Shown here piece after piece: positions 1 to 64,000 of a DNA stretch of 64,000 nt (position 1 is its first letter; every line of letters begins with the position of its first letter). The translations under genes and the position numbers were made by a program. This DNA is from a bacterium (GTDB lineage Bacteria > UBA8248 > JACPRG01 > G963555815): the NCBI GenBank assembly GCA_965261595.1, contig CBDHDG010000004.1, positions 288,001-352,000 on the forward strand. Reading direction: 5' to 3'. Under the pieces are notes generated by a model. The model had not been told where the DNA came from. It saw only the letters and a program-made list of their open reading frames with translations, and did no database searches.

Positions 1-35
1 ACGACGGGATCCACTACAAGTGGCCCACCCTGTAG
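1..35 (+). CDS. 3' end of an upstream gene, probably the ABC substrate-binding protein (partial)
   Basis: Open frame ...DGIHYKWPTL-TAG at the window edge, directly upstream of an ABC permease and ATPase; identity inferred from context only. Confidence 0.4.
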   Translation, partial: DGIHYKWPTL

Positions 36-100
36 GACCGGTGGAGAAATGCAGCCGCGGGAATCCCGCCGGATGTAAAACCGCTGAGAATGGATTGAAG

Positions 101-140
101 GGCGCGCCCCCCCCTTCCGCCGGGAGGGGGGGGGCGCGCC
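101..140. repeat. GC-rich inverted repeat / intercistronic hairpin
   Basis: ggcgcgccccccccttcc ... gggagggggggggcgcgcc between the upstream stop and the permease start; no U-tract. Confidence 0.7.
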
Positions 141-162
141 TGACGAAACAGGGATCGATGAG

Positions 163-1005
163 ATGACGCAGGCGGAGTATGCCGAAACCGGGGCGCGGGG
201 AACCCACGTGGACTCGCCCGGGCGGACCGGAATCGCGCAATTTTTCGCGGAGGGCATTTCCTGGAAGGCGGTGACCGCCTTTTCGTGTCTTGCCGTCATT
301 TGGCAGCTTGTTTCCTTCGTCTCCCCCGTCTGGCTGGTCCCGGGCGTTCACCTGATCCTCAAGGCGTTCTATGAAATCGTCACGACTTGGGAGCTTCTCA
401 GCCAAGGGTTGATCTCCTTCGTCCGTCTGATCGCGGCCATCCTCGCTTCGGTCATTGTGGGCGTGCCCATCGGTTTGTTCATGGGTCTTTCGGCCAAGAT
501 CGACGATTACGTCCGGCCGATCATCAAGTTTGTCATGGGCGTGCCCGCGCTGAACTGGGTGATCATCGTCATCATCTGGTTCTCGGAGACGGAGCTCCGC
601 ATCGGGTTCGTCCTGCTGATGATCTGCGCGCCCATCACGATCTTCAACGTCTACGACGGGATCCGCTCCATCGACCAGAAGACCACCGACATGGTGAAAA
701 CCTTCGGGGCCAATTCCCGGCAGATGATCAGGATTCTCCTGTGGCCCTACGTGAAGTCCTTCGCCTTCACGGCGACAAAGATCAACGTCGGCGTCGGCGT
801 CCGCGTGGTCATCGTGGCCGAGCTGGTCGGCGCCCCCTCGGGCATCGGCAAAGAGCTCGACCTGGCCAAGAGTCTTTTCGAAATGCCGCTCATCCTTGCC
901 TGGACGCTCTGGATGATCATCGTCCTGCTCCTTCTGGAAACGGTTGTCGAGTGGCTGGAAGGCCGGGTCCTTTCGTGGCGGATAGAAGAAGGAGGGAAGA
1001 TGTAA
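163..1005 (+). CDS. NitT/TauT/SsuC-family ABC transporter permease
   Basis: Hydrophobic 280 aa protein with EAA-loop-like segment (DMVKTFGANSRQM) and IVAELVGAPSGIG motif. Confidence 0.9.
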   Translation: MTQAEYAETGARGTHVDSPGRTGIAQFFAEGISWKAVTAFSCLAVIWQLVSFVSPVWLVPGVHLILKAFYEIVTTWELLSQGLISFVRLIAAILASVIVGVPIGLFMGLSAKIDDYVRPIIKFVMGVPALNWVIIVIIWFSETELRIGFVLLMICAPITIFNVYDGIRSIDQKTTDMVKTFGANSRQMIRILLWPYVKSFAFTATKINVGVGVRVVIVAELVGAPSGIGKELDLAKSLFEMPLILAWTLWMIIVLLLLETVVEWLEGRVLSWRIEEGGKM

Positions 1006-1820
1006 TGGCCCAGGCCGCGGAATCCTCGGGCAACGGCCGGCCCAAGATCGTCGTCCGCAACGTCCACAAAACCTTCTATCAGAAACAAAAGGGCACCGAG
1101 GTCCGCGCCATCGCCGGCCTGTCCTTCGATATCGGCGAGGGCGAGTACCTGGTCATCGTCGGGGAGACGGGCGCGGGAAAATCGGTGTTCTTCGACTGTC
1201 TACTCGGGCTCAAGCACGTCGATGCCGGCGAGATCCTCATCGACGGGACGCCCGCGCAGAATTACCGAAAAACCCACGTCGGCGGGATCACCCGCATCTT
1301 TCAGGAAGACCGCCTCCTGCCCTGGCGGACCGCCACCGAGAACGTCTGCCTGGGCCCCGAGATTCAGGGCGTCTCCAAAGAGGAGCAGATCGAGACCGCC
1401 CACAAGTGGCTGAAGCTCGTGGGGCTGTGGGGGTTCGAGAACTCTTACCCCAACGAGCTATCGGGCGGCATGCGCCAACGCGTCAACATCGCCCGGGCCT
1501 TCGCCACCCACCCGGACATCCTCCTTCTGGACGAGGCGTTCGGCGGCCTGGACGAGGTGACGGCGATGCGTCTGCGCAAGGACTTCATCGACCTGGCTCA
1601 CCAGCAGAAGATGACGTTCGTGATGGTGACCCACAGCATCGAGGAGGCGCTCGTCCTCGGAAGACGGATCCTCATCTTCGGCGTCCCGGCCCACATCGTC
1701 CACACCATCGACGTCCCGGACGACATCGAGAACAACCCATCCCTGTTCGAAGAGAAGAAGGAAGAGATCAAGCACTGGATCGCCAAAGAGGGACGGCTGA
1801 AAGCCACGGCTGACGAATAG
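1005..1820 (+). CDS. NitT/TauT-family ABC transporter ATP-binding protein
   Basis: Walker A GETGAGKS, signature LSGGMRQR, Walker B LLLDE, H-loop VTHS; ATG overlaps the permease stop (TAATG). Confidence 0.92.
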   Translation: MAQAAESSGNGRPKIVVRNVHKTFYQKQKGTEVRAIAGLSFDIGEGEYLVIVGETGAGKSVFFDCLLGLKHVDAGEILIDGTPAQNYRKTHVGGITRIFQEDRLLPWRTATENVCLGPEIQGVSKEEQIETAHKWLKLVGLWGFENSYPNELSGGMRQRVNIARAFATHPDILLLDEAFGGLDEVTAMRLRKDFIDLAHQQKMTFVMVTHSIEEALVLGRRILIFGVPAHIVHTIDVPDDIENNPSLFEEKKEEIKHWIAKEGRLKATADE

Positions 1821-1902
1821 AGGGTTGCGGCGAAACGCCCAAATCGGGGACCGCCACAACAGATTTCCAGGTCGCTCCGCTCTTTCAGGATGTAGCGGCG
1901 CT

Positions 1903-1928
1903 CCCTTCGGATTTGCTCAGGGCAGGCT
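1903..1928. repeat. Short REP-like intergenic element between convergent genes
   Basis: cccttcggatttgctcagggcaggct resembles a widespread CCCTTCG..GCTCAGGGCAGG extragenic repeat (from recall); single copy here. Confidence 0.35.
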
Positions 1929-1991
1929 CTTGAGGGCTCCCGTGCAGGTTCGATTGGCCATCGATGGAAGGGGCGACCCGAATAGGAATGA

Positions 1992-3626
1992 CTACCGGAC
2001 CAGCTCCCGCCGCAACACCTTCCCCACCGGACTTTTCGGCAGCGACTCGGCGAACTCGATGACGTGCGGGACTTTGTAGGACGCGATGCGGCCCTTGAGG
2101 TCATCCAGGATCTCCGCGGCCAACCCTTCCTCCGGTTTTTCCTGATCACGCACGACGACGATCGCCCGGATCCGGTTGCCGATCTCTTCGTCTGTCTGCG
2201 GCACCACTGCCGCCTCAACGACCGCCGGATGGCGGCTCATGGCGTTCTCGATCTCGACCGGCGAGATGAAGATCCCCCGGCTCTTGAAGCACTCGTCGCT
2301 CCGCCCCGCCACCCAGAAGTAGCCGTCCTCGTCCTTCCAGGCCAAATCCCCTGTATGGTACCAGCCGTTCCGCGTAACCTCCGCCGTCCGCTCCGGGTCC
2401 TTGTGATACCCGAGGAAGAAGCCGGGGTCGCCGGCCCAGATCAGGAGATGGCCGACCTCGCCCGGCGGGACGGGGCGATAGGCATCGTCCAGGACATCCA
2501 CCACGACGCCGGGAAGCGGCCTGCCGATGGAGCCCGGCCGGACGGACCACTCCGGTCTCTCGGGCCGCCCCGGCCCCTGCCCCAGAACCATCTGCATCTC
2601 CGACACGCCGTAGTGCTCGTAGATGTCGCACCCGAACCGGCGCTTCCATTCGTGGTACGTCGCCTCCTGAAGCGGCTCGCCCGTGGCGTTGCAGCACCGC
2701 AGGCTCGACACGTCATACCGCTCCTCCACGCCCTCGATTCCGAGGATGCGGCGGTAGACCGTCGCGACGGAATAAAGGACGGTCACGCCATGGCGTTGGA
2801 CGGCCTCCAGGACCCGCTCGGGCAGCGCCCGGCCCTCCAGGATGGCCCCGGTCACGCCGTTCCGGAGAGGGAACAGGACGTTGTGGCCAAGGGCGCTGAT
2901 GAAGCTCCACTCCCCCGTGGCCATGGCCACATCGTCCGCCTCGGGCGGGAGGCGCAGGCGGTTGGCGTCCCCGAGGGCGATGATCCAGCGGTGCGCGTGG
3001 CGGATGCCCTTGGGCCGGCCCGTCGTCCCGGACGTGTAGACGATGAAGGCCGGATCGTTGGCGGCGGTGTCGGCGGCCTCCAGGGGATCGGCGTCTCCGC
3101 CCTCGGGCAAGTCCTCAAGCGCTGCCTCGCCCTTCGCCGCGCCCCTCGCGACGATCAGCCCCAGGTCCAATTCATCCTTCAACCCGCGCAAGGGTCCGGC
3201 GACCTCATCCAGGGTGATCGCCCCCCGGGCGTCGCTGTGCTCAAGGACATAGGCCGCCTCCTCCGTCCCCAGCAGGGAGTTCAGCAGAACGGGGAGCGCG
3301 CCGATCTTGACCAGGGCCAGGAAAGACGCGACGAACTCGGGGCAGTTGGGCATCCGGAGCAGGATCGGCGCTCCGCGCGAAACGCCACGCGTTAAAAGTC
3401 CCCGGGCCAATCGATCGACCCCCGACCTCAGCTCGGAATACGAGATTTCGCCGTCCGCATGGATGAAGGCCGTCCGGTCTCCGAAGCCCGGTCCTCCCTC
3501 TCCCTCTTCCCCCGCCCCCTTTCCCCGCCGGTCCGGGAACCACCGGTCCAAGACCTCCCGGGCGATGTTCACGCGCGGGGGGATTTTCCTGTAGCGTTCG
3601 GGAAGCCCCGCTTCCTCAGCTTCCAT
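1992..3626 (-). CDS. Acyl/aryl-CoA synthetase (AMP-binding, benzoate-CoA ligase-like)
   Basis: [27 protein letters not shown] and PKSPVGK motifs; start MEAEE at 3626 with GGAGA RBS, overlapping the upstream stop. Confidence 0.9.
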
Positions 3627-4518
3627 TCCCGTCTCCAAAGGGCCAGTTGTCATAGTAGGGGCCCCGGTAGTCCGGCGCCCTTTTCTCCATAAACGAGCGG
3701 ATCCCCTCCTGGCAGTCCTTCGTCCGGGTGATTTCCAGGATCGCCGCAAGCTCTTTGGAATAGCCTTCCTCCGAGCGGTTGGCGTTCCAGTAGAACTTGA
3801 CGAGGTCCTTGGCGTGGCGGACGGAGAGATAGGGGTTGCCCGCGATGCGGCCGGCCAGTTCGAACACCTCATCCATCAGTTTATCGTGGGGCGCCACGCG
3901 GTCCACCAGACCGATGCGCTCGGCCTCGGCCGCGTCGACGCGCTTGCCCGTGAGGATCATCTCGAGCGCCTTGCCGACGCCGATGAGCTTCGGCAGGTTC
4001 CGCGAGCCGCCGGCCTCGGGGACGAACCCCGCGGGGACAGCCACCTCGCCGAACTTGGCCCGGTCCGAAGCGATCCGGAAATCGCACAGCGTGCACATCT
4101 CCAGACCGGCCCCGACGGCCCAGCCGTTGATGGCGGCGACCGTGACGGGGGGCAGGTCTTCGAGCTTGCGGAAGCAGCGCTGGAGGACCTGGTGGCGTAG
4201 GTCGTTGAAGAAGTAGTGCGCCAGCTCCCGGTACGGGCCGTGGATGCCCATGTCGTAATCGTCGGCCGCGCCCAGGGGGCCGGCCTCGGTCACCACGTCG
4301 CCGCCGGCGCAGAAGCCCTTCCCCTCCCCCGTCAGGATGACCACTTTGAGGTGGCTGTTCCACTTGATCTCGTCGCACAGGACGTCGAGCTCCATCCGCA
4401 TGCGCACGTCGATGGCGTTCATGGCATCGGGCCGGTTCAGCTTGATGAGACCGATGCACTTCTCTTCGGGCCGGTTCGGATTCGGATGAACGGACCAGTC
4501 CAGCGCCTGGTAATTCAT
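3616..4518 (-). CDS. Enoyl-CoA hydratase/isomerase (crotonase) family protein
   Basis: [35 protein letters not shown] motifs; AAAGGAGG RBS before ATG at 4518. Confidence 0.9.
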
Positions 4519-4679
4519 GGCCCCTCCTTTCGGACGGAACAGGGGGAGCGCGAAGCCCCGAGGACCTTCCGGAGCCAAGACACCCCGCTTAGGGATTAGA
4601 AGGTTATTGTATCCGTTTCGGGAGGTAGGGAGGGGGTGGGGGGGCGGCGCGACGAAGACGGGGCGCAAGAAAAAGGCGT

Positions 4680-7025
4680 TTACTCGTCGCTGTCTTCATC
4701 GCCCAGCGGGGGATAGGGGGTCCCGCTCTTTTCAGACGATCGGTCCGTCCGTTTCTCACCGGAGGCCCCCCTTTCGCCTTTGTCCTCAAAGGCCCGGGAC
4801 ACCTGTTCCAGGTAGAGCGGGGGCGGGGTTCCCTCCTTCGGGTTTCCGAAATAGACCGTCCGGTGGGGGAAGGGAATCTCGATGCCGCGCTCGTCGAACA
4901 CCTTCTTCATCCGGCGGTTGAACTCCCGGCCGACGTTCCACTGCTTGATGGGTTTCGTCGTGAAGCGCGCCCGCACGACGACGGCCGAATCCTCGAACCG
5001 GTCCACGCCCATGATCTCGATGGGTTGCAGGATGTCGGGTCCGTATTCCGGATCGGCCTGCATCCCGGCGCCGATCTCCTTGAGGATCTCGACCACCTTG
5101 TCCGTGTCCTCACGGTAGGAAACCCCGACGTCCATCACGTATCGCGAAAAGTCTTTCGTCATGTTCGTGACCCGGTCCACACTGCTGTGGGGGATGACGT
5201 GGACGTTCCCCGCGAGGTCCCGGATCCGGATGGTCCGGAGGCTGAGGTTCTCGACCATCCCGGCCGTGCCCTGCAAGACGACGATGTCTCCCACCGACAT
5301 GCTGTCTTCGAGGATGATGAAAAGACCCGAGATGATGTCCTTCACCAGCGACTGCGCGCCGAAGCCGACGGCCAGCCCCAGGACCCCCACGCCCGCCAGG
5401 ACGGGTGTCACGTTGATCCCGAGCTGTTCCATGACGACCAGGACCGCGATGACGATGACCGCCACTTTCAGCGTCGCCCGGCCGAGCGGGACCAGGGTCT
5501 TCAACCGGCCGGGAGGCTCGACCGTCTCGCCATCCGGGCCCGTCCGGGGTTGCAGCAGGGCATCCGCCGCGAAATCCCCGCCCTCCAGAACAACGAACGC
5601 AATGAGGAGCGCGACCCCAATCGCGAACAGCCGCTTCATCACAAACAAGCCGAAATCGGAGAACAGGAAATCGAAAAGCCGGACCTCCCACGCCTCGATG
5701 ATCAGGAAGGCCGTCAGCAGATAGAGAAGGGAGAACGCGATCCGGTTCGTCACGCGCACGTAACGATTGGCCCGCCCCTCTAAGTCGGGGAACCGCGCCG
5801 CGAGCCGGGGGGGAACCTGGAACAGCCTCCGGAGAATGACCGCGAGGAAGCGCCGGAGGACGAAGCAAAGGGCGATCAGCAGGGCAGTGTACAGCGTCGC
5901 CCAGACCATCAGCCCCAGGGCGTCCGGATAGTCCAGAAGCCAGAGACTGTAGCCCACGATGAGATAGACGACGGTGATCGCGTGCCCATAGACAGCCAGG
6001 AACCGCCTGACGATCCGAAGGGTCCCCCCCCGGGCCTCCCCGCCGGACTCGGCGTCCGACGCGAGACGGGCGCGGACCTCCCTCCGCTGCTGGAGAACCA
6101 GCGTAATCACCTGAATCACCAGGATGGCCGCATAAATCTCGAAAAGACCCCGCGTCAAGCCCTCCGAAGCCCCGAGAATCTCGACAATCCTGACAAAGTA
6201 ATACCCATAGACGCCGAGACCCGTGAGGCGTCTCATCCAGACGTTCCAGTAGGCGGCTGTCTCGTCTTTCAGTGGAAGGAAGCGGACACTCGGCCGCAAG
6301 GGGGCGAAGAAAATCCGGCTCAAGGCGAGCAAGGCCGTCCTCAGGAAATAGGCCCAAGCCGCCGCCAGGGCGGCCGCGGCCCCCAGGGGGTGAGGGAGCA
6401 GAAGGGTCAGCCCCACGAAAACCGCCAGGAGCATCACCACCGGCGGGATCAGGCGCAACAAGGAGAGGCCGAGTGAAACCAGGAACTTCCGGATTCCGGG
6501 AGATCCGTCGTCCACCGTCAGCCGGTCCCCCGCCCGGAGGGCGTATCTCCTCGAAAGAAGCGCGAGGATGACCGCCGCGCCGAACGCGGCGGCCAGTTTC
6601 CAAAGAAGGTCCGCCAATCGCAAAAGGAAACTTTTTTCCCGGGCACGTCGCGTCCCTTCCGAGACCAACCGGGGAATCGATTTGAATCTCTCCGAGGCCT
6701 GAGATACGATGACGTTGAGTCTTCCGACAACCCGCTCATACACGTTGACGAACGTCACGCTTCCCGCCGGGACCTCCGACTTTCGCCGGCCCGCCCGCTC
6801 CCGCTCGACAAGCCCCTTCAACTGCCGGATCAGCCTTTTCCGCTCCGCCGGGTTCTCCAGCGTCTTCAACAACAGCTCGACGTCCGATGGGCCGCCGGCC
6901 GCCTTGGAAGCCCCGGGGGGCGTGTCCTGGCCGAAAACGGGCGCGGCGGAGACGGCGAGGCAGAGAAAGAAAATGCTTGCGATCAGCCGGCGCATGCTCA
7001 ATGGGAGACGGGCGGGAATCTTCAT
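4680..7025 (-). CDS. MscS-family mechanosensitive channel with long N-terminal membrane domain (YbiO-like)
   Basis: [27 protein letters not shown]3 motif, [20 protein letters not shown]; signal-peptide-like N-terminus. Confidence 0.92.
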
Positions 7026-7038
7026 TTCTCCTCGGGCT

Positions 7039-9441
7039 TCAGACCGTTTGGACCGCGCGGATCAGGTCCCAAAGGTGGTTGGGGCTGAGCGGAAGGGCCG
7101 TCACCTCGACCCCCAGCGGAGACAGGGCGTCCTCGACGGCGCTGGCGATCACGGCCGGCGCGGGAATCGCGCCCCCCTCGCCCGCCCCTTTCGACCCCAA
7201 GGGGGTGAAGGGCGAAGGGGTCTCCAGGCTGTCCACCTCGATGTGGGGGGATTCCATGGTTGTCGGCTTCAGATAATCCATGAAATTGGCCGTCAGGAAT
7301 TGTCCGCTTTCATCATAGATGAATTCCTCGTAGAGGGCCGCGCCAATCCCGTGGACGGTCGCTCCGTGGGCCAGCCCCTCGACAATCATCGGGTTGATCT
7401 CCGTCCCGCAATCGTGGACCATTCCGTATTTGAGGATTTTGACCTGGGCCGTTCCCGGGTCGACCTCCACCATGGCGATGTGAACGGAGTTGCTGGCGAA
7501 GAGCTGGGTCCGCACGCGGCGTTCGGCATCGGGAAGATCGGCCTGCCGGTTGACATGATAGTGCCGGGCCTCGAGCCCCGCCTCCATTCCTTCCGGCAGC
7601 ATGAGGAGGTCCCGGTAGGCGATCCGCGCGATCTCCGCGATCGGCATCGACCTCCCCTCCCCCCCCCCTCCCCTTTCCGCCGCCCGGACCTCGCCGTCTT
7701 CAATCTCCAGCGACGCCCTGTCCGATTTCATCAGGTGCGCCGCGAGGTCGAGCAGCTTGTTCCGGACCTTCCGCGCCGCGCCCAGGATGGCCGCCGTGTC
7801 TGTCCCGGAGAACTTGTTCGAGTAATTCCCCGAAGCGTACAGCCAGGGGGTGGTGTGGGAATCGAACCAGGGCGCGACATGAACGGCGTCGGGATGGACG
7901 CCCAGCTCGTCCGCGACGATCTGGGCCGCGGTGGTTTCGTAACCCTGCCCGCTGCCCGCGTCCCCGACGGCCGTCCGGATGGAGCCGTCCGCCTCGATCC
8001 GGACCAGGGCCGCCTCGCCCATCCCCGACGCCAGCCGCCGGCCGGTCGTGAGGATGTACGAGGAAAGGTTCGAGCTGCTGGGCTCAACGGCCGCGGCGAT
8101 CCCGACCCCCACGCTCCGCCCCTCGGCCCGGGCCTCCGCCTGGACCTTTCTCAGACCCTCGTAGTCCATCTGTTTCATGGCCCGGCGAAGCGTCTCGGGA
8201 TAATCGCCGCTGTCGTAGACCGTCCCGGAGGGAATCCGGTAGGGAAAGGCCTCGGGGGGTATGAAGTTGCGAAACCGGATCTCGGCGGGGTCCAGATCCA
8301 GCGTCTTCGCGATCAGGTCCATTATGCGCTCGGCGGCGAAGCACATGAAGGGTTTTCCGATTCCCCGGTTGGCCCCAGAGGGGCATTTGTTGGTCAAAAC
8401 GGCGTGCGCCTCGAAGCGGACGGCCGGGATGGTGTAACAGTTGGTGAGCGTTCCCATCTTGAGGAGGGAGTGGACCGTCGGGTTGGCGAGGTTGTTCCCC
8501 TCGTCCGCCCAGTCGCGGATCTTCCACGCCAGCACCTTCCCGTCGCGGTTGAAGGCGGCTTCCATCTCGATCACCCCGTTGCAGGCGTGCATCAGCGCCA
8601 TGAGGTTCTCCCGCCGGTCCTCGATCCACTTGACGGGCTTGCCCGCCTTTTTCGCCAGGAGGGCGGCCAGGAGAAGATAGGGCGCGCGCCGCTTGTTCCC
8701 GAACCCGCCGCCGATGTCCGGAATGATGAGACGAACCCGGGCCTGGGAAACGCCCAGGGCGTCGGCCAGAAGTCCCACCGTCAGCCCCGGCCGCTGGTCG
8801 TTGGACCAGAAGGTGTAGCTGTCGCTTCCGATGTCGTATCGGGCGATGCACCCGAAGGTCTCGAGCGGCGTCGATGTGTACCGCTGGATGGAGAACCGCT
8901 TCGCCAGGGTGAGGTCGGCCTCGGCGAACGCCCCATCCACGTCGCCGAAAGTGAACGTGTCGGACCAGATGACGTTCGTCCCCATCTCGTCGTAGAGGAG
9001 CGGTGTATCGGGATCCGCCGCCTTCTCCGGATCGACCACGGCGTCCAGCGGCTCATATTCGGCGCGAATGAGCTCAACGGCGTCTTCCGCCACGTACCGG
9101 TCCGCCGCCGCGACGGCTGCGACCGCCTCTCCCACGTACCGGACCCGATCGATGGCCAGGGCGCCGTAGCCGAGCTTGACGGGGACCGGGATGAGCGACT
9201 TCATCGTGTGGCCGGCCGCGTCCCGGCCGGTCAGAACGGCCTCCACGCCGGGAAGGCGCTCCGCCTCCGAGGTGTCGATGGAAAGGATGCGGGCGTGGGG
9301 ATAGGGGCTGCGATAGATCGCCGCGTGGAGCGTCCCGGGGAAGGCGAAGTCGTCCACGTAATTCCCCCGCCCGGTGATGAACTTGCCGTCTTCTTTCCGC
9401 AGGACCCTCCGGCCCGCCCACCGCTTCTCCGGTTCGCTCAT
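7039..9441 (-). CDS. Xanthine dehydrogenase-family molybdopterin subunit (HmfA/CoxL-like)
   Basis: IGGGFGNK, GANRGIG, GQGYET, GNYSNKF, DCGTEINPMIVEG, KGAGEGG (catalytic Glu). Confidence 0.92.
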   Translation of the reverse strand: MSEPEKRWAGRRVLRKEDGKFITGRGNYVDDFAFPGTLHAAIYRSPYPHARILSIDTSEAERLPGVEAVLTGRDAAGHTMKSLIPVPVKLGYGALAIDRVRYVGEAVAAVAAADRYVAEDAVELIRAEYEPLDAVVDPEKAADPDTPLLYDEMGTNVIWSDTFTFGDVDGAFAEADLTLAKRFSIQRYTSTPLETFGCIARYDIGSDSYTFWSNDQRPGLTVGLLADALGVSQARVRLIIPDIGGGFGNKRRAPYLLLAALLAKKAGKPVKWIEDRRENLMALMHACNGVIEMEAAFNRDGKVLAWKIRDWADEGNNLANPTVHSLLKMGTLTNCYTIPAVRFEAHAVLTNKCPSGANRGIGKPFMCFAAERIMDLIAKTLDLDPAEIRFRNFIPPEAFPYRIPSGTVYDSGDYPETLRRAMKQMDYEGLRKVQAEARAEGRSVGVGIAAAVEPSSSNLSSYILTTGRRLASGMGEAALVRIEADGSIRTAVGDAGSGQGYETTAAQIVADELGVHPDAVHVAPWFDSHTTPWLYASGNYSNKFSGTDTAAILGAARKVRNKLLDLAAHLMKSDRASLEIEDGEVRAAERGGGGEGRSMPIAEIARIAYRDLLMLPEGMEAGLEARHYHVNRQADLPDAERRVRTQLFASNSVHIAMVEVDPGTAQVKILKYGMVHDCGTEINPMIVEGLAHGATVHGIGAALYEEFIYDESGQFLTANFMDYLKPTTMESPHIEVDSLETPSPFTPLGSKGAGEGGAIPAPAVIASAVEDALSPLGVEVTALPLSPNHLWDLIRAVQTV

Positions 9442-9965
9442 GACGGGACCGCCCCCGGCGACGCTTCAGCGGCCTCCCCGCTCCGCATCTTCAGCGCGGC
9501 GTCCAGAACCGCCCGGACGATGTTGACGTATCCGGTGCACATGCAGAGATTTCCCGCCAGGCCCTCCCGGACCTCGGCTTCCGTCGGATCGGGGTTTCGC
9601 TCGAGAAGCTCGCACGCCGTCAGAAGCATGCCGGGCGTGCAGAACCCGCATTGAAGGGCGTGCCGTTCGTGAAAGGCCCGCTGGAGCGGGTGGAGGCGGC
9701 CCTCCCCCTCTCCCTCCCGGCCCAGGCCCTCGACGGTCGTCACCTCGCACCCGTCCGCCTGAACGGCGAACGTCAGGCAGGACCGCGCCGCGGCCCCGTT
9801 CAGCAGGATCGTGCAGGCCCCGCACACCCCATGTTCACACCCCAGGTGCGTCCCGGTGAGGCCGAGGTTTTCCCGCAGGAAGTCCGCCAACGTCCGGCGC
9901 GGCTCGACCTCGCCCCCCACCTCGGCGCCGTTCACCTTCAAGCGAATCTCATGCCGCCGAATCAG
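9438..9965 (-). CDS. 2x[2Fe-2S] small subunit (CoxS-like)
   Basis: GCEHGVCGACT, QCGFCTPG, NLCMCTGY; start uncertain (CTG at 9965 overlapping the upstream TGA, or TTG at 9941). Confidence 0.9.
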   Translation of the reverse strand: MIRRHEIRLKVNGAEVGGEVEPRRTLADFLRENLGLTGTHLGCEHGVCGACTILLNGAAARSCLTFAVQADGCEVTTVEGLGREGEGEGRLHPLQRAFHERHALQCGFCTPGMLLTACELLERNPDPTEAEVREGLAGNLCMCTGYVNIVRAVLDAALKMRSGEAAEASPGAVPS

Positions 9966-10822
9966 AGGGCCCTCTCCCGGGCGGCCCGGAGGGCGCGCTC
10001 GCTCAGGACGCCCGACAGGTGTTTTCGGAACTCCGATGAGGCATGAACGTCCCCCGGAGGGCGAACGGCATCGGCCACGATCTTTCCCGCCTCCGCCAAG
10101 CGCTTCGGATCGAGCGGGCCTCCGCGCAGGAATTCCTCCGCCTCGGCCACCCGCAAGGGGCCCGGGCCGACGCCTCCCAGGACGAGCCGCGCGTCGGCAC
10201 ACCGGCCGCCCGGGTCCGGCGCGACGCCCGCCGAGACGCAGACGACGGCGAAGTCTCCATGCCGCCGGCTCATCTCCAGGAACGACCAGCCCCATTCATC
10301 ACCCGGCACGGGGATGGACACCTCGGTCAGGATCTCCCCGGACGCCAGGGCGGTCTCGAAATAATCGGTGAAAAACGCCGCCCCGGGGATCGCGCGCTTG
10401 CCGTCCGGACCTTCGGCGTGCAGCGTCGCGCCCAGGGCGACTGCCGCGACCGGGAGCTCGGCCGCGGGATCGGCGTGGGCGAGACTGCCTCCGACCGTCC
10501 CCCGGTTGCGGATGGCGGGATGGCCGATGAGGGGAACCGCCTCCGCCAGGAGGGGAAAGGTCCGCGCGGCGAGGTGGTCCTCAAGCGCCCGATGCCGGGT
10601 GAGCGCCCCGATGCGCAACGCCCCGTTTCTTTCGATGTAGTCCAGTGAAGTCAATGGGTTGACGTCGACGAGACAGGCGGGTTTCGCCAAACGGAAACTG
10701 AGGAGGGGAACCAAGCTCTGCCCCCCGGCCAGAAGCTTGGCCTCTTCGCCGAACTCACCCAGATGATGAAGGGCCTCCTCGACCGAATCGGCCCGGCGAT
10801 ACTCGAAGGGAGCGGGTTTCAT
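9962..10822 (-). CDS. FAD-binding medium subunit (CoxM-like)
   Basis: MKPAPFEY, LAGGQSLVP, IRNRGTVGGSLAHADPAAE, RRHGDFA. Confidence 0.92.
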   Translation of the reverse strand: MKPAPFEYRRADSVEEALHHLGEFGEEAKLLAGGQSLVPLLSFRLAKPACLVDVNPLTSLDYIERNGALRIGALTRHRALEDHLAARTFPLLAEAVPLIGHPAIRNRGTVGGSLAHADPAAELPVAAVALGATLHAEGPDGKRAIPGAAFFTDYFETALASGEILTEVSIPVPGDEWGWSFLEMSRRHGDFAVVCVSAGVAPDPGGRCADARLVLGGVGPGPLRVAEAEEFLRGGPLDPKRLAEAGKIVADAVRPPGDVHASSEFRKHLSGVLSERALRAARERAL

Positions 10823-10823
10823 C

Positions 10824-11813
10824 CTACAACCGGAACAAAAGCATGGGATTCTGCTCGAAGATCATGGCCTCGTCCTCCGCCGGGAGCCGAAGCTTCTCGA
10901 CAGTCGCCACGGGATCAGGATCTTCGATGGGAAATGGGTAGTCCGTCCCCATCAGGACACGCTCGCGGCCCACAAGCTCGATCAGGTGATTGATGTTGGC
11001 CTGATGATACAACAAGGTGTCATAGTAGAACCAGGACAGGTATTGAACCGGCGATTTCTTCAGACCGCCCCCCATGATTTGGGGGTAGCGTTCATAGCCC
11101 CACTGGAGCCGGCCGATCAGGAAGGGCAGACATCCCCCGCCGTGAACAAGAACGATCTTGAGATCCGGATGCCGGTCCGCGACGCCCCCGAACAGCAGAC
11201 TCGCGGCGGCGAGCGTCGTGTCCAGCGGATTGCCGATCAGGTTGTTGAGGAAATAAGACGTCATCCGGTCATGTCCCGCCACGTTGTAGGGATGAATGAC
11301 GACCGGCGCGCCCATCGACTCGGCCTGCTCCCAGAAAGGATCGAACTCGCGATCATCGAGATTCCTCCCGTCCACGTTGGACGCGATGGCCGCCCCTTTC
11401 AGGCCCAGGTGCTCCACGGCATAGGAGATCTCCTTCGCCGCCCGCTTCCCCGACTGAAGGGGAACCGTCGCCAAACCGGCGAGATGGTCTTTCCCCGCGA
11501 TGTCGGCCGCCAGGGTCTCATTCTGAAGCCGGCACCAGGCCGCGGCTTTCACAGCAGGCAGGGAATAGCCGACGACGTCCAGCCACGTATAGACAAGCTG
11601 GAGATCGATCCGGCGGCTCTCCAGAAGCTCTCTTCGTTCTTCCAGCTCCCTCAGCCTCCGCCTGAGCGGCCTCGTCAGCGGGCCGTCCCCGAACCCAAGA
11701 CACGGATTGCCCTCCTTGTCCCATTCGGTCCGGATGCCGAACCGATCGGGATGCTTCTCGATCTCCGAGATTGCGTCCGGAGCAATATAGTGTCCGTGGG
11801 TGTCGATGATCAT
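10824..11813 (-). CDS. Amidohydrolase_2 family protein (ACMSD-like decarboxylase/hydrolase)
   Basis: IDTHGH, VIHP, VHGGG, YYDTL, MGTDYPF motifs. Confidence 0.88.
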   Translation of the reverse strand: MIIDTHGHYIAPDAISEIEKHPDRFGIRTEWDKEGNPCLGFGDGPLTRPLRRRLRELEERRELLESRRIDLQLVYTWLDVVGYSLPAVKAAAWCRLQNETLAADIAGKDHLAGLATVPLQSGKRAAKEISYAVEHLGLKGAAIASNVDGRNLDDREFDPFWEQAESMGAPVVIHPYNVAGHDRMTSYFLNNLIGNPLDTTLAAASLLFGGVADRHPDLKIVLVHGGGCLPFLIGRLQWGYERYPQIMGGGLKKSPVQYLSWFYYDTLLYHQANINHLIELVGRERVLMGTDYPFPIEDPDPVATVEKLRLPAEDEAMIFEQNPMLLFRL

Positions 11814-11997
11814 CGATTCAATGTCTCCAGAATAAGATCGCCCGCCGGGTTTCGGACCGTCTCAAGTTTATGATACCCATTTTGGAGGGATTTGACACGC
11901 CTGCGGATTCCCGAGCGAATCCCTCAACGAGGCGGGGTTGCGGGAAGAGTCCCGCCGGGGTTATCACCGTCTCCGTCCAACCGGCATTTGGCAGCGT

Positions 11998-12902
11998 ATG
12001 AGCGAACTCTTCCTGGCCCAGATTTTCGCCCTTCTCACGGCCCTCGGCTTTGCCTCCAGCGACGTCGCCGCCCGGTACGGCCTTCGGACCTCGACGCCCG
12101 TCTCGGCCATTCTCATGATGACCGTCATGACCCTCCTCCTGTACGCCCCCGCGGCGGCGGCCGGGTTCCGGTGGGAAGGGTTGAACCTGAAGGGCGCGCT
12201 GATCTTCTTGATTGCGGGCCTGGCCGCTCCCGGAGCGGCCGCCTTCTTTCACTATATGAGCTTCCGGAAAATCGGCCTTGCCCGGACGGTCAGCGTAGCG
12301 GGCTGCACGCCTCTCGTCACGGTGATCTTCGCCGTCCTGGTCTTGGGCGAGAGACCCAAGCCCCTGATTTACGCGGGCACGGTTCTGATTGTGGCGGGTG
12401 TGATGGGGCTGGCGAATGAGCGCAGGTCGACCGCCCACAAAATGGGGGGGAGGGGCGGAAAATCGGTCTGGCACGATTTCATCTTTGCGGCGGGGGCGCT
12501 CTTCTTGTTCTCAACGGCCACGACGCTTCGAAAGGTGGGGATTCAACTGCTCCCCGACTTGAGCATGGCGCTGACGCTTTCAGGACTCGGGAGTCTCCTC
12601 GCCATCGTCTGTTGGTATCCCTTTCTTCCCCGGCGGGAGCGCTTCCGATTCAACCGCGTCAACTTCTGGCAGTTCGCCGCCAGCGGCGTTTTGGCGGCGC
12701 TGGGTCACCTGACGTTCTTCGCCGCCCTGAAGCGCTTGCCCCGCTCTCCAGCGTGGCGCCCCTCATCTTCACAACGCCGTTTTTCGCCGTGTTGTTCTCA
12801 TGGCTGTTCTTCAGAGAGCTGGAGAAGGTGAACGCGCGCGTGGTCGCGGGCGCCCTGTTGATCTGCGCCGGCGCGGCGCTCGTCACAATCTACCGGGGTT
12901 GA
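11998..12902 (+). pseudogene. EamA/DMT family transporter, frameshifted near 12736 (possible sequencing error)
   Basis: Paralog of the 15340 and 16327 genes; frame changes at aagcgcttgccccg where the paralogs read RAPLSS/RAPISA. Confidence 0.8.
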
Positions 12903-13022
12903 CCCGCGTCTCCCGCCGACCCAAACGCCCGGACGAGGCGGGTCGAGTGAAACGGGTGTCTCCCAACGCCCTGTTCGCGACGGGCCATGGATGGGCCGGG
13001 GCGCGAAGCCAAACCGGATCTC

Positions 13023-13355
13023 TCAACTGTTTTTCCGATCGAAGTCCACAATCAGGTCCCGCATGACGGGATGAAGGGCGGTCAGCTCGATCAGCAGAGG
13101 CTTCTGGTCCTTCACCAGGACCTTGCAGGCCAGGGCGTCCCTACCGTTCACCCGGACCCGGCAGGTGCCGCAAAACGTCGCGTGACACGATTGCCTGAAC
13201 CCCAGCCCCGGGTCCATCTCCTCGTAAATGTGGTTGATGATCGACAGGACGTTGTGTCCGCTCTCAAAAGGAACCTCGTACTCATCGAGGCGCCCTTTCC
13301 CCGTCGAGGGATCGAGCTTCCGGATGCGGACGGTGATCGTGTCCTTTCGCTGCAC
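13023..13355 (-). CDS. Stand-alone SdhB/FrdB N-terminal [2Fe-2S] domain protein
   Basis: FRQSCHATFCGTC...LAC and RDLIVD; ends where the SdhB 4Fe-4S domain would begin. Confidence 0.85.
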   Translation of the reverse strand: MQRKDTITVRIRKLDPSTGKGRLDEYEVPFESGHNVLSIINHIYEEMDPGLGFRQSCHATFCGTCRVRVNGRDALACKVLVKDQKPLLIELTALHPVMRDLIVDFDRKNS

Positions 13356-13379
13356 GAATCGGGCCTCCGTTCGACCGGC

Positions 13380-15131
13380 TCATGCCTGGGTCGCGGCGCT
13401 TTCAGGGCGAAGACGGGAAAGGACCGCGTCCCTCGGCGTGAACCTCATTTCGTCGCCTTCCTTGTGAATCAATATGTTTTTCAGCCAATTCACATTGTCG
13501 GTCTCCGGGAAGTCTTCGCGAGCGTGAGACCCCCGGGTCTCTTCACGCAAAAGGGAAGCCCCGGTGATCATCTCTCCCACCACGAGCAGATTATCGAGCG
13601 TCAGGGCCTCGTGAAGGACCCGATCGAACGTCGGTCCCGTGGGGGTGAAGCCGATCGGCGTTTCCCTGACCTCCCGCAAGACCTCTTGGGCCTTCTTCAA
13701 CTGCTCGCCCAAATGCACGACGTTCACGTTCTCTCCGAAGGTCTCCTGAATCCGCTTGCGCAGCTCGACGGGATGGACGCCCCGGTCCCCTTCCCCGCCG
13801 GCCATCAGCTTCCGGACCCGTTCCGCCTCTTCGCCGACGAACGCGGCGTTCGCCTCCGGCGCCTCCCCCTTTTCCCCGTGGCGAAGGGCCGAGCGGCCCG
13901 CCCAGACCCCGGTCACCATCGCCAGGCTCAGGGCGTTTCCCGCGATGCGATTGGCCCCGCTGATGCCCGCAACGGCCTCTCCCGCCGCGAACAATCCGGG
14001 GACCCGAGTGCGGGCTTCGGTGTCGATCACCATGCCCCCCATGTAGTAGTGGGCAGCCGGGGCGATCTCCATGGCCACCTTCCGGGGGTCCAGGCCATAG
14101 GCCAGCAGGTCAACGCCTTCCCAGTTCCACTTCCCCCCGCAGTACTTCTTCACCTGCTCTTCGAGGAAGTTGGGGGCCATGTGGGTGGCGTCGAGCCATA
14201 CGCCGCCATGGGGGCTGCCGCGGCCCTCTCGGATCTCGGTATAGATCGCGCGGCAGATCACGTCCCGCGTCGCCCGCTCGAGCGCGACGGGGTCGTAGTG
14301 GACCATGAACCGCTCTCCCAGGGAGTTGTACATGACGGCCCCCATCCAGTAGCGGGGCGGGGTGCATGGACCGACGTTTCCCACGACCCCGGGAGGATAG
14401 GCCATGGCCGGGAAAAACTGGACGAATTCCATGTCCGAGAGCTCGGCGCCCGCCCGATAGGCCAGGGCATAGCCGTCTCCCGTGGCCTCGTGGGTCCCGG
14501 TGTGCAGGGGGTGGATGAAAGATGCGCCCCCGGCCGCGATGACGGTCGCCTTCGCCCGGATGACCACGAGGCCGCCCGTCTGCATGTCCACGACAAAGGC
14601 CCCCGTGACACCCGAGCCGTCCTTTGCGGTCATCAGGTTGGTGACGAAATGATAGTTCAGAACGCGGGTGTTCGCGCGGCGCCCGACCGCCCTCTTCAGC
14701 ATCTTGGCCAGGTGGAAGCCCGTCCGGTAGTTGATGTGGAGGGAGCGGGGAAACCGGCAGCCCGGCGTCTTGGTGCAGTCGAAATTACCGTCCTTCAGGT
14801 CCCACTTGATCCCGTTCTCGAACAACAGCCGGACCACCTCGGGGGCGTCCCGGGCGTACTGCCATATGAGATCCTGGTTGCCCATGTACCGGCCGGCGAT
14901 GACCGTATCCTCAAAGTGGCGCTCCGGCGTATCCCGCCCGTCCGGATGACCCACGGCGGCGTTGACCGAGTAACCCCCGAGCTGCGTCGCCCCGCTTCCT
15001 CCCTGGAGGCCTTTGGTCACAATCATGATTTCCCGGTCCCCGGCGTCGGCCGCCAAAGGAATACAGGCGCCCGCGCATTCAGAACCAATCACCAGAACAT
15101 CAGTCGCGAGCTCCTTGACCTCCGCGCCCAT
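13380..15131 (-). CDS. SdhA/FrdA/NadB-family flavoprotein with divergent motifs
   Basis: TGDGYALAYRAGA, DMEFVQFFP, TRDVICRA, AHYYMGG, AAGEA, GANRIAGNAL, REETRGSHAREDFP; AAGGAG RBS before ATG at 15131. Confidence 0.88.
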   Translation of the reverse strand: MGAEVKELATDVLVIGSECAGACIPLAADAGDREIMIVTKGLQGGSGATQLGGYSVNAAVGHPDGRDTPERHFEDTVIAGRYMGNQDLIWQYARDAPEVVRLLFENGIKWDLKDGNFDCTKTPGCRFPRSLHINYRTGFHLAKMLKRAVGRRANTRVLNYHFVTNLMTAKDGSGVTGAFVVDMQTGGLVVIRAKATVIAAGGASFIHPLHTGTHEATGDGYALAYRAGAELSDMEFVQFFPAMAYPPGVVGNVGPCTPPRYWMGAVMYNSLGERFMVHYDPVALERATRDVICRAIYTEIREGRGSPHGGVWLDATHMAPNFLEEQVKKYCGGKWNWEGVDLLAYGLDPRKVAMEIAPAAHYYMGGMVIDTEARTRVPGLFAAGEAVAGISGANRIAGNALSLAMVTGVWAGRSALRHGEKGEAPEANAAFVGEEAERVRKLMAGGEGDRGVHPVELRKRIQETFGENVNVVHLGEQLKKAQEVLREVRETPIGFTPTGPTFDRVLHEALTLDNLLVVGEMITGASLLREETRGSHAREDFPETDNVNWLKNILIHKEGDEMRFTPRDAVLSRLRPESAATQA

Positions 15132-15156
15132 CACTGAACTCCTTATCGTGGGATCG

Positions 15157-15183
15157 CCTCGAAGGCCATTCGCGCCTTCGAGG
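15157..15183. promoter_or_regulatory. 10-bp perfect hairpin in the divergent intergenic region, just upstream of the flavoprotein RBS
   Basis: cctcgaaggc-cattcgc-gccttcgagg. Confidence 0.45.
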
Positions 15184-15339
15184 GGCATTTTGGAGCAAAA
15201 GCGCTCCCCGCGAAACCCTCTCTTTCCATATGAGACAGAATATCGTTCACATGTTTCTGGTAAGCTTTCTCTTCTTGCTCCGCTCAGGGGGGCGACAAAA
15301 TCGCGGAGATTATCGCTCTTCCCTTGATCACGAGGGGTC

Positions 15340-16242
15340 ATGACGACGCTTCTGGCGGCTCAGATCTTCGCGCTCCTGACGGCTTTCGGGTTGACCACGT
15401 GTGACGCGGTCGCCCGGTACGGCCTGCGCTCATCGACGCCCGTGACCGCCATCGTCACCTTGGCGGGCGTGACGATTCTCCTGTACGCTCCGGCCGCGGC
15501 GGGGGCGTTCATCGCCCGGGAGGTGAACCCGTGGGGTTTCCTCATCCTGGTGTGCGCGGGCGCGGCCGCCCCCGGGCTGGGGGGGGTCTTCTTCTATATG
15601 AGCTTTCAACGGGTAGGAATGGCGCGCACCGCTTCCTTCGCGGGCGCCTCGCCCCTGGTGGCCTTGCTGATCGCCGTGACCCTGATGGGCGAAAGACCGG
15701 ACCCCTGGACATACGTGGGGACGGGCCTGATTGTCGGCGGGGTGATGGTTCTGTCCAGTGAGCATCGGCTCGCCGCGCTCCCTGAAAAGGGGGGGGGGAA
15801 TCAGCCGTTCTGGCGGGCGTACACCCCGGCGGCGGCGGCCATGCTCCTGTTCGCGGTGGCCGCGGCGCTTCGAAAGATGGGCGTCGTCAGGGTTCCCTCG
15901 CTGAGCGTCGCCCTTTGCGCCGCTTCCATCGGCGTCCTCGGGGCGACCCTTTTTCTCCAGCGGTTTCTTCCGGAGGGAAGCCGCATCCGGTTCACCCGCC
16001 AGAGCGTCGGCTGGTTCGCCGCGAGCGGGGCGATTAACAGCCTGGCCCATTTCTCCTTCTTCTCCGCCCTTCAGCGGGCGCCGCTTTCCAGCGTGGTCTC
16101 TCTGGTCTATGTTTCTCCGTTGTTCGCACTGGGCTACTCCTGGCTCCTGTTCAGAAAGGTGGAGCGTTTGAACATCCGCATCTTGGCGGGGGCCCTGCTG
16201 ATTTGCGCGGGAGCGGTCGTCGTCACCCAGACGCGGGGTTGA
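15340..16242 (+). CDS. EamA/DMT family transporter
   Basis: About 10 hydrophobic segments in two repeats; LMGERP; SPLFAL. Confidence 0.88.
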   Translation: MTTLLAAQIFALLTAFGLTTCDAVARYGLRSSTPVTAIVTLAGVTILLYAPAAAGAFIAREVNPWGFLILVCAGAAAPGLGGVFFYMSFQRVGMARTASFAGASPLVALLIAVTLMGERPDPWTYVGTGLIVGGVMVLSSEHRLAALPEKGGGNQPFWRAYTPAAAAMLLFAVAAALRKMGVVRVPSLSVALCAASIGVLGATLFLQRFLPEGSRIRFTRQSVGWFAASGAINSLAHFSFFSALQRAPLSSVVSLVYVSPLFALGYSWLLFRKVERLNIRILAGALLICAGAVVVTQTRG

Positions 16243-16326
16243 AAATCCCGCCGGCGGCATCCTCATTCACGGCAGGCGATTCAACGTGAGAATCCACGGA
16301 CCGCTCATACCCGGGAATCGGAACGC

Positions 16327-17223
16327 ATGAGTCCACTATTGACCGCTCAGCTCCTGGCCATCCTGACGGCCTTCGGGTACGCCTCGTCGTCCACGGCCGC
16401 CCGTTTCGGCATGCGCACGTCGAACCCCATCACGGCCATCCTGACGTTGGTGTGGATCACCCTGCTCCTGTACAGCCCGGCGGCGATCCACGCCCTGCGG
16501 ACCGCGCCGGTGGACACGCGGGGGATCCTGTGGCTGGCGGCGGCGGGGATGGCGGCCCCGGGGCTGGCCGGGACTTGGCATTATATGGGCATCCGGCAGA
16601 TCGGCCTCTCCCGCTCAACCTCCATTGTGGGCTCCTCACCCCTGTTCGCGGTGATCATCGCCGTCTTGGTTCTGGGCGAAAACGCGAGGCCGCTGATCTA
16701 CGCGGGGACGCTTCTGATCATGGCCGGCATCACGTTGTTGTCGCACGAGCGGAAATCCGCCTCCGACGCGGGGAACAAACGCCGTCCCTTCTGGAGCGGT
16801 TTTCTCTACGCCTCGGGAGCGGCCTTCATGTTCGGCGTGGCGGGCGTGCTCCGCAAGGCGGGCATCACGCTGATCCCGTCTGTGAGCGTGGCCCTGTGCG
16901 CCGCGGCCATCGGGGCGCTCGCCGCCATATTGCTCTGGAACCCGTTCCTTCCCCCAGAGGACCGCATCCGTTACGGACGCAAGAACATCGGCTACTTTCT
17001 CATCAGCGCGACGATCAACAGCCTGGCGCACTTCGCCTATTTCAACGCCCTGAAACGGGCGCCGATTTCCGCCGTGGTGCCCCTGGCCTACACGACGCCG
17101 CTGTTCGCCCTGGTCTTCTCGTGGCTGTTCTTCCGGAAGATGGAGCAACTGAACGCCCGCGTGATCGCCGGGGCCGTCCTGGTTTGCGGCGGCGCGGCCC
17201 TGGTGACCCTGTCGCGGGGATGA
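16327..17223 (+). CDS. EamA/DMT family transporter
   Basis: Paralog of the preceding gene; VLGENARP; TPLFAL. Confidence 0.88.
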   Translation: MSPLLTAQLLAILTAFGYASSSTAARFGMRTSNPITAILTLVWITLLLYSPAAIHALRTAPVDTRGILWLAAAGMAAPGLAGTWHYMGIRQIGLSRSTSIVGSSPLFAVIIAVLVLGENARPLIYAGTLLIMAGITLLSHERKSASDAGNKRRPFWSGFLYASGAAFMFGVAGVLRKAGITLIPSVSVALCAAAIGALAAILLWNPFLPPEDRIRYGRKNIGYFLISATINSLAHFAYFNALKRAPISAVVPLAYTTPLFALVFSWLFFRKMEQLNARVIAGAVLVCGGAALVTLSRG

Positions 17224-17259
17224 AGGACGCGAGTGCGCCCCGCCCCGCCCCGGATCCGC

Positions 17260-17288
17260 TTGCCGAGACACCGGCCGATTCCTATAAT
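17260..17288 (+). promoter_or_regulatory. Sigma70-type promoter for the hydantoinase operon
   Basis: TTGCCG - 17 nt - TATAAT, 65 nt before the start codon. Confidence 0.7.
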
Positions 17289-17353
17289 TATCGATTCAGG
17301 GCCGCCATTCGGCCCATCGCCTCTTTTTTTCCGACCTGATTCCGAGGCCGCCA

Positions 17354-19459
17354 TTGAGCAAAGTCGAACCGAACGGATACCGCTACCGCCTGGGCGTGGA
17401 TATCGGCGGGACCTTCACCGACGTGGTCCTCCTCGACACCGAGGCGCAGCGCACGTACGTGGGAAAGGTCCTGACTACGCCGGACTCCCCGGCCGACGCG
17501 GTGATCGAAGGGTTGCGGAAGATCCTGTCCGAGCACAAGGCGCCGCCCGAGGCCATCGACAACCCCATCCACGGCACGACCCTTGTGACCAACGCCATCA
17601 TCGAGCGAAACGGGGCCAAGACGGCCTTAATCACAACGAAGGGCTTTCGCGACGCCGTGGAGATCGGGACCGAGAAGCGCTACGACCTGTTCGACCTCTT
17701 CATGGAGAAACCCGAGCCGCTGGCCCCGCGCGCCCTCCGCTTCGAGGTGACCGAGCGCCTCGATCCGGACGGAAACGTCCTCACGCCCCTGGACGAGGCC
17801 GAGGCCAAGGATGTCATCGGCGGACTCCGGAACATGGGCGTCGAGGCCATCGCGGTCACGCTCCTGCATTCCTTCCTGAATCCCGCCCACGAGCGGCGCA
17901 TTGAAGCGCTCATCCGGGAACAGGACCCGGCGATCCTCACGTCCATCTCATCGGAGGTGTCACCGGAGATCCGGGAGCACCCGCGCACCTCGACGACCCT
18001 GGCCAACGCCTATGTCCGGCCCCTCATACGGACGTACCTGGAGCTCCTCTCCCGCCGCATCCGCGACGAAGGGATCCGGACCGAGCTTTACATCATGCTC
18101 TCCAACGGCGGGATCGCCACGGTGGAGACCGCCGAGTCCTTCCCAATCCGGCTCATCGAATCCGGCCCGGCGGCCGGGGCCATGGCGGCGGCGCACATCG
18201 GCAACCAGCTTGCCCTCAAGGACCTCATCTCCTTCGATATGGGCGGCACGACGGCGAAAACCTGCTTCATCGAGAACGGAAGACCCACGACGGTGACCGA
18301 GTTCGATGTGGCGCGGGTCTATCAGTTCAGAAAGGGCAGCGGTCTTCCCGTCAAGGTCCCGGTCATCGACATGATCGAGATCGGCGCCGGGGGCGGCAGC
18401 ATCGCGCGGGTGGATGATCTGGGGCTGTTGAAGGTGGGTCCCCAGAGCGCCGGCGCGAACCCCGGCCCCGCCTGCTACGGCCAGGGCGGCGACCGCCCCA
18501 CCGTCACCGATGCCGACCTCCTCCTGGGCTACATGAACCCGGATTTTTTCCTCGGCGGCGAGATGAACCTGGATGTGGACGCGGCGCGGTCCGCGATGGA
18601 CCGGCTCGCGCGGACCCTCGGACTCGAAGGCCTTCAGACGGCCTGGGGCGTCCACGAAGTGGTCAACGAGAACATGGCCAACGCCGCGCGGATCCACGGC
18701 ATCGAGAAAGGCAAGGACGTCCAAAAGTACGCCCTGATGGCCTTCGGCGGGGCCGGCCCGATCCACGCGGTCCACGTCGCCGAAAAACTGCGGCTCGGCA
18801 CCCTCATCAGCCCGCCCGGCGCGGGAACGCTCTCGGCGCTCGGGATGCTCACCGCCCCCATTTCGTTCGATTTCGTCCGGACGAAGATCATGAAGCTCGA
18901 TGCCCTGGACCCGGACGAGCTGAACGCGATCTTCGACGAGATGCGGGCCGAGGGCCGGGCCCTGCTCGAGCGCTCGAGCGTCCCGGCCGGCGAGATGAAT
19001 TTCCTCCACTCCGCCGACATGCGGTACGAGGGCCAGGGGTATGAGATCCAGGTCCCCCTGCCGGGCGAAGAGATGTCCGCCGAAGACATGGACCGAATCC
19101 GCGAGAGCTTCGAGGATTCCTACAAAGCCATCTACCAGCGCCTCGGCCCCAAGGTGCCGGTGGAGGCCCTCAACTGGCGGCTGGTGGCGTCGGGCGCAAC
19201 ACCCGACCTGGACCTCCGCCCCGCCAACCGCGCCCGGCGCCCGGCGGCGGACGCGAAGAAAGACCCCCGGCCTGTGTATTTCCCGGCCTGGGAGGAGAAA
19301 CGGGCGTGCGACATCTACGACCGGACCCGCCTCACGCCCGGCGCGGAGATTCCGGGCCCGGCCGTGGTCGAAGAATCGGAATCCACGGTGATCGTCCCAC
19401 CCGCCTGGGACGCGCGGGTGGATGAGTTCTATCATCTCGTGCTGCAGAGGAAACCATGA
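17354..19459 (+). CDS. hyuA: Hydantoinase A / 5-oxoprolinase family, ATP-binding subunit
   Basis: GVDIGGTFTD, HGTTLVTNA, ESGPAAG, DMGGTTAK, IGAGGGS, PTVTDA, FGGAGP. Confidence 0.9.
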   Translation: MSKVEPNGYRYRLGVDIGGTFTDVVLLDTEAQRTYVGKVLTTPDSPADAVIEGLRKILSEHKAPPEAIDNPIHGTTLVTNAIIERNGAKTALITTKGFRDAVEIGTEKRYDLFDLFMEKPEPLAPRALRFEVTERLDPDGNVLTPLDEAEAKDVIGGLRNMGVEAIAVTLLHSFLNPAHERRIEALIREQDPAILTSISSEVSPEIREHPRTSTTLANAYVRPLIRTYLELLSRRIRDEGIRTELYIMLSNGGIATVETAESFPIRLIESGPAAGAMAAAHIGNQLALKDLISFDMGGTTAKTCFIENGRPTTVTEFDVARVYQFRKGSGLPVKVPVIDMIEIGAGGGSIARVDDLGLLKVGPQSAGANPGPACYGQGGDRPTVTDADLLLGYMNPDFFLGGEMNLDVDAARSAMDRLARTLGLEGLQTAWGVHEVVNENMANAARIHGIEKGKDVQKYALMAFGGAGPIHAVHVAEKLRLGTLISPPGAGTLSALGMLTAPISFDFVRTKIMKLDALDPDELNAIFDEMRAEGRALLERSSVPAGEMNFLHSADMRYEGQGYEIQVPLPGEEMSAEDMDRIRESFEDSYKAIYQRLGPKVPVEALNWRLVASGATPDLDLRPANRARRPAADAKKDPRPVYFPAWEEKRACDIYDRTRLTPGAEIPGPAVVEESESTVIVPPAWDARVDEFYHLVLQRKP

Positions 19460-21165
19460 GCGGCGTGACGACGGAAATCGATCCCATCCGGCTGGAGGTC
19501 ATCTGGAACCGGCTCATCTCCATCGTGGATGAGCAAGCGGCGGCCCTGGTCAACGCCTCCTTCACAACGGTGGTCCGGGAGGCGGGCGACCTCTCGGGGG
19601 GTTTGTTCGACACCCGAGGCCGGATGCTGGCCCAGGCCGCCACGGGAACGCCCGGCCACATCAACTCGATGGCGACCGCGGCCAAGCACTTTCTGAAGCA
19701 TTTTCCCCTGGAGACCTATCGGCCGGGCGACCATGTCTGCACCAACGACGCCTGGATGGTCTCGGGCCACCTGAACGACATCACGATCTTCTCCCCGGTC
19801 TTTTACAAGGGCGCGCCCGTCGCCTTTTTCGCCTGCACGTGCCACACGTGCGACTTCGGGGGGCGGCCCCTGGGGGCGGAGGCCCGCGACGTGTACGAAG
19901 AGGGACTCGCCATCCCCATCATGAAGTACATCGACGCCGGCGAGCCCAACCACATCCTAGAAACGATGATCCGGGCGAACGTCCGGATGCCGGACGAGGT
20001 GATCGGCGACATCTACGCGCAAATCTCGGCCAACGAGGTGGGCGGGAGCAAACTGGTCCAGTTCATGGAGGAGGCGGGGCTGGATTCCATCGACCCCACC
20101 GGCGAGATCATCCTGGAGCGATCGGAGACCGCGATGCGCAACGCCATCCGGGAGATCCCCGACGGCGTGTACGCGGGCGAGGCGGAAGCCGACGGTTTCG
20201 ATGACCCGATCCACCTGGCCCTCGCGCTCACGGTGAAGGACGGCGGGGTTCACTGCGACTTCGAGGGCACGTCGCCGCAAAGCGCCTGGGGGATCAACGT
20301 CGTCGAGAACTACACGTACGCCTACTGCGCGTATACGGTGAAGTGCGCGGTGGGCGTGGCGATTCCGAACAACGAAGGCAGCTTCCAGCCCGTCACCATG
20401 TCGGTTCCCGAAGGGTGCATCCTCAACCCGAGACATCCGGCCCCGGTGGGCGCCCGGCACATCCTCGGGCACTTCGTGGCGGCGGCCGTCTTCCACGCCC
20501 TCGCCCGGGCCATCCCCGACAAGGTGCTGGCCGAGGGCTCGACGGGGCTCTGGCTCACGCAGCTCGCCGGGACCGACCGCAAGGGCAAGACATTCAGCTA
20601 CATCTTCTTCTCCTCGGGGGGAATGGGAGCGCGGCCCACCTCCGACGGGCTCTCGGCGACGGCCTTCCCGAGCGGGGTGCAGGGGACGCCGGTGGAAATC
20701 ATGGAGAACGTCCTCCCCCTGCTCTTCACCCGCAAGGAGCTCCGGCGGGATTCGGGCGGACCGGGCGGCTTCCGAGGCGGCCTGGGCCAGACCATCGGCC
20801 TCCGGTCGAGGACGGAGACGCCCATCCACCACTCTCCCATGTACGACCGTTTTCACCATCAAGCCAAAGGCGAGGCCGGGGGCATGGACGGCGAGATCGG
20901 AAGCCTGATCCTCTCCACCGGCGAGCGCCTGCACTCGAAGAAAAGGTACGCGCTCCCGCCCGATCAAGAGACCACGCTCAACCTTCCCGGCGGGGGCGGC
21001 TTCTATCCCCCGACCGAAAGGGACCCGGAGCGGGTCCGGCGGGATGTCATCAACGATTACGTCACGAAAGAATCGGCGGAGCGGGATTACGGCGTGGTGT
21101 TGAACGGCGACTTGACGGTGAACCTGGAAGCGACGGAACGAAAACGCGGACAAGGAGATGACTGA
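19456..21165 (+). CDS. hyuB: Hydantoinase B / oxoprolinase family subunit
   Basis: IDPIRLEVIWNRL, GHLNDI, EEGLAIP, DSGGPGGFRGGLG, PGGGGF; ATGA overlap with hyuA. Confidence 0.9.
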   Translation: MSGVTTEIDPIRLEVIWNRLISIVDEQAAALVNASFTTVVREAGDLSGGLFDTRGRMLAQAATGTPGHINSMATAAKHFLKHFPLETYRPGDHVCTNDAWMVSGHLNDITIFSPVFYKGAPVAFFACTCHTCDFGGRPLGAEARDVYEEGLAIPIMKYIDAGEPNHILETMIRANVRMPDEVIGDIYAQISANEVGGSKLVQFMEEAGLDSIDPTGEIILERSETAMRNAIREIPDGVYAGEAEADGFDDPIHLALALTVKDGGVHCDFEGTSPQSAWGINVVENYTYAYCAYTVKCAVGVAIPNNEGSFQPVTMSVPEGCILNPRHPAPVGARHILGHFVAAAVFHALARAIPDKVLAEGSTGLWLTQLAGTDRKGKTFSYIFFSSGGMGARPTSDGLSATAFPSGVQGTPVEIMENVLPLLFTRKELRRDSGGPGGFRGGLGQTIGLRSRTETPIHHSPMYDRFHHQAKGEAGGMDGEIGSLILSTGERLHSKKRYALPPDQETTLNLPGGGGFYPPTERDPERVRRDVINDYVTKESAERDYGVVLNGDLTVNLEATERKRGQGDD

Positions 21166-21557
21166 TGAGCGCAGGCGAGGCGAACCGGCAGGATGAGACG
21201 CGGAGCAAATCTCGGACGGAAACACACGGCGCACCTGGGTCGGGGAACTCCTTCATCGCGGACGGGGTCACGGTGGCGGGAAAGATTTCAGGCCAGGGCG
21301 ACCTCGTAATTGGGGGGACCGTCACAGGGGAGATCCGCCTGGCGAGGCATCAGGTGACCATCGAGAAAGGCGGGCGCGTTGAAGCCGACATTCAGGGCGA
21401 GTCCATCATCGTCGAAGGTTCGTTCAAAGGGAAGTTGACCGCGAAAGGACTGGTGATAGTCAAAAAAACGGCCCAGTGGGAAGGGGAGCTGAAGGCCGCC
21501 CGGCTTCAAATGGAAGACGGCGCAAAGCTCAAGGGGAGCGTCGAGCTGACGCAGTGA
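21165..21557 (+). CDS. Bactofilin / polymer-forming cytoskeletal protein
   Basis: Beta-helix repeats (IADGVTVAGKISGQGDLVIGGTVTGEI ... MEDGAKLKGSV); TGATG overlap with hyuB. Confidence 0.88.
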   Translation: MSAGEANRQDETRSKSRTETHGAPGSGNSFIADGVTVAGKISGQGDLVIGGTVTGEIRLARHQVTIEKGGRVEADIQGESIIVEGSFKGKLTAKGLVIVKKTAQWEGELKAARLQMEDGAKLKGSVELTQ

Positions 21558-21762
21558 TTGCTTGAAGAGGGATGTCGGAGGGGGGGGGTGATCCCGCCCG
21601 GGGCGTGACGCTCAACTTGTCAGGCGGCAGGCTTTGTCTCCATGTCCGGATTGCGGGTCGGCGGTTCGTGGGCCGGCGGAATTGACATCCGCCGGCTCGG
21701 ACAATGATTCAAAAACACCTCCATTCAACCGACGACCCTCAGCGAAGTTTTTTCGATCCAAA

Positions 21763-23159
21763 TCAGTGATCACGCCCGAACAACTCCGGCACAAACCGCC
21801 CCAGGTCGATCTCCTCCTCCCCCGGCACCCTCACCTCGTCCGGGAAACCCTCCTTCCGCGTGGCGTCGATCCCGGTCTTCGTGATGAGGTGGGAGCCGCC
21901 CGCCGGGTCGTACGACGCCGTGTCGAGCGGCGAGCCTTTGGCGTGCGTCACCATGAAGATGTCCCGGTCCGCCCGGACGCGCGTGGCGATGGCGTGCATG
22001 ACCTCGCTGTCGCTCGTGATGTCCACGTCCTCGTCCACGACGACGACGAATTTCAAGAACGGGTCCGCGACGAATGCCGCCATCGCGGCGTTCTTGGCCT
22101 CGCCCTCGATCATCTTCTCAATCGCCACGTAGCAGACGAACCGGCACCGGCCCGAAGTCGGCATGTGGACGGCCCGGACGGTCGGGGAGGCGATCTTCAC
22201 GGTCTTCAGGATGTACGTGGAGCGCGTGACGCCCGCCATGAGGAGAGGTGGTCCGGGTGGGCGGGGAAGGCGTCCTCATAGAGCGGCTCTTTGCGCATCG
22301 TGACGCACTGGACCTTCATCACCGGGCTCATCCGCTTCGGCCCGTACGTCCCCGGATACTCGCCGAAAGGCGCCTCCACCTCGCGGACGTGGGGGAGGAT
22401 CTCCCCTTCCAGGACGATCTCCGCGTGGGCCGGAACCTCCAACGGGAGCGTCTCGCACGGGACAAGCTCGACCGGCTCTTCGAGGATGCCTCCGGCCACG
22501 TGGAACTCGTCCACGTCGTACGGCGTGAAGCTCATGCACCCCAGGAACAGGCCCGGGTGGTGGCCGATGACGATCGCGATGGGGGCCGGGAGGTTGCGCT
22601 CCTCGTAATACCGGCAGATTCCGTAAGCGTGCGAGGTCTGGGAGATGAGGATGCCCAGGCGGTCCCGGCCCTGGAGCATGAGGCGGTAGATCCCCACGTT
22701 GTTGACGCCCGTCTCCGGATCCCGCGTGACGCCCAGCCCGGCCGTGATGTATTTTCCGGCGTCCTGTTCGTGATACTTGCAGATCGGAAGCAGGCCCAGG
22801 TCCACGTCCTCCGCCCGCAGGATGACCTCCTTGACCGGGCCCGTCTCGACACGCTTGGGCTCCACCGGGCGGCCCTCCCGCTCTCCGTTCACCCGCAGGA
22901 GCCCGGCCAGGTCGCCTTCGTCGGGCATCCCCAGGGCGAGCCTGAGGCGGCGCAGGCTCCCGTGAACGTTGGAGACGACGGGGATTCGGGAACCCTTCAC
23001 GTTTTCGAAGATGACAACGGAATCCCGCCCGGCCTTCTCCAACCGGCCGCGGACGCCCGCCAGCTCATAGACGGGGTCCACCGGCGCCCGGATCCGGATC
23101 ACCTCGTCCGGATGCCGCTCTTCAAGAAATTCGATGAACGCGCGAAGGTCTTTGGGCAT
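21763..23159 (-). pseudogene. UbiD-family prFMN (de)carboxylase, -1 frameshift near 22245 (likely error); HmfF-like by context
   Basis: GIYRLML, EAPFGEYPGTY, VVVVDEDVD, LDTAS, KTGIDAT; one added C in CAC CTC (C)TC CTC ATG restores a 465 aa ORF. Confidence 0.85.
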
Positions 23160-23232
23160 GTTTCATCTTCTCAGGGGGATCCTGGGAAAGAGCCGGCACT
23201 CTCTGAGGTCCAAGCGGATCCGCGTCCGCCGA

Positions 23233-24099
23233 TCACCCGTTCGGTTTTCCGGCCAGCCCCAGAATCCGCGCGGCGTTGCCGCCGAGGATGAGCCGCACCG
23301 TCTCATCTGAATAACCCAGGCCCCGGACCGCCGCGATGTTTTGCGCGACCGTCTTCGGAACGCCGGGCCAGTCCGTGCCGAAGATAAACTTCGCCGGCAG
23401 GCGCTCGAGCTCGGGGAAATATTGCGGGATCTTCTTCACCGGCAGACCGCACAGGTCGATGTAAACGTTTTCGTGAATCCGGCACAGCGTAAAGGACCGG
23501 TCGAACCAGAACGTCCGCCCGCCGTGACACTGGATGAGCGTCAGGTTGGGGAAGTCCACGGCCACGTCGTCCAAGTAGAGGGGATCTGAATATTTCAGGC
23601 GGGAGCCGCGCAGGACCGATGTCCCGGTGTGGAACATGACGGGCAGACCCAGCCTCTCCGCCTCCGCGTAGACGGGATAGAGCTTGCGATCGTTGGGATA
23701 GAAATACTGGTAGTTGGGATAAAGCTTCACGCCCCGGATGGCCCACCCATCGTCCCGCTCGGCCAGGTCCCGGACGACGCGCCCGGGCCGGTGGTCCATA
23801 TACGGGTTGACCGACCCGAAGGGGATCAGGCGCTCGGACGCGACGCAGAATTCCATGACCCGCTCGTTCGTCGCCATTCCCGCCGAGATGGGAGAGGTTT
23901 CCGCGAGGATGACGGCGTAATCCACGCCGTTCTCATCCAGGTGGGCGAGGACCTGATGGGGCGCGCCGTACCGCTCGACCAGCTCCTCATAAGGCATGCC
24001 CTGAAGCTGGGCCAGATAATCCTTGTAGATCTCGTCGATGTCTTCGTATTTCACCAAGTGGTTATGAAAATCCACCACCGGGTCATCGGATTCGGACAA
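23233..24099 (-). CDS. Amidohydrolase_2 family protein
   Basis: VDFHNH, GVKLYP, MFHTG, CHGG, FGTDWP, ILGGNAARIL. Confidence 0.88.
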   Translation of the reverse strand: MSESDDPVVDFHNHLVKYEDIDEIYKDYLAQLQGMPYEELVERYGAPHQVLAHLDENGVDYAVILAETSPISAGMATNERVMEFCVASERLIPFGSVNPYMDHRPGRVVRDLAERDDGWAIRGVKLYPNYQYFYPNDRKLYPVYAEAERLGLPVMFHTGTSVLRGSRLKYSDPLYLDDVAVDFPNLTLIQCHGGRTFWFDRSFTLCRIHENVYIDLCGLPVKKIPQYFPELERLPAKFIFGTDWPGVPKTVAQNIAAVRGLGYSDETVRLILGGNAARILGLAGKPNG

Positions 24100-24334
24100 G
24101 GGTTCAGCATCCTTTCAAGCGGGATTGCGAATCAAGCGGCGTTCACCCGAAACAGCCGGACCCTAGCAATTCCTCCGGGCGGGTGTCAATGGAGATCGCC
24201 GGCGAACCCCCCCCATACACGGTATCTCGCGAGATTGGCTTCCAGTCCGGCCTTTGGTAACATCGCCGGGATTCCAGCCGATATCTCCGCGCCTTGAAGA
24301 ACGGCCCCGGCTCAAGGCTTACACCCGAGCGCCC

Positions 24335-25903
24335 ATGGACCTGATTCACCGGCTCGAACTATCCGTCCTCCGTCACCCGGACCGTGAGTTTCTGGTCGAC
24401 GGCCCCCTGCGCCTGACTTACGCCGAGTGGGACCGCGGAGCCAACCGCGCGGCCCGGGCCTACCGGTCGTTGGGAGTCCGCCGCGGGGACCACGTCCTTC
24501 TGGCCCTTCGAAACCGAGAGGAGCTCATCACCTCCTGGTACGGTCTCATGAAGCTCGGGGCCGTCGCGACGCCGGTCAACCACCGGTTCAGCCCGGGGGA
24601 GATCGCGTTCGTCGCCAATGACGCCGAAGCCAAGGTCTTCGTCTTCGAGGAGGTCTCGCGCGAAGCGGGTGTCCGGGCGTCCGCCGACCTCCCCGGCGGA
24701 TGCCGGAAGGTCTACTGCGACGCCGAAATTCCGGACGGCTGCGAACCCCTCTCCGGCCTCTTGGCCGCTCAAGCCGACGCCCCCCCCGGCGAAAAAATCA
24801 CCGACGACCTCCCCTGCCTCATGCTTTACACCTCCGGGACGACCGGCCGGCCCAAGGGCGTCCCCCGCCTCCAACGCGCCCAGGACGCCAGCGCCCTCGC
24901 CCACGCCGTCCAGTGCGGCTACGCCCTGGGCGAACGGACGCTGGGAGTCATGCCGCTCTATCACGTCATGGGCGTCGTCTCCCTCATGACGATGGTCCTG
25001 CTGAGCGGGGCGTTCATCGTGATGCGCGGGTTCGACGCCGAAGGCGCCGCGGCGCTCATTTCCCGGGAGCGAATCTCCTCCCTCTATCTCATCCCGACGC
25101 TTTTTCACGAGCTGCTGCGCGCCGGGAGCATCGGCGACCACGACCTTTCGTCCGTCCGCCGGCTGGCCTTCGCGGGCGCGCCCATGACGCGGGCGCTCGT
25201 CGAGGCCCTGGCGGACCGCTTCTACCCCGAGGTCTTCACGAACCATTACGGGAGCACGGAGATCTATACGTTCTCGATCAATCAGAACCTGCGCGCGAAG
25301 CCCTCCTCGGCGGGCCGGCCCGGCATCGGCTCGGCGCTGCGAATCGTCCGGGCCGACCCCGATGGGCGCGTCTCCGCCGATGAAATCCTCCCCCGAGGCG
25401 AAGTGGGCGAAATCATCGCGGACATGCGGAGCGAGGAGGCGTTCCGGGGCTACTGGCGCAGGCCCGACGCGGATGAAAAGGCATTCCGCGACGGCTGGTA
25501 CTTCACCCGCGACATGGGTTATGAGGACGAAGATGGCGACCTCTTCGTGACCGGCCGCGTGGACGACATGATCATCTCCGGCGGGGAGAACATCTATCCA
25601 ACAGAGGTGGAGGACATCCTGGCCCGTCACCCGAGGGTGATCGAGTCCGCGGTCATCGGCGTCGAGGACCCCAAATGGGGCCAAGTCGTCACAGCGTTCG
25701 TCGTTCCCGCCCAAGGGGGGGAGGGGGGGGAGGAGGAGGGGCTAACGCCCGGGGACATCGACCGGCATTGCCGCGAGCAGCCCGACTTCTCCGACTTCAA
25801 GCGGCCGCGCAAGGTGGTCTTCATCAAGAAAGTCCCCCGGACGGCCTCCGGGAAGATCCTCCGGCGGATGTTGAGGGCGGGGGAGTATGAGCTTGATTCG
25901 TAA
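24335..25903 (+). CDS. hmfD: 2-furoate--CoA ligase-like acyl-CoA synthetase
   Basis: [60 protein letters not shown] match HmfD-type ligases as I recall them; gene context agrees. Confidence 0.72.
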   Translation: MDLIHRLELSVLRHPDREFLVDGPLRLTYAEWDRGANRAARAYRSLGVRRGDHVLLALRNREELITSWYGLMKLGAVATPVNHRFSPGEIAFVANDAEAKVFVFEEVSREAGVRASADLPGGCRKVYCDAEIPDGCEPLSGLLAAQADAPPGEKITDDLPCLMLYTSGTTGRPKGVPRLQRAQDASALAHAVQCGYALGERTLGVMPLYHVMGVVSLMTMVLLSGAFIVMRGFDAEGAAALISRERISSLYLIPTLFHELLRAGSIGDHDLSSVRRLAFAGAPMTRALVEALADRFYPEVFTNHYGSTEIYTFSINQNLRAKPSSAGRPGIGSALRIVRADPDGRVSADEILPRGEVGEIIADMRSEEAFRGYWRRPDADEKAFRDGWYFTRDMGYEDEDGDLFVTGRVDDMIISGGENIYPTEVEDILARHPRVIESAVIGVEDPKWGQVVTAFVVPAQGGEGGEEEGLTPGDIDRHCREQPDFSDFKRPRKVVFIKKVPRTASGKILRRMLRAGEYELDS

Positions 25904-26062
25904 AACGGGACCGGGACTGTCGCGTCATTCCCCTCACAGCGCGGGTCGGGCGAGCCGGGATTCCTCGTCGGGTCCTTCGGCCCCCATTCGGAATGAGATC
26001 AATGGGCCGGTTTCCCTTGAAAAATCGCCGCCGTATACACACACTACCCACGGAGACGCCGA

Positions 26063-26833
26063 ATGGGAAAGATCCGCGTTGAACGAACCCACGAGGGGCT
26101 CGCCGCGAGGGTCCTCATCGACCGCCCCGACAAGATGAACGCCATGACGATCGATATGCGCGCGGCGTTCGGAGAAGCCGTCCACGAGCTGGGCGGCGAC
26201 GAAAAAGTCCGCGCCATCGTCGTCCGGGGCGTCGGCGACAAGGCGTTCTCCGCCGGGGGCGACGTCGCCCAGTTCCTCGACCTCGCGCCGCGCGACCTGG
26301 TGGACTGGGGGAAGGAGATGGAGGCCGCCGAGGCCTGCCCGAAGCCCGTCATCGCGGCCATCGACGGATTCTGCCTCGGGGCCGGGTTCGAGCTGGCCCT
26401 GGCGTGCGACATCCGGATCGCTACGGACCGCTCGCTGTTCGGCCTCCCCGAGGTCCGCCTGGGGATGATGCCCGGCAGCGGGGGAAGCCAGCGGCTCCTG
26501 CGCCTCATCGGCCCGGGCCGCGCCAAATACTGGCTCCTGACCGGACGCCGGATGGACGCGGCCGAGGCGGAGCGGATCGGGATTGTCTCGAAGGTCACGC
26601 CCCCGGGGGACCTCGACGCGGCCGTCGAGGAGCTGGTCGGGGAGTTCCTGAAGCTCTCTCCCCTCTCGCTGCGCGTCCTCAAGCGCACCCTCCACGAGGG
26701 CGCGGACGCCCCCCTCGGGACCGCCCTCGAGCTGGAGCGCAAGGCGTACGCCTACCTCCGGTCCACGCGGGATTATGAAGAAGGGGTGCGGTCCTTCATC
26801 GAGAAGCGCCCGCCGAAGTTCGAGGGAAAATGA
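26063..26833 (+). CDS. hmfE: Crotonase-family protein, 2-oxoglutaroyl-CoA hydrolase-like
   Basis: FSAGGD, GFELALACD, PGSGGS, LRSTRDYEEGV; follows the hmfD-like gene. Confidence 0.65.
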   Translation: MGKIRVERTHEGLAARVLIDRPDKMNAMTIDMRAAFGEAVHELGGDEKVRAIVVRGVGDKAFSAGGDVAQFLDLAPRDLVDWGKEMEAAEACPKPVIAAIDGFCLGAGFELALACDIRIATDRSLFGLPEVRLGMMPGSGGSQRLLRLIGPGRAKYWLLTGRRMDAAEAERIGIVSKVTPPGDLDAAVEELVGEFLKLSPLSLRVLKRTLHEGADAPLGTALELERKAYAYLRSTRDYEEGVRSFIEKRPPKFEGK

Positions 26834-26888
26834 GACGTTGAATTCAGATACACCGACGGATCTCTCGCCTGTTCCCCCATAGGGGAAG

Positions 26889-26948
26889 AAAAAGGGGACA
26901 GATCTATTTTGGGGGAGAAACAGTGAAAAATAGATCTGTCCCCTTTTT
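26889..26948. repeat. Perfect 22-bp inverted repeat (REP/MITE-like; may act as a terminator)
   Basis: aaaaaggggacagatctatttt - 16 nt - aaaatagatctgtccccttttt, followed by T-runs. Confidence 0.9.
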
Positions 26949-27031
26949 GTGCTTTTTTGTGCCTCACCCCAACAGGAACTTCAAGAGTTGTCGCGTTGCG
27001 TGAGCTGGCGCCCCCGACCTCCACCGGGCGA

Positions 27032-27060
27032 TTGGATTCTCAAGCGATATCTGCTAACCT
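27032..27060 (+). promoter_or_regulatory. Sigma70-type promoter with extended -10
   Basis: TTGGAT - 17 nt - TAACCT preceded by TGn, about 100 nt before the hmfA-like start. Confidence 0.55.
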
Positions 27061-27163
27061 GAACCGGGTCACGCCGGGGTAATCTCCCGCGCGAAACAGC
27101 GTTCAGGCGCGGACCTTTATCCGGTTTCGTCACGAGCCAGACCCAAACGCCGAGGAGCAGCGC

Positions 27164-29626
27164 ATGTCTGAAACGGCCACACCTCCGTCCGGGCCTCAGA
27201 CCTGGGTCGGCCGTAGCATTCGCCGCTCGGAAGACAAAAGGCTCATCACCGGACGGGGACACTACACCGACGACATCAAGCTCCCCGGGATGCACCATGC
27301 CGCCGTCCTGCGCAGCCCCTACCCCCACGCGGCCATCCGATCCATCGACTCTGCTGAAGCCCTGAAAATGCCGGGCGTGCGGGGGGTCCTGACGGGCGAC
27401 GACGTGAAGGCGATGTCCAGCCCCTTCCCCCAGGCCGTGGACGAGCCGCTCAAGTATTACTGCATCGCCGTGGACCGGGCGCGCTACGTGGGCGAGGGCG
27501 TGGCCGTCGTCGTGGCCGAAAACCGGTATCTGGCCGAGGACGCGCTGAGCGCCGTCCGGGTGGAGTACGAGGTCCTGCCCGCCGTCGTTGACGTAGAGAA
27601 GGCCGTCGAAGCGGACGCCCCCCTCCTCCATCCCGATATCGGGACCAACATCATCAACCAACGGGCGCTGCGCTACGGGGATCCCGATGCCGCCTTCGCC
27701 GACGCCGACGTGATCGTCTCGGAGCGGTTCTCGTTCCCCAAGTACTCCTCCACACCGATGGAGACCTTCGTCGCCATCGGGGAGTACGAGCCCATCGAGG
27801 ACATCATCACGATCCATTCCAACTTTCAGGGGCCCTTTACGATGCATCCCGTGTCGGCGGCGGCGCTCCGGATTCCGGAAAACCGCCTCCGCTTCATCGT
27901 CCCCACGGACATCGGCGGGGGCTTCGGGATCAAGTCCAGCATGTTCCCCCAAATGGTCATGGTCGCCCTGGCGGCGAAGAAAACGGGCGTCCCGGTGAAG
28001 TTCGTCGAGGACCGGATGGAGCACCTCATGTCCAGCTCGAGCGGGACCGACCGAGTCACGTACATCGAGATCGCCGCCAGGAAGGACGGAACGATCCTGG
28101 GCGTCCGAAAGAAGACGATGGACAACGTCGGGGCCTATCTCAGGAGTCCGGAGCCGGCGTGCACGTACCGGACGGTAGGCAACCAGCTCGGCGCGTACGA
28201 CATCGCGAATCTCGCGTGGGACACCTACGTCGTCCACACCAACAAGAGCCCCACGGGACCCAATCGCGGCTACGGCTGCCAGCAGCTCTATTTCGAGATG
28301 GAGCGGATCATCGATCTCCTGGCGAATGAGATCGGGATGGACCCGGCGGAAATCCGCCGCAAGAACATGGTCCAAAAGGACCAGTTCCCCTATCACACGG
28401 CCACGGGCGGCATCTACGACGCGGGGGATTACGTCGCGTGTCTGGACATGGCCCTGGAGATGGGGGACTACACAGGGCTGCGAAAGGAGCAGGAGAAGGC
28501 GCGGAAAGCGGGCAGGCTGTTCGGCATCGGCCTGGCGACGGTCGTCGACCCCTCGGTTACGAACATCGCCTACATCACCGTGGCGTACACGCCCGAGTTC
28601 CGGGCTGAGAAGAAGTACAACCCGAAATCCGGCTCGGGGGAGACGGCCGTCGTCAAGATGGACCCCCTGGGGCACGTCAGCGTCATCATCAACACCGTCC
28701 CCGAGGGCCAGGGGCACGAGACGGTGGTGTCGCAGATCGTCGCCGACGAGCTGACGATTTCCCCGGACGACATCCGCGTCATCGCCGGCATCGACACCTT
28801 CACCCGGTTCTGGAGCATCACGACCGGGACGTACTCCAGCCGGTTCGCCTCGGTGGGAACCAGCGCCGTCGTCCTGGCCGCGCGGCGCGTCAAGGATAAA
28901 CTCATCGCCATCGCCGCCCACGAGCTCGAAGCCGACGCGAAGGACCTGGAGGTCGCCGAAGGGGCCGTCCGGGTCAAAGGGTCGCCGGAGCGGAGACGGT
29001 CCATCCGAAGGCTGGCGGGCACGGCCCACTGGAACCAGGGCGACCTCCCCGAAGGAATGGAGCCCGGCATCCAGGCGACATACACGTACAACTTCCCGAC
29101 TTCCACGGCCCCGGACAAAAAGGACCGGGTGGACTCATCGGCCACGTACGGCTTCATCGCCGATTTGGCCGCCGTCGAGATCGACCCGCGGACCGGTCAA
29201 ATCGAGATCAAGAAGTACGTCACGATCCACGACTGCGGGAAGCTCATCAACCCGATGATCGTCGAGGGGCAGGTGTACGGCAGCTTCCTGCACGGCCTGG
29301 GCGGGGCGTTCTTCGAGGAAATGGCCTACGACGAGAGCGGCCAGTACCTGACCGGGTCCTTCATCGACTACATGTGCCCGACCGCCGCGGAGATGCCCGA
29401 GCTGGACGTGGGACACATCGAGATCCCCTCCCCCGTCACGGTCCTGGGCTCGAAAGGCTGCGGGGAGTCCTGCACGATGAGCGTTCCGGCCTGCCTCGCA
29501 AGCGCCGTCGCCGACGCGCTCAAACCCCTGGGGGCGACGGTCAAGCGCCTTCCCCTCAAGCCCAACGATGTCTGGCAGCTCATCCAGGACGCCAAGGACG
29601 AACAGGCGAATGAAACAATTATGTAG
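27164..29626 (+). CDS. hmfA: 2-furoyl-CoA dehydrogenase-like molybdopterin large subunit
   Basis: IGGGFGIK, GPNRGYGCQQLYF, VVDPSVTNIAYIT, GQGHET, WSITTGTYSSRF, KGCGES. Confidence 0.72.
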   Translation: MSETATPPSGPQTWVGRSIRRSEDKRLITGRGHYTDDIKLPGMHHAAVLRSPYPHAAIRSIDSAEALKMPGVRGVLTGDDVKAMSSPFPQAVDEPLKYYCIAVDRARYVGEGVAVVVAENRYLAEDALSAVRVEYEVLPAVVDVEKAVEADAPLLHPDIGTNIINQRALRYGDPDAAFADADVIVSERFSFPKYSSTPMETFVAIGEYEPIEDIITIHSNFQGPFTMHPVSAAALRIPENRLRFIVPTDIGGGFGIKSSMFPQMVMVALAAKKTGVPVKFVEDRMEHLMSSSSGTDRVTYIEIAARKDGTILGVRKKTMDNVGAYLRSPEPACTYRTVGNQLGAYDIANLAWDTYVVHTNKSPTGPNRGYGCQQLYFEMERIIDLLANEIGMDPAEIRRKNMVQKDQFPYHTATGGIYDAGDYVACLDMALEMGDYTGLRKEQEKARKAGRLFGIGLATVVDPSVTNIAYITVAYTPEFRAEKKYNPKSGSGETAVVKMDPLGHVSVIINTVPEGQGHETVVSQIVADELTISPDDIRVIAGIDTFTRFWSITTGTYSSRFASVGTSAVVLAARRVKDKLIAIAAHELEADAKDLEVAEGAVRVKGSPERRRSIRRLAGTAHWNQGDLPEGMEPGIQATYTYNFPTSTAPDKKDRVDSSATYGFIADLAAVEIDPRTGQIEIKKYVTIHDCGKLINPMIVEGQVYGSFLHGLGGAFFEEMAYDESGQYLTGSFIDYMCPTAAEMPELDVGHIEIPSPVTVLGSKGCGESCTMSVPACLASAVADALKPLGATVKRLPLKPNDVWQLIQDAKDEQANETIM

Positions 29627-29637
29627 ACAACACAGAT

Positions 29638-29692
29638 CCGGGGGGGGCTTTTTTGAAAAACCGCCCCCCCGGCCCCCCCTGAGAAACTTTCT
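29638..29692. repeat. Imperfect hairpin / extragenic repeat inside the Mo-hydroxylase operon
   Basis: ccgggggggg-cttttttgaaaaaccg-cccccccgg followed by cccccctgagaaactttc. Confidence 0.5.
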
Positions 29693-29855
29693 GCGGCCAA
29701 CCCTTTGGGTTGGCCTTACTGGGGTGGATGGTGATTTGGCTAAGCAAACCGTCTGTGGCCAGCAACGGATCATGGGCCGATTTTCTTCCGATTAGGTGAG
29801 GCGGGTGCGGGTCGGTTGACCCTCTAGCCCGCGCCCCACCGCCGTTAAGGCGTAA

Positions 29856-30731
29856 ATGAAACCGCCAATCTTCAAATATATACGGGTCGACACCGTCGAG
29901 GCGGCCTTAGCCATCCTGGCCGAGCACGGCGGCGACGCCAAAATTCTGGCCGGCGGACAGAGCCTCGTCCCGATGCTGAACTTCCGCCTCGCCGCGCCTG
30001 CCATCCTCGTGGACATCAACCCCGTGACCAAGCTGGATTACATCCAGGCCGGGAACGGGAGTCTCCGCATCGGCGCGCGGACGCGGCAGCGGACGCTGGA
30101 GTCCTCTCCCGAAGTCGAGGCGAATTGCCCGCTCCTGCGCGCGTGCGCGAAGTGGATCGGCCACACCCAGATCCGCAACCGGGGAACCGTCGGGGGCAGT
30201 CTCGTACACGGCGACCCGACGGCGGAGCTGGCCCTCGTCGCGATGCTCCTGGACGCCGAGATGGTTATCCAAAAGCGGGACGCGACCCGGACCGCCGCGC
30301 CGGCGGACTTCTTCGAAAGCTTCATGACAACGGACATCGCCGAGGATGAGCTCCTCACCGAGGTGAGATTCCCGGCCGCGCTCGCGAAATCGGGCTTCGG
30401 CTTCCGGGAGCTCTGTCTCCGCCACGGCGATTTCGCCGTCGTCGCCGCGGCCGCCCACGTTACCCTCGACGACCAAGGACGGTGCGCCGAAGCGCGCGCG
30501 GCCGTCTCGGGCGCGGGCCCCTCGGCCCTGCGCCTCCGGGGGGCGGAAGCGGCGCTCCGGGGGGGGGACGGGAGTCCCGAGAACCTGGACGACGCTTCGG
30601 AGAGTGTCCCGGCCGAGGTCCATCCGATCCCCGACTTGAAAGGAAGCGAGACCTACCGGCGGGAGATGGCCAAGGTGTTCGTCCGCCGGGCGCTGGAAGA
30701 CGCCTGGACGATGGCGAGGGAGAGTCGTTGA
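29856..30731 (+). CDS. hmfB: FAD-binding medium subunit
   Basis: LAGGQSLVPMLNFR, IRNRGTVGGSLVHGDP, LRHGDFA; symbol from context. Confidence 0.75.
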   Translation: MKPPIFKYIRVDTVEAALAILAEHGGDAKILAGGQSLVPMLNFRLAAPAILVDINPVTKLDYIQAGNGSLRIGARTRQRTLESSPEVEANCPLLRACAKWIGHTQIRNRGTVGGSLVHGDPTAELALVAMLLDAEMVIQKRDATRTAAPADFFESFMTTDIAEDELLTEVRFPAALAKSGFGFRELCLRHGDFAVVAAAAHVTLDDQGRCAEARAAVSGAGPSALRLRGAEAALRGGDGSPENLDDASESVPAEVHPIPDLKGSETYRREMAKVFVRRALEDAWTMARESR

Positions 30732-30732
30732 G

Positions 30733-31239
30733 ATGAACGAAGCGTTTCCCATCCAGGTCCGGGTGAACGGCGTCGAGTACGCCCGGACCGTCGAGCCGCG
30801 CCTCCTGCTCTCCGATTTCCTGCGCGAGGACCTCGGCTTGACGGGGACGCACGTCGGATGCGAGCACGGCATTTGCGGGTGCTGCACCATCCGGGTCGGC
30901 GGCGACACGGTCCGCTCCTGTCTGATGTTCGCCGTTCAGGCGGACGGACTCGAAGTCACGACGATCGAGGGCCTGGCGGACAGCGCCGCGCTTCACCCGA
31001 TCCAGGAGGCCTTCTGGACAAATCACGGGCTTCAGTGCGGGTTCTGCACACCCGGGATGCTCTTCTGCGCGCTCGAGCTTCTCAAAGAGAACCCGGACCC
31101 CTCGGACCGGGAAATCCGGGAGGGGATCTCCGGAACGATCTGCCGTTGCACCGGCTACCACCACATTGTGCTGGCGGTGAAAGATGCCGCCGCCGGATGG
31201 CCGGAGGGGGGGGAGGGGGGGATTCCAGGTAGGGGATGA
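30733..31239 (+). CDS. hmfC: 2x[2Fe-2S] small subunit
   Basis: GCEHGICGCCT, QCGFCTPG, ICRCTGY; symbol from context. Confidence 0.75.
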   Translation: MNEAFPIQVRVNGVEYARTVEPRLLLSDFLREDLGLTGTHVGCEHGICGCCTIRVGGDTVRSCLMFAVQADGLEVTTIEGLADSAALHPIQEAFWTNHGLQCGFCTPGMLFCALELLKENPDPSDREIREGISGTICRCTGYHHIVLAVKDAAAGWPEGGEGGIPGRG

Positions 31240-31243
31240 CAAC

Positions 31244-32590
31244 GTGAGCCCAAAGGGACAAGCAGAATCCGTTTACTTCGAGCCGGAGATAGAAACGGCG
31301 TCGCGCGAAACGATGCGGCGGATTCAAGAGGAAAAATTCCTGGAGCAGGTCCGCCACGCCTACGCGAACTCCCCCTTCTATCGGAAGAAGATGGACGGGG
31401 CCGGGGTGGAACCGGAAGACGTCCGCTCCCTGGACGACATCGGCAAGCTCCCCTTCACCACCAAGGATGAGCTCAAGGCCGATCAGGCCGAACATCCCCC
31501 CTGGGGGAGCATCCTGGCGGTTCCGTTCGAGGACTGCCTGCGCGTTCATTCGACCTCGGCCACAACGGGCCGCCCGGTCATGTACCTGGACACCGCGTCG
31601 GACTGGGAGGGGTTTTACCGGAGTTACGCCCGGAGCCTGTACGGGATGGGCATCCGCAAGTCCGACATGGTGATGTGCGCCTTCAGCTACGGTCCCTGGA
31701 TCGGATTTTGGGCGGGGTTCTACGCGGCCCAAACCCTCGGCTGCCTCCTGTTCCCGGCGGGCGGATTCACGACCGAGCAGCGGATCGACGCCCTCCTGGC
31801 CTATCCGATCACGGTCCTGGGCTCCACGCCCTCTTACGCCCTGTACATGGCGGAGGAGGCCAAGAAGCGCGGAATCGACCTTGCCAAGGATTCCAAGATC
31901 CGCATCACCTGGCACACGGGCGAGCCGGGCGCGTCCATCCCGGCCACAAAGAAAAAGATCGAAGGGGCCTTCGGGGCGGAGGTGTTCGACCTCCCCGGCC
32001 TCACCGAGCTGGCCGCCTGGGGGTTCTCGTGCACGGAGCACTCGGGGATCGTCCACGTCCACGAGGACTACTGCCTTCCGGAGGTCCTGGACCTGGAATC
32101 CGGTGATCCCGTCGGCCCGGGCGAGGAGGGCGAGCTGGTCTTCACCAGCCTGTACCGCAAGGCCATGCCCCTGCTCCGCTACCGGACGCGGGACGTCATC
32201 AAAGTGGCCGACCGGGCCTGCCCATGCGGCCGGACGCTCTTCTCCATCGAGGGGGGGGTTCTGGCGCGGCTCGACGACATGAAGAAGATCCGTGGGGTCA
32301 TCGTCTACCCGAAGCGAATCGAGGAGATCGTCCGGACCTTCCCGGAGATGGACGAGTTCATGGTGCACCTCAGGAGGAAAGAGGGCCTGGACGAGATCAC
32401 CGTCGAGATCGACCCTTCGCTCGAGGTCTCCAAGGAAACGTATCCGGGCCTGAAGGAGAAGATGGAGTCGGAGCTGAGACTGGGCCTCGGCATCCGCGCA
32501 AGCGTGGAGATCGTCGAGTCCGGCGCCCTCCCCCGCTGGGACCACAAGGCCCGCCGCGTCAAGGACGAGCGGGAGGAAGTGCCGTTTTGA
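31244..32590 (+). CDS. Phenylacetate-CoA ligase (PaaK) family protein
   Basis: LPFTTKDEL, HSTSATTGRP, TGEPG, PLLRYRTRD, RLDDMKKIRGVIVYP, KARRVKDER; GTG start assumed. Confidence 0.88.
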   Translation: MSPKGQAESVYFEPEIETASRETMRRIQEEKFLEQVRHAYANSPFYRKKMDGAGVEPEDVRSLDDIGKLPFTTKDELKADQAEHPPWGSILAVPFEDCLRVHSTSATTGRPVMYLDTASDWEGFYRSYARSLYGMGIRKSDMVMCAFSYGPWIGFWAGFYAAQTLGCLLFPAGGFTTEQRIDALLAYPITVLGSTPSYALYMAEEAKKRGIDLAKDSKIRITWHTGEPGASIPATKKKIEGAFGAEVFDLPGLTELAAWGFSCTEHSGIVHVHEDYCLPEVLDLESGDPVGPGEEGELVFTSLYRKAMPLLRYRTRDVIKVADRACPCGRTLFSIEGGVLARLDDMKKIRGVIVYPKRIEEIVRTFPEMDEFMVHLRRKEGLDEITVEIDPSLEVSKETYPGLKEKMESELRLGLGIRASVEIVESGALPRWDHKARRVKDEREEVPF

Positions 32591-32681
32591 GTCGGACAAT
32601 CGATTGTCGCCCGGATCAAGGAGGAGACGCCGCCGCCGGCTTGCCTGCCGGCGCCTTCTCCGAACCATTGGAGTCATTTAA

Positions 32682-33710
32682 ATGAAAGCCGCAATCTTCC
32701 ACGAGCACGGGGGCCCCGAAAAGCTCCTCTATGAAGACCACGAGACCCCGAAGGCCGGGCCGGGCGACGCCGTCGTCCAGGTCAGGGCCTGCGGGATGAA
32801 CCACGTGGATCTCCTCCTCCTGGACGGCCGGTATCCCCCCCCCGGCGGCCTCCCCCACATCAACGGGTGCGAAGTGGTGGGGACGGTTGCCGAGGCGGCC
32901 GAAGGCGTCTCGAACGTGAAGGCCGGGGACCGGGTCATTGTCTTCCCCGGCTTCTCGTGCGGAACCTGCGAGTATTGCCTGAGCGGCGAGCGGACGGTCT
33001 GTCTGAAGTACGGGTACCTGGGCGCGGCGCGCAACGGCGGCTATGCCGAGTGCGTCAAGGTCCCAGCCGCGAACTGCCTCCCGCTGGCGGAGTCCGTTTC
33101 CGACGCCGACGGCGCGGCCATCCCCCTGGCCTTTTTGACCTCGTGGCACGCCCTGATCGCCCAGGCGCGGCTTCAGCCGGGCGAGTGGGTCCTGGTTCAG
33201 GCGGGCGGCAGCGGCGTGGGCAGCTCGGCCATCCAGATCGCCAAGCTCGTCGGGGCGCACGTCATCACGACCGTCGGGACGGACGAGAAGGCGGACTTCG
33301 CCCGCGAAATCGGCGCCGACCACGTCATCAACTACAAGACTCAGGATTTTGCGAAAGAGACGCGGCGGATCACGGCCAAGCGCGGCGTGGACGTCCTGAT
33401 CGAGCACATCGGCGACGAGACGTTCGAAAAAAGCATCTACTGCCTGAACCGCCTGGGCAGGCTCGTCACCATCGGCTCCCACGCCAACCACTGGACCCGG
33501 ATCGACCTGCGGCACGTCTACATGAAAAACCTGAGAATCTTCGGGACGAACCTCGGCGCCATCACCGAGCTCAAGACGATCCTGGAATTTCTTGAAGCGG
33601 GCGCCCTCAAGGCCGTCGTGGACAAGACGTTCCCGCTCTCGGACGCCGCCGAGGCGACGCGGTATCTGCTGGACCGGAAGAACAAGGGGAAGGTGATCCT
33701 GGTTCCGTAG
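32682..33710 (+). CDS. Zinc-binding medium-chain dehydrogenase/reductase
   Basis: Structural Zn motif CGTCEYC-x7-C, QAGGSGVG nucleotide motif, GKVILVP; catalytic-Zn Cys/His replaced (NHVD, GCE). Confidence 0.88.
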   Translation: MKAAIFHEHGGPEKLLYEDHETPKAGPGDAVVQVRACGMNHVDLLLLDGRYPPPGGLPHINGCEVVGTVAEAAEGVSNVKAGDRVIVFPGFSCGTCEYCLSGERTVCLKYGYLGAARNGGYAECVKVPAANCLPLAESVSDADGAAIPLAFLTSWHALIAQARLQPGEWVLVQAGGSGVGSSAIQIAKLVGAHVITTVGTDEKADFAREIGADHVINYKTQDFAKETRRITAKRGVDVLIEHIGDETFEKSIYCLNRLGRLVTIGSHANHWTRIDLRHVYMKNLRIFGTNLGAITELKTILEFLEAGALKAVVDKTFPLSDAAEATRYLLDRKNKGKVILVP

Positions 33711-33782
33711 GCGGCGGGCAGCGCCGGAGGACGATCCAACTTTGTGGTCTTGCCCGCGCGGCCGTAACGTTGGGTCTCTTCC

Positions 33783-34475
33783 TCAATCCCAATCAAGACG
33801 CGGAATGTAACCCTCATCTTCAGGAAAAGACTTTGCGGGAGACAAACCCTCCGCCCGCTTGTGCATCTGGATCGTCTTCAGGTGGACGTACGCTTCCCAG
33901 GGGTAGTGGCGGAAGGTGGACTCCAAGGTCTGGTGGAAGACGTCGGGATCCTCCTCGTCCTTCCACATCTCTCCCGGATGGGCGGGCATGACGAGGTTTT
34001 CAAGGTAATCGCGCACGCTCTCGCCCGTCGGCCAGGCCCGGTCCGGGGGCACGGTCCGGCGCAGGATCTTTTTCCGCAATGATCCCAACGTCTCCCCTTC
34101 CAGGATCTCCCGAGCCAAGGCGCAGGAATCCTCGAAGGCGGTGAAGATGTCCTCCATCGCGTGAAACTTCTTCGGGTCGAGCATCCGGTCCGCCCCCTCC
34201 GCCTCCTCCTCCCCGCCCGCTTTGAGGAGCGATGGGTCTCTCGGAAGGTTTTCGCCGAAGAGGGTCTTTCCCCAAAATCCAAGGAACAACAGATACGGTA
34301 TCCACGCCGCGTGGCTGACCTGCTCGCGAATGGACCAGCGTCCCCAGCCCTTGTCCATCCGGCGGCGGTCAAGCTGCAACTCCGTCAGACCGCGCACCTC
34401 CTGCCTGAACAATCCCGGGAGCGTGGAATACTCGGGGAACACCTCGAGGCCCGGCATGGCGAGGTCTTCACTCAT
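33783..34475 (-). CDS. DinB superfamily-like protein
   Basis: WSIREQVSH and C-terminal RH-x6-HLKTI pattern. Confidence 0.65.
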   Translation of the reverse strand: MSEDLAMPGLEVFPEYSTLPGLFRQEVRGLTELQLDRRRMDKGWGRWSIREQVSHAAWIPYLLFLGFWGKTLFGENLPRDPSLLKAGGEEEAEGADRMLDPKKFHAMEDIFTAFEDSCALAREILEGETLGSLRKKILRRTVPPDRAWPTGESVRDYLENLVMPAHPGEMWKDEEDPDVFHQTLESTFRHYPWEAYVHLKTIQMHKRAEGLSPAKSFPEDEGYIPRLDWD

Positions 34476-34551
34476 CGATTCAAACCCTTTTATTGATCCA
34501 CCGATTTCATCAATGGGGAAAATCCAGAAATGCCAAAAATCTTTTAAACCT

Positions 34552-34626
34552 TTTTATCCACAGATTACACAGAGGGAAACCCAAGACAAAAAAATCTGTG
34601 CGAATCTGTGTAATCTGTGGATAAAA
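34552..34626. repeat. Perfect 22-bp inverted repeat built from AATCTGTG units
   Basis: ttttatccacagattacacaga ... tctgtgtaatctgtggataaaa in an AT-rich intergenic spacer. Confidence 0.9.
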
Positions 34627-34658
34627 TGCCTTTTCTTTAAGCCGTTTCAATCTGTGGA

Positions 34659-35696
34659 TCATCTCCTCCGAACACGCGGGATGACCTCTTCGGCTATCAG
34701 TCGGATCTCCGATTCCAGGTCGCCGCCGGGGGGGACCAATGCCCAAAAACCGAAGCGCCGGACGCCGATGTCCGCTATCTTCCCAATTTGCGAGGCCACG
34801 TCCTCCGGCGTCCCGGCCCAGGCGAAGGCGTCCACAAACTCCTCGGGCGCCAAGGGTCCGGCCTCGTACATGAGCTCGTAATCGCGCTTGGCGATCATCT
34901 CCTCCAGGGCGCCCGGAACCTCCAGGCCGCACCGGGTGACGAATTCCCGGTTGGGATAGCTGGACCAGAGGAGGAAGGCAATCATCTGCTTCACCCCCTC
35001 GCGGGCCTTCTCCCGGTCCGGATGGACGCACGTGTCCACGCGCGAGATGATCTCGATCTCCTCCATGCGCCGACCAGCCCGCTTCGCGCCTTCGGCCACG
35101 AGCCCAATGGCCCGATCCACGTCCTCGGCCCGGGCGAGGGTGGCGAGCATCGCGCCGTCCCCCGTCTCCCCGGCCAGGCGCAGGATCGCCCGGCCCCGCG
35201 TGGCGATGACGACGGGGATATCGGGCCGGGATTCATAGTGGAGCCGCCCGCCCTTGCAATGGACCACCTCGCCCTCGACCGTGACCGTCTCGCCGCGCCA
35301 CATCCCGCGCATGACCTCGACCGCCTCCCGGATGGCCCCCGCGGGTTTGGGACGCGCGACGCCCATCACGGGGAACCCGGCCCCGCCCGCGCCGATGCCC
35401 ATGACAACGCGCCCGCCCGAGATCTCGTCCACGGTCGAGACGGCCGCCGCCGAGATGCACGGATGGACGCTGTAGGGGTCCACCAGGGCCGCGCCGATGC
35501 CGATCCGATCGGTATGAACCGCCGTCAGCGTCATCGAGGCGATCATGTCCCACCCAAATTTTTCGTTCGAGTGCCAAAGCCGGTCGAAGCCGAGGTCTTC
35601 GGCCATCTTGATGATTCCAATCCGCCGCTCGACGGGATAAGACGAAACCGTCCGCGAGCTGAACCCCAGGTCGAAGGCTATGTCATCGCCTGCCAC
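34659..35696 (-). CDS. LLM-class (luciferase-like) oxidoreductase, Mer-like
   Basis: AEDLGFDRLW, DPYSVHP, DEISGGRVVMGIGAG, AWAGTPEDV. Confidence 0.88.
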   Translation of the reverse strand: MAGDDIAFDLGFSSRTVSSYPVERRIGIIKMAEDLGFDRLWHSNEKFGWDMIASMTLTAVHTDRIGIGAALVDPYSVHPCISAAAVSTVDEISGGRVVMGIGAGGAGFPVMGVARPKPAGAIREAVEVMRGMWRGETVTVEGEVVHCKGGRLHYESRPDIPVVIATRGRAILRLAGETGDGAMLATLARAEDVDRAIGLVAEGAKRAGRRMEEIEIISRVDTCVHPDREKAREGVKQMIAFLLWSSYPNREFVTRCGLEVPGALEEMIAKRDYELMYEAGPLAPEEFVDAFAWAGTPEDVASQIGKIADIGVRRFGFWALVPPGGDLESEIRLIAEEVIPRVRRR

Positions 35697-35733
35697 AAAT
35701 CATTCTCCAAAGAAGGGCGGGCGGGTGCGGGAG

Positions 35734-36750
35734 TCAACCGACTCTCGACCCGCCCCGGAACGGCCCGATGACCGCTTCGGCGAACCACGCCATCTGCTCG
35801 CGCATCTCTTCGACCGTGTGGGAAGGGAACTGGATCGCCGTGATCTGGTCCACGCCGGCCTCATCCAGAAACGCAAGCTGCTCCAGGACGCTGGCGGGGC
35901 TTCCGATCAGGTTGTTCGTCATGGCGAGAGCGGGATCGCGTCCGGAGTGCGCCAGCGATTTCCGGTGGGCGACCATCCCCGTCCTGCCGTACCCGGCCCG
36001 GGCCTCTTCGAGGGTTTTTCCAAGAAAGAGGGTCAACTGGACCGCCGCCTCCACCTCCGACGGCTCGCGCCCGGCCTCTTCGGTGAACTTCCGGAGCAGC
36101 GCCACGCGCTCCTTGATCTCCTCGAAGGGCCGCCAGCCCGGCAGCCAGCCCTGGCCGTGCTTCGCCGCGCGTCGGATGACGTCGGTGTTGTGGCCGCCCA
36201 CGTAGATCGGAAACGGGTCTTGAACGGGCTTGGGCCGCATGGCAATGTCCCGGAACGCGATGTGCTCGCCCTCGAAGCTCGCGTCCCGCTCGGTGAAAAG
36301 GATGCGCAGCGCCGCCAGCGATTCGTCCAGCAGGTCCCCCCGCCTCGCCCGGCCCAGCCTCGGACAGTTGGCGAGGAACTCCTCCCGGTAGGCCCCGATG
36401 CCGACGGCCAGCGTCAGCCGCCCGCCCGTAAGCCGGTCCAGCGTGGCCACCTGCTTCGCCAGCAGAACGGGGTCGCGCACCGGGACCATGATCACCGCCG
36501 TTCCCAGGCGAATCGTCTTCGTATGGGCGCCGACCGTCGCCAGGGTGATAAGGACCTCGTAGAAGTTGGGCGGGTCCGGGAACTCCTTCCTGACGTAAGG
36601 GACCGGTGTGATGTGGTCGTTGCCGAAAAGACCGTCATACCCCAGCCGCTCCGCGTCCCGCGCCAGCGTCACAAACTCCTCCGGCCGGGCGAAGGGAATG
36701 GGATTGACCAGCCCTTCCGTGCAGGTGGGCAACTGGACGCTGAATTTCAT
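35734..36750 (-). CDS. LLM-class, probably F420-dependent, oxidoreductase
   Basis: AERLGYDGLFGNDH, RDPVLLAKQVATLDRLTGGRL, PKPVQDPFPIYVGG. Confidence 0.88.
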   Translation of the reverse strand: MKFSVQLPTCTEGLVNPIPFARPEEFVTLARDAERLGYDGLFGNDHITPVPYVRKEFPDPPNFYEVLITLATVGAHTKTIRLGTAVIMVPVRDPVLLAKQVATLDRLTGGRLTLAVGIGAYREEFLANCPRLGRARRGDLLDESLAALRILFTERDASFEGEHIAFRDIAMRPKPVQDPFPIYVGGHNTDVIRRAAKHGQGWLPGWRPFEEIKERVALLRKFTEEAGREPSEVEAAVQLTLFLGKTLEEARAGYGRTGMVAHRKSLAHSGRDPALAMTNNLIGSPASVLEQLAFLDEAGVDQITAIQFPSHTVEEMREQMAWFAEAVIGPFRGGSRVG

Positions 36751-36800
36751 TTCACAACCTCATGTCACACGCGGGTCGGATGACGGGCGATTTGAGCGCG

Positions 36801-38069
36801 TCAGGTTTTGTAGCCGTAAGCGTCGCTCAGCGCGCCCATCAGCGCCCCGAGATCCCCCCCCCCCCGCACAACGGGGACATCGCCCAGGCGCCCCTCCGTC
36901 GCCGCCGGGTCCTTGAGGCCGGTGGCCGTCAGGACGGCGACGACGGTGTCGCCCTCCCGGATCCGGCCTTCCGATCTCAGGTCCCGAATCGCCGCCAGCG
37001 CCGCCAGGGAAGAAGGCTCCGCGTAAATCCCCTCCCGCGCGCCCAACTCCGCCTGAAGCGAGAGGAGGTCTTCATTCTTCGCGGTCGAGGCCAGGCCGTC
37101 CGACGCCCTCAGCGCGTGAAGCGCCTGATAGGTGCTTTGGGCGACGTTGATGGACCCGGCCGCCGACGGCGAGGGCGGGGTCCGCGAGGGGATGGCGTCG
37201 ACGCCATCCCGCAGCGCGGCCTCCAGGGAGCCCGCCGTCTCGCCCGCGACCATCCTGGGTCGAGAGGTGATGAACCCCATGTCCGCGAACTCGCGGAACC
37301 CCTTCCAGACTCCGAAAATCGCGTCCCCGTAAGCCACTGGAAAGACACAGAACTCCGGGGCGCGCCAATCGAGCTGCTCGCAGACCTCATAGGCGATCGT
37401 CTTGTAACCGTCCACGCCATAGCAATTGCTCCCGATGGGCGGACCGAAGAAGGGCGAGGTCGGATACCACCCCAAGTCGCGGATGGCCGCCTGGAGAAGC
37501 GTCCACCGGTCCTCCTTTTTCTCGGTCGCGACGGCCATCGCGCCGTAGGATCGGATCTGCGTCACCATCGCCGACGCGGCCCCCTTCACCGTCAGGACCA
37601 CGCACGGCAGGCCCTGCCGGGCAGAATAGGCCGCCGCCGCCGCGCCCGCGTTCCCCGTCGAGCTGACCCCCACCGTCTTGGCCCCGAACCGCTCCGCCAT
37701 GCCGAGGGCCGTGACCGCCAGCCGGTCCTTGAACGACCCGGTGGGGTTGCGGGACTCGTCCTTGAGATAAAGCCCGGGAACGCCGATGCGCGCGCCCAGG
37801 CTCGGGCAATGGAGGAGGGGCGTTATCCCCTCGTCCAGCGAGGCGACATCATCCAAATCGGCGGGCAGGAACTCGTGATACCGCCACATGTTGAGGGGGC
37901 GATCGGCCAGAGTCTCTTTGCGGAAAGCGCTTCGAATGCCCGCGTAATCGTACGCGGGGGTGAGGTTCGACGGGGCCTCGGCGGCGCAGTGGGGGCAGCC
38001 GTCGAATCGGGGCGCCACCGGAAAAGAAGCGTCGCATCGGATGCATTTCAGGCCGGTCAGGAAACTCAC
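36801..38069 (-). CDS. Threonine synthase-like PLP enzyme
   Basis: N-terminal CxxC...CxxC, KDESRNPTGSFKDR (PLP Lys), SSTGNAG, GYKTIAYE, AEPSS, TATGLKD. Confidence 0.88.
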   Translation of the reverse strand: MSFLTGLKCIRCDASFPVAPRFDGCPHCAAEAPSNLTPAYDYAGIRSAFRKETLADRPLNMWRYHEFLPADLDDVASLDEGITPLLHCPSLGARIGVPGLYLKDESRNPTGSFKDRLAVTALGMAERFGAKTVGVSSTGNAGAAAAAYSARQGLPCVVLTVKGAASAMVTQIRSYGAMAVATEKKEDRWTLLQAAIRDLGWYPTSPFFGPPIGSNCYGVDGYKTIAYEVCEQLDWRAPEFCVFPVAYGDAIFGVWKGFREFADMGFITSRPRMVAGETAGSLEAALRDGVDAIPSRTPPSPSAAGSINVAQSTYQALHALRASDGLASTAKNEDLLSLQAELGAREGIYAEPSSLAALAAIRDLRSEGRIREGDTVVAVLTATGLKDPAATEGRLGDVPVVRGGGDLGALMGALSDAYGYKT

Positions 38070-38087
38070 GATCGCGTGTCCGGGCGG

Positions 38088-39272
38088 TCAGGGTTCGAGG
38101 ATTTCGAGGTTCCGGCTCATCGCCGTCCATCGCCGGCAGCCATCCTCGGTGACGAGGACCGTATCTTCCACCTGGAGACCGCCCATGCCGAGCTCGTAGT
38201 AAGGGGCCTCGACGGCGAGGACCATGCCGGGCTCGAGCGGCGCATGGTCACCGGGCGCCAGGCGGGGGCCGTCGTACCCGCCCAGCGCCAGTCCCATTCC
38301 GTGGCCGACGTGCTGGCGGTTGTAATGGGGAATCCCACGCCGGCGGACTTCCTGGACTGTGGCGTTGAAAATCTCGTCTCCCGTCGCGCCCGGCCCGACC
38401 ATCCCCAAGGCCCGATCCTGTCCGGCGAGGAGGGCGTCGTAGTAGCCCGCGGCCTTGTCCGCGGACTTTCCCAATGAGAAGGTCCGCGCGGTGTCCGAGA
38501 GATAGCCCCGGTAGACGCAGCCCACGTCGAAGCGGATCAGGTCCCCCTTCGCAAGCTTGTCCTCGGGGAAGTTGTACATCCCCAAGGCCCCGCTCCTTCC
38601 GAAACCCACGTGGGCCATGTTGGGGCGCCCGTCCCGCTTGAGCTGACCCACCTCGAAGGCCAAGGCCATCTCTCTTTCCCCCAAGCCCTCCCTCGCCAAC
38701 AAGACCGCCTCGGTGATGGCTGCCTCGGTGATGCCGACGGCCTTCTCAAGGCGCTCGATCTCAAGGGGGGTCTTGATCATCCGAATCTCGCGGAAGACGG
38801 CCATCGCCGGCTGAAGGGCAAGGCCGGGCAATTCCCGCTCGATCTTCGGGACGAGCGCCGGGTCGAGACCCCGCTCGTCGTACCCCACCGTCCCCTTACC
38901 CAGCCCGGCCGAGGCAAGAATCGAGACGACGCCCTCCAGGAATGAGCCCACCGGCTCCAGGTCGATCCCCAGGGCCTTGATCCGCTCCTCCCGCCCGGTG
39001 AGGGCGGCCGTCTCGTCCAGCTCCCGGTAGAACGTTCCGTACGTCGCGACGCCGGCGGGGCGGACGGGGGAGTCTTCCAGGTAGTCCACCTCGCTGCGGG
39101 GGATCGCCACCCAGGGGCGATCCAGGCCTTTCAAGGGAGCGGCGGCGGCCAGGTCGCCCTGCCTCCACACGCCGGAAAGGTAGAATACGTTCGGGATGTT
39201 CGTCGCGGCCAGAAGCCCGTCCAGACCTTTTTCGGACAGGACCCTCTGAGCGCGGGGGACGTTGATGATCAC
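38088..39272 (-). CDS. M24 Xaa-Pro peptidase family hydrolase, metal ligands intact
   Basis: RMIKTPLEI, RFDVG, SDTART, HVGHGMG, AVEAP, QVEDT. Confidence 0.88.
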   Translation of the reverse strand: MIINVPRAQRVLSEKGLDGLLAATNIPNVFYLSGVWRQGDLAAAAPLKGLDRPWVAIPRSEVDYLEDSPVRPAGVATYGTFYRELDETAALTGREERIKALGIDLEPVGSFLEGVVSILASAGLGKGTVGYDERGLDPALVPKIERELPGLALQPAMAVFREIRMIKTPLEIERLEKAVGITEAAITEAVLLAREGLGEREMALAFEVGQLKRDGRPNMAHVGFGRSGALGMYNFPEDKLAKGDLIRFDVGCVYRGYLSDTARTFSLGKSADKAAGYYDALLAGQDRALGMVGPGATGDEIFNATVQEVRRRGIPHYNRQHVGHGMGLALGGYDGPRLAPGDHAPLEPGMVLAVEAPYYELGMGGLQVEDTVLVTEDGCRRWTAMSRNLEILEP

Positions 39273-39509
39273 GCTACGCCCACTCCGTTCCGCCTTGGAT
39301 TTTCGAAAGATTCCGACGGAGGATTATAGATGAGTTTGATTCAAATTAGCCAATCGAGAGAACATTCGGCGCCGGCGCCGGGCAGCCGGCGGTCTTCCAT
39401 GTCACAAATTCGTTTTCACCGCTTGAAAGGTTCGCACTTGTCCGGTTAAACGGCCATCAGGACGCTCCAACATCGAGGCTCAAATCGATCCCCCCCCTCC
39501 CCCGCCGGC

Positions 39510-40819
39510 TCACCTGGGAGGCCTTTCGTAAACCAACCGGTGGTATTTCCACTCCCCCCAATTTTTCTCGTGCTTTTTGTAAACGTCTTGGGCCTCTTCA
39601 TGGCTCAGGAGAAATGTTCGTGCATCTTCATGGCTCAGGAGAAATGTTCGTGCATCCCACAGCTCCGGAAACACCCTTTTGGCCAATGTCTTTTGCAGAT
39701 AGGGAATTCCGGATCCCTCTTCTCCGTGAGTTGAAATCCGGCCTCCACCGAGCACCCGAGCGACCATCGCGATATGCCGGTCACGAAAGTTCGAAAAGGC
39801 TTGGTCCAGTACAAGCAAGGCCTCAATGAGTGAAGCGGGCCAGGCCAATAGGGGTTGATCGGAAAATTGCAAAGTAAAAACGATTGCGCATCGGTATCGC
39901 TTCCGGAAGTACAAGTCAATTTTGCGACTCGCTTCGGCCTTCAGCCTTTTCCCATGATCCCCATGTACCTTTCCCAGCCCGCCCAGTTTCTTCAAATCAT
40001 TGGAATAGGCTTTGAGATAGATCTCCTGAAATCTCGCCGAGAAGAGGAGACTATGGCTTTTACGCGGCGGCGTCTTTCCTCCCGGGGATGGAAAAACCGC
40101 ACGATCCAGCCACTCAACGACTGTCGAACGAAGCGTTCCATTTTGGTCCAGGTCTCTGAGACGATTTTTCAAGGCATGGTTCCTGGACTTCAATTCGGGC
40201 GGCAGGATGTCAAGATTTTCAATCATATTCTTGCATGTCTTTCGATAATCCAGTAGAGACTGAAATTCCTGCTCATCACGAGTCGGGTAAACAACCTCAT
40301 TTCGTGTCCGTGATCCTTCCTTATCGTTTTTGGGAGCCTTTCCCCTCGGCAGTCTTTTCTTCTCTTCCATCAACCCTTTTTCGAACTCAACTTTCCCTGA
40401 TACATATTTCTCCAGTTTCGGATCCCGGAAACCATCAACCATTCGACTTCCAGAAATCTGTAGGAATCCCTCCCGCTGCCCCCGAATAATTGACTCCTAA
40501 AATCATAAAAGCTCGTGGTTTGCAGGGTTTCCAATAATGGAAGATGGTCCCGAACCAGATTGAAGATTTCCGCCGCGCGTCGCACATGCTGTTCGATCGG
40601 TGGAATGTCATGTTCGGGAACATAATCAGACGAAAGTAATGTGCGCGCGAACTCCAGCTCGTCCAGGATTTGTGCAAACCAGATTTCAAAGGCCTGATGC
40701 GTGCGAATGAAGAACTTCTCGTCGGGATCTTTTTTCCTTCTCCCCTTTGGCTTCACAAGGGGAAGCCGGTCAGGGAAAATATAACCATCATAAGTGTTGG
40801 GCTTATTTTTAGAAGCCAT
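39510..40819 (-). pseudogene. Tryptophan 2,3-dioxygenase-like heme protein, -1 frameshift at about 40432
   Basis: DEKFFIRTHQAFEIWF, LETL..SFYDFR, FRDRHIAMVARVLG, YLQKTL..VFPELWDART; one added G (ATG G[G]T TTC) joins the two ORFs into 436 aa. Confidence 0.8.
39595..39656. repeat. Exact 30-bp tandem duplication inside the TDO-like gene
   Basis: tcttcatggctcaggagaaatgttcgtgca x2; encodes DARTFLLSHE twice. Confidence 0.95.
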
Positions 40820-41084
40820 TTCTCTTTCCTTCAGTAAGGAAAGACATGCTTGAGCCCAAGCGATGAGCCGTCTTCAGGATCCCCGCAAGACGGCAAACCC
40901 TCCCAGGCGACGCAGAGCCAAAGTTGGAGGCACGTCCTACATTCGACGCTTCCCTTCGGGGCGCCGTCTCCCAATTCTTCCGGATTGTCCGCTACAATCA
41001 CCCCCTCGCCGATTTGAACCTTATCGGATAGAATAAGCTTAGGGGAGTGTCGAGAAACCTGGCTTGGGGGAAGGAGCGAAAAGA

Positions 41085-41528
41085 ATGAGCCCGACTTTTG
41101 ACCATGTCGGCTTGGCGACGCTGGATCTAGAGCAATCCATCGCGTTTTACCGAGACGTGATGGGCTTCGATTTTTCCAGCCGAAAGCGCCTGAGCGACGG
41201 CCGCGAACAGGCCGTTTTCCTGATCGGAGAGGGGATCCTCGTTCTGTTCCAAAGCCCCTCGGGGAATTACGTGGAAAAGGCCCGGCACGTGCGGTCGGGA
41301 ATGCACCACCTCGCCTTTGCCCTGGAACCGGAGGCATACGACGGGGTGATCGAGCGGTGCGAGACCGCCGGGGTCGCGCTGATGCGTCAGGCGATCAACT
41401 CAGGCGCGCGGGGAAAGGGTCTGGCCACTTACTTTTACGACCCCGACGGGAATGATATCGAGATCAAGAAGTACGACGGGATCCCCGAGGAGTACGAGGG
41501 TTTCACGGCCAAGGGCTACCACCTCTGA
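41085..41528 (+). CDS. VOC / glyoxalase family protein
   Basis: FDHVGL, SIAFYRDVMGF, MHHLAF, YFYDPDGNDIEI; AAGGAG RBS. Confidence 0.88.
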   Translation: MSPTFDHVGLATLDLEQSIAFYRDVMGFDFSSRKRLSDGREQAVFLIGEGILVLFQSPSGNYVEKARHVRSGMHHLAFALEPEAYDGVIERCETAGVALMRQAINSGARGKGLATYFYDPDGNDIEIKKYDGIPEEYEGFTAKGYHL

Positions 41529-41626
41529 GAGGCCAAAACGCGCGCGCGACCTCCGGCCATCCGAAACGGTTGATCCGTCGAGCCCGTTCATGAAAATCGC
41601 GACAGCGCCCTGAACGAGAGTGAGAC

Positions 41627-42958
41627 ATGTCGAAAGCTCTGGACAAGCTCAACGAGCGGCTCACGGCCCACATGGAGGTGATCCTCCGCTGCACGGTCGA
41701 ATCCAAGAAATACGGCCGGCTCCTCCTGGCCTCCCCGCCGGTATCCCGCTATCCGTACGTCTACCCCCGGGACACGAACTGCGCCGTGCAGCTTTTCCGC
41801 CGCCTGGCCGGTTCGGAACGCGGCTACGACGCCGGACCGCGGGCCTTCGAGTTAATGAAATCGATGGCCCACTTCATGAAAGATGTGGTTTCCGAAGACG
41901 GCAACTGGGGTCAGCGATACAGCCTGGAGGGCGAAGACAAAAGCCTTTACAAGCAGGAAGACAACGTCGCCCACGGGGCGGCCATCATCTGCAACTATCT
42001 CCTGACCGCCCACCGCTTGAAACAACCCGTCGACGATCTGCAAAGCCTGCTCGATGCCATCGAAAAGGCCCTGCGCCACGCGCTCCGTGATTTCTACCAG
42101 CCGGAGCTGAACCTGTTTCAGTCCACCACGTCCATCCACGAATCGGCGATGGAAGAAGGTTACACGTGCTGGGTGAACTTCGCGTTCCTGTACGCGTTCT
42201 CGTTGGCGAACGAAGTGGCCGACAAATTCGACCAAGAGGGGCGGATCTCCCGTGATCACCTAAGCTTCCGAAAACACTTTCTGCATTCCGTCAACGAATT
42301 GTTCATGTCCGGGAATCGATACGTCCGGCGCATCGATCCGCAAGGACACATGGACTTCCGGCCGGACTTCACCTTGCTGAGCCCGTTTTACTTCGGTTTT
42401 CTGCATTACCGGAAAGAGATGGAGAAGAGCGTCGACTTCCTGGAGAAACAGTTGTGGGACCCCCAATTCGGGATGATCATGCGCTACCTCCCGTTCCGCC
42501 GGGACTTTACCACCCACGTCCACGCGGGCAACGGCCCCTGGCTGCAATACACGGCCATCCTGGCCCAATTCCACTATTGGAACGGAAACACCGAACGGGG
42601 CGACGGGCTGCTGGCCGCCATCGACGGGTACAGGAATGAAAAAGGCGAGATCCCCGAGCACCTGTCCACCTGCGCCCGGTTCGAGGCGTTCAGGAAAAAC
42701 GAATGGAAGACCGGCCTCGACTTCGACAAGGAATTCGACAAACACATCCTCCTGGACGACGTGGACTTCGACAAGATGCTGGAGGAGACGAACCACATGG
42801 CCGCGGCTTATCGGGAAACGGGAGGCCGGGGCATGTTTCGCGATTCGGTGGAAGCGGAGGGGGGCTACATCCAGTTCGCCACGCCCCTGATGTGGTCGCA
42901 TGTCGAGTACGCCCGCGCCCTCCTGGTCCGGGACAAAGACTGGTGGAAGGTCGCCTGA
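41627..42958 (+). CDS. Glycoside hydrolase family 15-like (alpha/alpha)6 protein
   Basis: YPYVYPRD, QEDN, SIHE, GEIPEH, ATPLMWSHVEY resemble GH15 motifs (YxWxRD, QxD, WEE, LPEQ, PLxWSHA). Confidence 0.7.
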   Translation: MSKALDKLNERLTAHMEVILRCTVESKKYGRLLLASPPVSRYPYVYPRDTNCAVQLFRRLAGSERGYDAGPRAFELMKSMAHFMKDVVSEDGNWGQRYSLEGEDKSLYKQEDNVAHGAAIICNYLLTAHRLKQPVDDLQSLLDAIEKALRHALRDFYQPELNLFQSTTSIHESAMEEGYTCWVNFAFLYAFSLANEVADKFDQEGRISRDHLSFRKHFLHSVNELFMSGNRYVRRIDPQGHMDFRPDFTLLSPFYFGFLHYRKEMEKSVDFLEKQLWDPQFGMIMRYLPFRRDFTTHVHAGNGPWLQYTAILAQFHYWNGNTERGDGLLAAIDGYRNEKGEIPEHLSTCARFEAFRKNEWKTGLDFDKEFDKHILLDDVDFDKMLEETNHMAAAYRETGGRGMFRDSVEAEGGYIQFATPLMWSHVEYARALLVRDKDWWKVA

Positions 42959-43015
42959 CACCCTGGATTTCCTACAACGAAGCGGCTTGGCCGACGATCC
43001 ACGCGTCCATCATTC

Positions 43016-43045
43016 TTGACCGCCTATGCGGCCCTACGCTAAATT
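43016..43045 (+). promoter_or_regulatory. Candidate sigma70 promoter for the grd-like operon
   Basis: TTGACC - 18 nt - TAAATT, 200 nt before the grdE-like start. Confidence 0.4.
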
Positions 43046-43155
43046 GCTCCATTGGCGGACCGCGCCCCGGACATTGTCCCGGCACCATGACGCGCGCGCG
43101 GAAACCCGCCAAAATGATGAAGTGGAAATCCTTGGAATCCCACGGTTCTTGTCCC

Positions 43156-43215
43156 GCCCCCCAGGGTGGACCTCCTCGGGGGGGAGTCCCTCGGGGCGGA
43201 GCCTCCCCGGGCGGA
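43156..43215 (+). repeat. Four imperfect 15-nt tandem repeats, each ending in GGA, in the grdE-like leader
   Basis: gccccccagggtgga / cctcctcggggggga / gtccctcggggcgga / gcctccccgggcgga. Confidence 0.65.
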
Positions 43216-43244
43216 CGCACCGAACGGTGAAAGCGGAGATTGCC

Positions 43245-44507
43245 GTGAAGCTGACGCTGAATTCCTTCCCGGTCGATGAAATCAAGGATTCCCGAAAAAC
43301 GGCCCTCGACGGCCACCGATTGCTGGTGAACCGGCAGGAGATGCGCGACCTCCTCCTCGAGGATGAGCGGCTCATCTCCGCGGAGATCGACTTCGCTCAT
43401 CCGGGCGAGTCCTGCCGGATCATCAACATCCTCGACATCTTCGATCCCCGTATCAAAGCCGAGGGCGAAACCTTTTGCGGAATCCTCGGCCCCGCGAAGC
43501 TCGCCGGAAGCGGGACGACGAACGTCCTGATGGGAATGAGCATCGTGACGTGCGGCCCGTTGGACGGGGCGGAGGACGCCTTCCTGGACATGACCGGTCC
43601 TTGCGCGGAGCTCAGCCCGTTCGCGGGTCTCGAAACGGTGGTCGTGCGCCTGACGCCCGCCCCCGGCCTGGACCGGGGCGGTTTCGCGAGGGCGGCGGTC
43701 GAGGCGGGCGTAAGGGCCTCCGGCTACCTGGGAGAAACCACACGGTCCGGGACGCCCGGGGGCTCGGAGCGCTTCGAGCAGACTTCGCTGTCCGGATCTA
43801 ACGGGCGCGACGATTCCCTTCCCAGGATCGCGTACATCTATCCCATTTACTCTCAGGGCGACGCCCGGGACATGCTCCTTTACGGGAGAAACACGCGCGA
43901 CCTGATCCCGACGCTCATCCACCCCAACGAGGTGATGGACGGGGCCGTTGTCTGGGCGGGGTTCTGCCGGCCCGCCAAGAATGTGACCTACAACCATCTG
44001 AACCACGGCGTCATCCGGACGCTCTACGAGGCTCACGGGCGCTCCATCTCCTTTGCGGGCGTCATCGTGACGAACCACCCCAAGCTGTTCTCCGACAAGG
44101 TCCTCTACGCGGAGATGATGGCCCGTTTCGCGGCCGACATCCTCGCCGCGGACGGGGTCATCGTCACGAAGGATTCCGGCGGCCAGGCGGACCCCGACTT
44201 GATGCAGATCTGCGAGAAGTGCGAGGAGCGGGGCGTGAAGACCACCCTTCTGACCATGGAAGCGGCCGGCGACGGCGGCTCTTCGGCGGGCGCGCTGGTG
44301 GACGCAAGCCCCCGGGCCGACGCCATCGTCGCCGTCGGAAATACCGTCGAGGAGGTCCGACTCCCCCGGATGGAGCGCATCCTAGGGGGCGACCGCCTCA
44401 AGGACTTTGAACAGGACCCGCGCGATCCCGTCGAGGTCTGTTTCAACAAGGTCCCCGGCGCCATCAGTCTGTTCGGCGACAACCGTCTCGCCGCTCTGGA
44501 GATCTAA
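43245..44507 (+). CDS. grdE: Glycine/sarcosine/betaine reductase component B proprotein (GrdE/GrdG/GrdI family)
   Basis: EDERLISAEIDFAHPGESCRI, PTLIHPNEVMDGAVV, KNVTY, ADGVIVTKD, ADAIVAVGN; GTG start with GGAGA RBS, 420 aa; exact paralog type uncertain. Confidence 0.85.
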   Translation: MKLTLNSFPVDEIKDSRKTALDGHRLLVNRQEMRDLLLEDERLISAEIDFAHPGESCRIINILDIFDPRIKAEGETFCGILGPAKLAGSGTTNVLMGMSIVTCGPLDGAEDAFLDMTGPCAELSPFAGLETVVVRLTPAPGLDRGGFARAAVEAGVRASGYLGETTRSGTPGGSERFEQTSLSGSNGRDDSLPRIAYIYPIYSQGDARDMLLYGRNTRDLIPTLIHPNEVMDGAVVWAGFCRPAKNVTYNHLNHGVIRTLYEAHGRSISFAGVIVTNHPKLFSDKVLYAEMMARFAADILAADGVIVTKDSGGQADPDLMQICEKCEERGVKTTLLTMEAAGDGGSSAGALVDASPRADAIVAVGNTVEEVRLPRMERILGGDRLKDFEQDPRDPVEVCFNKVPGAISLFGDNRLAALEI

Positions 44508-44529
44508 AGATTTTTTCGGAGGCCCGGCC

Positions 44530-45834
44530 ATGGCCGCCCCATACCGCGTGGTCCATTACCTGAATCAGTTTTTCTTCGGCCTCGGCGGCGAAGAGAAGGC
44601 ATCCATCGAGCCGACCGCGAAAGCGGGTCCCCTCGGTCCCGGCCGGCCCTTGCAGGAAGCGCTGGGCGGCGAAGCGGAGATCGTCAAAACCGTCACGTGC
44701 GGGGACAACTTTTTCGCCGAGCGCGCCGAGGAGGCATCGGATCGGCTCCTGGATCTCATCGAGGAGTCGCGGCCCCACCTCCTCCTGGCCGGGCCCGCCT
44801 TCGACGCCGGCCGCTACGGCCTGGCGTGCGGCCACTTGTGCCGAAAAGCCGGCGCGACCCTGAACATCCCCGCCATCACCGCTCTGGCGCCCGGAAACCC
44901 GGGCATCGAGCATAGCAAGGACGTCTACATCCTCTCCACCTCGAACAGCGTCCGCGGGATGAACCCGGCCCTCCAAGACATGGCCCGCCTCGGTCTCAAG
45001 CTGATGCGGGGAGAACCCCTGCGTTCCGCCCGCGAGGAAGGATATCTTCCAAGGGGGTTCCGGAAAAATTTCCGCGTCGAGAAGCGCGGAGCGGATCGGG
45101 CGCTCGACATGATCCTGGCCAAGGTCCGGGGGCGGGCTTTCGAGACCGAGCTCATCCTGCCCAAGTTCGACGGGGTCCCCCCGGCCCCGCCCGTCAAGGA
45201 CCTGGAATCCGCCAAAATCGCCCTGGTCACCACGGAAGGACTGGTCCCCAAAGGCAACCCCGACCGGATGGACTCGACCCGGGCCGACCGTTACGCCAAA
45301 TACCGTATCGAGGACCTTGACGCCCTCGACGCCTCGGCCTTTGAATTCCACCACGGGGGATTCTCCACCGCGGACGTCAATAACGACCCCCACCGGGCCG
45401 TTCCCCTGGACGTCCTCCGGGAGATGGAGCGCGAGGGCCGGATCGGCAAGCTCTTCGGCGACATCTACAGCTTTGCCGGATGCAGCACGTACTACGAAAC
45501 GGCCGCCGGGATGGGGCGCGAGATCGCCCGGGAGCTGAAGGGACGCGGCGTGAACGCCGTCCTCATCCTCTCATCCTGAGGGACGTGCACCCGCTGCGGG
45601 TCAGCGGTCGCGAAGGAGATGGACAGAGAGGGCGTTCCGGCGGCGCTGATCACCACCTTGATCTCGGTCGCCAAAAACGTGGGCGCGAACCGAATCGTTC
45701 CCGGCGCCGGCGTCCCCCACGTAACCGGAAATCCGGACCTGGGACCGGAGGGCGAGCGAGCGCTTCGCGCCGCGCTCGTCGAGCGGGCCCTGACGGCCCT
45801 CACCACCCCGCTGGAAGAGCAGCGGGTGTTCTGA
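44530..45834 (+). CDS. grdB: Reductase component B selenoprotein (GrdB/F/H family); UGA 45577-45579 = Sec350
   Basis: VVHYLNQFFFGLGGEEKA, CGDNFF, GPAFDAGRYG, GLVPKGNPD; frame continues through TGA as ILSS-U-GTCTRCG, the UxxCxxC motif; 434 aa. Confidence 0.93.
45591..45607 (+). promoter_or_regulatory. Putative bacterial SECIS hairpin for the grdB-like UGA
   Basis: ccgctg-CGGGT-cagcgg; 17 nt between UGA and loop, G at loop position 2. Confidence 0.65.
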
Positions 45835-45930
45835 ACATTCGGCGGCGGGACCGCCCCTTCGAGATTCGGCGGCGGCATCCGGCTAAGGCCAGCCCGGCGG
45901 TTTTCGGGCGATGATTCGAGAGGAGGATCC

Positions 45931-46395
45931 ATGCTCAAAGGAAAAAAGGTGATCGCCCTGGGCGAACGGGACGGCGTGCCGGGCGACGTCGTTGCCGAGT
46001 GCGCCGAGGCGGCGGGTGCCCAGGTTGTCCTTCAGATGACCGAGTGCTTCGTCTGAACATCGGCCGGCGCCATGGACATGGAGCGTCAGGGCGATATCCG
46101 ATCCATCGTCGAAGAGCGCAGCCGGGAAGACCTCATCGTCGTTCTCGGCGCGACAGACGTGGATTTCCTGTCGCTGGCGGCGGAGACGGTCGTCTCCGGC
46201 GACCCCAGCTATGCCGGTCCATTGGCGGGAGTCTCGTTGGGACTCCCTGTGTACCACATTCTGGAGCCCGGGCTTCGCGCGGAGATCCCCGCGCCGCTCT
46301 ATCAGGAGAAGCTTGAGCTCGTCTCGATGGTCGCCGACCTGCCCGGAATCGGCCGGGCGTTGGAGAAGTTTCGCGCGGCGCCCACGGGAGATTGA
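45931..46395 (+). CDS. grdA: Reductase selenoprotein A; UGA 46054-46056 = Sec42
   Basis: GAGGAGG RBS, MLKGKKVIALGERDGVPG ... TECFV-U-TSAGAMD (CxxU) ... ETVVSGDPSYAGPLAGVSLGLPVYHILEP; 154 aa; the N-terminal half is missing from the ORF track. Confidence 0.95.
46066..46087 (+). promoter_or_regulatory. Putative bacterial SECIS hairpin for the grdA UGA
   Basis: ggcgccat-GGAC-atgg(ag)cgtc; 17 nt between UGA and a loop starting GG. Confidence 0.6.
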
Positions 46396-46455
46396 CACCC
46401 GGACGGCCGTGGCGCGGCCCCCGGCGGCCTCACGCCTGCTGACCCACGGAGGATC

Positions 46456-47838
46456 ATGCGAAAGGCGACGATTTCGGCCTCAACGTGCGTTCTCGCGCAC
46501 ACGCCCGCGCTCGTTCGGTACGGCTCGAAGCCCTTCCGGGAGAGCCGGCGCGACGGCGGCTTCCTGCCGGCCCTCGAAGCCCGGATCCGGTCCTTCGAGG
46601 CGGCCGCCGCCTACCCGCCCAACCAGGTGTTTATCGGGAACCTCCCCCCCCAAGCCCTGCGGGACATCGATCCTCCTTGGTATGAACATCGGTCACCGGG
46701 GGCGGAACGAACGTCGCCCACGGGTGAGATCATCCCGGAGGACCGTTTCCTCGCCCTCCTCAACTCAGCCGACGCGTTCGGCCTCATCGACCTGTCTGAG
46801 GATTTTTGCCGAACGATAGGGCTGGAGGGCGCCGGCTCATCGCGCGACTTCTCGGGCCTGGGGAGCGCGGACGCCGAGCTGCCCCTGTTCTTCGAGGGTG
46901 AGGCCGTGGGGCGAATCCGATCGGACCATGAAGAAGACGATTCCCTCAAGGCGGCCGTTCTGCTCGAAAACCTGGCAGCGAAGGCCTCGGCCTTTCAGGC
47001 GCTGGAGCTGCTGCTGGCTCACCCCGGCGTTCCCGGCCGCGATTCGCTGGATTTCATCATCGGCTGTTCGGAGGAAGCCGTCGGCGACCGCTACCAACGG
47101 GGCGGCGGGAACCTCGCCAAGGCTGTCGGCGAGATGGCCGGACTCGCCCAGGCCGGCGGAGCGGACGTCAAGAACTTCTGCGCCGGCCCCCTTCAGGCGC
47201 TCATCTTCGCGGGCAGCCTCGTGGCGTCCGGGGTGTTCGACCACGTGGCCGTCGTCGGCGGGGGTTCCCTTCCCAAGCTGGGGATGAAGGCGTCCGCCCA
47301 CCTGGAGCGCGACATGCCGATCCTGGAGGACGTCCTGGCCGGCTTCGCCGCATGGGTGTCGGCGGACGGAGAAGGCCCCCGGATCCGATTGGATGGAACG
47401 GGCTTTCACCGGATCGGCGCCGGAAACGCCCAACAGGCCATTCTCGAATCCCTCGTGGCCGAGCCCCTCGGGCGCCTCGGCCTGCGCATCACCGACGTCC
47501 CCGTGTACGCGACCGAGCTCCACAATCCCGAGATCACCGTCCCCGCCGGCGGCGGCGACGTTCCCCGGACGAACTACAGGTTCATCGGGGCGCTGGCCGC
47601 CCTTCGCGGGGAGATCGACCGCTCGGAGATCGACCGCTTCGCCGACGACCACGGGCTGCCGGGGTTCTCCCCCTCGCAAGGGCACATTGCCTCCGCCGTG
47701 CCGGCCCTCCCCCACGTCCTTCGGCGGTTCACGGAGGACGGTCTCGACCGGGCGTTCTTTCTCGCGAAGGGGAGCCTCTTTCTCGGCCGGATGACCCGGC
47801 TTTCAGACGGGGTTTCTTTCCTGCTTGACGCCGGTTGA
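46456..47838 (+). CDS. grdC: Glycine/sarcosine/betaine reductase component C beta subunit
   Basis: YPPNQVFIGN, LLENLAAKAS, CSEEAVGDRYQRGGGNLAKA, FCAGP, TELHNPEIT, PSQGHI, KGSLFLGRMT. Confidence 0.92.
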   Translation: MRKATISASTCVLAHTPALVRYGSKPFRESRRDGGFLPALEARIRSFEAAAAYPPNQVFIGNLPPQALRDIDPPWYEHRSPGAERTSPTGEIIPEDRFLALLNSADAFGLIDLSEDFCRTIGLEGAGSSRDFSGLGSADAELPLFFEGEAVGRIRSDHEEDDSLKAAVLLENLAAKASAFQALELLLAHPGVPGRDSLDFIIGCSEEAVGDRYQRGGGNLAKAVGEMAGLAQAGGADVKNFCAGPLQALIFAGSLVASGVFDHVAVVGGGSLPKLGMKASAHLERDMPILEDVLAGFAAWVSADGEGPRIRLDGTGFHRIGAGNAQQAILESLVAEPLGRLGLRITDVPVYATELHNPEITVPAGGGDVPRTNYRFIGALAALRGEIDRSEIDRFADDHGLPGFSPSQGHIASAVPALPHVLRRFTEDGLDRAFFLAKGSLFLGRMTRLSDGVSFLLDAG

Positions 47839-47924
47839 GGGCCGATCGGCGGGAGGGGCGGCCGGAAACCGGTCCCTTCTCATCGGGCGGACTCCAAGCG
47901 CAACCGGAGAGACCGCCCGAAGAA

Positions 47925-47953
47925 ATGACACGTCAACGACAAACTGCTACCAT
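47925..47953 (+). promoter_or_regulatory. Sigma70-type promoter with extended -10 for the Rieske/amidohydrolase pair
   Basis: ATGACA - 17 nt - TACCAT preceded by TGn; TGAC-AC-GTCA dyad overlaps the -35. Confidence 0.55.
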
Positions 47954-47995
47954 CGACACGAGTGGACTGAAGAAACAGATTGGGGAGAAGCAAAC

Positions 47996-48361
47996 GTGCC
48001 GGGGTTGTATGTGGGAAACGTGGAGGAGTTCGAAGAGCGCGGGTGCAAGATCATCGGCCAGGGGGACATCGAGATCGGCGTGTTCCGGGTCGGGGAGGAA
48101 TATTACGCCTACCGAAATGTCTGCCCCCACCAAGGCGGCCCGGTCTGCCAGGGGCGGATCCTGGGCAAGGTGGAACAAAGCCTAGCCGAGGACAAAACAA
48201 GCCGGGGGCTGAGGTTCTCGAACGATCACATCCACATCATCTGCCCCTGGCACGGTTATGAGTTCGATCTCCAAACCGGGGTTCATCCGGGGGACCATCG
48301 CGTCCGCCTGGTCGGTTATCCGATAGAACGCCGCGGAAATGAAATCTACGTCGTCGTGTGA
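47996..48361 (+). CDS. Rieske [2Fe-2S] ferredoxin
   Basis: NVCPHQGGP and ICPWHGYEFDL; GTG start with GGGGAGA RBS. Confidence 0.92.
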   Translation: MPGLYVGNVEEFEERGCKIIGQGDIEIGVFRVGEEYYAYRNVCPHQGGPVCQGRILGKVEQSLAEDKTSRGLRFSNDHIHIICPWHGYEFDLQTGVHPGDHRVRLVGYPIERRGNEIYVVV

Positions 48362-48393
48362 CGCGCTCCTCACACAGGAGGGGAGAATGACAG

Positions 48394-49641
48394 ATGAGTG
48401 ATCCTCAGACGGAGCAGGTGGCGGAAAAAATCCGGGAGTTGGAGCGAATCGGCGATCAGACCGACACGCGCGAAATCCTGGCCCTGGCGAAGAAGCAGGC
48501 CATCGAGAGGAAATACGAAGACTACGTGATCGTGGACGCCGACTGCCACCACATGGAAACCGCGTCCTGGAAGAATATCCTCCAGTACGTCGAAGACCCG
48601 GTCATCCGCCAACAGGCCCTGGACTTCCAGGCCCGGGTCGCGTCTCCCCATTACGGCCTGATCGATCCGCTCGCCTACCACCAGGACGCGGGCGGACGCA
48701 TCCGGCACCAGCGCCACCAAGGCTGGAGCGAGTCCGGCGAAGACGCGGGCGTTCATCGCGACATCGTCCAGATCCGTCGCTCGCTGGAGTGCCTCGGGAT
48801 CGACTATTCGGTGCTCTTTCCGACAAGAATGCTGGCCCTGGGGATGAACCCGCAGATCGAGATGGAAGTCCTGATGGGCCGGGCCTACAACCACTGGATG
48901 GTCGATCAGGTGCTGCCGGGCGACGACCGGATTAAGTCGCTCCTCTATCTGCCCTTCAGCGCGCCGGACGCGGCGTTGCGCACGATCGAGGAGTTCTCCG
49001 ACAAACCCGGCGTGATCGGCTTCCTGGTCACGAGCGTCCGGAACATTCCGGTTCACGACGACCGGTACATGAAGATTTACGCCGCCCTCGAGGAGCGCGG
49101 GCTTCCCCTCGCCTTCCACGGCGGTTACTCCTGGCACGACCCGAGCATGGCCCAATTCGACCGGTTCATCGGGGTGCACGCCATGGGCTTCGTGTTCTGG
49201 CCCATGGTCCACCTGATCAACTGGGTGATCCACGGAATCCCCGAACGGTTTCCGAACCTCGACATCATTTGGCTCGAGGCCGGTCTGGCCTGGGCGATCT
49301 TCCTGATGGAGCGCCTGGACGGCGAGTACATGAAGCGCATCTCCGAGGCGCCGCTGCTGAAAAAGAAGCCGAGCGAGTACATCCGGGAGATGCACTTCAC
49401 CACCCAGCCCCTCGAAATGGATAACCTCAAGGCGCTGGAGCTGAACTTCGAGATGCTCAACGCCGAGACGCAGGTCCTGTACGCCTCGGACTGGCCGCAC
49501 TGGGATTTCGACCTCCCCAGCACGATATTCGATCTGCCCTTCCTCAGCGATCAGGCCAGACGGAACATCCTGGGCGAGACCGCGATGAAGCTGTTCAAAC
49601 TGGAGAAGCCGCGCAAAAAGATCATTCCCGCCGACAATTAG
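48394..49641 (+). CDS. Amidohydrolase_2-fold protein, candidate dinuclear-metal oxygenase
   Basis: VDADCHHME, AFHG, LEAG, FTTQPLE, ASDWPHWDFD; directly follows the Rieske ferredoxin. Confidence 0.8.
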   Translation: MSDPQTEQVAEKIRELERIGDQTDTREILALAKKQAIERKYEDYVIVDADCHHMETASWKNILQYVEDPVIRQQALDFQARVASPHYGLIDPLAYHQDAGGRIRHQRHQGWSESGEDAGVHRDIVQIRRSLECLGIDYSVLFPTRMLALGMNPQIEMEVLMGRAYNHWMVDQVLPGDDRIKSLLYLPFSAPDAALRTIEEFSDKPGVIGFLVTSVRNIPVHDDRYMKIYAALEERGLPLAFHGGYSWHDPSMAQFDRFIGVHAMGFVFWPMVHLINWVIHGIPERFPNLDIIWLEAGLAWAIFLMERLDGEYMKRISEAPLLKKKPSEYIREMHFTTQPLEMDNLKALELNFEMLNAETQVLYASDWPHWDFDLPSTIFDLPFLSDQARRNILGETAMKLFKLEKPRKKIIPADN

Positions 49642-50522
49642 AAGACGCCCGCCGGATCATGTCGAATGTCCGAAGAGCAGGCAGCGCCTCTTCCTGAATC
49701 ATCATGCCGATCTCGGCCCCGACCCCTCCGATTCGGGCGGCCTCGTGGAGGACGGCCGCGCGGTGGGTCTTCCTCACCGAGGTCAGAATGGTCTCCCGGT
49801 CGAGGGGGGCGACGGTCCTGAGATCGATCACCTCCACGTCCATCCCTTCCTCCGCCATCCGGTCCGCGGCCGAAAGGGCCAGGGGGACCATGGCCCCCAG
49901 CGCGACCAGCGTCAGATCGCTTCCCCGCCTCCGGACCTCCGCCTCTCCCAGTGGGACCGTGCAATCCCCCTCCGGAACGTCGCCCTGGACGGAATAGAGC
50001 CCCTTGTTTTCCAGGAAAAGGACCAGATTGTCTTCCCGAATGGCCGTCTTGAGGAGCCCTTTGGCGTCGGCGGGATTCGAGGGCATGACGACCCGGACGC
50101 CGGGGACGTGCAGGAACCAGGCTTCGAGGCTCTGGACGTGCGTCGCGCCGTTGGGGAACTGGCTCCCTAGGGCGCGCGGATGACGGCGGGGACCTTCACC
50201 TGCCCCCCCGACATGTAGCGGATCTTCGCCCCGAGGTTGACGATCTGGTCCATGGCCAGGGTGATGAAATCAAAGAATTGAAGCTCCGCCACGGGGCGGG
50301 TCCCGGCGATGGCGGCGCCGATGGCCGCGCCGACGTAGCTGGTCTCGGAGATGGGCGTGTCGATCACGCGGCCCGGTCCGAACTCGGCCAGCAGGCCCCG
50401 GGTCACCGTGAAGGACCCGTCGAAAATGGCGATGTCCTCCCCGAGACAAAAGACCAGGGGTCGCGTCGCATCTCTTCCCGCAGGGCCTCGTTCAGGGCTT
50501 CGGCGAACGTGATTCTACGCAA
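49622..50522 (-). pseudogene. ThDP 2-oxoacid/acetoin dehydrogenase E1 beta, two frameshifts and C-terminal loss
   Basis: ITFAEALNEALREEM, GEDI, DTPISE, RPVAELQFFDF, MPSNPADAKGLL, EVIDLRT found in different frames; DAPIxR segment absent. Confidence 0.85.
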
Positions 50523-50534
50523 AATCGAAATCCT

Positions 50535-51582
50535 TCAAGCAAATACGTCCGTCAACGCCTCTTCATCCGCCGGGGGCGGACTGGAAAGCGCGAACTCGGC
50601 CGCTTCTTCCACCTCTTTCTCCACCCGGTCCCGTATGGCCGCCTCTTGCCCTGCGCTCAACGACCCCGCGTCCTTCAACAACTTCCTGAGCCGGTCAATC
50701 GGGTCCCGCTTCAGCCAGGCCTCCTTTTCCTCGGCGCTGCGGTATCGCTCATGATCGGCGGTGTAGTGGCCCTTGTGACGATAGGTTTTGCACTCGATGA
50801 GCGTCGGGCCTCCCCTTCCCCCCCCTCCCCCTCCCCTCCCCCTCCCCCTTTCGGGCGCGCGCCACGGCGGATTGGACGGTTTCATAAACGGCGACCGCGT
50901 CGTTTCCGTAGATGACCACGCCGGGCATGTCGTAAGCGGACGCGCGGGCGCCGATGTCCTGGACGGAGGTCGAGACCCCGACGGCGACGGACATGGCGTA
51001 GAGGTTGTTCTCACAGATGAAGATCTCCGGCAGCCGCCAGAGGCTGGCCATGTTGAGACACTCGTGAAACGTCCCCTGGTTCGCGGCGTCGTCGCCGAAG
51101 AATACGACGGTCACCTGGTCCGTCCCCTTGACCTTCGCGGCGAGTCCCCCGCCCAGCCCCAGGGGCAGCCCGCCGCCGACCAGGCTGATGGTCCCCAGCA
51201 TCCCCACTATCGATGCTCTGGACGTGGAGGGTTCCGCCCTTGCCCTTGTTGTAGCCCGTCCCCTTGCCCAGGAGCTCGGCCAGAAGCCGCTTCATCGTCC
51301 CGCCCTTGGCCAGGACGTGGCCGTGCCCCCGGTGGGTGCTGACGATGTAATCATCCGGACGCAGGCAGGCGCACGCACCGGCGGCGACGGCCTCTTGACC
51401 GATGTAGGGATGCAGGTTGCCGGGGATTTGCCGGGCGGCGTGCATCTCGAGGGATTTCTCCTCGCACCGGCGGATCCGGAGCATCTGCTCGTAGATGCCC
51501 AGAAGGAGCGCGGCGCTTTCGAGGGAGGTCCACTTGCGGCTCTTGCCCGGCGCCTTCGTGGGGGCCGCCCAAACACTTGCAT
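50535..51582 (-). pseudogene. ThDP 2-oxoacid/acetoin dehydrogenase E1 alpha, frameshifted and with motif mutations
   Basis: GQEAVA, STHRGHGH, ENNLYA, LIECKTYRHKGH found in three frames; GDG motif reads GDD. Confidence 0.85.
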
Positions 51583-51940
51583 CCAGGGACCTCCTTTCTC
51601 TTGGCCCCTGGCACTCTACTCCCTACCCAAGGAGATGTCTCACATCTATCTGAACCTATACAGGGGACAACCCCGCCACAACCGAAGAGCGGCCATGGGC
51701 GGGTCTGTTACGATATCTCCGCGTTGCGGGCGCATCGATCGGCTTGAGCCGCTCCGCTCCGGCCGTCCGGCTGAATACATCGGGAAAAAGGCGATATGGA
51801 GTACAGGGACGAGATGGCTACGGGAAGGGCTATCGAAAACAGGCTTGAAGATTTTGAAGGTCAATAAAGGCAATGATCGCGATATTGCGAATTTCCATGA
51901 AACGCTTCAGGGCCGAGGTCTCATCCGGGCGCGACGGGTC

Positions 51941-53023
51941 TTACGCATCGGCCATGGCCGTATTTCTTCCGAGGGTCCTCAGAAATCGGAAATGGCCGGC
52001 GATGGCGGACCGCACTGTCGGGTAGCTGACGTAGGCAATTGAAAAGTCTCGACAGGTCTCTTTTACGATCTTGCTGATTTGCGGATAGTGCATATGACAG
52101 ATTTCCGGGAAGAGGTGGTGTTCAATTTGAAAATTCAACCCTCCCAGATACCAGGCGGCGAGCCTGTTTGACGGTGCGAAATTCGCCGTGGTTTCAACCT
52201 GATGAATGGCCCATTCGTTATCGATGCCGCCGGTGTCATGATCCGGGATGGGGAAGGTGTTCCCCTCCAGCGTATGCGCCAGTTGAAAGGTGACGGCGAA
52301 CGTCAGTCCCACCACCAAGTGAATCACCACAAATGCGATGAGCACGTGCAGAACCGGGTGAAAAAGAAGCGGTATCCCGATCATATAGACGAAGTAGAAG
52401 AACTTCGCCAGGAAAAACACCGCGCCTTCCGAGGCGGACATCTTGCGCAGTCGATAGGACCCGATGCGCCCGGAAAAGAATTTTTTGAAATCGCTATAAG
52501 TCACCCACGAGAGCGTCAGCAGGCTATAGACCGGAAAGGCATATAAGTGTTGAAACCGATGCCAAGGCCGCAGCTTCTGGTCGGGACTCATGCGGAGCAA
52601 GCCGGCGGATTTCAGGTCGTCGTCCAGCTCGTCGATGTTGGTGTACGTGTGATGCAGGATGTTGTGTTTCTGCCGCCACAGCATGTGGCTCCCCCCGATC
52701 AAATCCATTGTGAAACCCATCAGCCGATTGAGCCATTTGCTTTTTGAATAACTCCCGTGGTTGCTGTCGTGCATGATATTGAAACCCACGAGCACAACGA
52801 TCTGGGAGATGACAAACGCGGTGATGACGGCCATCAGGAGGGACGCGGAGAAAAATACCAACAGCACGTAGGAGATCGCCAGCGCAGCCAGAATGATCGC
52901 TGTCTTGAGAAGCATGCGCCAATTTCCGGTCTTGGAAAGGCCGCGTTCCGCAAAATACCGCTCCACACGTCCTTTCAGGGTCTTGTTGAACTCGCCGCGG
53001 ACAGGGAAGGATACCTTTCTCAT
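51941..53023 (-). CDS. Membrane fatty acid (acyl-CoA) desaturase
   Basis: Histidine boxes HDSNH, HNILHH, QIEHHLFP; start taken at ATG 53023. Confidence 0.92.
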   Translation of the reverse strand: MRKVSFPVRGEFNKTLKGRVERYFAERGLSKTGNWRMLLKTAIILAALAISYVLLVFFSASLLMAVITAFVISQIVVLVGFNIMHDSNHGSYSKSKWLNRLMGFTMDLIGGSHMLWRQKHNILHHTYTNIDELDDDLKSAGLLRMSPDQKLRPWHRFQHLYAFPVYSLLTLSWVTYSDFKKFFSGRIGSYRLRKMSASEGAVFFLAKFFYFVYMIGIPLLFHPVLHVLIAFVVIHLVVGLTFAVTFQLAHTLEGNTFPIPDHDTGGIDNEWAIHQVETTANFAPSNRLAAWYLGGLNFQIEHHLFPEICHMHYPQISKIVKETCRDFSIAYVSYPTVRSAIAGHFRFLRTLGRNTAMADA

Positions 53024-53196
53024 GGTCAAGTTTTCCCCTTGCACGCGGAACGTTTCCACAAAGCCGCGCGGGTCATGGGCATCGGTTTGAGCGCCGAGCG
53101 CCGCACTCCGGTCTGGTCACCCTTACATCGTGTGTCGCATGGCCGCCGCGCGGTTTGTGAGGGCGATGTCCGGCGCGGCTCATCCCGGACAAACGC

Positions 53197-54450
53197 CTAT
53201 TGCGCCAGTCCCGCCGTCCGGCGCGTGCGAGCGCCTCGAAATCGCCGGCGGCGGCTCGAGGCGGACGGAGCGGACGGAGTGGTCACCGCGGTCGGCGCCG
53301 GCTTCGGGCCGCTTCCGAGCCTCGGGCTGTCCACCACAGAGATCGGGCGCTTCGTCAGCCTCTCGATGTTGCGAATATGGGCCCGCTCGGCCGGGTCGCA
53401 GAAGGAGAGCGCAATGCCCTCAACACCTGCACGCGCCGTCCGGCCCACCCGGTGGACGTAGCTCTCCGGGACGTTCGGCACCTCGTAGTTGATGACGTGC
53501 GTCACATTGGCGACATCGATCCCCCGCGCGGCGACGTCGGTCGCGACGAGGACCCGCGCGTGGCCCGTTCGAAATCTCAGGAGGGCGCGCTGGCGGGCGC
53601 CCTGGGACTTGTTGCCATGGAGCGCTTCGGCCGAAACGCCCGTCTTGCTGAGCTGCTCGGCGACCCGGTTGGCCCCGCGCTTCGTGCGCGTAAAGACGAT
53701 GACCCGGGCCAGTTCCGGGTCCATCAGCAACTTGGCCAGAAGGGCGCGCTTCTTCGTGTGGTCCACGTAGAAGACACGTTGGTCGACCTGATCGACCGTG
53801 ACGGCTTCCGGAGACGCATTGACGCGGACGGGTTTGCGGAGGATTTCTGCGGCCAGCCGCGAAACCTCCGGGGGCATCGTCGCCGAAAAGAGCATCGACT
53901 GGCGCCGCTCCGGCAGGGCCGCGATGATCTTCCGCACGTCCGGGATGAAACCCATGTCCAGCATGCGATCGGCTTCGTCCAGGACGAGAAAGGACGCCTT
54001 TTCCAGCCGGACATGGCCCTGATGGACGAGATCGAGCAGGCGCCCCGGGGTGGCGACCAGAATATCAACGCCGCGGGCCAGCGCGTTGACCTGAGGCTGC
54101 TGGCCGACGCCTCCCAAGATGACGGTGTGGCGAAGCGGGAGATGCCGCCCATAGGTCTTGAGGCTGTCCCCGATCTGGAGCGCGAGCTCGCGCGTCGGCG
54201 CCAGGATGAGGGCGTGCGGCGAGCGCGGACGGGCGCGCCCGCCCTTCTCGGAGAGCTGTTGCAGGATAGGCAGCGCGAAGGCCGCGGTCTTGCCGGTGCC
54301 GGTCTGGGCGATGCCGATCACGTCTTTCTCGGCGAGGAGCAGCGGGATGGTGCGCGCCTGAATCGGCGTGGGCTCGATGTAGCGCTCGTCATGCAGGGCG
54401 CGCCGAAGCGGCTCGGCCAGGCCGAGATCGGAAAAAGAAGGGTTTGTCAC
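53197..54450 (-). CDS. rhlE: DEAD-box RNA helicase (RhlE-like)
   Basis: [57 protein letters not shown] start at 54450. Confidence 0.88.
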
Positions 54451-54857
54451 GAAAATGGGTGTCCTTTTGCGCCAGGCGGCGCTCACCCGATGAGGGCGCG
54501 CGGACGCGTCTTGGCGTTTCGCCTCTTTCCACGCGCATTCTGGAGAAGACGGGGTTTTCTGGGAATTGTCTCGGGATGAGTGCATTTCCGATTGGCTGGG
54601 AGCACATCGCGCGATCGCGAGAAATATTTTTCCATATATGCGCTCCCGTTTCACGGATGTCAAACTTTGCGTGACCCTCTCCCCTGAACCCGCGTCCACA
54701 CTCGGCAAAAACCCGATACGCCCCTGGAACGTCGCCCATACGACAACCCGTGAAATCTTGAATCCCACCGAGTCGTGATCCGGATCATTCAAAACCCGAC
54801 CCACTGTCCACGACTTGAGTTCAAACCATGGTCCGGACCCGACCCCACTATAAAACC

Positions 54858-56445
54858 CTACCAGTCCTCATAAAATCCGTAGCCTTCGAGGAACTTCGGC
54901 TTCGGCCACCAGCGCTTGAGCTTCAGGTCCTCGGCGATGACGTTGACGGCGTTATACCCCGGGGCGAAGGTGATGGATCCGCCGGGATGACAGCACGAGC
55001 CCGTCATGTAGAGGCCCTCGATGGGCGTCCGGTAGGGCTGACGACCGATGCCGACCTGTCCGCCCGAGTAGGTGCCCATATGGTCATCGCCCCGCACCAT
55101 GTTGATGATCGCCCGGGCGTTATCCAGAGGCGTATAGCTGTAACGGTGGACAACGTTTTCCCTCGTCATGTTCGGGGCGTACTCGGCCCAGCGGTCCAGA
55201 ATCCGGTCGAAGTAGGACTCCTTGATCTCATTCCAGTATTCCGGATCGCGGCCATCGACCTCATACGGAACGAACTGCCAGAATCCGGCGGTGTGAAAGC
55301 CGCCCGGCCCCTGGCTGCGGTCGAAGAGCGTGGGCACCCAGGCCTCGCCGCCCGGCTTCGAAGGGACCCGGCCCGCTTCGATCTCGCGGAAATGCTCCAA
55401 CATCTCCTCGGGGACGTCGTAGCCCAAGGTCTGGTGGAAGCACTCGTTCATGTCGGGATATTTCTCCGCCACCTTGTAGCGCGGCGGCTCCCGCAGGACC
55501 ATGTGGGCGCCGAAGAGCGCGGACTCGTTCATCCGCCAACCCTTGACCCGCTCCACTTCCTCTTTGGGCAGATGCTCCTCGCCGACCATCTGCAGGAACG
55601 TCCGGCCCGGGTCGACGTTGCTGACGACGGCCTTCCTCGCCCGGTATTCCGCGCCGTCCTCCAGCCGCACGCCCACGGCGCGGCCCTGTTCGACCAGGAT
55701 CCGCTCCACGGAGGACTGCTGGCGGATCTGTCCCCCGTACGCCGTCAAGAAGTTCAGAAGGGCCTTTGCGATCATGTTGCTGCCGCCCCGGGCCAAGCCG
55801 TAGCGGCCCAGGCGCAGCAACATGCGCAGGGTGCCGAAGCCGGTGGCCGGCAGGGCCTCGCGCATGCGCACCGCGCTGGTGCTGAAGAAAAGGCGTCCGG
55901 ACGGTGTCGTCCTCGAAGAGCGTCTCGGTCACTTCGGTCGGGCTCATTTGGGCCAGGTCGAAGAACTCCGTCCCCAGCGCGCCGAACCGCCGCTCCAGGC
56001 GGTCCCGCCACTCCGCCGTCGGCAAGGGCGGGGCGTAGTGGTAGGCCCGCATCACCTCGTAATAGCGCTCCATCTCTACGAGCGTCCGGGCGTCTTTTTC
56101 CGAAAACTTGGAGAGGGAGCGGTAGGTGTCCTCGCGGTCCGAGTAGATCAGAAGGCAGCGGCCGTCCCGGAGCGGGATGCCGAAGTTCTTGTGGGGCACG
56201 ATGTAGGATGCGCCGTACTTGTCGAGCTCGAAGTCCTGGTAGGCGGGCGTCTCGGGACCGAAGATGTGGAAGACGGAGTGCAGGTTGAAGTAGTAGCCGG
56301 GGAAGATTTGCTCGGTCGAGAGACCGCCTCCTTCCTCCAGGCGACGCTCCAGAACCAGGACCGACTGGCCGGCCTTGGAGAGGTAGTTGGCGACTGTCAG
56401 TCCATTGTTACCCGAACCGATGACGATGACGTCGAACGTTTCCAT
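54858..56445 (-). pseudogene. Phytoene-dehydrogenase-family NAD(P)/FAD oxidoreductase, frameshift near 55892 (possible error)
   Basis: IGSGNNGL...LERR..GG, ARGGSNMIAKAL, YTPLD, YRTPIEGLYMTGSCCHPGG; two frames join at cggacgccttttcttc. Confidence 0.82.
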
Positions 56446-56600
56446 GGGTGTCCTTTGCATTCGTCGGCGCCGGCCGCGTCCAAGCCGGTGCCCGGAAATC
56501 CCGCCGGCTTTTTCAAGCCCCGCTCATCCGGCGAGGTCCGCATCGATCAGCCGCTCGATTCGACCCTCGGCAAGTGTTTCAACCGATTCCAAGAGGGCAT

Positions 56601-57383
56601 TCAAGATTCGGCGCTTGCCCCCGCTTGCTCCCTGGCGGAAAAGATCAGCCCCTTGATCTCGGTTACGTGATCCCGGAATTGGGGCGAGAACTCCATCTCC
56701 GCGTCTCGCGGACGGGGGAGCCCGACATCGATGACCTTGGCGATTCGTCCGGGGCGCGGCGTGAACACCACCACCCGGTCCGCCAAAAGGACGGCCTCGG
56801 GGATGCTGTGGGTGACGAAGAGGATGGTCTTCTTCCGCTCCTGCCAGATGCGGAGGAGCTCGAACCCCATGTCCTCCCGTGTCATGGCGTCCAGAGCGCC
56901 GAAGGGCTCGTCCATGAGCATGAGGAGGGGGTCGTAAATCAGCGCGCGGCAGATGGAAACCCGCTGTTGCATGCCGCCGGACAGTTGCCGCGGCTTGTGC
57001 TTGTCGAACCCCCTCAGGCCGGTCAGCTCGATCAGGTCTTCCGCCACCCGCCGGTAATCCTTGTCGACGAGCTTCAAGATCTCGACCGGGTAGAGGATGT
57101 TCTCCATCACTGTCCGCCACGGCATCAGGATCGGCGCCTGAAAGACCATCCCGACATCGCGGTAGGGGCCGGTGACCTTTTCCTCCCGGATGAAGATCTC
57201 CCCCGTGCTCAGTGGCAAAAGACCGACCAGCAGCTTCAACAGCGTGCTCTTGCCGCAGCCGCTGGGACCGACAATGGTGACGAACTCCTTCTCTCCGACC
57301 TCCAGGTTGATATCCTGAAGGGCCGTCACGGGCTCGCTGTCCTTCACCTCGAAGGTCTTGCCTACGTCCCGGATGCAAATCAC
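56601..57383 (-). CDS. NitT/TauT-family ABC ATP-binding protein
   Basis: GPSGCGKST, LSGGMQQR, LMDEPFGALD, VTHS. Confidence 0.92.
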   Translation of the reverse strand: MICIRDVGKTFEVKDSEPVTALQDINLEVGEKEFVTIVGPSGCGKSTLLKLLVGLLPLSTGEIFIREEKVTGPYRDVGMVFQAPILMPWRTVMENILYPVEILKLVDKDYRRVAEDLIELTGLRGFDKHKPRQLSGGMQQRVSICRALIYDPLLMLMDEPFGALDAMTREDMGFELLRIWQERKKTILFVTHSIPEAVLLADRVVVFTPRPGRIAKVIDVGLPRPRDAEMEFSPQFRDHVTEIKGLIFSAREQAGASAES

Positions 57384-57405
57384 GCCGACACCCCCGGTTT
57401 CAATC

Positions 57406-58185
57406 TCAAAGCTGCGGCCCCGCCTCTTCTTCCAGGTACCAGGGGGACAGAAGACGCTCGATCCCGGCGACGAGGCCGAAAAGGCCCACACCCATGATGG
57501 AGAGGATCACAATGGCGCCGAACCCCAGGGAGGTGTTCATCCGGGCGCTGGCCGTGAGGATCAAAAATCCCAGGCCCGAGTCCGACCCGACGAATTCCCC
57601 GATGACCGCGCCGATGACCGAGAAGGCGATGGCGATCTTCACCCCCGCGAAGAAGTGGGGCATGGCCATGGGAAACCGGACCTTGACCAGGACTTGCCAC
57701 CAACTGGCGCGCAGGATGCGGGACATCTCCAGCATTTCGGGGGGAATCAGCGTCAGGCCCGTCGTCATGTTCACCACCATCGGGAAAAAGGCCACCAGGA
57801 AAGCGACCGTGATGATCGGCCAGACGTTGATGCCGAGCCACACCAGGAGGATCGGGGCGAGCGCCACCTTGGGGACCGATTGGGTCACCACAAGCAGGGG
57901 ATAAATGGTGTTCTTGAGAAAGGTCGATGAGATGATGGCGACAGCCAGAAAGACCCCCAGGACGACCGCCGCAACAAAGCCCAGGGCCGTCTCATAAAAA
58001 GTCACCCAGATGTGCTTGGGCAGAACGGCCCACCACTCCCCCAGTTCCCCGTAAATCTTTGAGGGGGCGGGCAACAGCCAAATCGGCAGGGCAAAGATCC
58101 GGACAGCCAGTTCCCAGATCACGAAAATCGCCAACAGCGTCAGCGTCGGCCCGAGATACTTCTGGGCGAAACTCCGCATCTTCAA
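57406..58185 (-). CDS. NitT/TauT-family ABC permease
   Basis: LPAPS, QSVPKVALAP, VIGAVIGEFVGSDSGLG. Confidence 0.92.
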   Translation of the reverse strand: MKMRSFAQKYLGPTLTLLAIFVIWELAVRIFALPIWLLPAPSKIYGELGEWWAVLPKHIWVTFYETALGFVAAVVLGVFLAVAIISSTFLKNTIYPLLVVTQSVPKVALAPILLVWLGINVWPIITVAFLVAFFPMVVNMTTGLTLIPPEMLEMSRILRASWWQVLVKVRFPMAMPHFFAGVKIAIAFSVIGAVIGEFVGSDSGLGFLILTASARMNTSLGFGAIVILSIMGVGLFGLVAGIERLLSPWYLEEEAGPQL

Positions 58186-58246
58186 TTTGGAAACCCCGCC
58201 CCCCGCACCGATCCCCCGAATCCGGGTCGACCGAATGCCAAGAATC

Positions 58247-58272
58247 GGGGCGGGCCGGAAACGGCCCGCCCC
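58247..58272. repeat. 11-bp perfect hairpin between binding-protein and permease genes
   Basis: ggggcgggccg-gaaa-cggcccgcccc. Confidence 0.8.
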
Positions 58273-58292
58273 CTCATGCCTTCAACCGCGGA

Positions 58293-59306
58293 TCAATTCG
58301 GAATCATGATTCCCGGATTGAACGCGTTCGTGTAAACGTCCTTCGGCTTGACCGGCGCCGTGAGGTTCAAGTATTTCCGCATGGTCTGAATGGTCTGGGC
58401 AACCTTTTCGCGGCTCATATAGCCCATGCCATTCTTAAGGGCCTCGGGGGAGGACATCATATCTTTCACCAGGGCCCACTCTCCAAGACCCGCGCCGCGG
58501 TCCACCTGGGGGTTCAGTTTCCGGTGGATATCGATGGCTTCTTCGGGGTGTTTGAAGGCGTACTCCATTCCCTGGAAGGTCGCCTTGAGGAAGCGCCGGA
58601 CCTGGTCCGGTTTGCCGGTGATGGTCTTATCGGACGCCAACAGGCTGTTGGAATAGAACTTCATCCCGCCGTCGGAATACAGGAAGTACTTGACTTTCAG
58701 CCCCTTGGTCGCCCCGAGCTTGTTGAGGAGAACGGTGTTGAAGATGTACTCCGTCATCGCATCCACCCGCTTGCTCAGAAGCAACTGGTTGAGGGTGTCG
58801 CCCTTCACCAGCTTTTTCTTGACCTTCCCCGCAATCCCGGCCGCTTTTTCGAAACCGAGGAACATTTTCGTCGTCGAGGCCCCCGCCGCCTGGGCCAGTG
58901 TTTTGCCGGCGAGGTCAGCGGGCTTGTTGATGCCTCTGCCCGCAAGATAATGAACGGCGTGGGGCGTCTTGGCGTAGACCACCCCGATGGCCTTGACGGG
59001 CACCTTGTCATTGCCCCGGGCGAGGACCAGCGCGCCCATGTCGGCGAGGGTATAGTCCGATCGGCCCTGGGCTATGAGGGCGACCGCCTTGACGGAGCCG
59101 AAACCTCGCTTGACGATGGCGTCGATCCCGTTCTGCTTGTAGAACCCCTTGCCGAGAGCCGTATAATATCCCGTGTGCCTGCCGAAAACGACCCAGTCCA
59201 GGTTGAACCGCACCTTCTCCGCCGACAGGCCTTCCGTGCTCAGACCCAGAAGGAGGAGCAAGGCAATCCCCCCCCAAAACCCCGAAAGAAGTCTGCTCCG
59301 CTTCAT
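58293..59306 (-). CDS. NMT1/THI5-like ABC substrate-binding protein
   Basis: Signal peptide, LDWVVFGRH, ALGKGFYKQNGID, RGFGS, PKDVYTNAF; GGAGG RBS. Confidence 0.88.
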   Translation of the reverse strand: MKRSRLLSGFWGGIALLLLLGLSTEGLSAEKVRFNLDWVVFGRHTGYYTALGKGFYKQNGIDAIVKRGFGSVKAVALIAQGRSDYTLADMGALVLARGNDKVPVKAIGVVYAKTPHAVHYLAGRGINKPADLAGKTLAQAAGASTTKMFLGFEKAAGIAGKVKKKLVKGDTLNQLLLSKRVDAMTEYIFNTVLLNKLGATKGLKVKYFLYSDGGMKFYSNSLLASDKTITGKPDQVRRFLKATFQGMEYAFKHPEEAIDIHRKLNPQVDRGAGLGEWALVKDMMSSPEALKNGMGYMSREKVAQTIQTMRKYLNLTAPVKPKDVYTNAFNPGIMIPN

Positions 59307-59989
59307 CACGCGCTTCCTCCATAACTGAAATCCAACATGGCGACTTGTTCGGCGCCGCGATTTGCGACCCCGCAAACAAGACGCCCCCACCCCCCCATCT
59401 CACGTCCGACGGCTCTCTTGAGCTCGGGACCGGGCCGGGCGGATCGCCCTGGAAACTGAAACCCGATTTTCCGCAACCCCGCGCTCTCGTCCCCACACGC
59501 ATCCTCCCGCATCTCCCCCCGAAATTTTCCATTTCAACTTCGGACAGACCCATACCGACCACTCGTTGCTATTTAGCCCGATTAGACCCCTTTCTGCCGG
59601 ACCTGTCAATCCCATCGCGGGCTCCTGGAACCCGAATTCAACCGGAGTCCGTCATGGGAAAACCATGCCGCGCCGGCGTGTCAACGAGCTTGACCACCAG
59701 GGTTTGGAGCGTTCGTCCCGCCCAATTTCGCGATTGAAATGATTACAGAATCCCAAGGCTCCGGCAAGATGATCTTCATCACCACGCACCGCCTGGGAGA
59801 AATGGACGAAGAAATCGGCAAGAACTATAATTCGTCACGCATCACGTGGAAACACTCCGCGACGCCGGGTTTATCATCAACCTGAAAGTCAGGCGCGAAT
59901 AATCCCGAGAGGACGAGAATGCCGCTGAAAACGGATGAAAAACGATTTCTTAGGGGGACCCTCATCAAGACGGACGGTCCCCTATCCGG

Positions 59990-60916
59990 GTGAAAATGAC
60001 TGAATCGATCCGCCCTACATTCCCCGAGTCGCCGTTTTCCGTCCAGGCGCTCAATGGCAGGACGCTTGTCGCCGCCGAGCCGGGAGGCGGCTCGAACGCC
60101 GGGATCTTCCTCGGCGAAAAAGGGCCGGTCATCATCGATTCCTTGCTCTCGCCGCCTTTGGGCGAGGCCCTCCGGCAATCGGTCTCAGGACTGACCCCGC
60201 TCCCGCCGCGCGCCCTGCCCTACACCCATCACCACGGCGACCGCACGTTCGGCGCCCAGGCGTTCGAATGCCCGGTCATCGCGCACGAAGGGGCCGCCGA
60301 CGCCATGCGGTCCCGGGCCTCCGGCTTGAGCCGCTCTCGGCTTTTGGATCTCTTTTACGGCGAGCACTTCGCCCGGGCCATCGGGGCGGGCCGGCCCGAC
60401 ACCGCCGCCCTCGAAAGCCGCTTCAACCGCCTGGACCTGACCCGCCTTGTGGTGACGCTGCCTACGCTCACGTTCTCCGATCGTATGGCGCTGCATGATC
60501 CCGCGGGCGTTATCCAGCTTATCTCCCTGGGGCGCGCCCATTCCGCCGGGGACGCGGCCGTTTTCCTGCCCGAGGATGGAATCCTCTTCACCGGCGATCT
60601 GGCCTTCAACGGGCGGATGCCCTTCATGGCGGAGCCGATCGGACCGGCGGTTTTCAAGGCCCTGGACCGGATGGAGGGGCTGCGTCCGAAAATTGTCGTT
60701 CCGGGTCACGGCCCGCCGGGGGGGCCGGAGATCCTTCGATCGATGCGGGAGTTCTTCGGCGATCTCCGGGACGCGGTCGAAACCCTCCGGGCGCAAGGCA
60801 AATCGCTGGATGAGGTCAAGGCCGAGATCGTCCTGCCCCAATACGCCGATTGGCCCCGGTACGACAGGGCGCTCCCCCTCAACGCCGAGATGGCCTACCT
60901 GGGGCTGGATTCCTGA
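59990..60916 (+). CDS. Metallo-beta-lactamase-fold hydrolase
   Basis: SNAG, IIDS, THHHGDR, AHSAGD, FTGDL, VPGHG. Confidence 0.88.
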   Translation: MKMTESIRPTFPESPFSVQALNGRTLVAAEPGGGSNAGIFLGEKGPVIIDSLLSPPLGEALRQSVSGLTPLPPRALPYTHHHGDRTFGAQAFECPVIAHEGAADAMRSRASGLSRSRLLDLFYGEHFARAIGAGRPDTAALESRFNRLDLTRLVVTLPTLTFSDRMALHDPAGVIQLISLGRAHSAGDAAVFLPEDGILFTGDLAFNGRMPFMAEPIGPAVFKALDRMEGLRPKIVVPGHGPPGGPEILRSMREFFGDLRDAVETLRAQGKSLDEVKAEIVLPQYADWPRYDRALPLNAEMAYLGLDS

Positions 60917-61055
60917 ACCCGGGGTCCGGTGGAAAGGGACATGAGAAAACCGGGTGGTTCCGCCCGCCCGATTTTGGTCCTACAATGTCATTCTGATTTC
61001 GTCACCCGAATCCTGAATCCAACGCAATGCCGCAATTCGAAGAAGGGAATGCGCC

Positions 61056-62193
61056 ATGATCACCAAGGAGGCCAGCCTTTCGCCGCAAGAGCGCGACCGG
61101 CGGCATCGCGCCCTGCGCGAGGCGATGGCCGGGGCCGGCTACGATGTCCTGCTCTTCGCCTCGCTGGGGCATGACAACCAGCGCGGCCCGGTCCGTTACG
61201 TCTCGAATTGGCGGAGCCCCACGTTCTCCGACTACGCCCTCCTGCCGCTCGAGGGGGAGATGACCCTTTGCACGCATTACCCGAAATACGTCGACCTCGC
61301 CCGGGGGCGTTGCGGCGTCGAGAAGGCGGTGGCCACCCCCTACGGCCAGGAGGATTCGGCCGTCATCGTGAAGCTACTGGCCGACTGGGGGGCGAAGCGT
61401 CTGGGTCTCGTCAGTCCGGCGACGATGTCGGCCGCGTTCCACCAGTCCCTCCTCGCGGCCCTCCCCTCCGGCGTGGAGACGGCGGACGCCACCGAATCTG
61501 TTCGAAGCGGTCCGGTGCATCAAGAGCGACGAGGAGTTCGGGCTGATTGGAGAGGCCGTCCGGCTCGGCGACCTCGCTTTCGAGACCTTCTGCGAAGCCG
61601 TCGCGCCCGGGCGCAAGGAGTACGAAGTCCTGGCGGACGTCGAGCACGTCCTCCGCCTCGAAGGGGCCGAGGAGGTCTTTTTCATCGTCGGCTCGGGCGA
61701 GCGACCCGTCAACCGCTTCTGGGACATGGCCGACCGGACGCTTGAAAAGGGCGACGCGGTCATCTTCTGCATCGAGCACTGCGCCTCGGGCGGGTACTGG
61801 AGCCAATTCATCCGGACCGTCACCCTCGGACCTGCCAGGGAGGAAGTCCTGCGGACGTACGAGGTCCTGCACCGTGCGCTTCAGCGGGCCGAGGAGACGC
61901 TGAAGCCGGGCGTACTGGCCCGCGACGTCGCCCGGGCCGTCACAGAGACCGTCGCCGCCGCCGGGCTGAAAGAGGGGAACCATCCGGGCCACGGCCAGGG
62001 ACTCGACATCGTGGAGGCGCCCTTCCTCGGTCCGACGAACGAGACCCCGCTGGCGGCGGGGATGCACATGATCCTTCATCCCCATACGGCGTTTCCGGAG
62101 GGCGGAGGCCTTTGGGTGGGCGACCCGTACCGGGTGACGCCCTCCGGGGCCGAGCGCCTGAGCGTCTCGCCCCAGGATTTGCGCGAGATCTAG
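61056..62193 (+). pseudogene. M24 (creatinase/aminopeptidase P)-fold protein, frameshift near 61497 (possible error)
   Basis: ERDRRHRALREAM, (L)FEAVRCIKSDEE after the shift, GHGQGLDIVEAP, ERLS. Confidence 0.8.
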
Positions 62194-62436
62194 CGTCGTG
62201 TCTCAGAAATAACCTAACGAATTCTGAAGCTCCTCAGAGAGCGTGCCACTGGCGGCTTGCCCGCCAGTGCCTCATTATTTTTCGCGAAAGCCAAAGGGCA
62301 TCCCGCCGTCGGAAACTCCGTGCCCCCATCTCATTGCGGGGTTGCTCCATGGCGGCACTGGCAGACAAGCTGCCAGTGGCGTCCTCGCTTGGAAGAGGCA
62401 AAACAGACGTCACGTATTTGTGGGACACGACACCAG
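62190..62436. mobile_element. MITE-like element with imperfect terminal inverted repeats
   Basis: gcgtcgtgtctcagaaata (62193-62211) vs tatttgtgggacacgacac (62415-62433), 16/19 match; CTAG and CCAG at the ends. Confidence 0.6.
62245..62380. repeat. Inverted pair of 27-nt REP-like palindromes (REPIN-like doublet)
   Basis: gccactggcggcttgcccgccagtgcc and ggcactggcagacaagctgccagtggc; 3 differences, 2 of them compensatory. Confidence 0.85.
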
Positions 62437-62480
62437 CGTAGTTTCTCCAAATGGAATTGACATTTCAGAAATTCCAGAGA

Positions 62481-62506
62481 AGGTGGGCAGGATGCCCGCC
62501 CTACCT
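62481..62506 (-). repeat. GTAG-type REP-like palindrome
   Basis: Minus strand reads aggtag-ggcgggc-atcct-gcccacc. Confidence 0.55.
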
Positions 62507-62668
62507 CCGTTTGAATACACCGGCTTTTCACCGTTCAGTGGGCCGGGCGTTTGGGTCGGTTGACCCCTTGCCCGGCCGGAAGACGACGATGGCTCGGGCG
62601 GGCGATGGGGTTTCGTGTCGCGGGGTGTTTCAGGCTTGACCCAAGGCTTCCCGGATGGGAGACTTAAT

Positions 62669-64000
62669 CCCGCATTTCCCATATGGATGATAATTTTTAA
62701 CGCCCCGAAGGCCGTTTTCTCGTGTAAAATTAAGGTGTTGGCCTCTCCCTGCCATCATCTTGCGAGGGGACCCAATGGGTGAAGCGAAAAAGAGGCCGTT
62801 GAGGCTCCAATTCGACGGTCGGCTCAGGCTGGAGTTTCATGGAGCAAAGGTTACGAGTGACGCCGGTTTGCTTGCCTATCGTGAACTGGATGAGGTGTTG
62901 GGGCTAACGAAGGCGGCCGAGGGGTTTCTGTCCGATTCACGGACGGGCGGGAACACCCGGCACAGCCTCACCGCTTTGGTGCGCCAGTCGGTCTACAGCC
63001 GCCTGGCAGGATATAAAGACACCAATGATGCCGAGCGGCTCTGTGTCGATCCCGCCATGCGTCAGGTGGTTGGGGGGCGAGCGAAGTATCACACCGCTGC
63101 CTCCACCAGCCAGATGAGCCGATTCGAGACGCAGACCCTCACCCGGCCCCTTAACCCCTCAAGGCGCTGAGCGGTCTGCCCGGTGTGTTGGTGGATCGTG
63201 TCCGCAAACGCAAGCCGATTCGCAAGCTGATCCTGGACATGGACAGTTCGGTCAGCCCGACCCACGGTGAGCAGGAAGGCTCTTCCTACAACGGCCACTT
63301 CGGCTGCACCTGCTATCACCCACTGTTTTGCTTCAACCAGTTTGGCGATCTGGAGCGGGCGCTGTTGCGCAACGGCAAGGTCCACAGCGCTGATGACTGG
63401 CGGTCTGTATTGGAGCCGGTGGTAGCTCGCTACCGGGATGCGAAGGTCTGTCGGTTTTTTCGAGGCGACGCGGCATTTGCCAAGCCGGAGGTGTACCGAT
63501 ACCTTGAGGCGGAGGGCTACTCCTATGCGATTCGGCTTCCGGCCAACGCCATCTTGTACAGGGACATCGAATACCTTCTGACCCGGCCGGTTGGCCGACC
63601 GCCCAAAAGGCCCATTATCTTCTACCACAGCGTCTCCCCTATCAGGCGGCTAGTTGGGAGAAGCCTCGCCGGGTGGTGGTGGCGGTCGAGTGGCACCAGG
63701 GCGAGTTGTTTCCAAGAGTCAGCTTCATCGTGACCAACCTGCACTGGCGGGAAGAGAACGTCGTGAGGTTCTACAACCAGCGTGGGACGGCGGAGCAGTG
63801 GATCAAGGAGGGCAAGTACGCCCTGAACTGGACGCGCCTGTCCTGCCACGGCTTTGAAGAGAACCAGGTTCGCTTGCAACTATTTGCCTTGGCGTACAAC
63901 CTGGCAAACTTCCTGCGGCGGCTGGCGTTGCCCAGAGCGGTGAAGCACTGGTCGCTGACGACGTTACGCGAGAAGCTGATTAAGATTGGGGCCAAGGTGG
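62669..64000 (+). mobile_element. IS1380-family insertion sequence, runs off the window; transposase from 62775 with two frameshifts
   Basis: [67 protein letters not shown]; shifts at C-runs near 63155 and 63637; left end tentatively cccgcatttcccatatg. Confidence 0.92.

Follow-up and report, generated by a model that had tools for sequence, protein, structure and literature searches.

Reviews present glycine reductase as an enzyme of anaerobes whose acetyl phosphate serves ATP formation (PMC10298544, PMC13188914, PMC9751293). The 64,000 nucleotides of bacterial DNA analysed here (the window) carry a glycine reductase-like locus with an unusual GrdE and without grdD, which raises the question of what such a set of genes makes and from which substrate. 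The original prediction took the locus for a new system, and all of its sequence statements on the four genes hold on re-check. However, judged from their sequences the four genes encode a genuine selenium-dependent relative of glycine reductase, of a widespread branch that lacks the acetyl-phosphate-making subunit; the locus is a variant of a known system, whose product and substrate we infer.

Locus structure and selenium decoding

The genes lie in the order grdE-grdB-grdA-grdC, all on the plus strand, and grdB and grdA each contain one in-frame TGA at the selenocysteine position (Table 1). The GTG start of grdE was chosen because close homologues are 422-426 aa long and align from residue 1; the longer frame from the ATG at 43026, given by the ORF finder, was unsupported by this alignment. 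In an independent assembly (run X3, from another study) positions 45960-50000 are on one contig with 4 differences, so the grdC stop and the gene order are no assembly error. The end of the operon at grdC, as had been stated, is a putative one: a Rieske gene and an amidohydrolase gene follow on the same strand after about 120 nt, and between grdC and the Rieske gene there was no terminator-like site and one weak promoter-like site. In the region searched, three sigma-70-like sites were found against 0.9 expected, including a weak match upstream of grdE, which gives no evidence of function. RNA contigs from three metatranscriptomes matched parts of all four genes and their neighbours at low depth, though such contigs cannot show transcription.

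tRNA-Sec, selA and selD are present in the genome, which bears out a selenium-dependent system with Sec codons in GrdA (CxxU) and GrdB. Together with these two selenoproteins, a GrdE-family partner (PF09338) and a GrdC-family subunit (NF040746) were found over their profile cut-offs, in line with broad Grd-family membership; grdA and grdC are single-copy in the genome. The hairpin after the grdB UGA has the geometry of the canonical grdB hairpin with changed stem pairs, and its folding energy was no better than that of shuffles (z about 0 to +1); by position and conservation it is a candidate SECIS element.

Table 1. Positions of the features discussed, counted from the first letter of the window
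Feature	Position	Strand	Details
grdE-like gene (protein B non-selenium subunit)	43245..44507	+	420 aa, GTG start, PF09338 360 bits
Altered processing segment of GrdE, residues 232-244	43938..43976	+	Phe240 in the pyruvoyl-precursor Cys column, Cys241 next; local alignment with GrdE, GrdG, GrdI-type and PrdA
grdB-like selenoprotein gene	44530..45834	+	434 aa, Sec350 = TGA 45577-45579, intact UxxCxxC
SECIS-like hairpin (candidate)	45591..45607	+	6 bp stem, 5 nt loop, 11 nt 3' of the grdB UGA
grdA, selenoprotein A gene	45931..46395	+	154 aa, CxxU, Sec42 = TGA 46054-46056; NF040748 184 bits, cut-off 130
Tail-less grdC ('type II' protein C)	46456..47838	+	460 aa, thiolase/FabH fold, catalytic Cys242 (codon 47179), K25, R28, R212, Y213, K278
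Weak sigma-70-like promoter match upstream of grdE	43016..43045	+	9/12 consensus matches

Absence of GrdD

Profile searches found no grdD in the window or in the whole genome (96.7% complete, 5.6% contamination), the only match being a 27-bit cross-match to PlsX, whose gene adjoins fabH. A local profile of whole GrdD likewise found PlsX only, and one of the GrdD Cys domain had no match in the genome, while in the positive control 3/3 canonical-grdC records matched at about 550-580 bits. Among 41 relatives of the same class, 27 carried grdC and none grdD; grdD was also missing from 50 other grdC genomes (0/50), and 27 of 50 GrdD-less genomes were without any PlsX-type cross-match. Even samples from three phyla, with the centres left out, gave grdC/grdD counts of 12/4 in 200, 9/0 in 250 and 10/0 in 300 genomes, so that 27 of the 31 grdC genomes were without grdD; wherever present, grdD was adjacent to grdC (4/4). 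The GrdD profile matched only 5 loci among 201, all GrdD-linked. The genome-wide search and the profiling of grdC without grdD, both proposed as checks, thus extend the absence from the window to the genome and the clade. GrdX queries matched nothing either, in agreement with the reported lack of grdX.

The reported lack of thioredoxin stood in part: none is linked to the operon, but generic TrxA and TrxB are encoded elsewhere in the genome. Finding both grdD and trx genes elsewhere had been named as evidence against the prediction; the housekeeping TrxA/TrxB were found, grdD was not. Linked Trx occurred in 58/80 and 5/80 related loci and in 0/20 loci of the class. A DUF255 thioredoxin-like gene, considered as electron donor, adjoins E/B pairs in 6 related loci; it was rejected, since in this genome it lies on a different contig. 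Acetate kinase (PF00871) and Pta (PF01515) had no match in the genome, which encodes a heme-copper oxidase. In 46 hand-picked genomes, acetate kinase was found in 4/4 with GrdD, in 12/42 without it and in 0/15 of the same class.

A second type of GrdC

GrdC, which scored 533 bits against NF040746 (cut-off 450), is shortened as predicted: it ends 3 residues past the DGxS strand, whereas three canonical GrdC (511-513 aa) continue for 36-39 residues, and the stop is supported by the second assembly. In the GrdC tree one branch (SH-aLRT 98) parts 12 GrdD-linked from 41 GrdD-less proteins, 5 of the 41 being metagenome loci whose grdD status is known locally only; seven rows without known GrdD status were kept in the tree and left out of the counts, and all trees in this study were quick searches without bootstrap. 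All separate GrdD-linked GrdC (7/7) have the tail helix, and none of the other rows does. These sequence features mark the tail-less GrdC as a second type of protein C. In four natural fusions of C with D, the GrdD match begins only at GrdD residues 29-33, and the junction has no visible tail helix. The tail and the GrdD N-terminal helix look alike by eye, and the similarity was not significant (E 0.35 or worse), so it is their co-occurrence and the fusions that suggest docking of the tail to GrdD.

Five residues mark the 41 GrdD-less rows: K25 (40/41), R28 (39/41), R212, Y213 and K278 (41/41 each). The same columns in the 12 GrdD-linked rows hold T/V/A, L/Q/S, M/A/I, N and N (12/12). Further loci, as 50%-identity representatives covering both motifs, gave 29 type II, 11 canonical and 1 mixed, a partly circular check since these loci were found and ranked with type II queries. 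Because the losses of the tail and of GrdD and the gain of the basic residues all map to one branch and a single event, they are not independent tests. Residue 356, His or Gln (ELHNPE / EMQNP), had seemed a marker of GrdD loss, with His in 100/101 non-reference rows against Gln in 3/3; it failed, since there are GrdD-less rows with Gln and C-D fusions with His.

The predicted FabH fold was recovered: the fold of GrdC is that of FabH and the thiolases, Cys242 takes the catalytic position, and its fold matches are CoA-thioester enzymes (MvaS with Z 24.4, rmsd 4.0 and 288 aligned residues; also OleA and FabH). No solved structure was a close match for any Grd subunit tried. K278 aligns to the FabH loop immediately before the DR motif, whose Arg binds CoA in E. 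coli FabH. Complex prediction gave a homodimer score of 0.95 against 0.00 for the best control (99% or more of the contacts are common to the runs, and pLDDT is 92 or higher); the mark for this score is reached by 20/30 solved pairs and 1/23 single chains, and the value is likely high through likeness to solved thiolase-fold dimers. The predicted interface includes residues 24, 28, 206-220, 271-277 and 409-410. The gained basic patch could be a putative CoA site; phosphate or GrdA, which in both types is acidic (net charge -10 to -23), is also conceivable as its partner.

The GrdE/GrdB pair and its substrate

Residues 232-243 of the GrdE-like protein read DGAVVWAGFCRP, where canonical GrdE (loci L113 and L116) read ...SGNCVSAC... 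The predicted alteration of the processing site is therefore real, with Phe in the pyruvoyl-precursor column instead of the canonical Cys; gone, too, are the Asn before it and the second Cys. F/Y followed by C/S was found in 22/22 clade rows (19 distinct), and a sister E/B pair has Ser at the +1 position. The segment is a loop in the predicted model, for which the fold search gave nothing clear (best Z 8.1); a PDB sequence search returned spurious repeat matches only.

GrdE scored under the GrdG, FarE and PrdA cut-offs, and the GrdB-like protein was over the TIGR01918 subfamily cut-off and under those of GrdB (TIGR01917: 448 bits, cut-off 602), GrdF and GrdH. The GrdB motif of Nobu et al. was true for L113 and L116 and false for clade rows L003, L119 and L120; by inspection the window GrdB fails it, fitting neither the published GrdB nor the GrdF motif (PMC9751293). 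The phylogeny that had been proposed as a check places E and B in a clade of their own (support 100), outside the characterised glycine/sarcosine/betaine clade (100 and 99), in trees built without Far sequences; on this basis the pair is a narrow clade. Its substrate is likely to be something other than glycine or sarcosine, and the pair probably works without a pyruvoyl group, on a substrate needing no Schiff base. Uncleaved, carbonyl-free E subunits accompany betaine and fluoroacetate, according to one report (PMC10838667).

The genome holds three GrdE/B pairs. The sister pair is followed by dihydropyrimidinase/allantoinase-like and XdhA-like genes in 4/4 genomes; this hydantoinase/XdhA link is a feature of the sister pair and does not extend to the window operon, and the amidohydrolase family has 23 tblastn matches in the genome. 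N-carbamoyl or N-amidino glycine from the ring-opening of N-heterocycles is an unlikely guess at the substrate.

A new substrate and the loss of GrdD had been joined in one innovation, which our comparison does not support. Canonical Asn-Cys GrdE occurs in genomes G249 and G238 and AHGGYD-type GrdB in G249, G184 and G245, in every case with a tail-less GrdC and without grdD; loci L137 and L216 are a further such case locally. As tail-less GrdC also serves canonical glycine-type GrdB/E, GrdD loss and substrate change are independent modules.

The oxygenase-rich catabolic surroundings that had been noted are real but genome-wide in character, and are conserved around the operon only within the same genus; orthologous operons in G004 and G006 have different neighbours. 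The downstream Rieske and amidohydrolase genes were rejected as parts of the system, having 5 and 7 paralogues and being adjacent only in the same genus and beside the sister pair. The upstream GH15-like and glyoxalase genes, not conserved near relatives, were rejected too. A Trp-dioxygenase gene also lies upstream of the operon.

Proposed route and alternatives

The whole scheme, in which a full set of Grd-family proteins for reductive cleavage ends in a different exit, has in our view a probability of about 50%. By homology, GrdB Sec350 with the GrdE-like subunit would displace X from X-CH2-COO- to form a carboxymethyl selenoether, and the carboxymethyl group would pass to GrdA Sec42. Reductive cleavage by the tail-less GrdC homodimer would then leave an acetyl thioester on Cys242 and oxidised GrdA. 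The new step would follow here: without the carrier Cys or the PlsX-like domain of GrdD, GrdC would pass the acetyl straight to CoA in the manner of thiolase-fold enzymes, via the basic patch found only in type II. The product would be acetyl-CoA, serving carbon use, in place of acetyl phosphate, which serves ATP formation; housekeeping TrxA/TrxB would re-reduce GrdA, and the single GrdA/GrdC pair would serve all three GrdE/B pairs. That a thiolase-fold homodimer passes acetyl from Cys242 to CoA, with acetyl-CoA as the product, seems to us slightly better than an even bet. The CoA transfer of the original prediction thus gained indirect support from the missing AckA/Pta and the gained basic residues, but the product itself is what we infer.

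Type II GrdC might itself release acetyl phosphate, its basic residues binding phosphate, or hydrolyse the thioester to acetate, as an electron sink or for nitrogen release. We think this doubtful, though the residues suit phosphate as well as CoA, canonical glycine-type pairs of anaerobe-like genomes use type II GrdC, and the acetate-kinase-family gene in 12/42 GrdD-less genomes counts against a CoA exit. Against it, the enzymes with close folds all work on thioesters of CoA or ACP, and acetyl phosphate would have no obvious outlet, because the genome lacks acetate kinase and Pta and 15/15 class relatives lack acetate kinase. Transfer to another thiol carrier (ACP), or replacement of GrdD by housekeeping PlsX, is quite improbable: FabH-fold enzymes do bind ACP through basic patches and PlsX, a GrdD homologue, is present beside fabH, but no ACP- or PlsX-like gene recurs in the neighbour clusters of related loci, and the searches for GrdD, its Cys domain and PlsX-type cross-matches described above speak against it. 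An ordinary glycine reductase that lost grdD through incomplete assembly is effectively refuted. Most genomes compared are incomplete MAGs, and the present one is 96.7% complete; however, G006, G020, G021, G033, G035 and G037 are single-contig grdC genomes without grdD, and where grdD adjoins grdC elsewhere, the Rieske gene stands here in two assemblies.

GrdE could also still be a proprotein, cleaved between Phe240 and Cys241 (Ser in the sister pair), with the pyruvoyl one residue out of register and an amine substrate, possibly glycine, sarcosine or an N-alkyl glycine. Only Cys or Ser stands at the site in the 22 clade rows, and pyruvoyl groups arise from just these two residues (PMC9908766); the canonical UxxCxxC of GrdB and the loop position of the segment would also fit. 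Such a shift is nevertheless rather unlikely, given the Phe/Tyr aligned in the precursor column as in betaine-type E, the lost Asn and second Cys, the failed GrdB and GrdF motifs and the clade outside the characterised ones. A bolder picture is a long shot: a GrdD-free protein C outside the clostridial type, making acetyl-CoA, would let oxygen-respiring marine and soil bacteria plug in many GrdB/E modules. The window module would be a new one that removes urea or guanidine reductively from products of heterocycle ring-opening (N-carbamoyl glycines resembling hydantoic acid), perhaps with its pyruvoyl site shifted to the Cys/Ser.

Comparison with known systems

Glycine reductase of Peptoclostridium acidaminophilum and Acetoanaerobium (GrdA, GrdB-GrdE, GrdC-GrdD, TrxA/TrxB; L113, L116) has four protein families in common with the window, as well as Sec in GrdA CxxU and GrdB UxxCxxC and a GrdC core with Cys242 and His410, at identities of 33-35% (E), 43-45% (B), 43-49% (A) and 41-42% (C). 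In contrast, the window system is without GrdD, the GrdC tail helix, linked trx/trxB/grdX and AckA/Pta, its GrdB fails the published motif, its host has a heme-copper oxidase, and Phe occupies the column in which Asn-Cys self-cleavage gives the Cys242 pyruvoyl of glycine reductase GrdE. Sarcosine GrdF/GrdG (L114, L236) and betaine GrdH/GrdI (L115, L237) likewise supply one GrdA/protein C as alternative protein B modules, and betaine-type E also has Phe in that column. However, both reductases need GrdD in known hosts, and the window pair lies outside their clade and under the NCBIfam cut-offs (430 bits for betaine reductase NF040795, cut-off 775), with the GrdF motif failed.

FarB/FarE fluoroacetate reductase of Synergistota is reported to be a GrdB/E homologue without processing cysteines acting on a non-amino-acid substrate, with FarB lacking CxxC and linked radical-SAM and antiporter genes (PMC10838667); the window GrdB keeps CxxC, its flanks are of other families, and the FarE model gave 157 bits (cut-off 675) on the window GrdE. 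The finHI genes, proposed for riboflavin breakdown (10.64898/2026.02.13.705874), are a second precedent for GrdB/E homologues that do without the processing cysteines and take non-amino-acid substrates. The portions of these two sources available to us describe no GrdD-less protein C, and our literature search found no publication on a GrdD-less Grd system. FabH/KAS III, OleA, HMG-CoA synthase MvaS and PhlABC resemble GrdC in fold (Z 22-24), catalytic Cys position and predicted homodimer, but GrdC shares 10-20% identity with such enzymes, has its own inserts and would take the acyl group from a selenoprotein carrier and, presumably, use CoA.

Implications

In the genomes compared, lack of GrdD does not imply a new substrate. 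The single-subunit protein C is the simplest tool yet for the role of GrdC in acetyl thioester formation, and K25, R28, R212, Y213 and K278 are a ready classifier and mutagenesis targets. Direct acetyl-CoA formation, if true, would allow shorter engineered routes from glycine to acetyl-CoA. Because 27/31 sampled grdC genomes lack GrdD, the subunit credited with acetyl phosphate, the product implied by a 'glycine/betaine reductase' annotation is probably wrong for many MAGs.

Results

The Grd operon and its host genome

The operon in the window (see table) is a real, intact and new variant of the known Grd system. The genome to which it belongs (G000; 7 contigs, 96.7% complete, 5.6% contaminated) was found in a genome search to encode tRNA-Sec, selA and selD, with single copies of grdA and grdC but three grdE/grdB pairs, and an independent assembly runs in a single contig from grdA to past the genes downstream of the operon. 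The nearest named relatives carry the labels Nitrospinota or Ca. Tectomicrobia, and the genome probably falls in the GTDB lineage UBA8248, which PMC13326102 lists as selenoprotein-rich. Judged from sequence, the selenium chemistry of the system resembles that of glycine reductase. Against the family models, its GrdE stayed below the substrate-specific cut-offs of GrdG (293 of 780 bits) and FarE (157 of 675), and its GrdB below those of GrdF (499 of 800), GrdB (448 of 602) and GrdH (430 of 775).

In the comparison of related loci the operon neighbours were kept only within the genus, and the 443 aa gene was not kept near related operons. The tryptophan 2,3-dioxygenase-like gene is a frameshift or a split gene. 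An extra base was seen at window position 49833 in one RNA-run contig, so that variation between strains or a faulty assembly may explain the apparent breaks in the E1 alpha/beta and FAD oxidoreductase genes.

Features of the Grd operon, its surroundings and other Grd loci (positions are those of the window unless a locus or contig is named)
Feature	Position	Strand	Remarks
grdE-like	43245-44507	+	
grdB	44530-45834	+	a single TGA in frame where the family has Sec
grdA	45931-46395	+	a single TGA in frame where the family has Sec; above NCBIfam cut-off
grdC	46456-47838	+	above NCBIfam cut-off
443 aa protein	41627-42958	+	directly upstream of grdE; weak TIGR01577 (glucoamylase-like) match, no Pfam match
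tryptophan 2,3-dioxygenase-like gene	39510-40819	-	two overlapping frames (Pfam 16-139 and 264-346); lower-GC DNA
dehydrogenase E1 alpha/beta genes and FAD oxidoreductase	49622-51484 and 54858-56460	-	seemingly in pieces
Ser-type sister pair of G000	L003:7937-12206 (contig C5)		
third E/B pair of G000	L004:8618-11853 (contig C2)		also in L229; order reversed (GrdB/GrdE); far from window clade
GrdB C-terminal homologue	G000:C5:687213-687752		weak, 22% identity
DUF255 thioredoxin-like gene	L226:1207-3681		adjoins GrdE/GrdB pairs in 6 related loci (L226, L230-L234)

The GrdE/GrdB clade and its processing site

The window system is outside the characterised glycine, sarcosine and betaine reductases. 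Its E/B pair belongs to a tight clade of 13 homologues at 55-93% identity, the next one being at 44%, and in the trees this clade had support 100 for E and for B alike and lay apart from the one that holds the three reference types. The clade also fails the GrdB and GrdF motifs published in PMC9751293. UxxCxxC is kept in the window clade, which is different from the cysteine-poor actinobacterial and sister-family versions.

The original prediction of an altered processing site in the GrdE-like protein was borne out: when it was aligned without constraints to GrdE, GrdG, betaine-type E and PrdA, its Phe240 fell in the pyruvoyl-precursor Cys column, where betaine-type E has a Phe too. The following residue was Cys or Ser in 22/22 rows of the clade. 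Because of this Phe and the Cys or Ser behind it, the canonical cleavage site is lost and a shifted one is possible. Uncleaved E subunits accompany betaine and fluoroacetate according to PMC10838667, and riboflavin breakdown induces Grd-like genes according to 10.64898/2026.02.13.705874.

Absence of grdD

That grdD is missing had been noted for the window, and the genome-wide searches agreed. In G000, model NF040747 yielded only a 27-bit partial match, which is PlsX; a profile of 12 GrdD sequences likewise found PlsX only, tblastn with a GrdD sequence gave no match at E 1, and a profile of 9 GrdD Cys domains gave nothing. As control, the GrdD family search scored about 550-580 bits in three of four control records, namely the three with grdC. 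Among 41 genomes of the window's class, 27 carried grdC (one split) and none grdD. Nor was grdD detected in the 50 genomes examined of the 80 found with window GrdC (0/48 without the unpublished genomes G053 and G081, which no other result depends on). Even samples of three phyla, searched with family models and with the centre genomes excluded, avoid selection by the window query: grdC and grdD occurred in 12 and 4 of 200 genomes, 9 and 0 of 250, and 10 and 0 of 300, with grdD searched at E 1e-30, where a very divergent copy might be missed. Wherever present in these samples, grdD directly followed grdC (4/4).

Two types of GrdC

Canonical GrdC is 511-516 aa long, with a tail of 35-41 residues ending in an amphipathic helix (7/7 separate GrdD-linked proteins). 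In 214 GrdC rows, which include duplicates between sets, 196 stopped within 25 residues, 8 were longer and 10 were unparsed. The longer ones were the 7 GrdD-linked proteins and L247, whose tail had no match to the helix profile; two of the unparsed rows were the L207 fusion and the others were short-ended by eye. GrdC and GrdD are naturally fused in proteins of 842-872 aa (P0131, P0133, P0134, P0138 and L207:3998), and in four natural fusions the GrdD match begins at GrdD residues 29-33. The inferred role of the tail is to dock GrdD.

A single branch of a quick ML tree (SH-aLRT 98) parted 12 GrdD-linked from 41 GrdD-less GrdC, with 7 rows whose GrdD status is unknown outside these counts. The GrdD-less proteins have K25 (40/41), R28 (39/41), R212, Y213 and K278 (41/41 each), whereas the GrdD-linked ones have T/V/A at 25, L/Q/S at 28, M/A/I at 212, mostly N at 213 and N at 278 (12/12). 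Since tail, residue and GrdD features share one evolutionary split, they characterise a type and do not count as separate tests.

The AlphaFold model of GrdC (pLDDT 93.5) matched OleA, FabH, thiolases and HMG-CoA synthases (best Z 24.4, rmsd 4.0, 288 aligned). Cys242 aligned with the catalytic Cys of FabH, and K278 with the loop before the DR motif of G000's own FabH. In E. coli FabH the DR-motif Arg binds CoA. The homodimer prediction scored 0.95 against 0.00 for the best control, with at least 99% contact agreement between runs and pLDDT of at least 92; this mark was attained by 20/30 solved pairs and 1/23 single chains, and the pass may be due to likeness to solved thiolase-fold dimers. The predicted interface, scored without CoA, takes in residues 24, 28, 206-220, 271-277 and 409-410, which would place the type-specific residues at or near a shared active-site region.

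Discussion

The acetyl group is reportedly carried by Cys359 of GrdD, as described by Kohlstock et al. in 2001. The textbook reaction turns the C2 unit into an acetyl thioester bound to protein C and releases it as acetyl phosphate for acetate kinase, according to PMC10298544 and PMC9908766. Neither acetate kinase nor Pta was found in the genome search of G000, which has a heme-copper oxidase. Among hand-chosen genomes, acetate kinase occurred in 4/4 with GrdD (in two within 3 kb of grdD) against 12/42 GrdD-less ones, and in 0/15 GrdD-less genomes of the window's class. For these reasons the most economical reading, with a probability of roughly 55%, is that GrdC would pass the acetyl group straight to CoA, giving acetyl-CoA. 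Phosphorolysis or hydrolysis of the acetyl thioester by GrdC itself is a less likely alternative to this direct transfer. In our search of the literature, which covered papers outside subscription and judged most of them by their listed entries, none described a protein C that lacks GrdD or named acetyl-CoA as the product. As for electrons, thioredoxin lies within the operon at 58/80 related genome loci but at 0/20 in the window's class; its absence, noted from the window, held for the operon and not for the genome, where a generic TrxA (WCAPC) and TrxB on contig C7 are probably the donor.

The neighbourhood of the Ser-type sister pair is the best, though a weak, handle on a substrate for the window clade. 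In 4/4 genomes (L003, L225, L227, L228), which are kin, the genes after the pair encode an amidohydrolase like dihydropyrimidinase/allantoinase and a molybdenum hydroxylase like XdhA, and both families are very common in G000 (23 and 10 tblastn matches). In two of the four a DUF1989 gene lies upstream. Such neighbours would fit hydroxylation and ring-opening to N-carbamoyl glycine, from which urea would be released reductively, though we consider this substrate unlikely. Near the third pair are UbiD, cyclase, molybdenum hydroxylase and isochorismatase genes.

The original prediction had joined GrdD loss to a different substrate, and this link did not hold: many different E/B pairs accompany GrdD-less GrdC, canonical glycine-type ones included, and the two changes are independent of each other. 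L243 (G249), L250 (G238), L247, L248, L137, L216 and L163, some of them Syntrophus-like, combine glycine-type GrdB, GrdE or both with a tail-less GrdC and lack grdD; the Asn-Cys site without grdD was found in genomes G249 and G238 and, judged from the locus alone, in L137 and L216. Elsewhere, L252 (G483) and L253 (G411) group three different GrdB/GrdE pairs around one GrdD-less grdC-grdA, and actinobacterial loci hold apparent GrdE-GrdB fusions (L031:5325, L041:5360, L082:5431), with GrdE frames of 760-790 aa continuing into GrdB.

New here are the grdC/grdD profile of the even samples, controlled internally, the GrdC signature in tail and residues, the contrast in acetate kinase and the independence of GrdD loss from substrate change. 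For the question of the product, the glycine-type loci with tail-less GrdC are the cleanest system.
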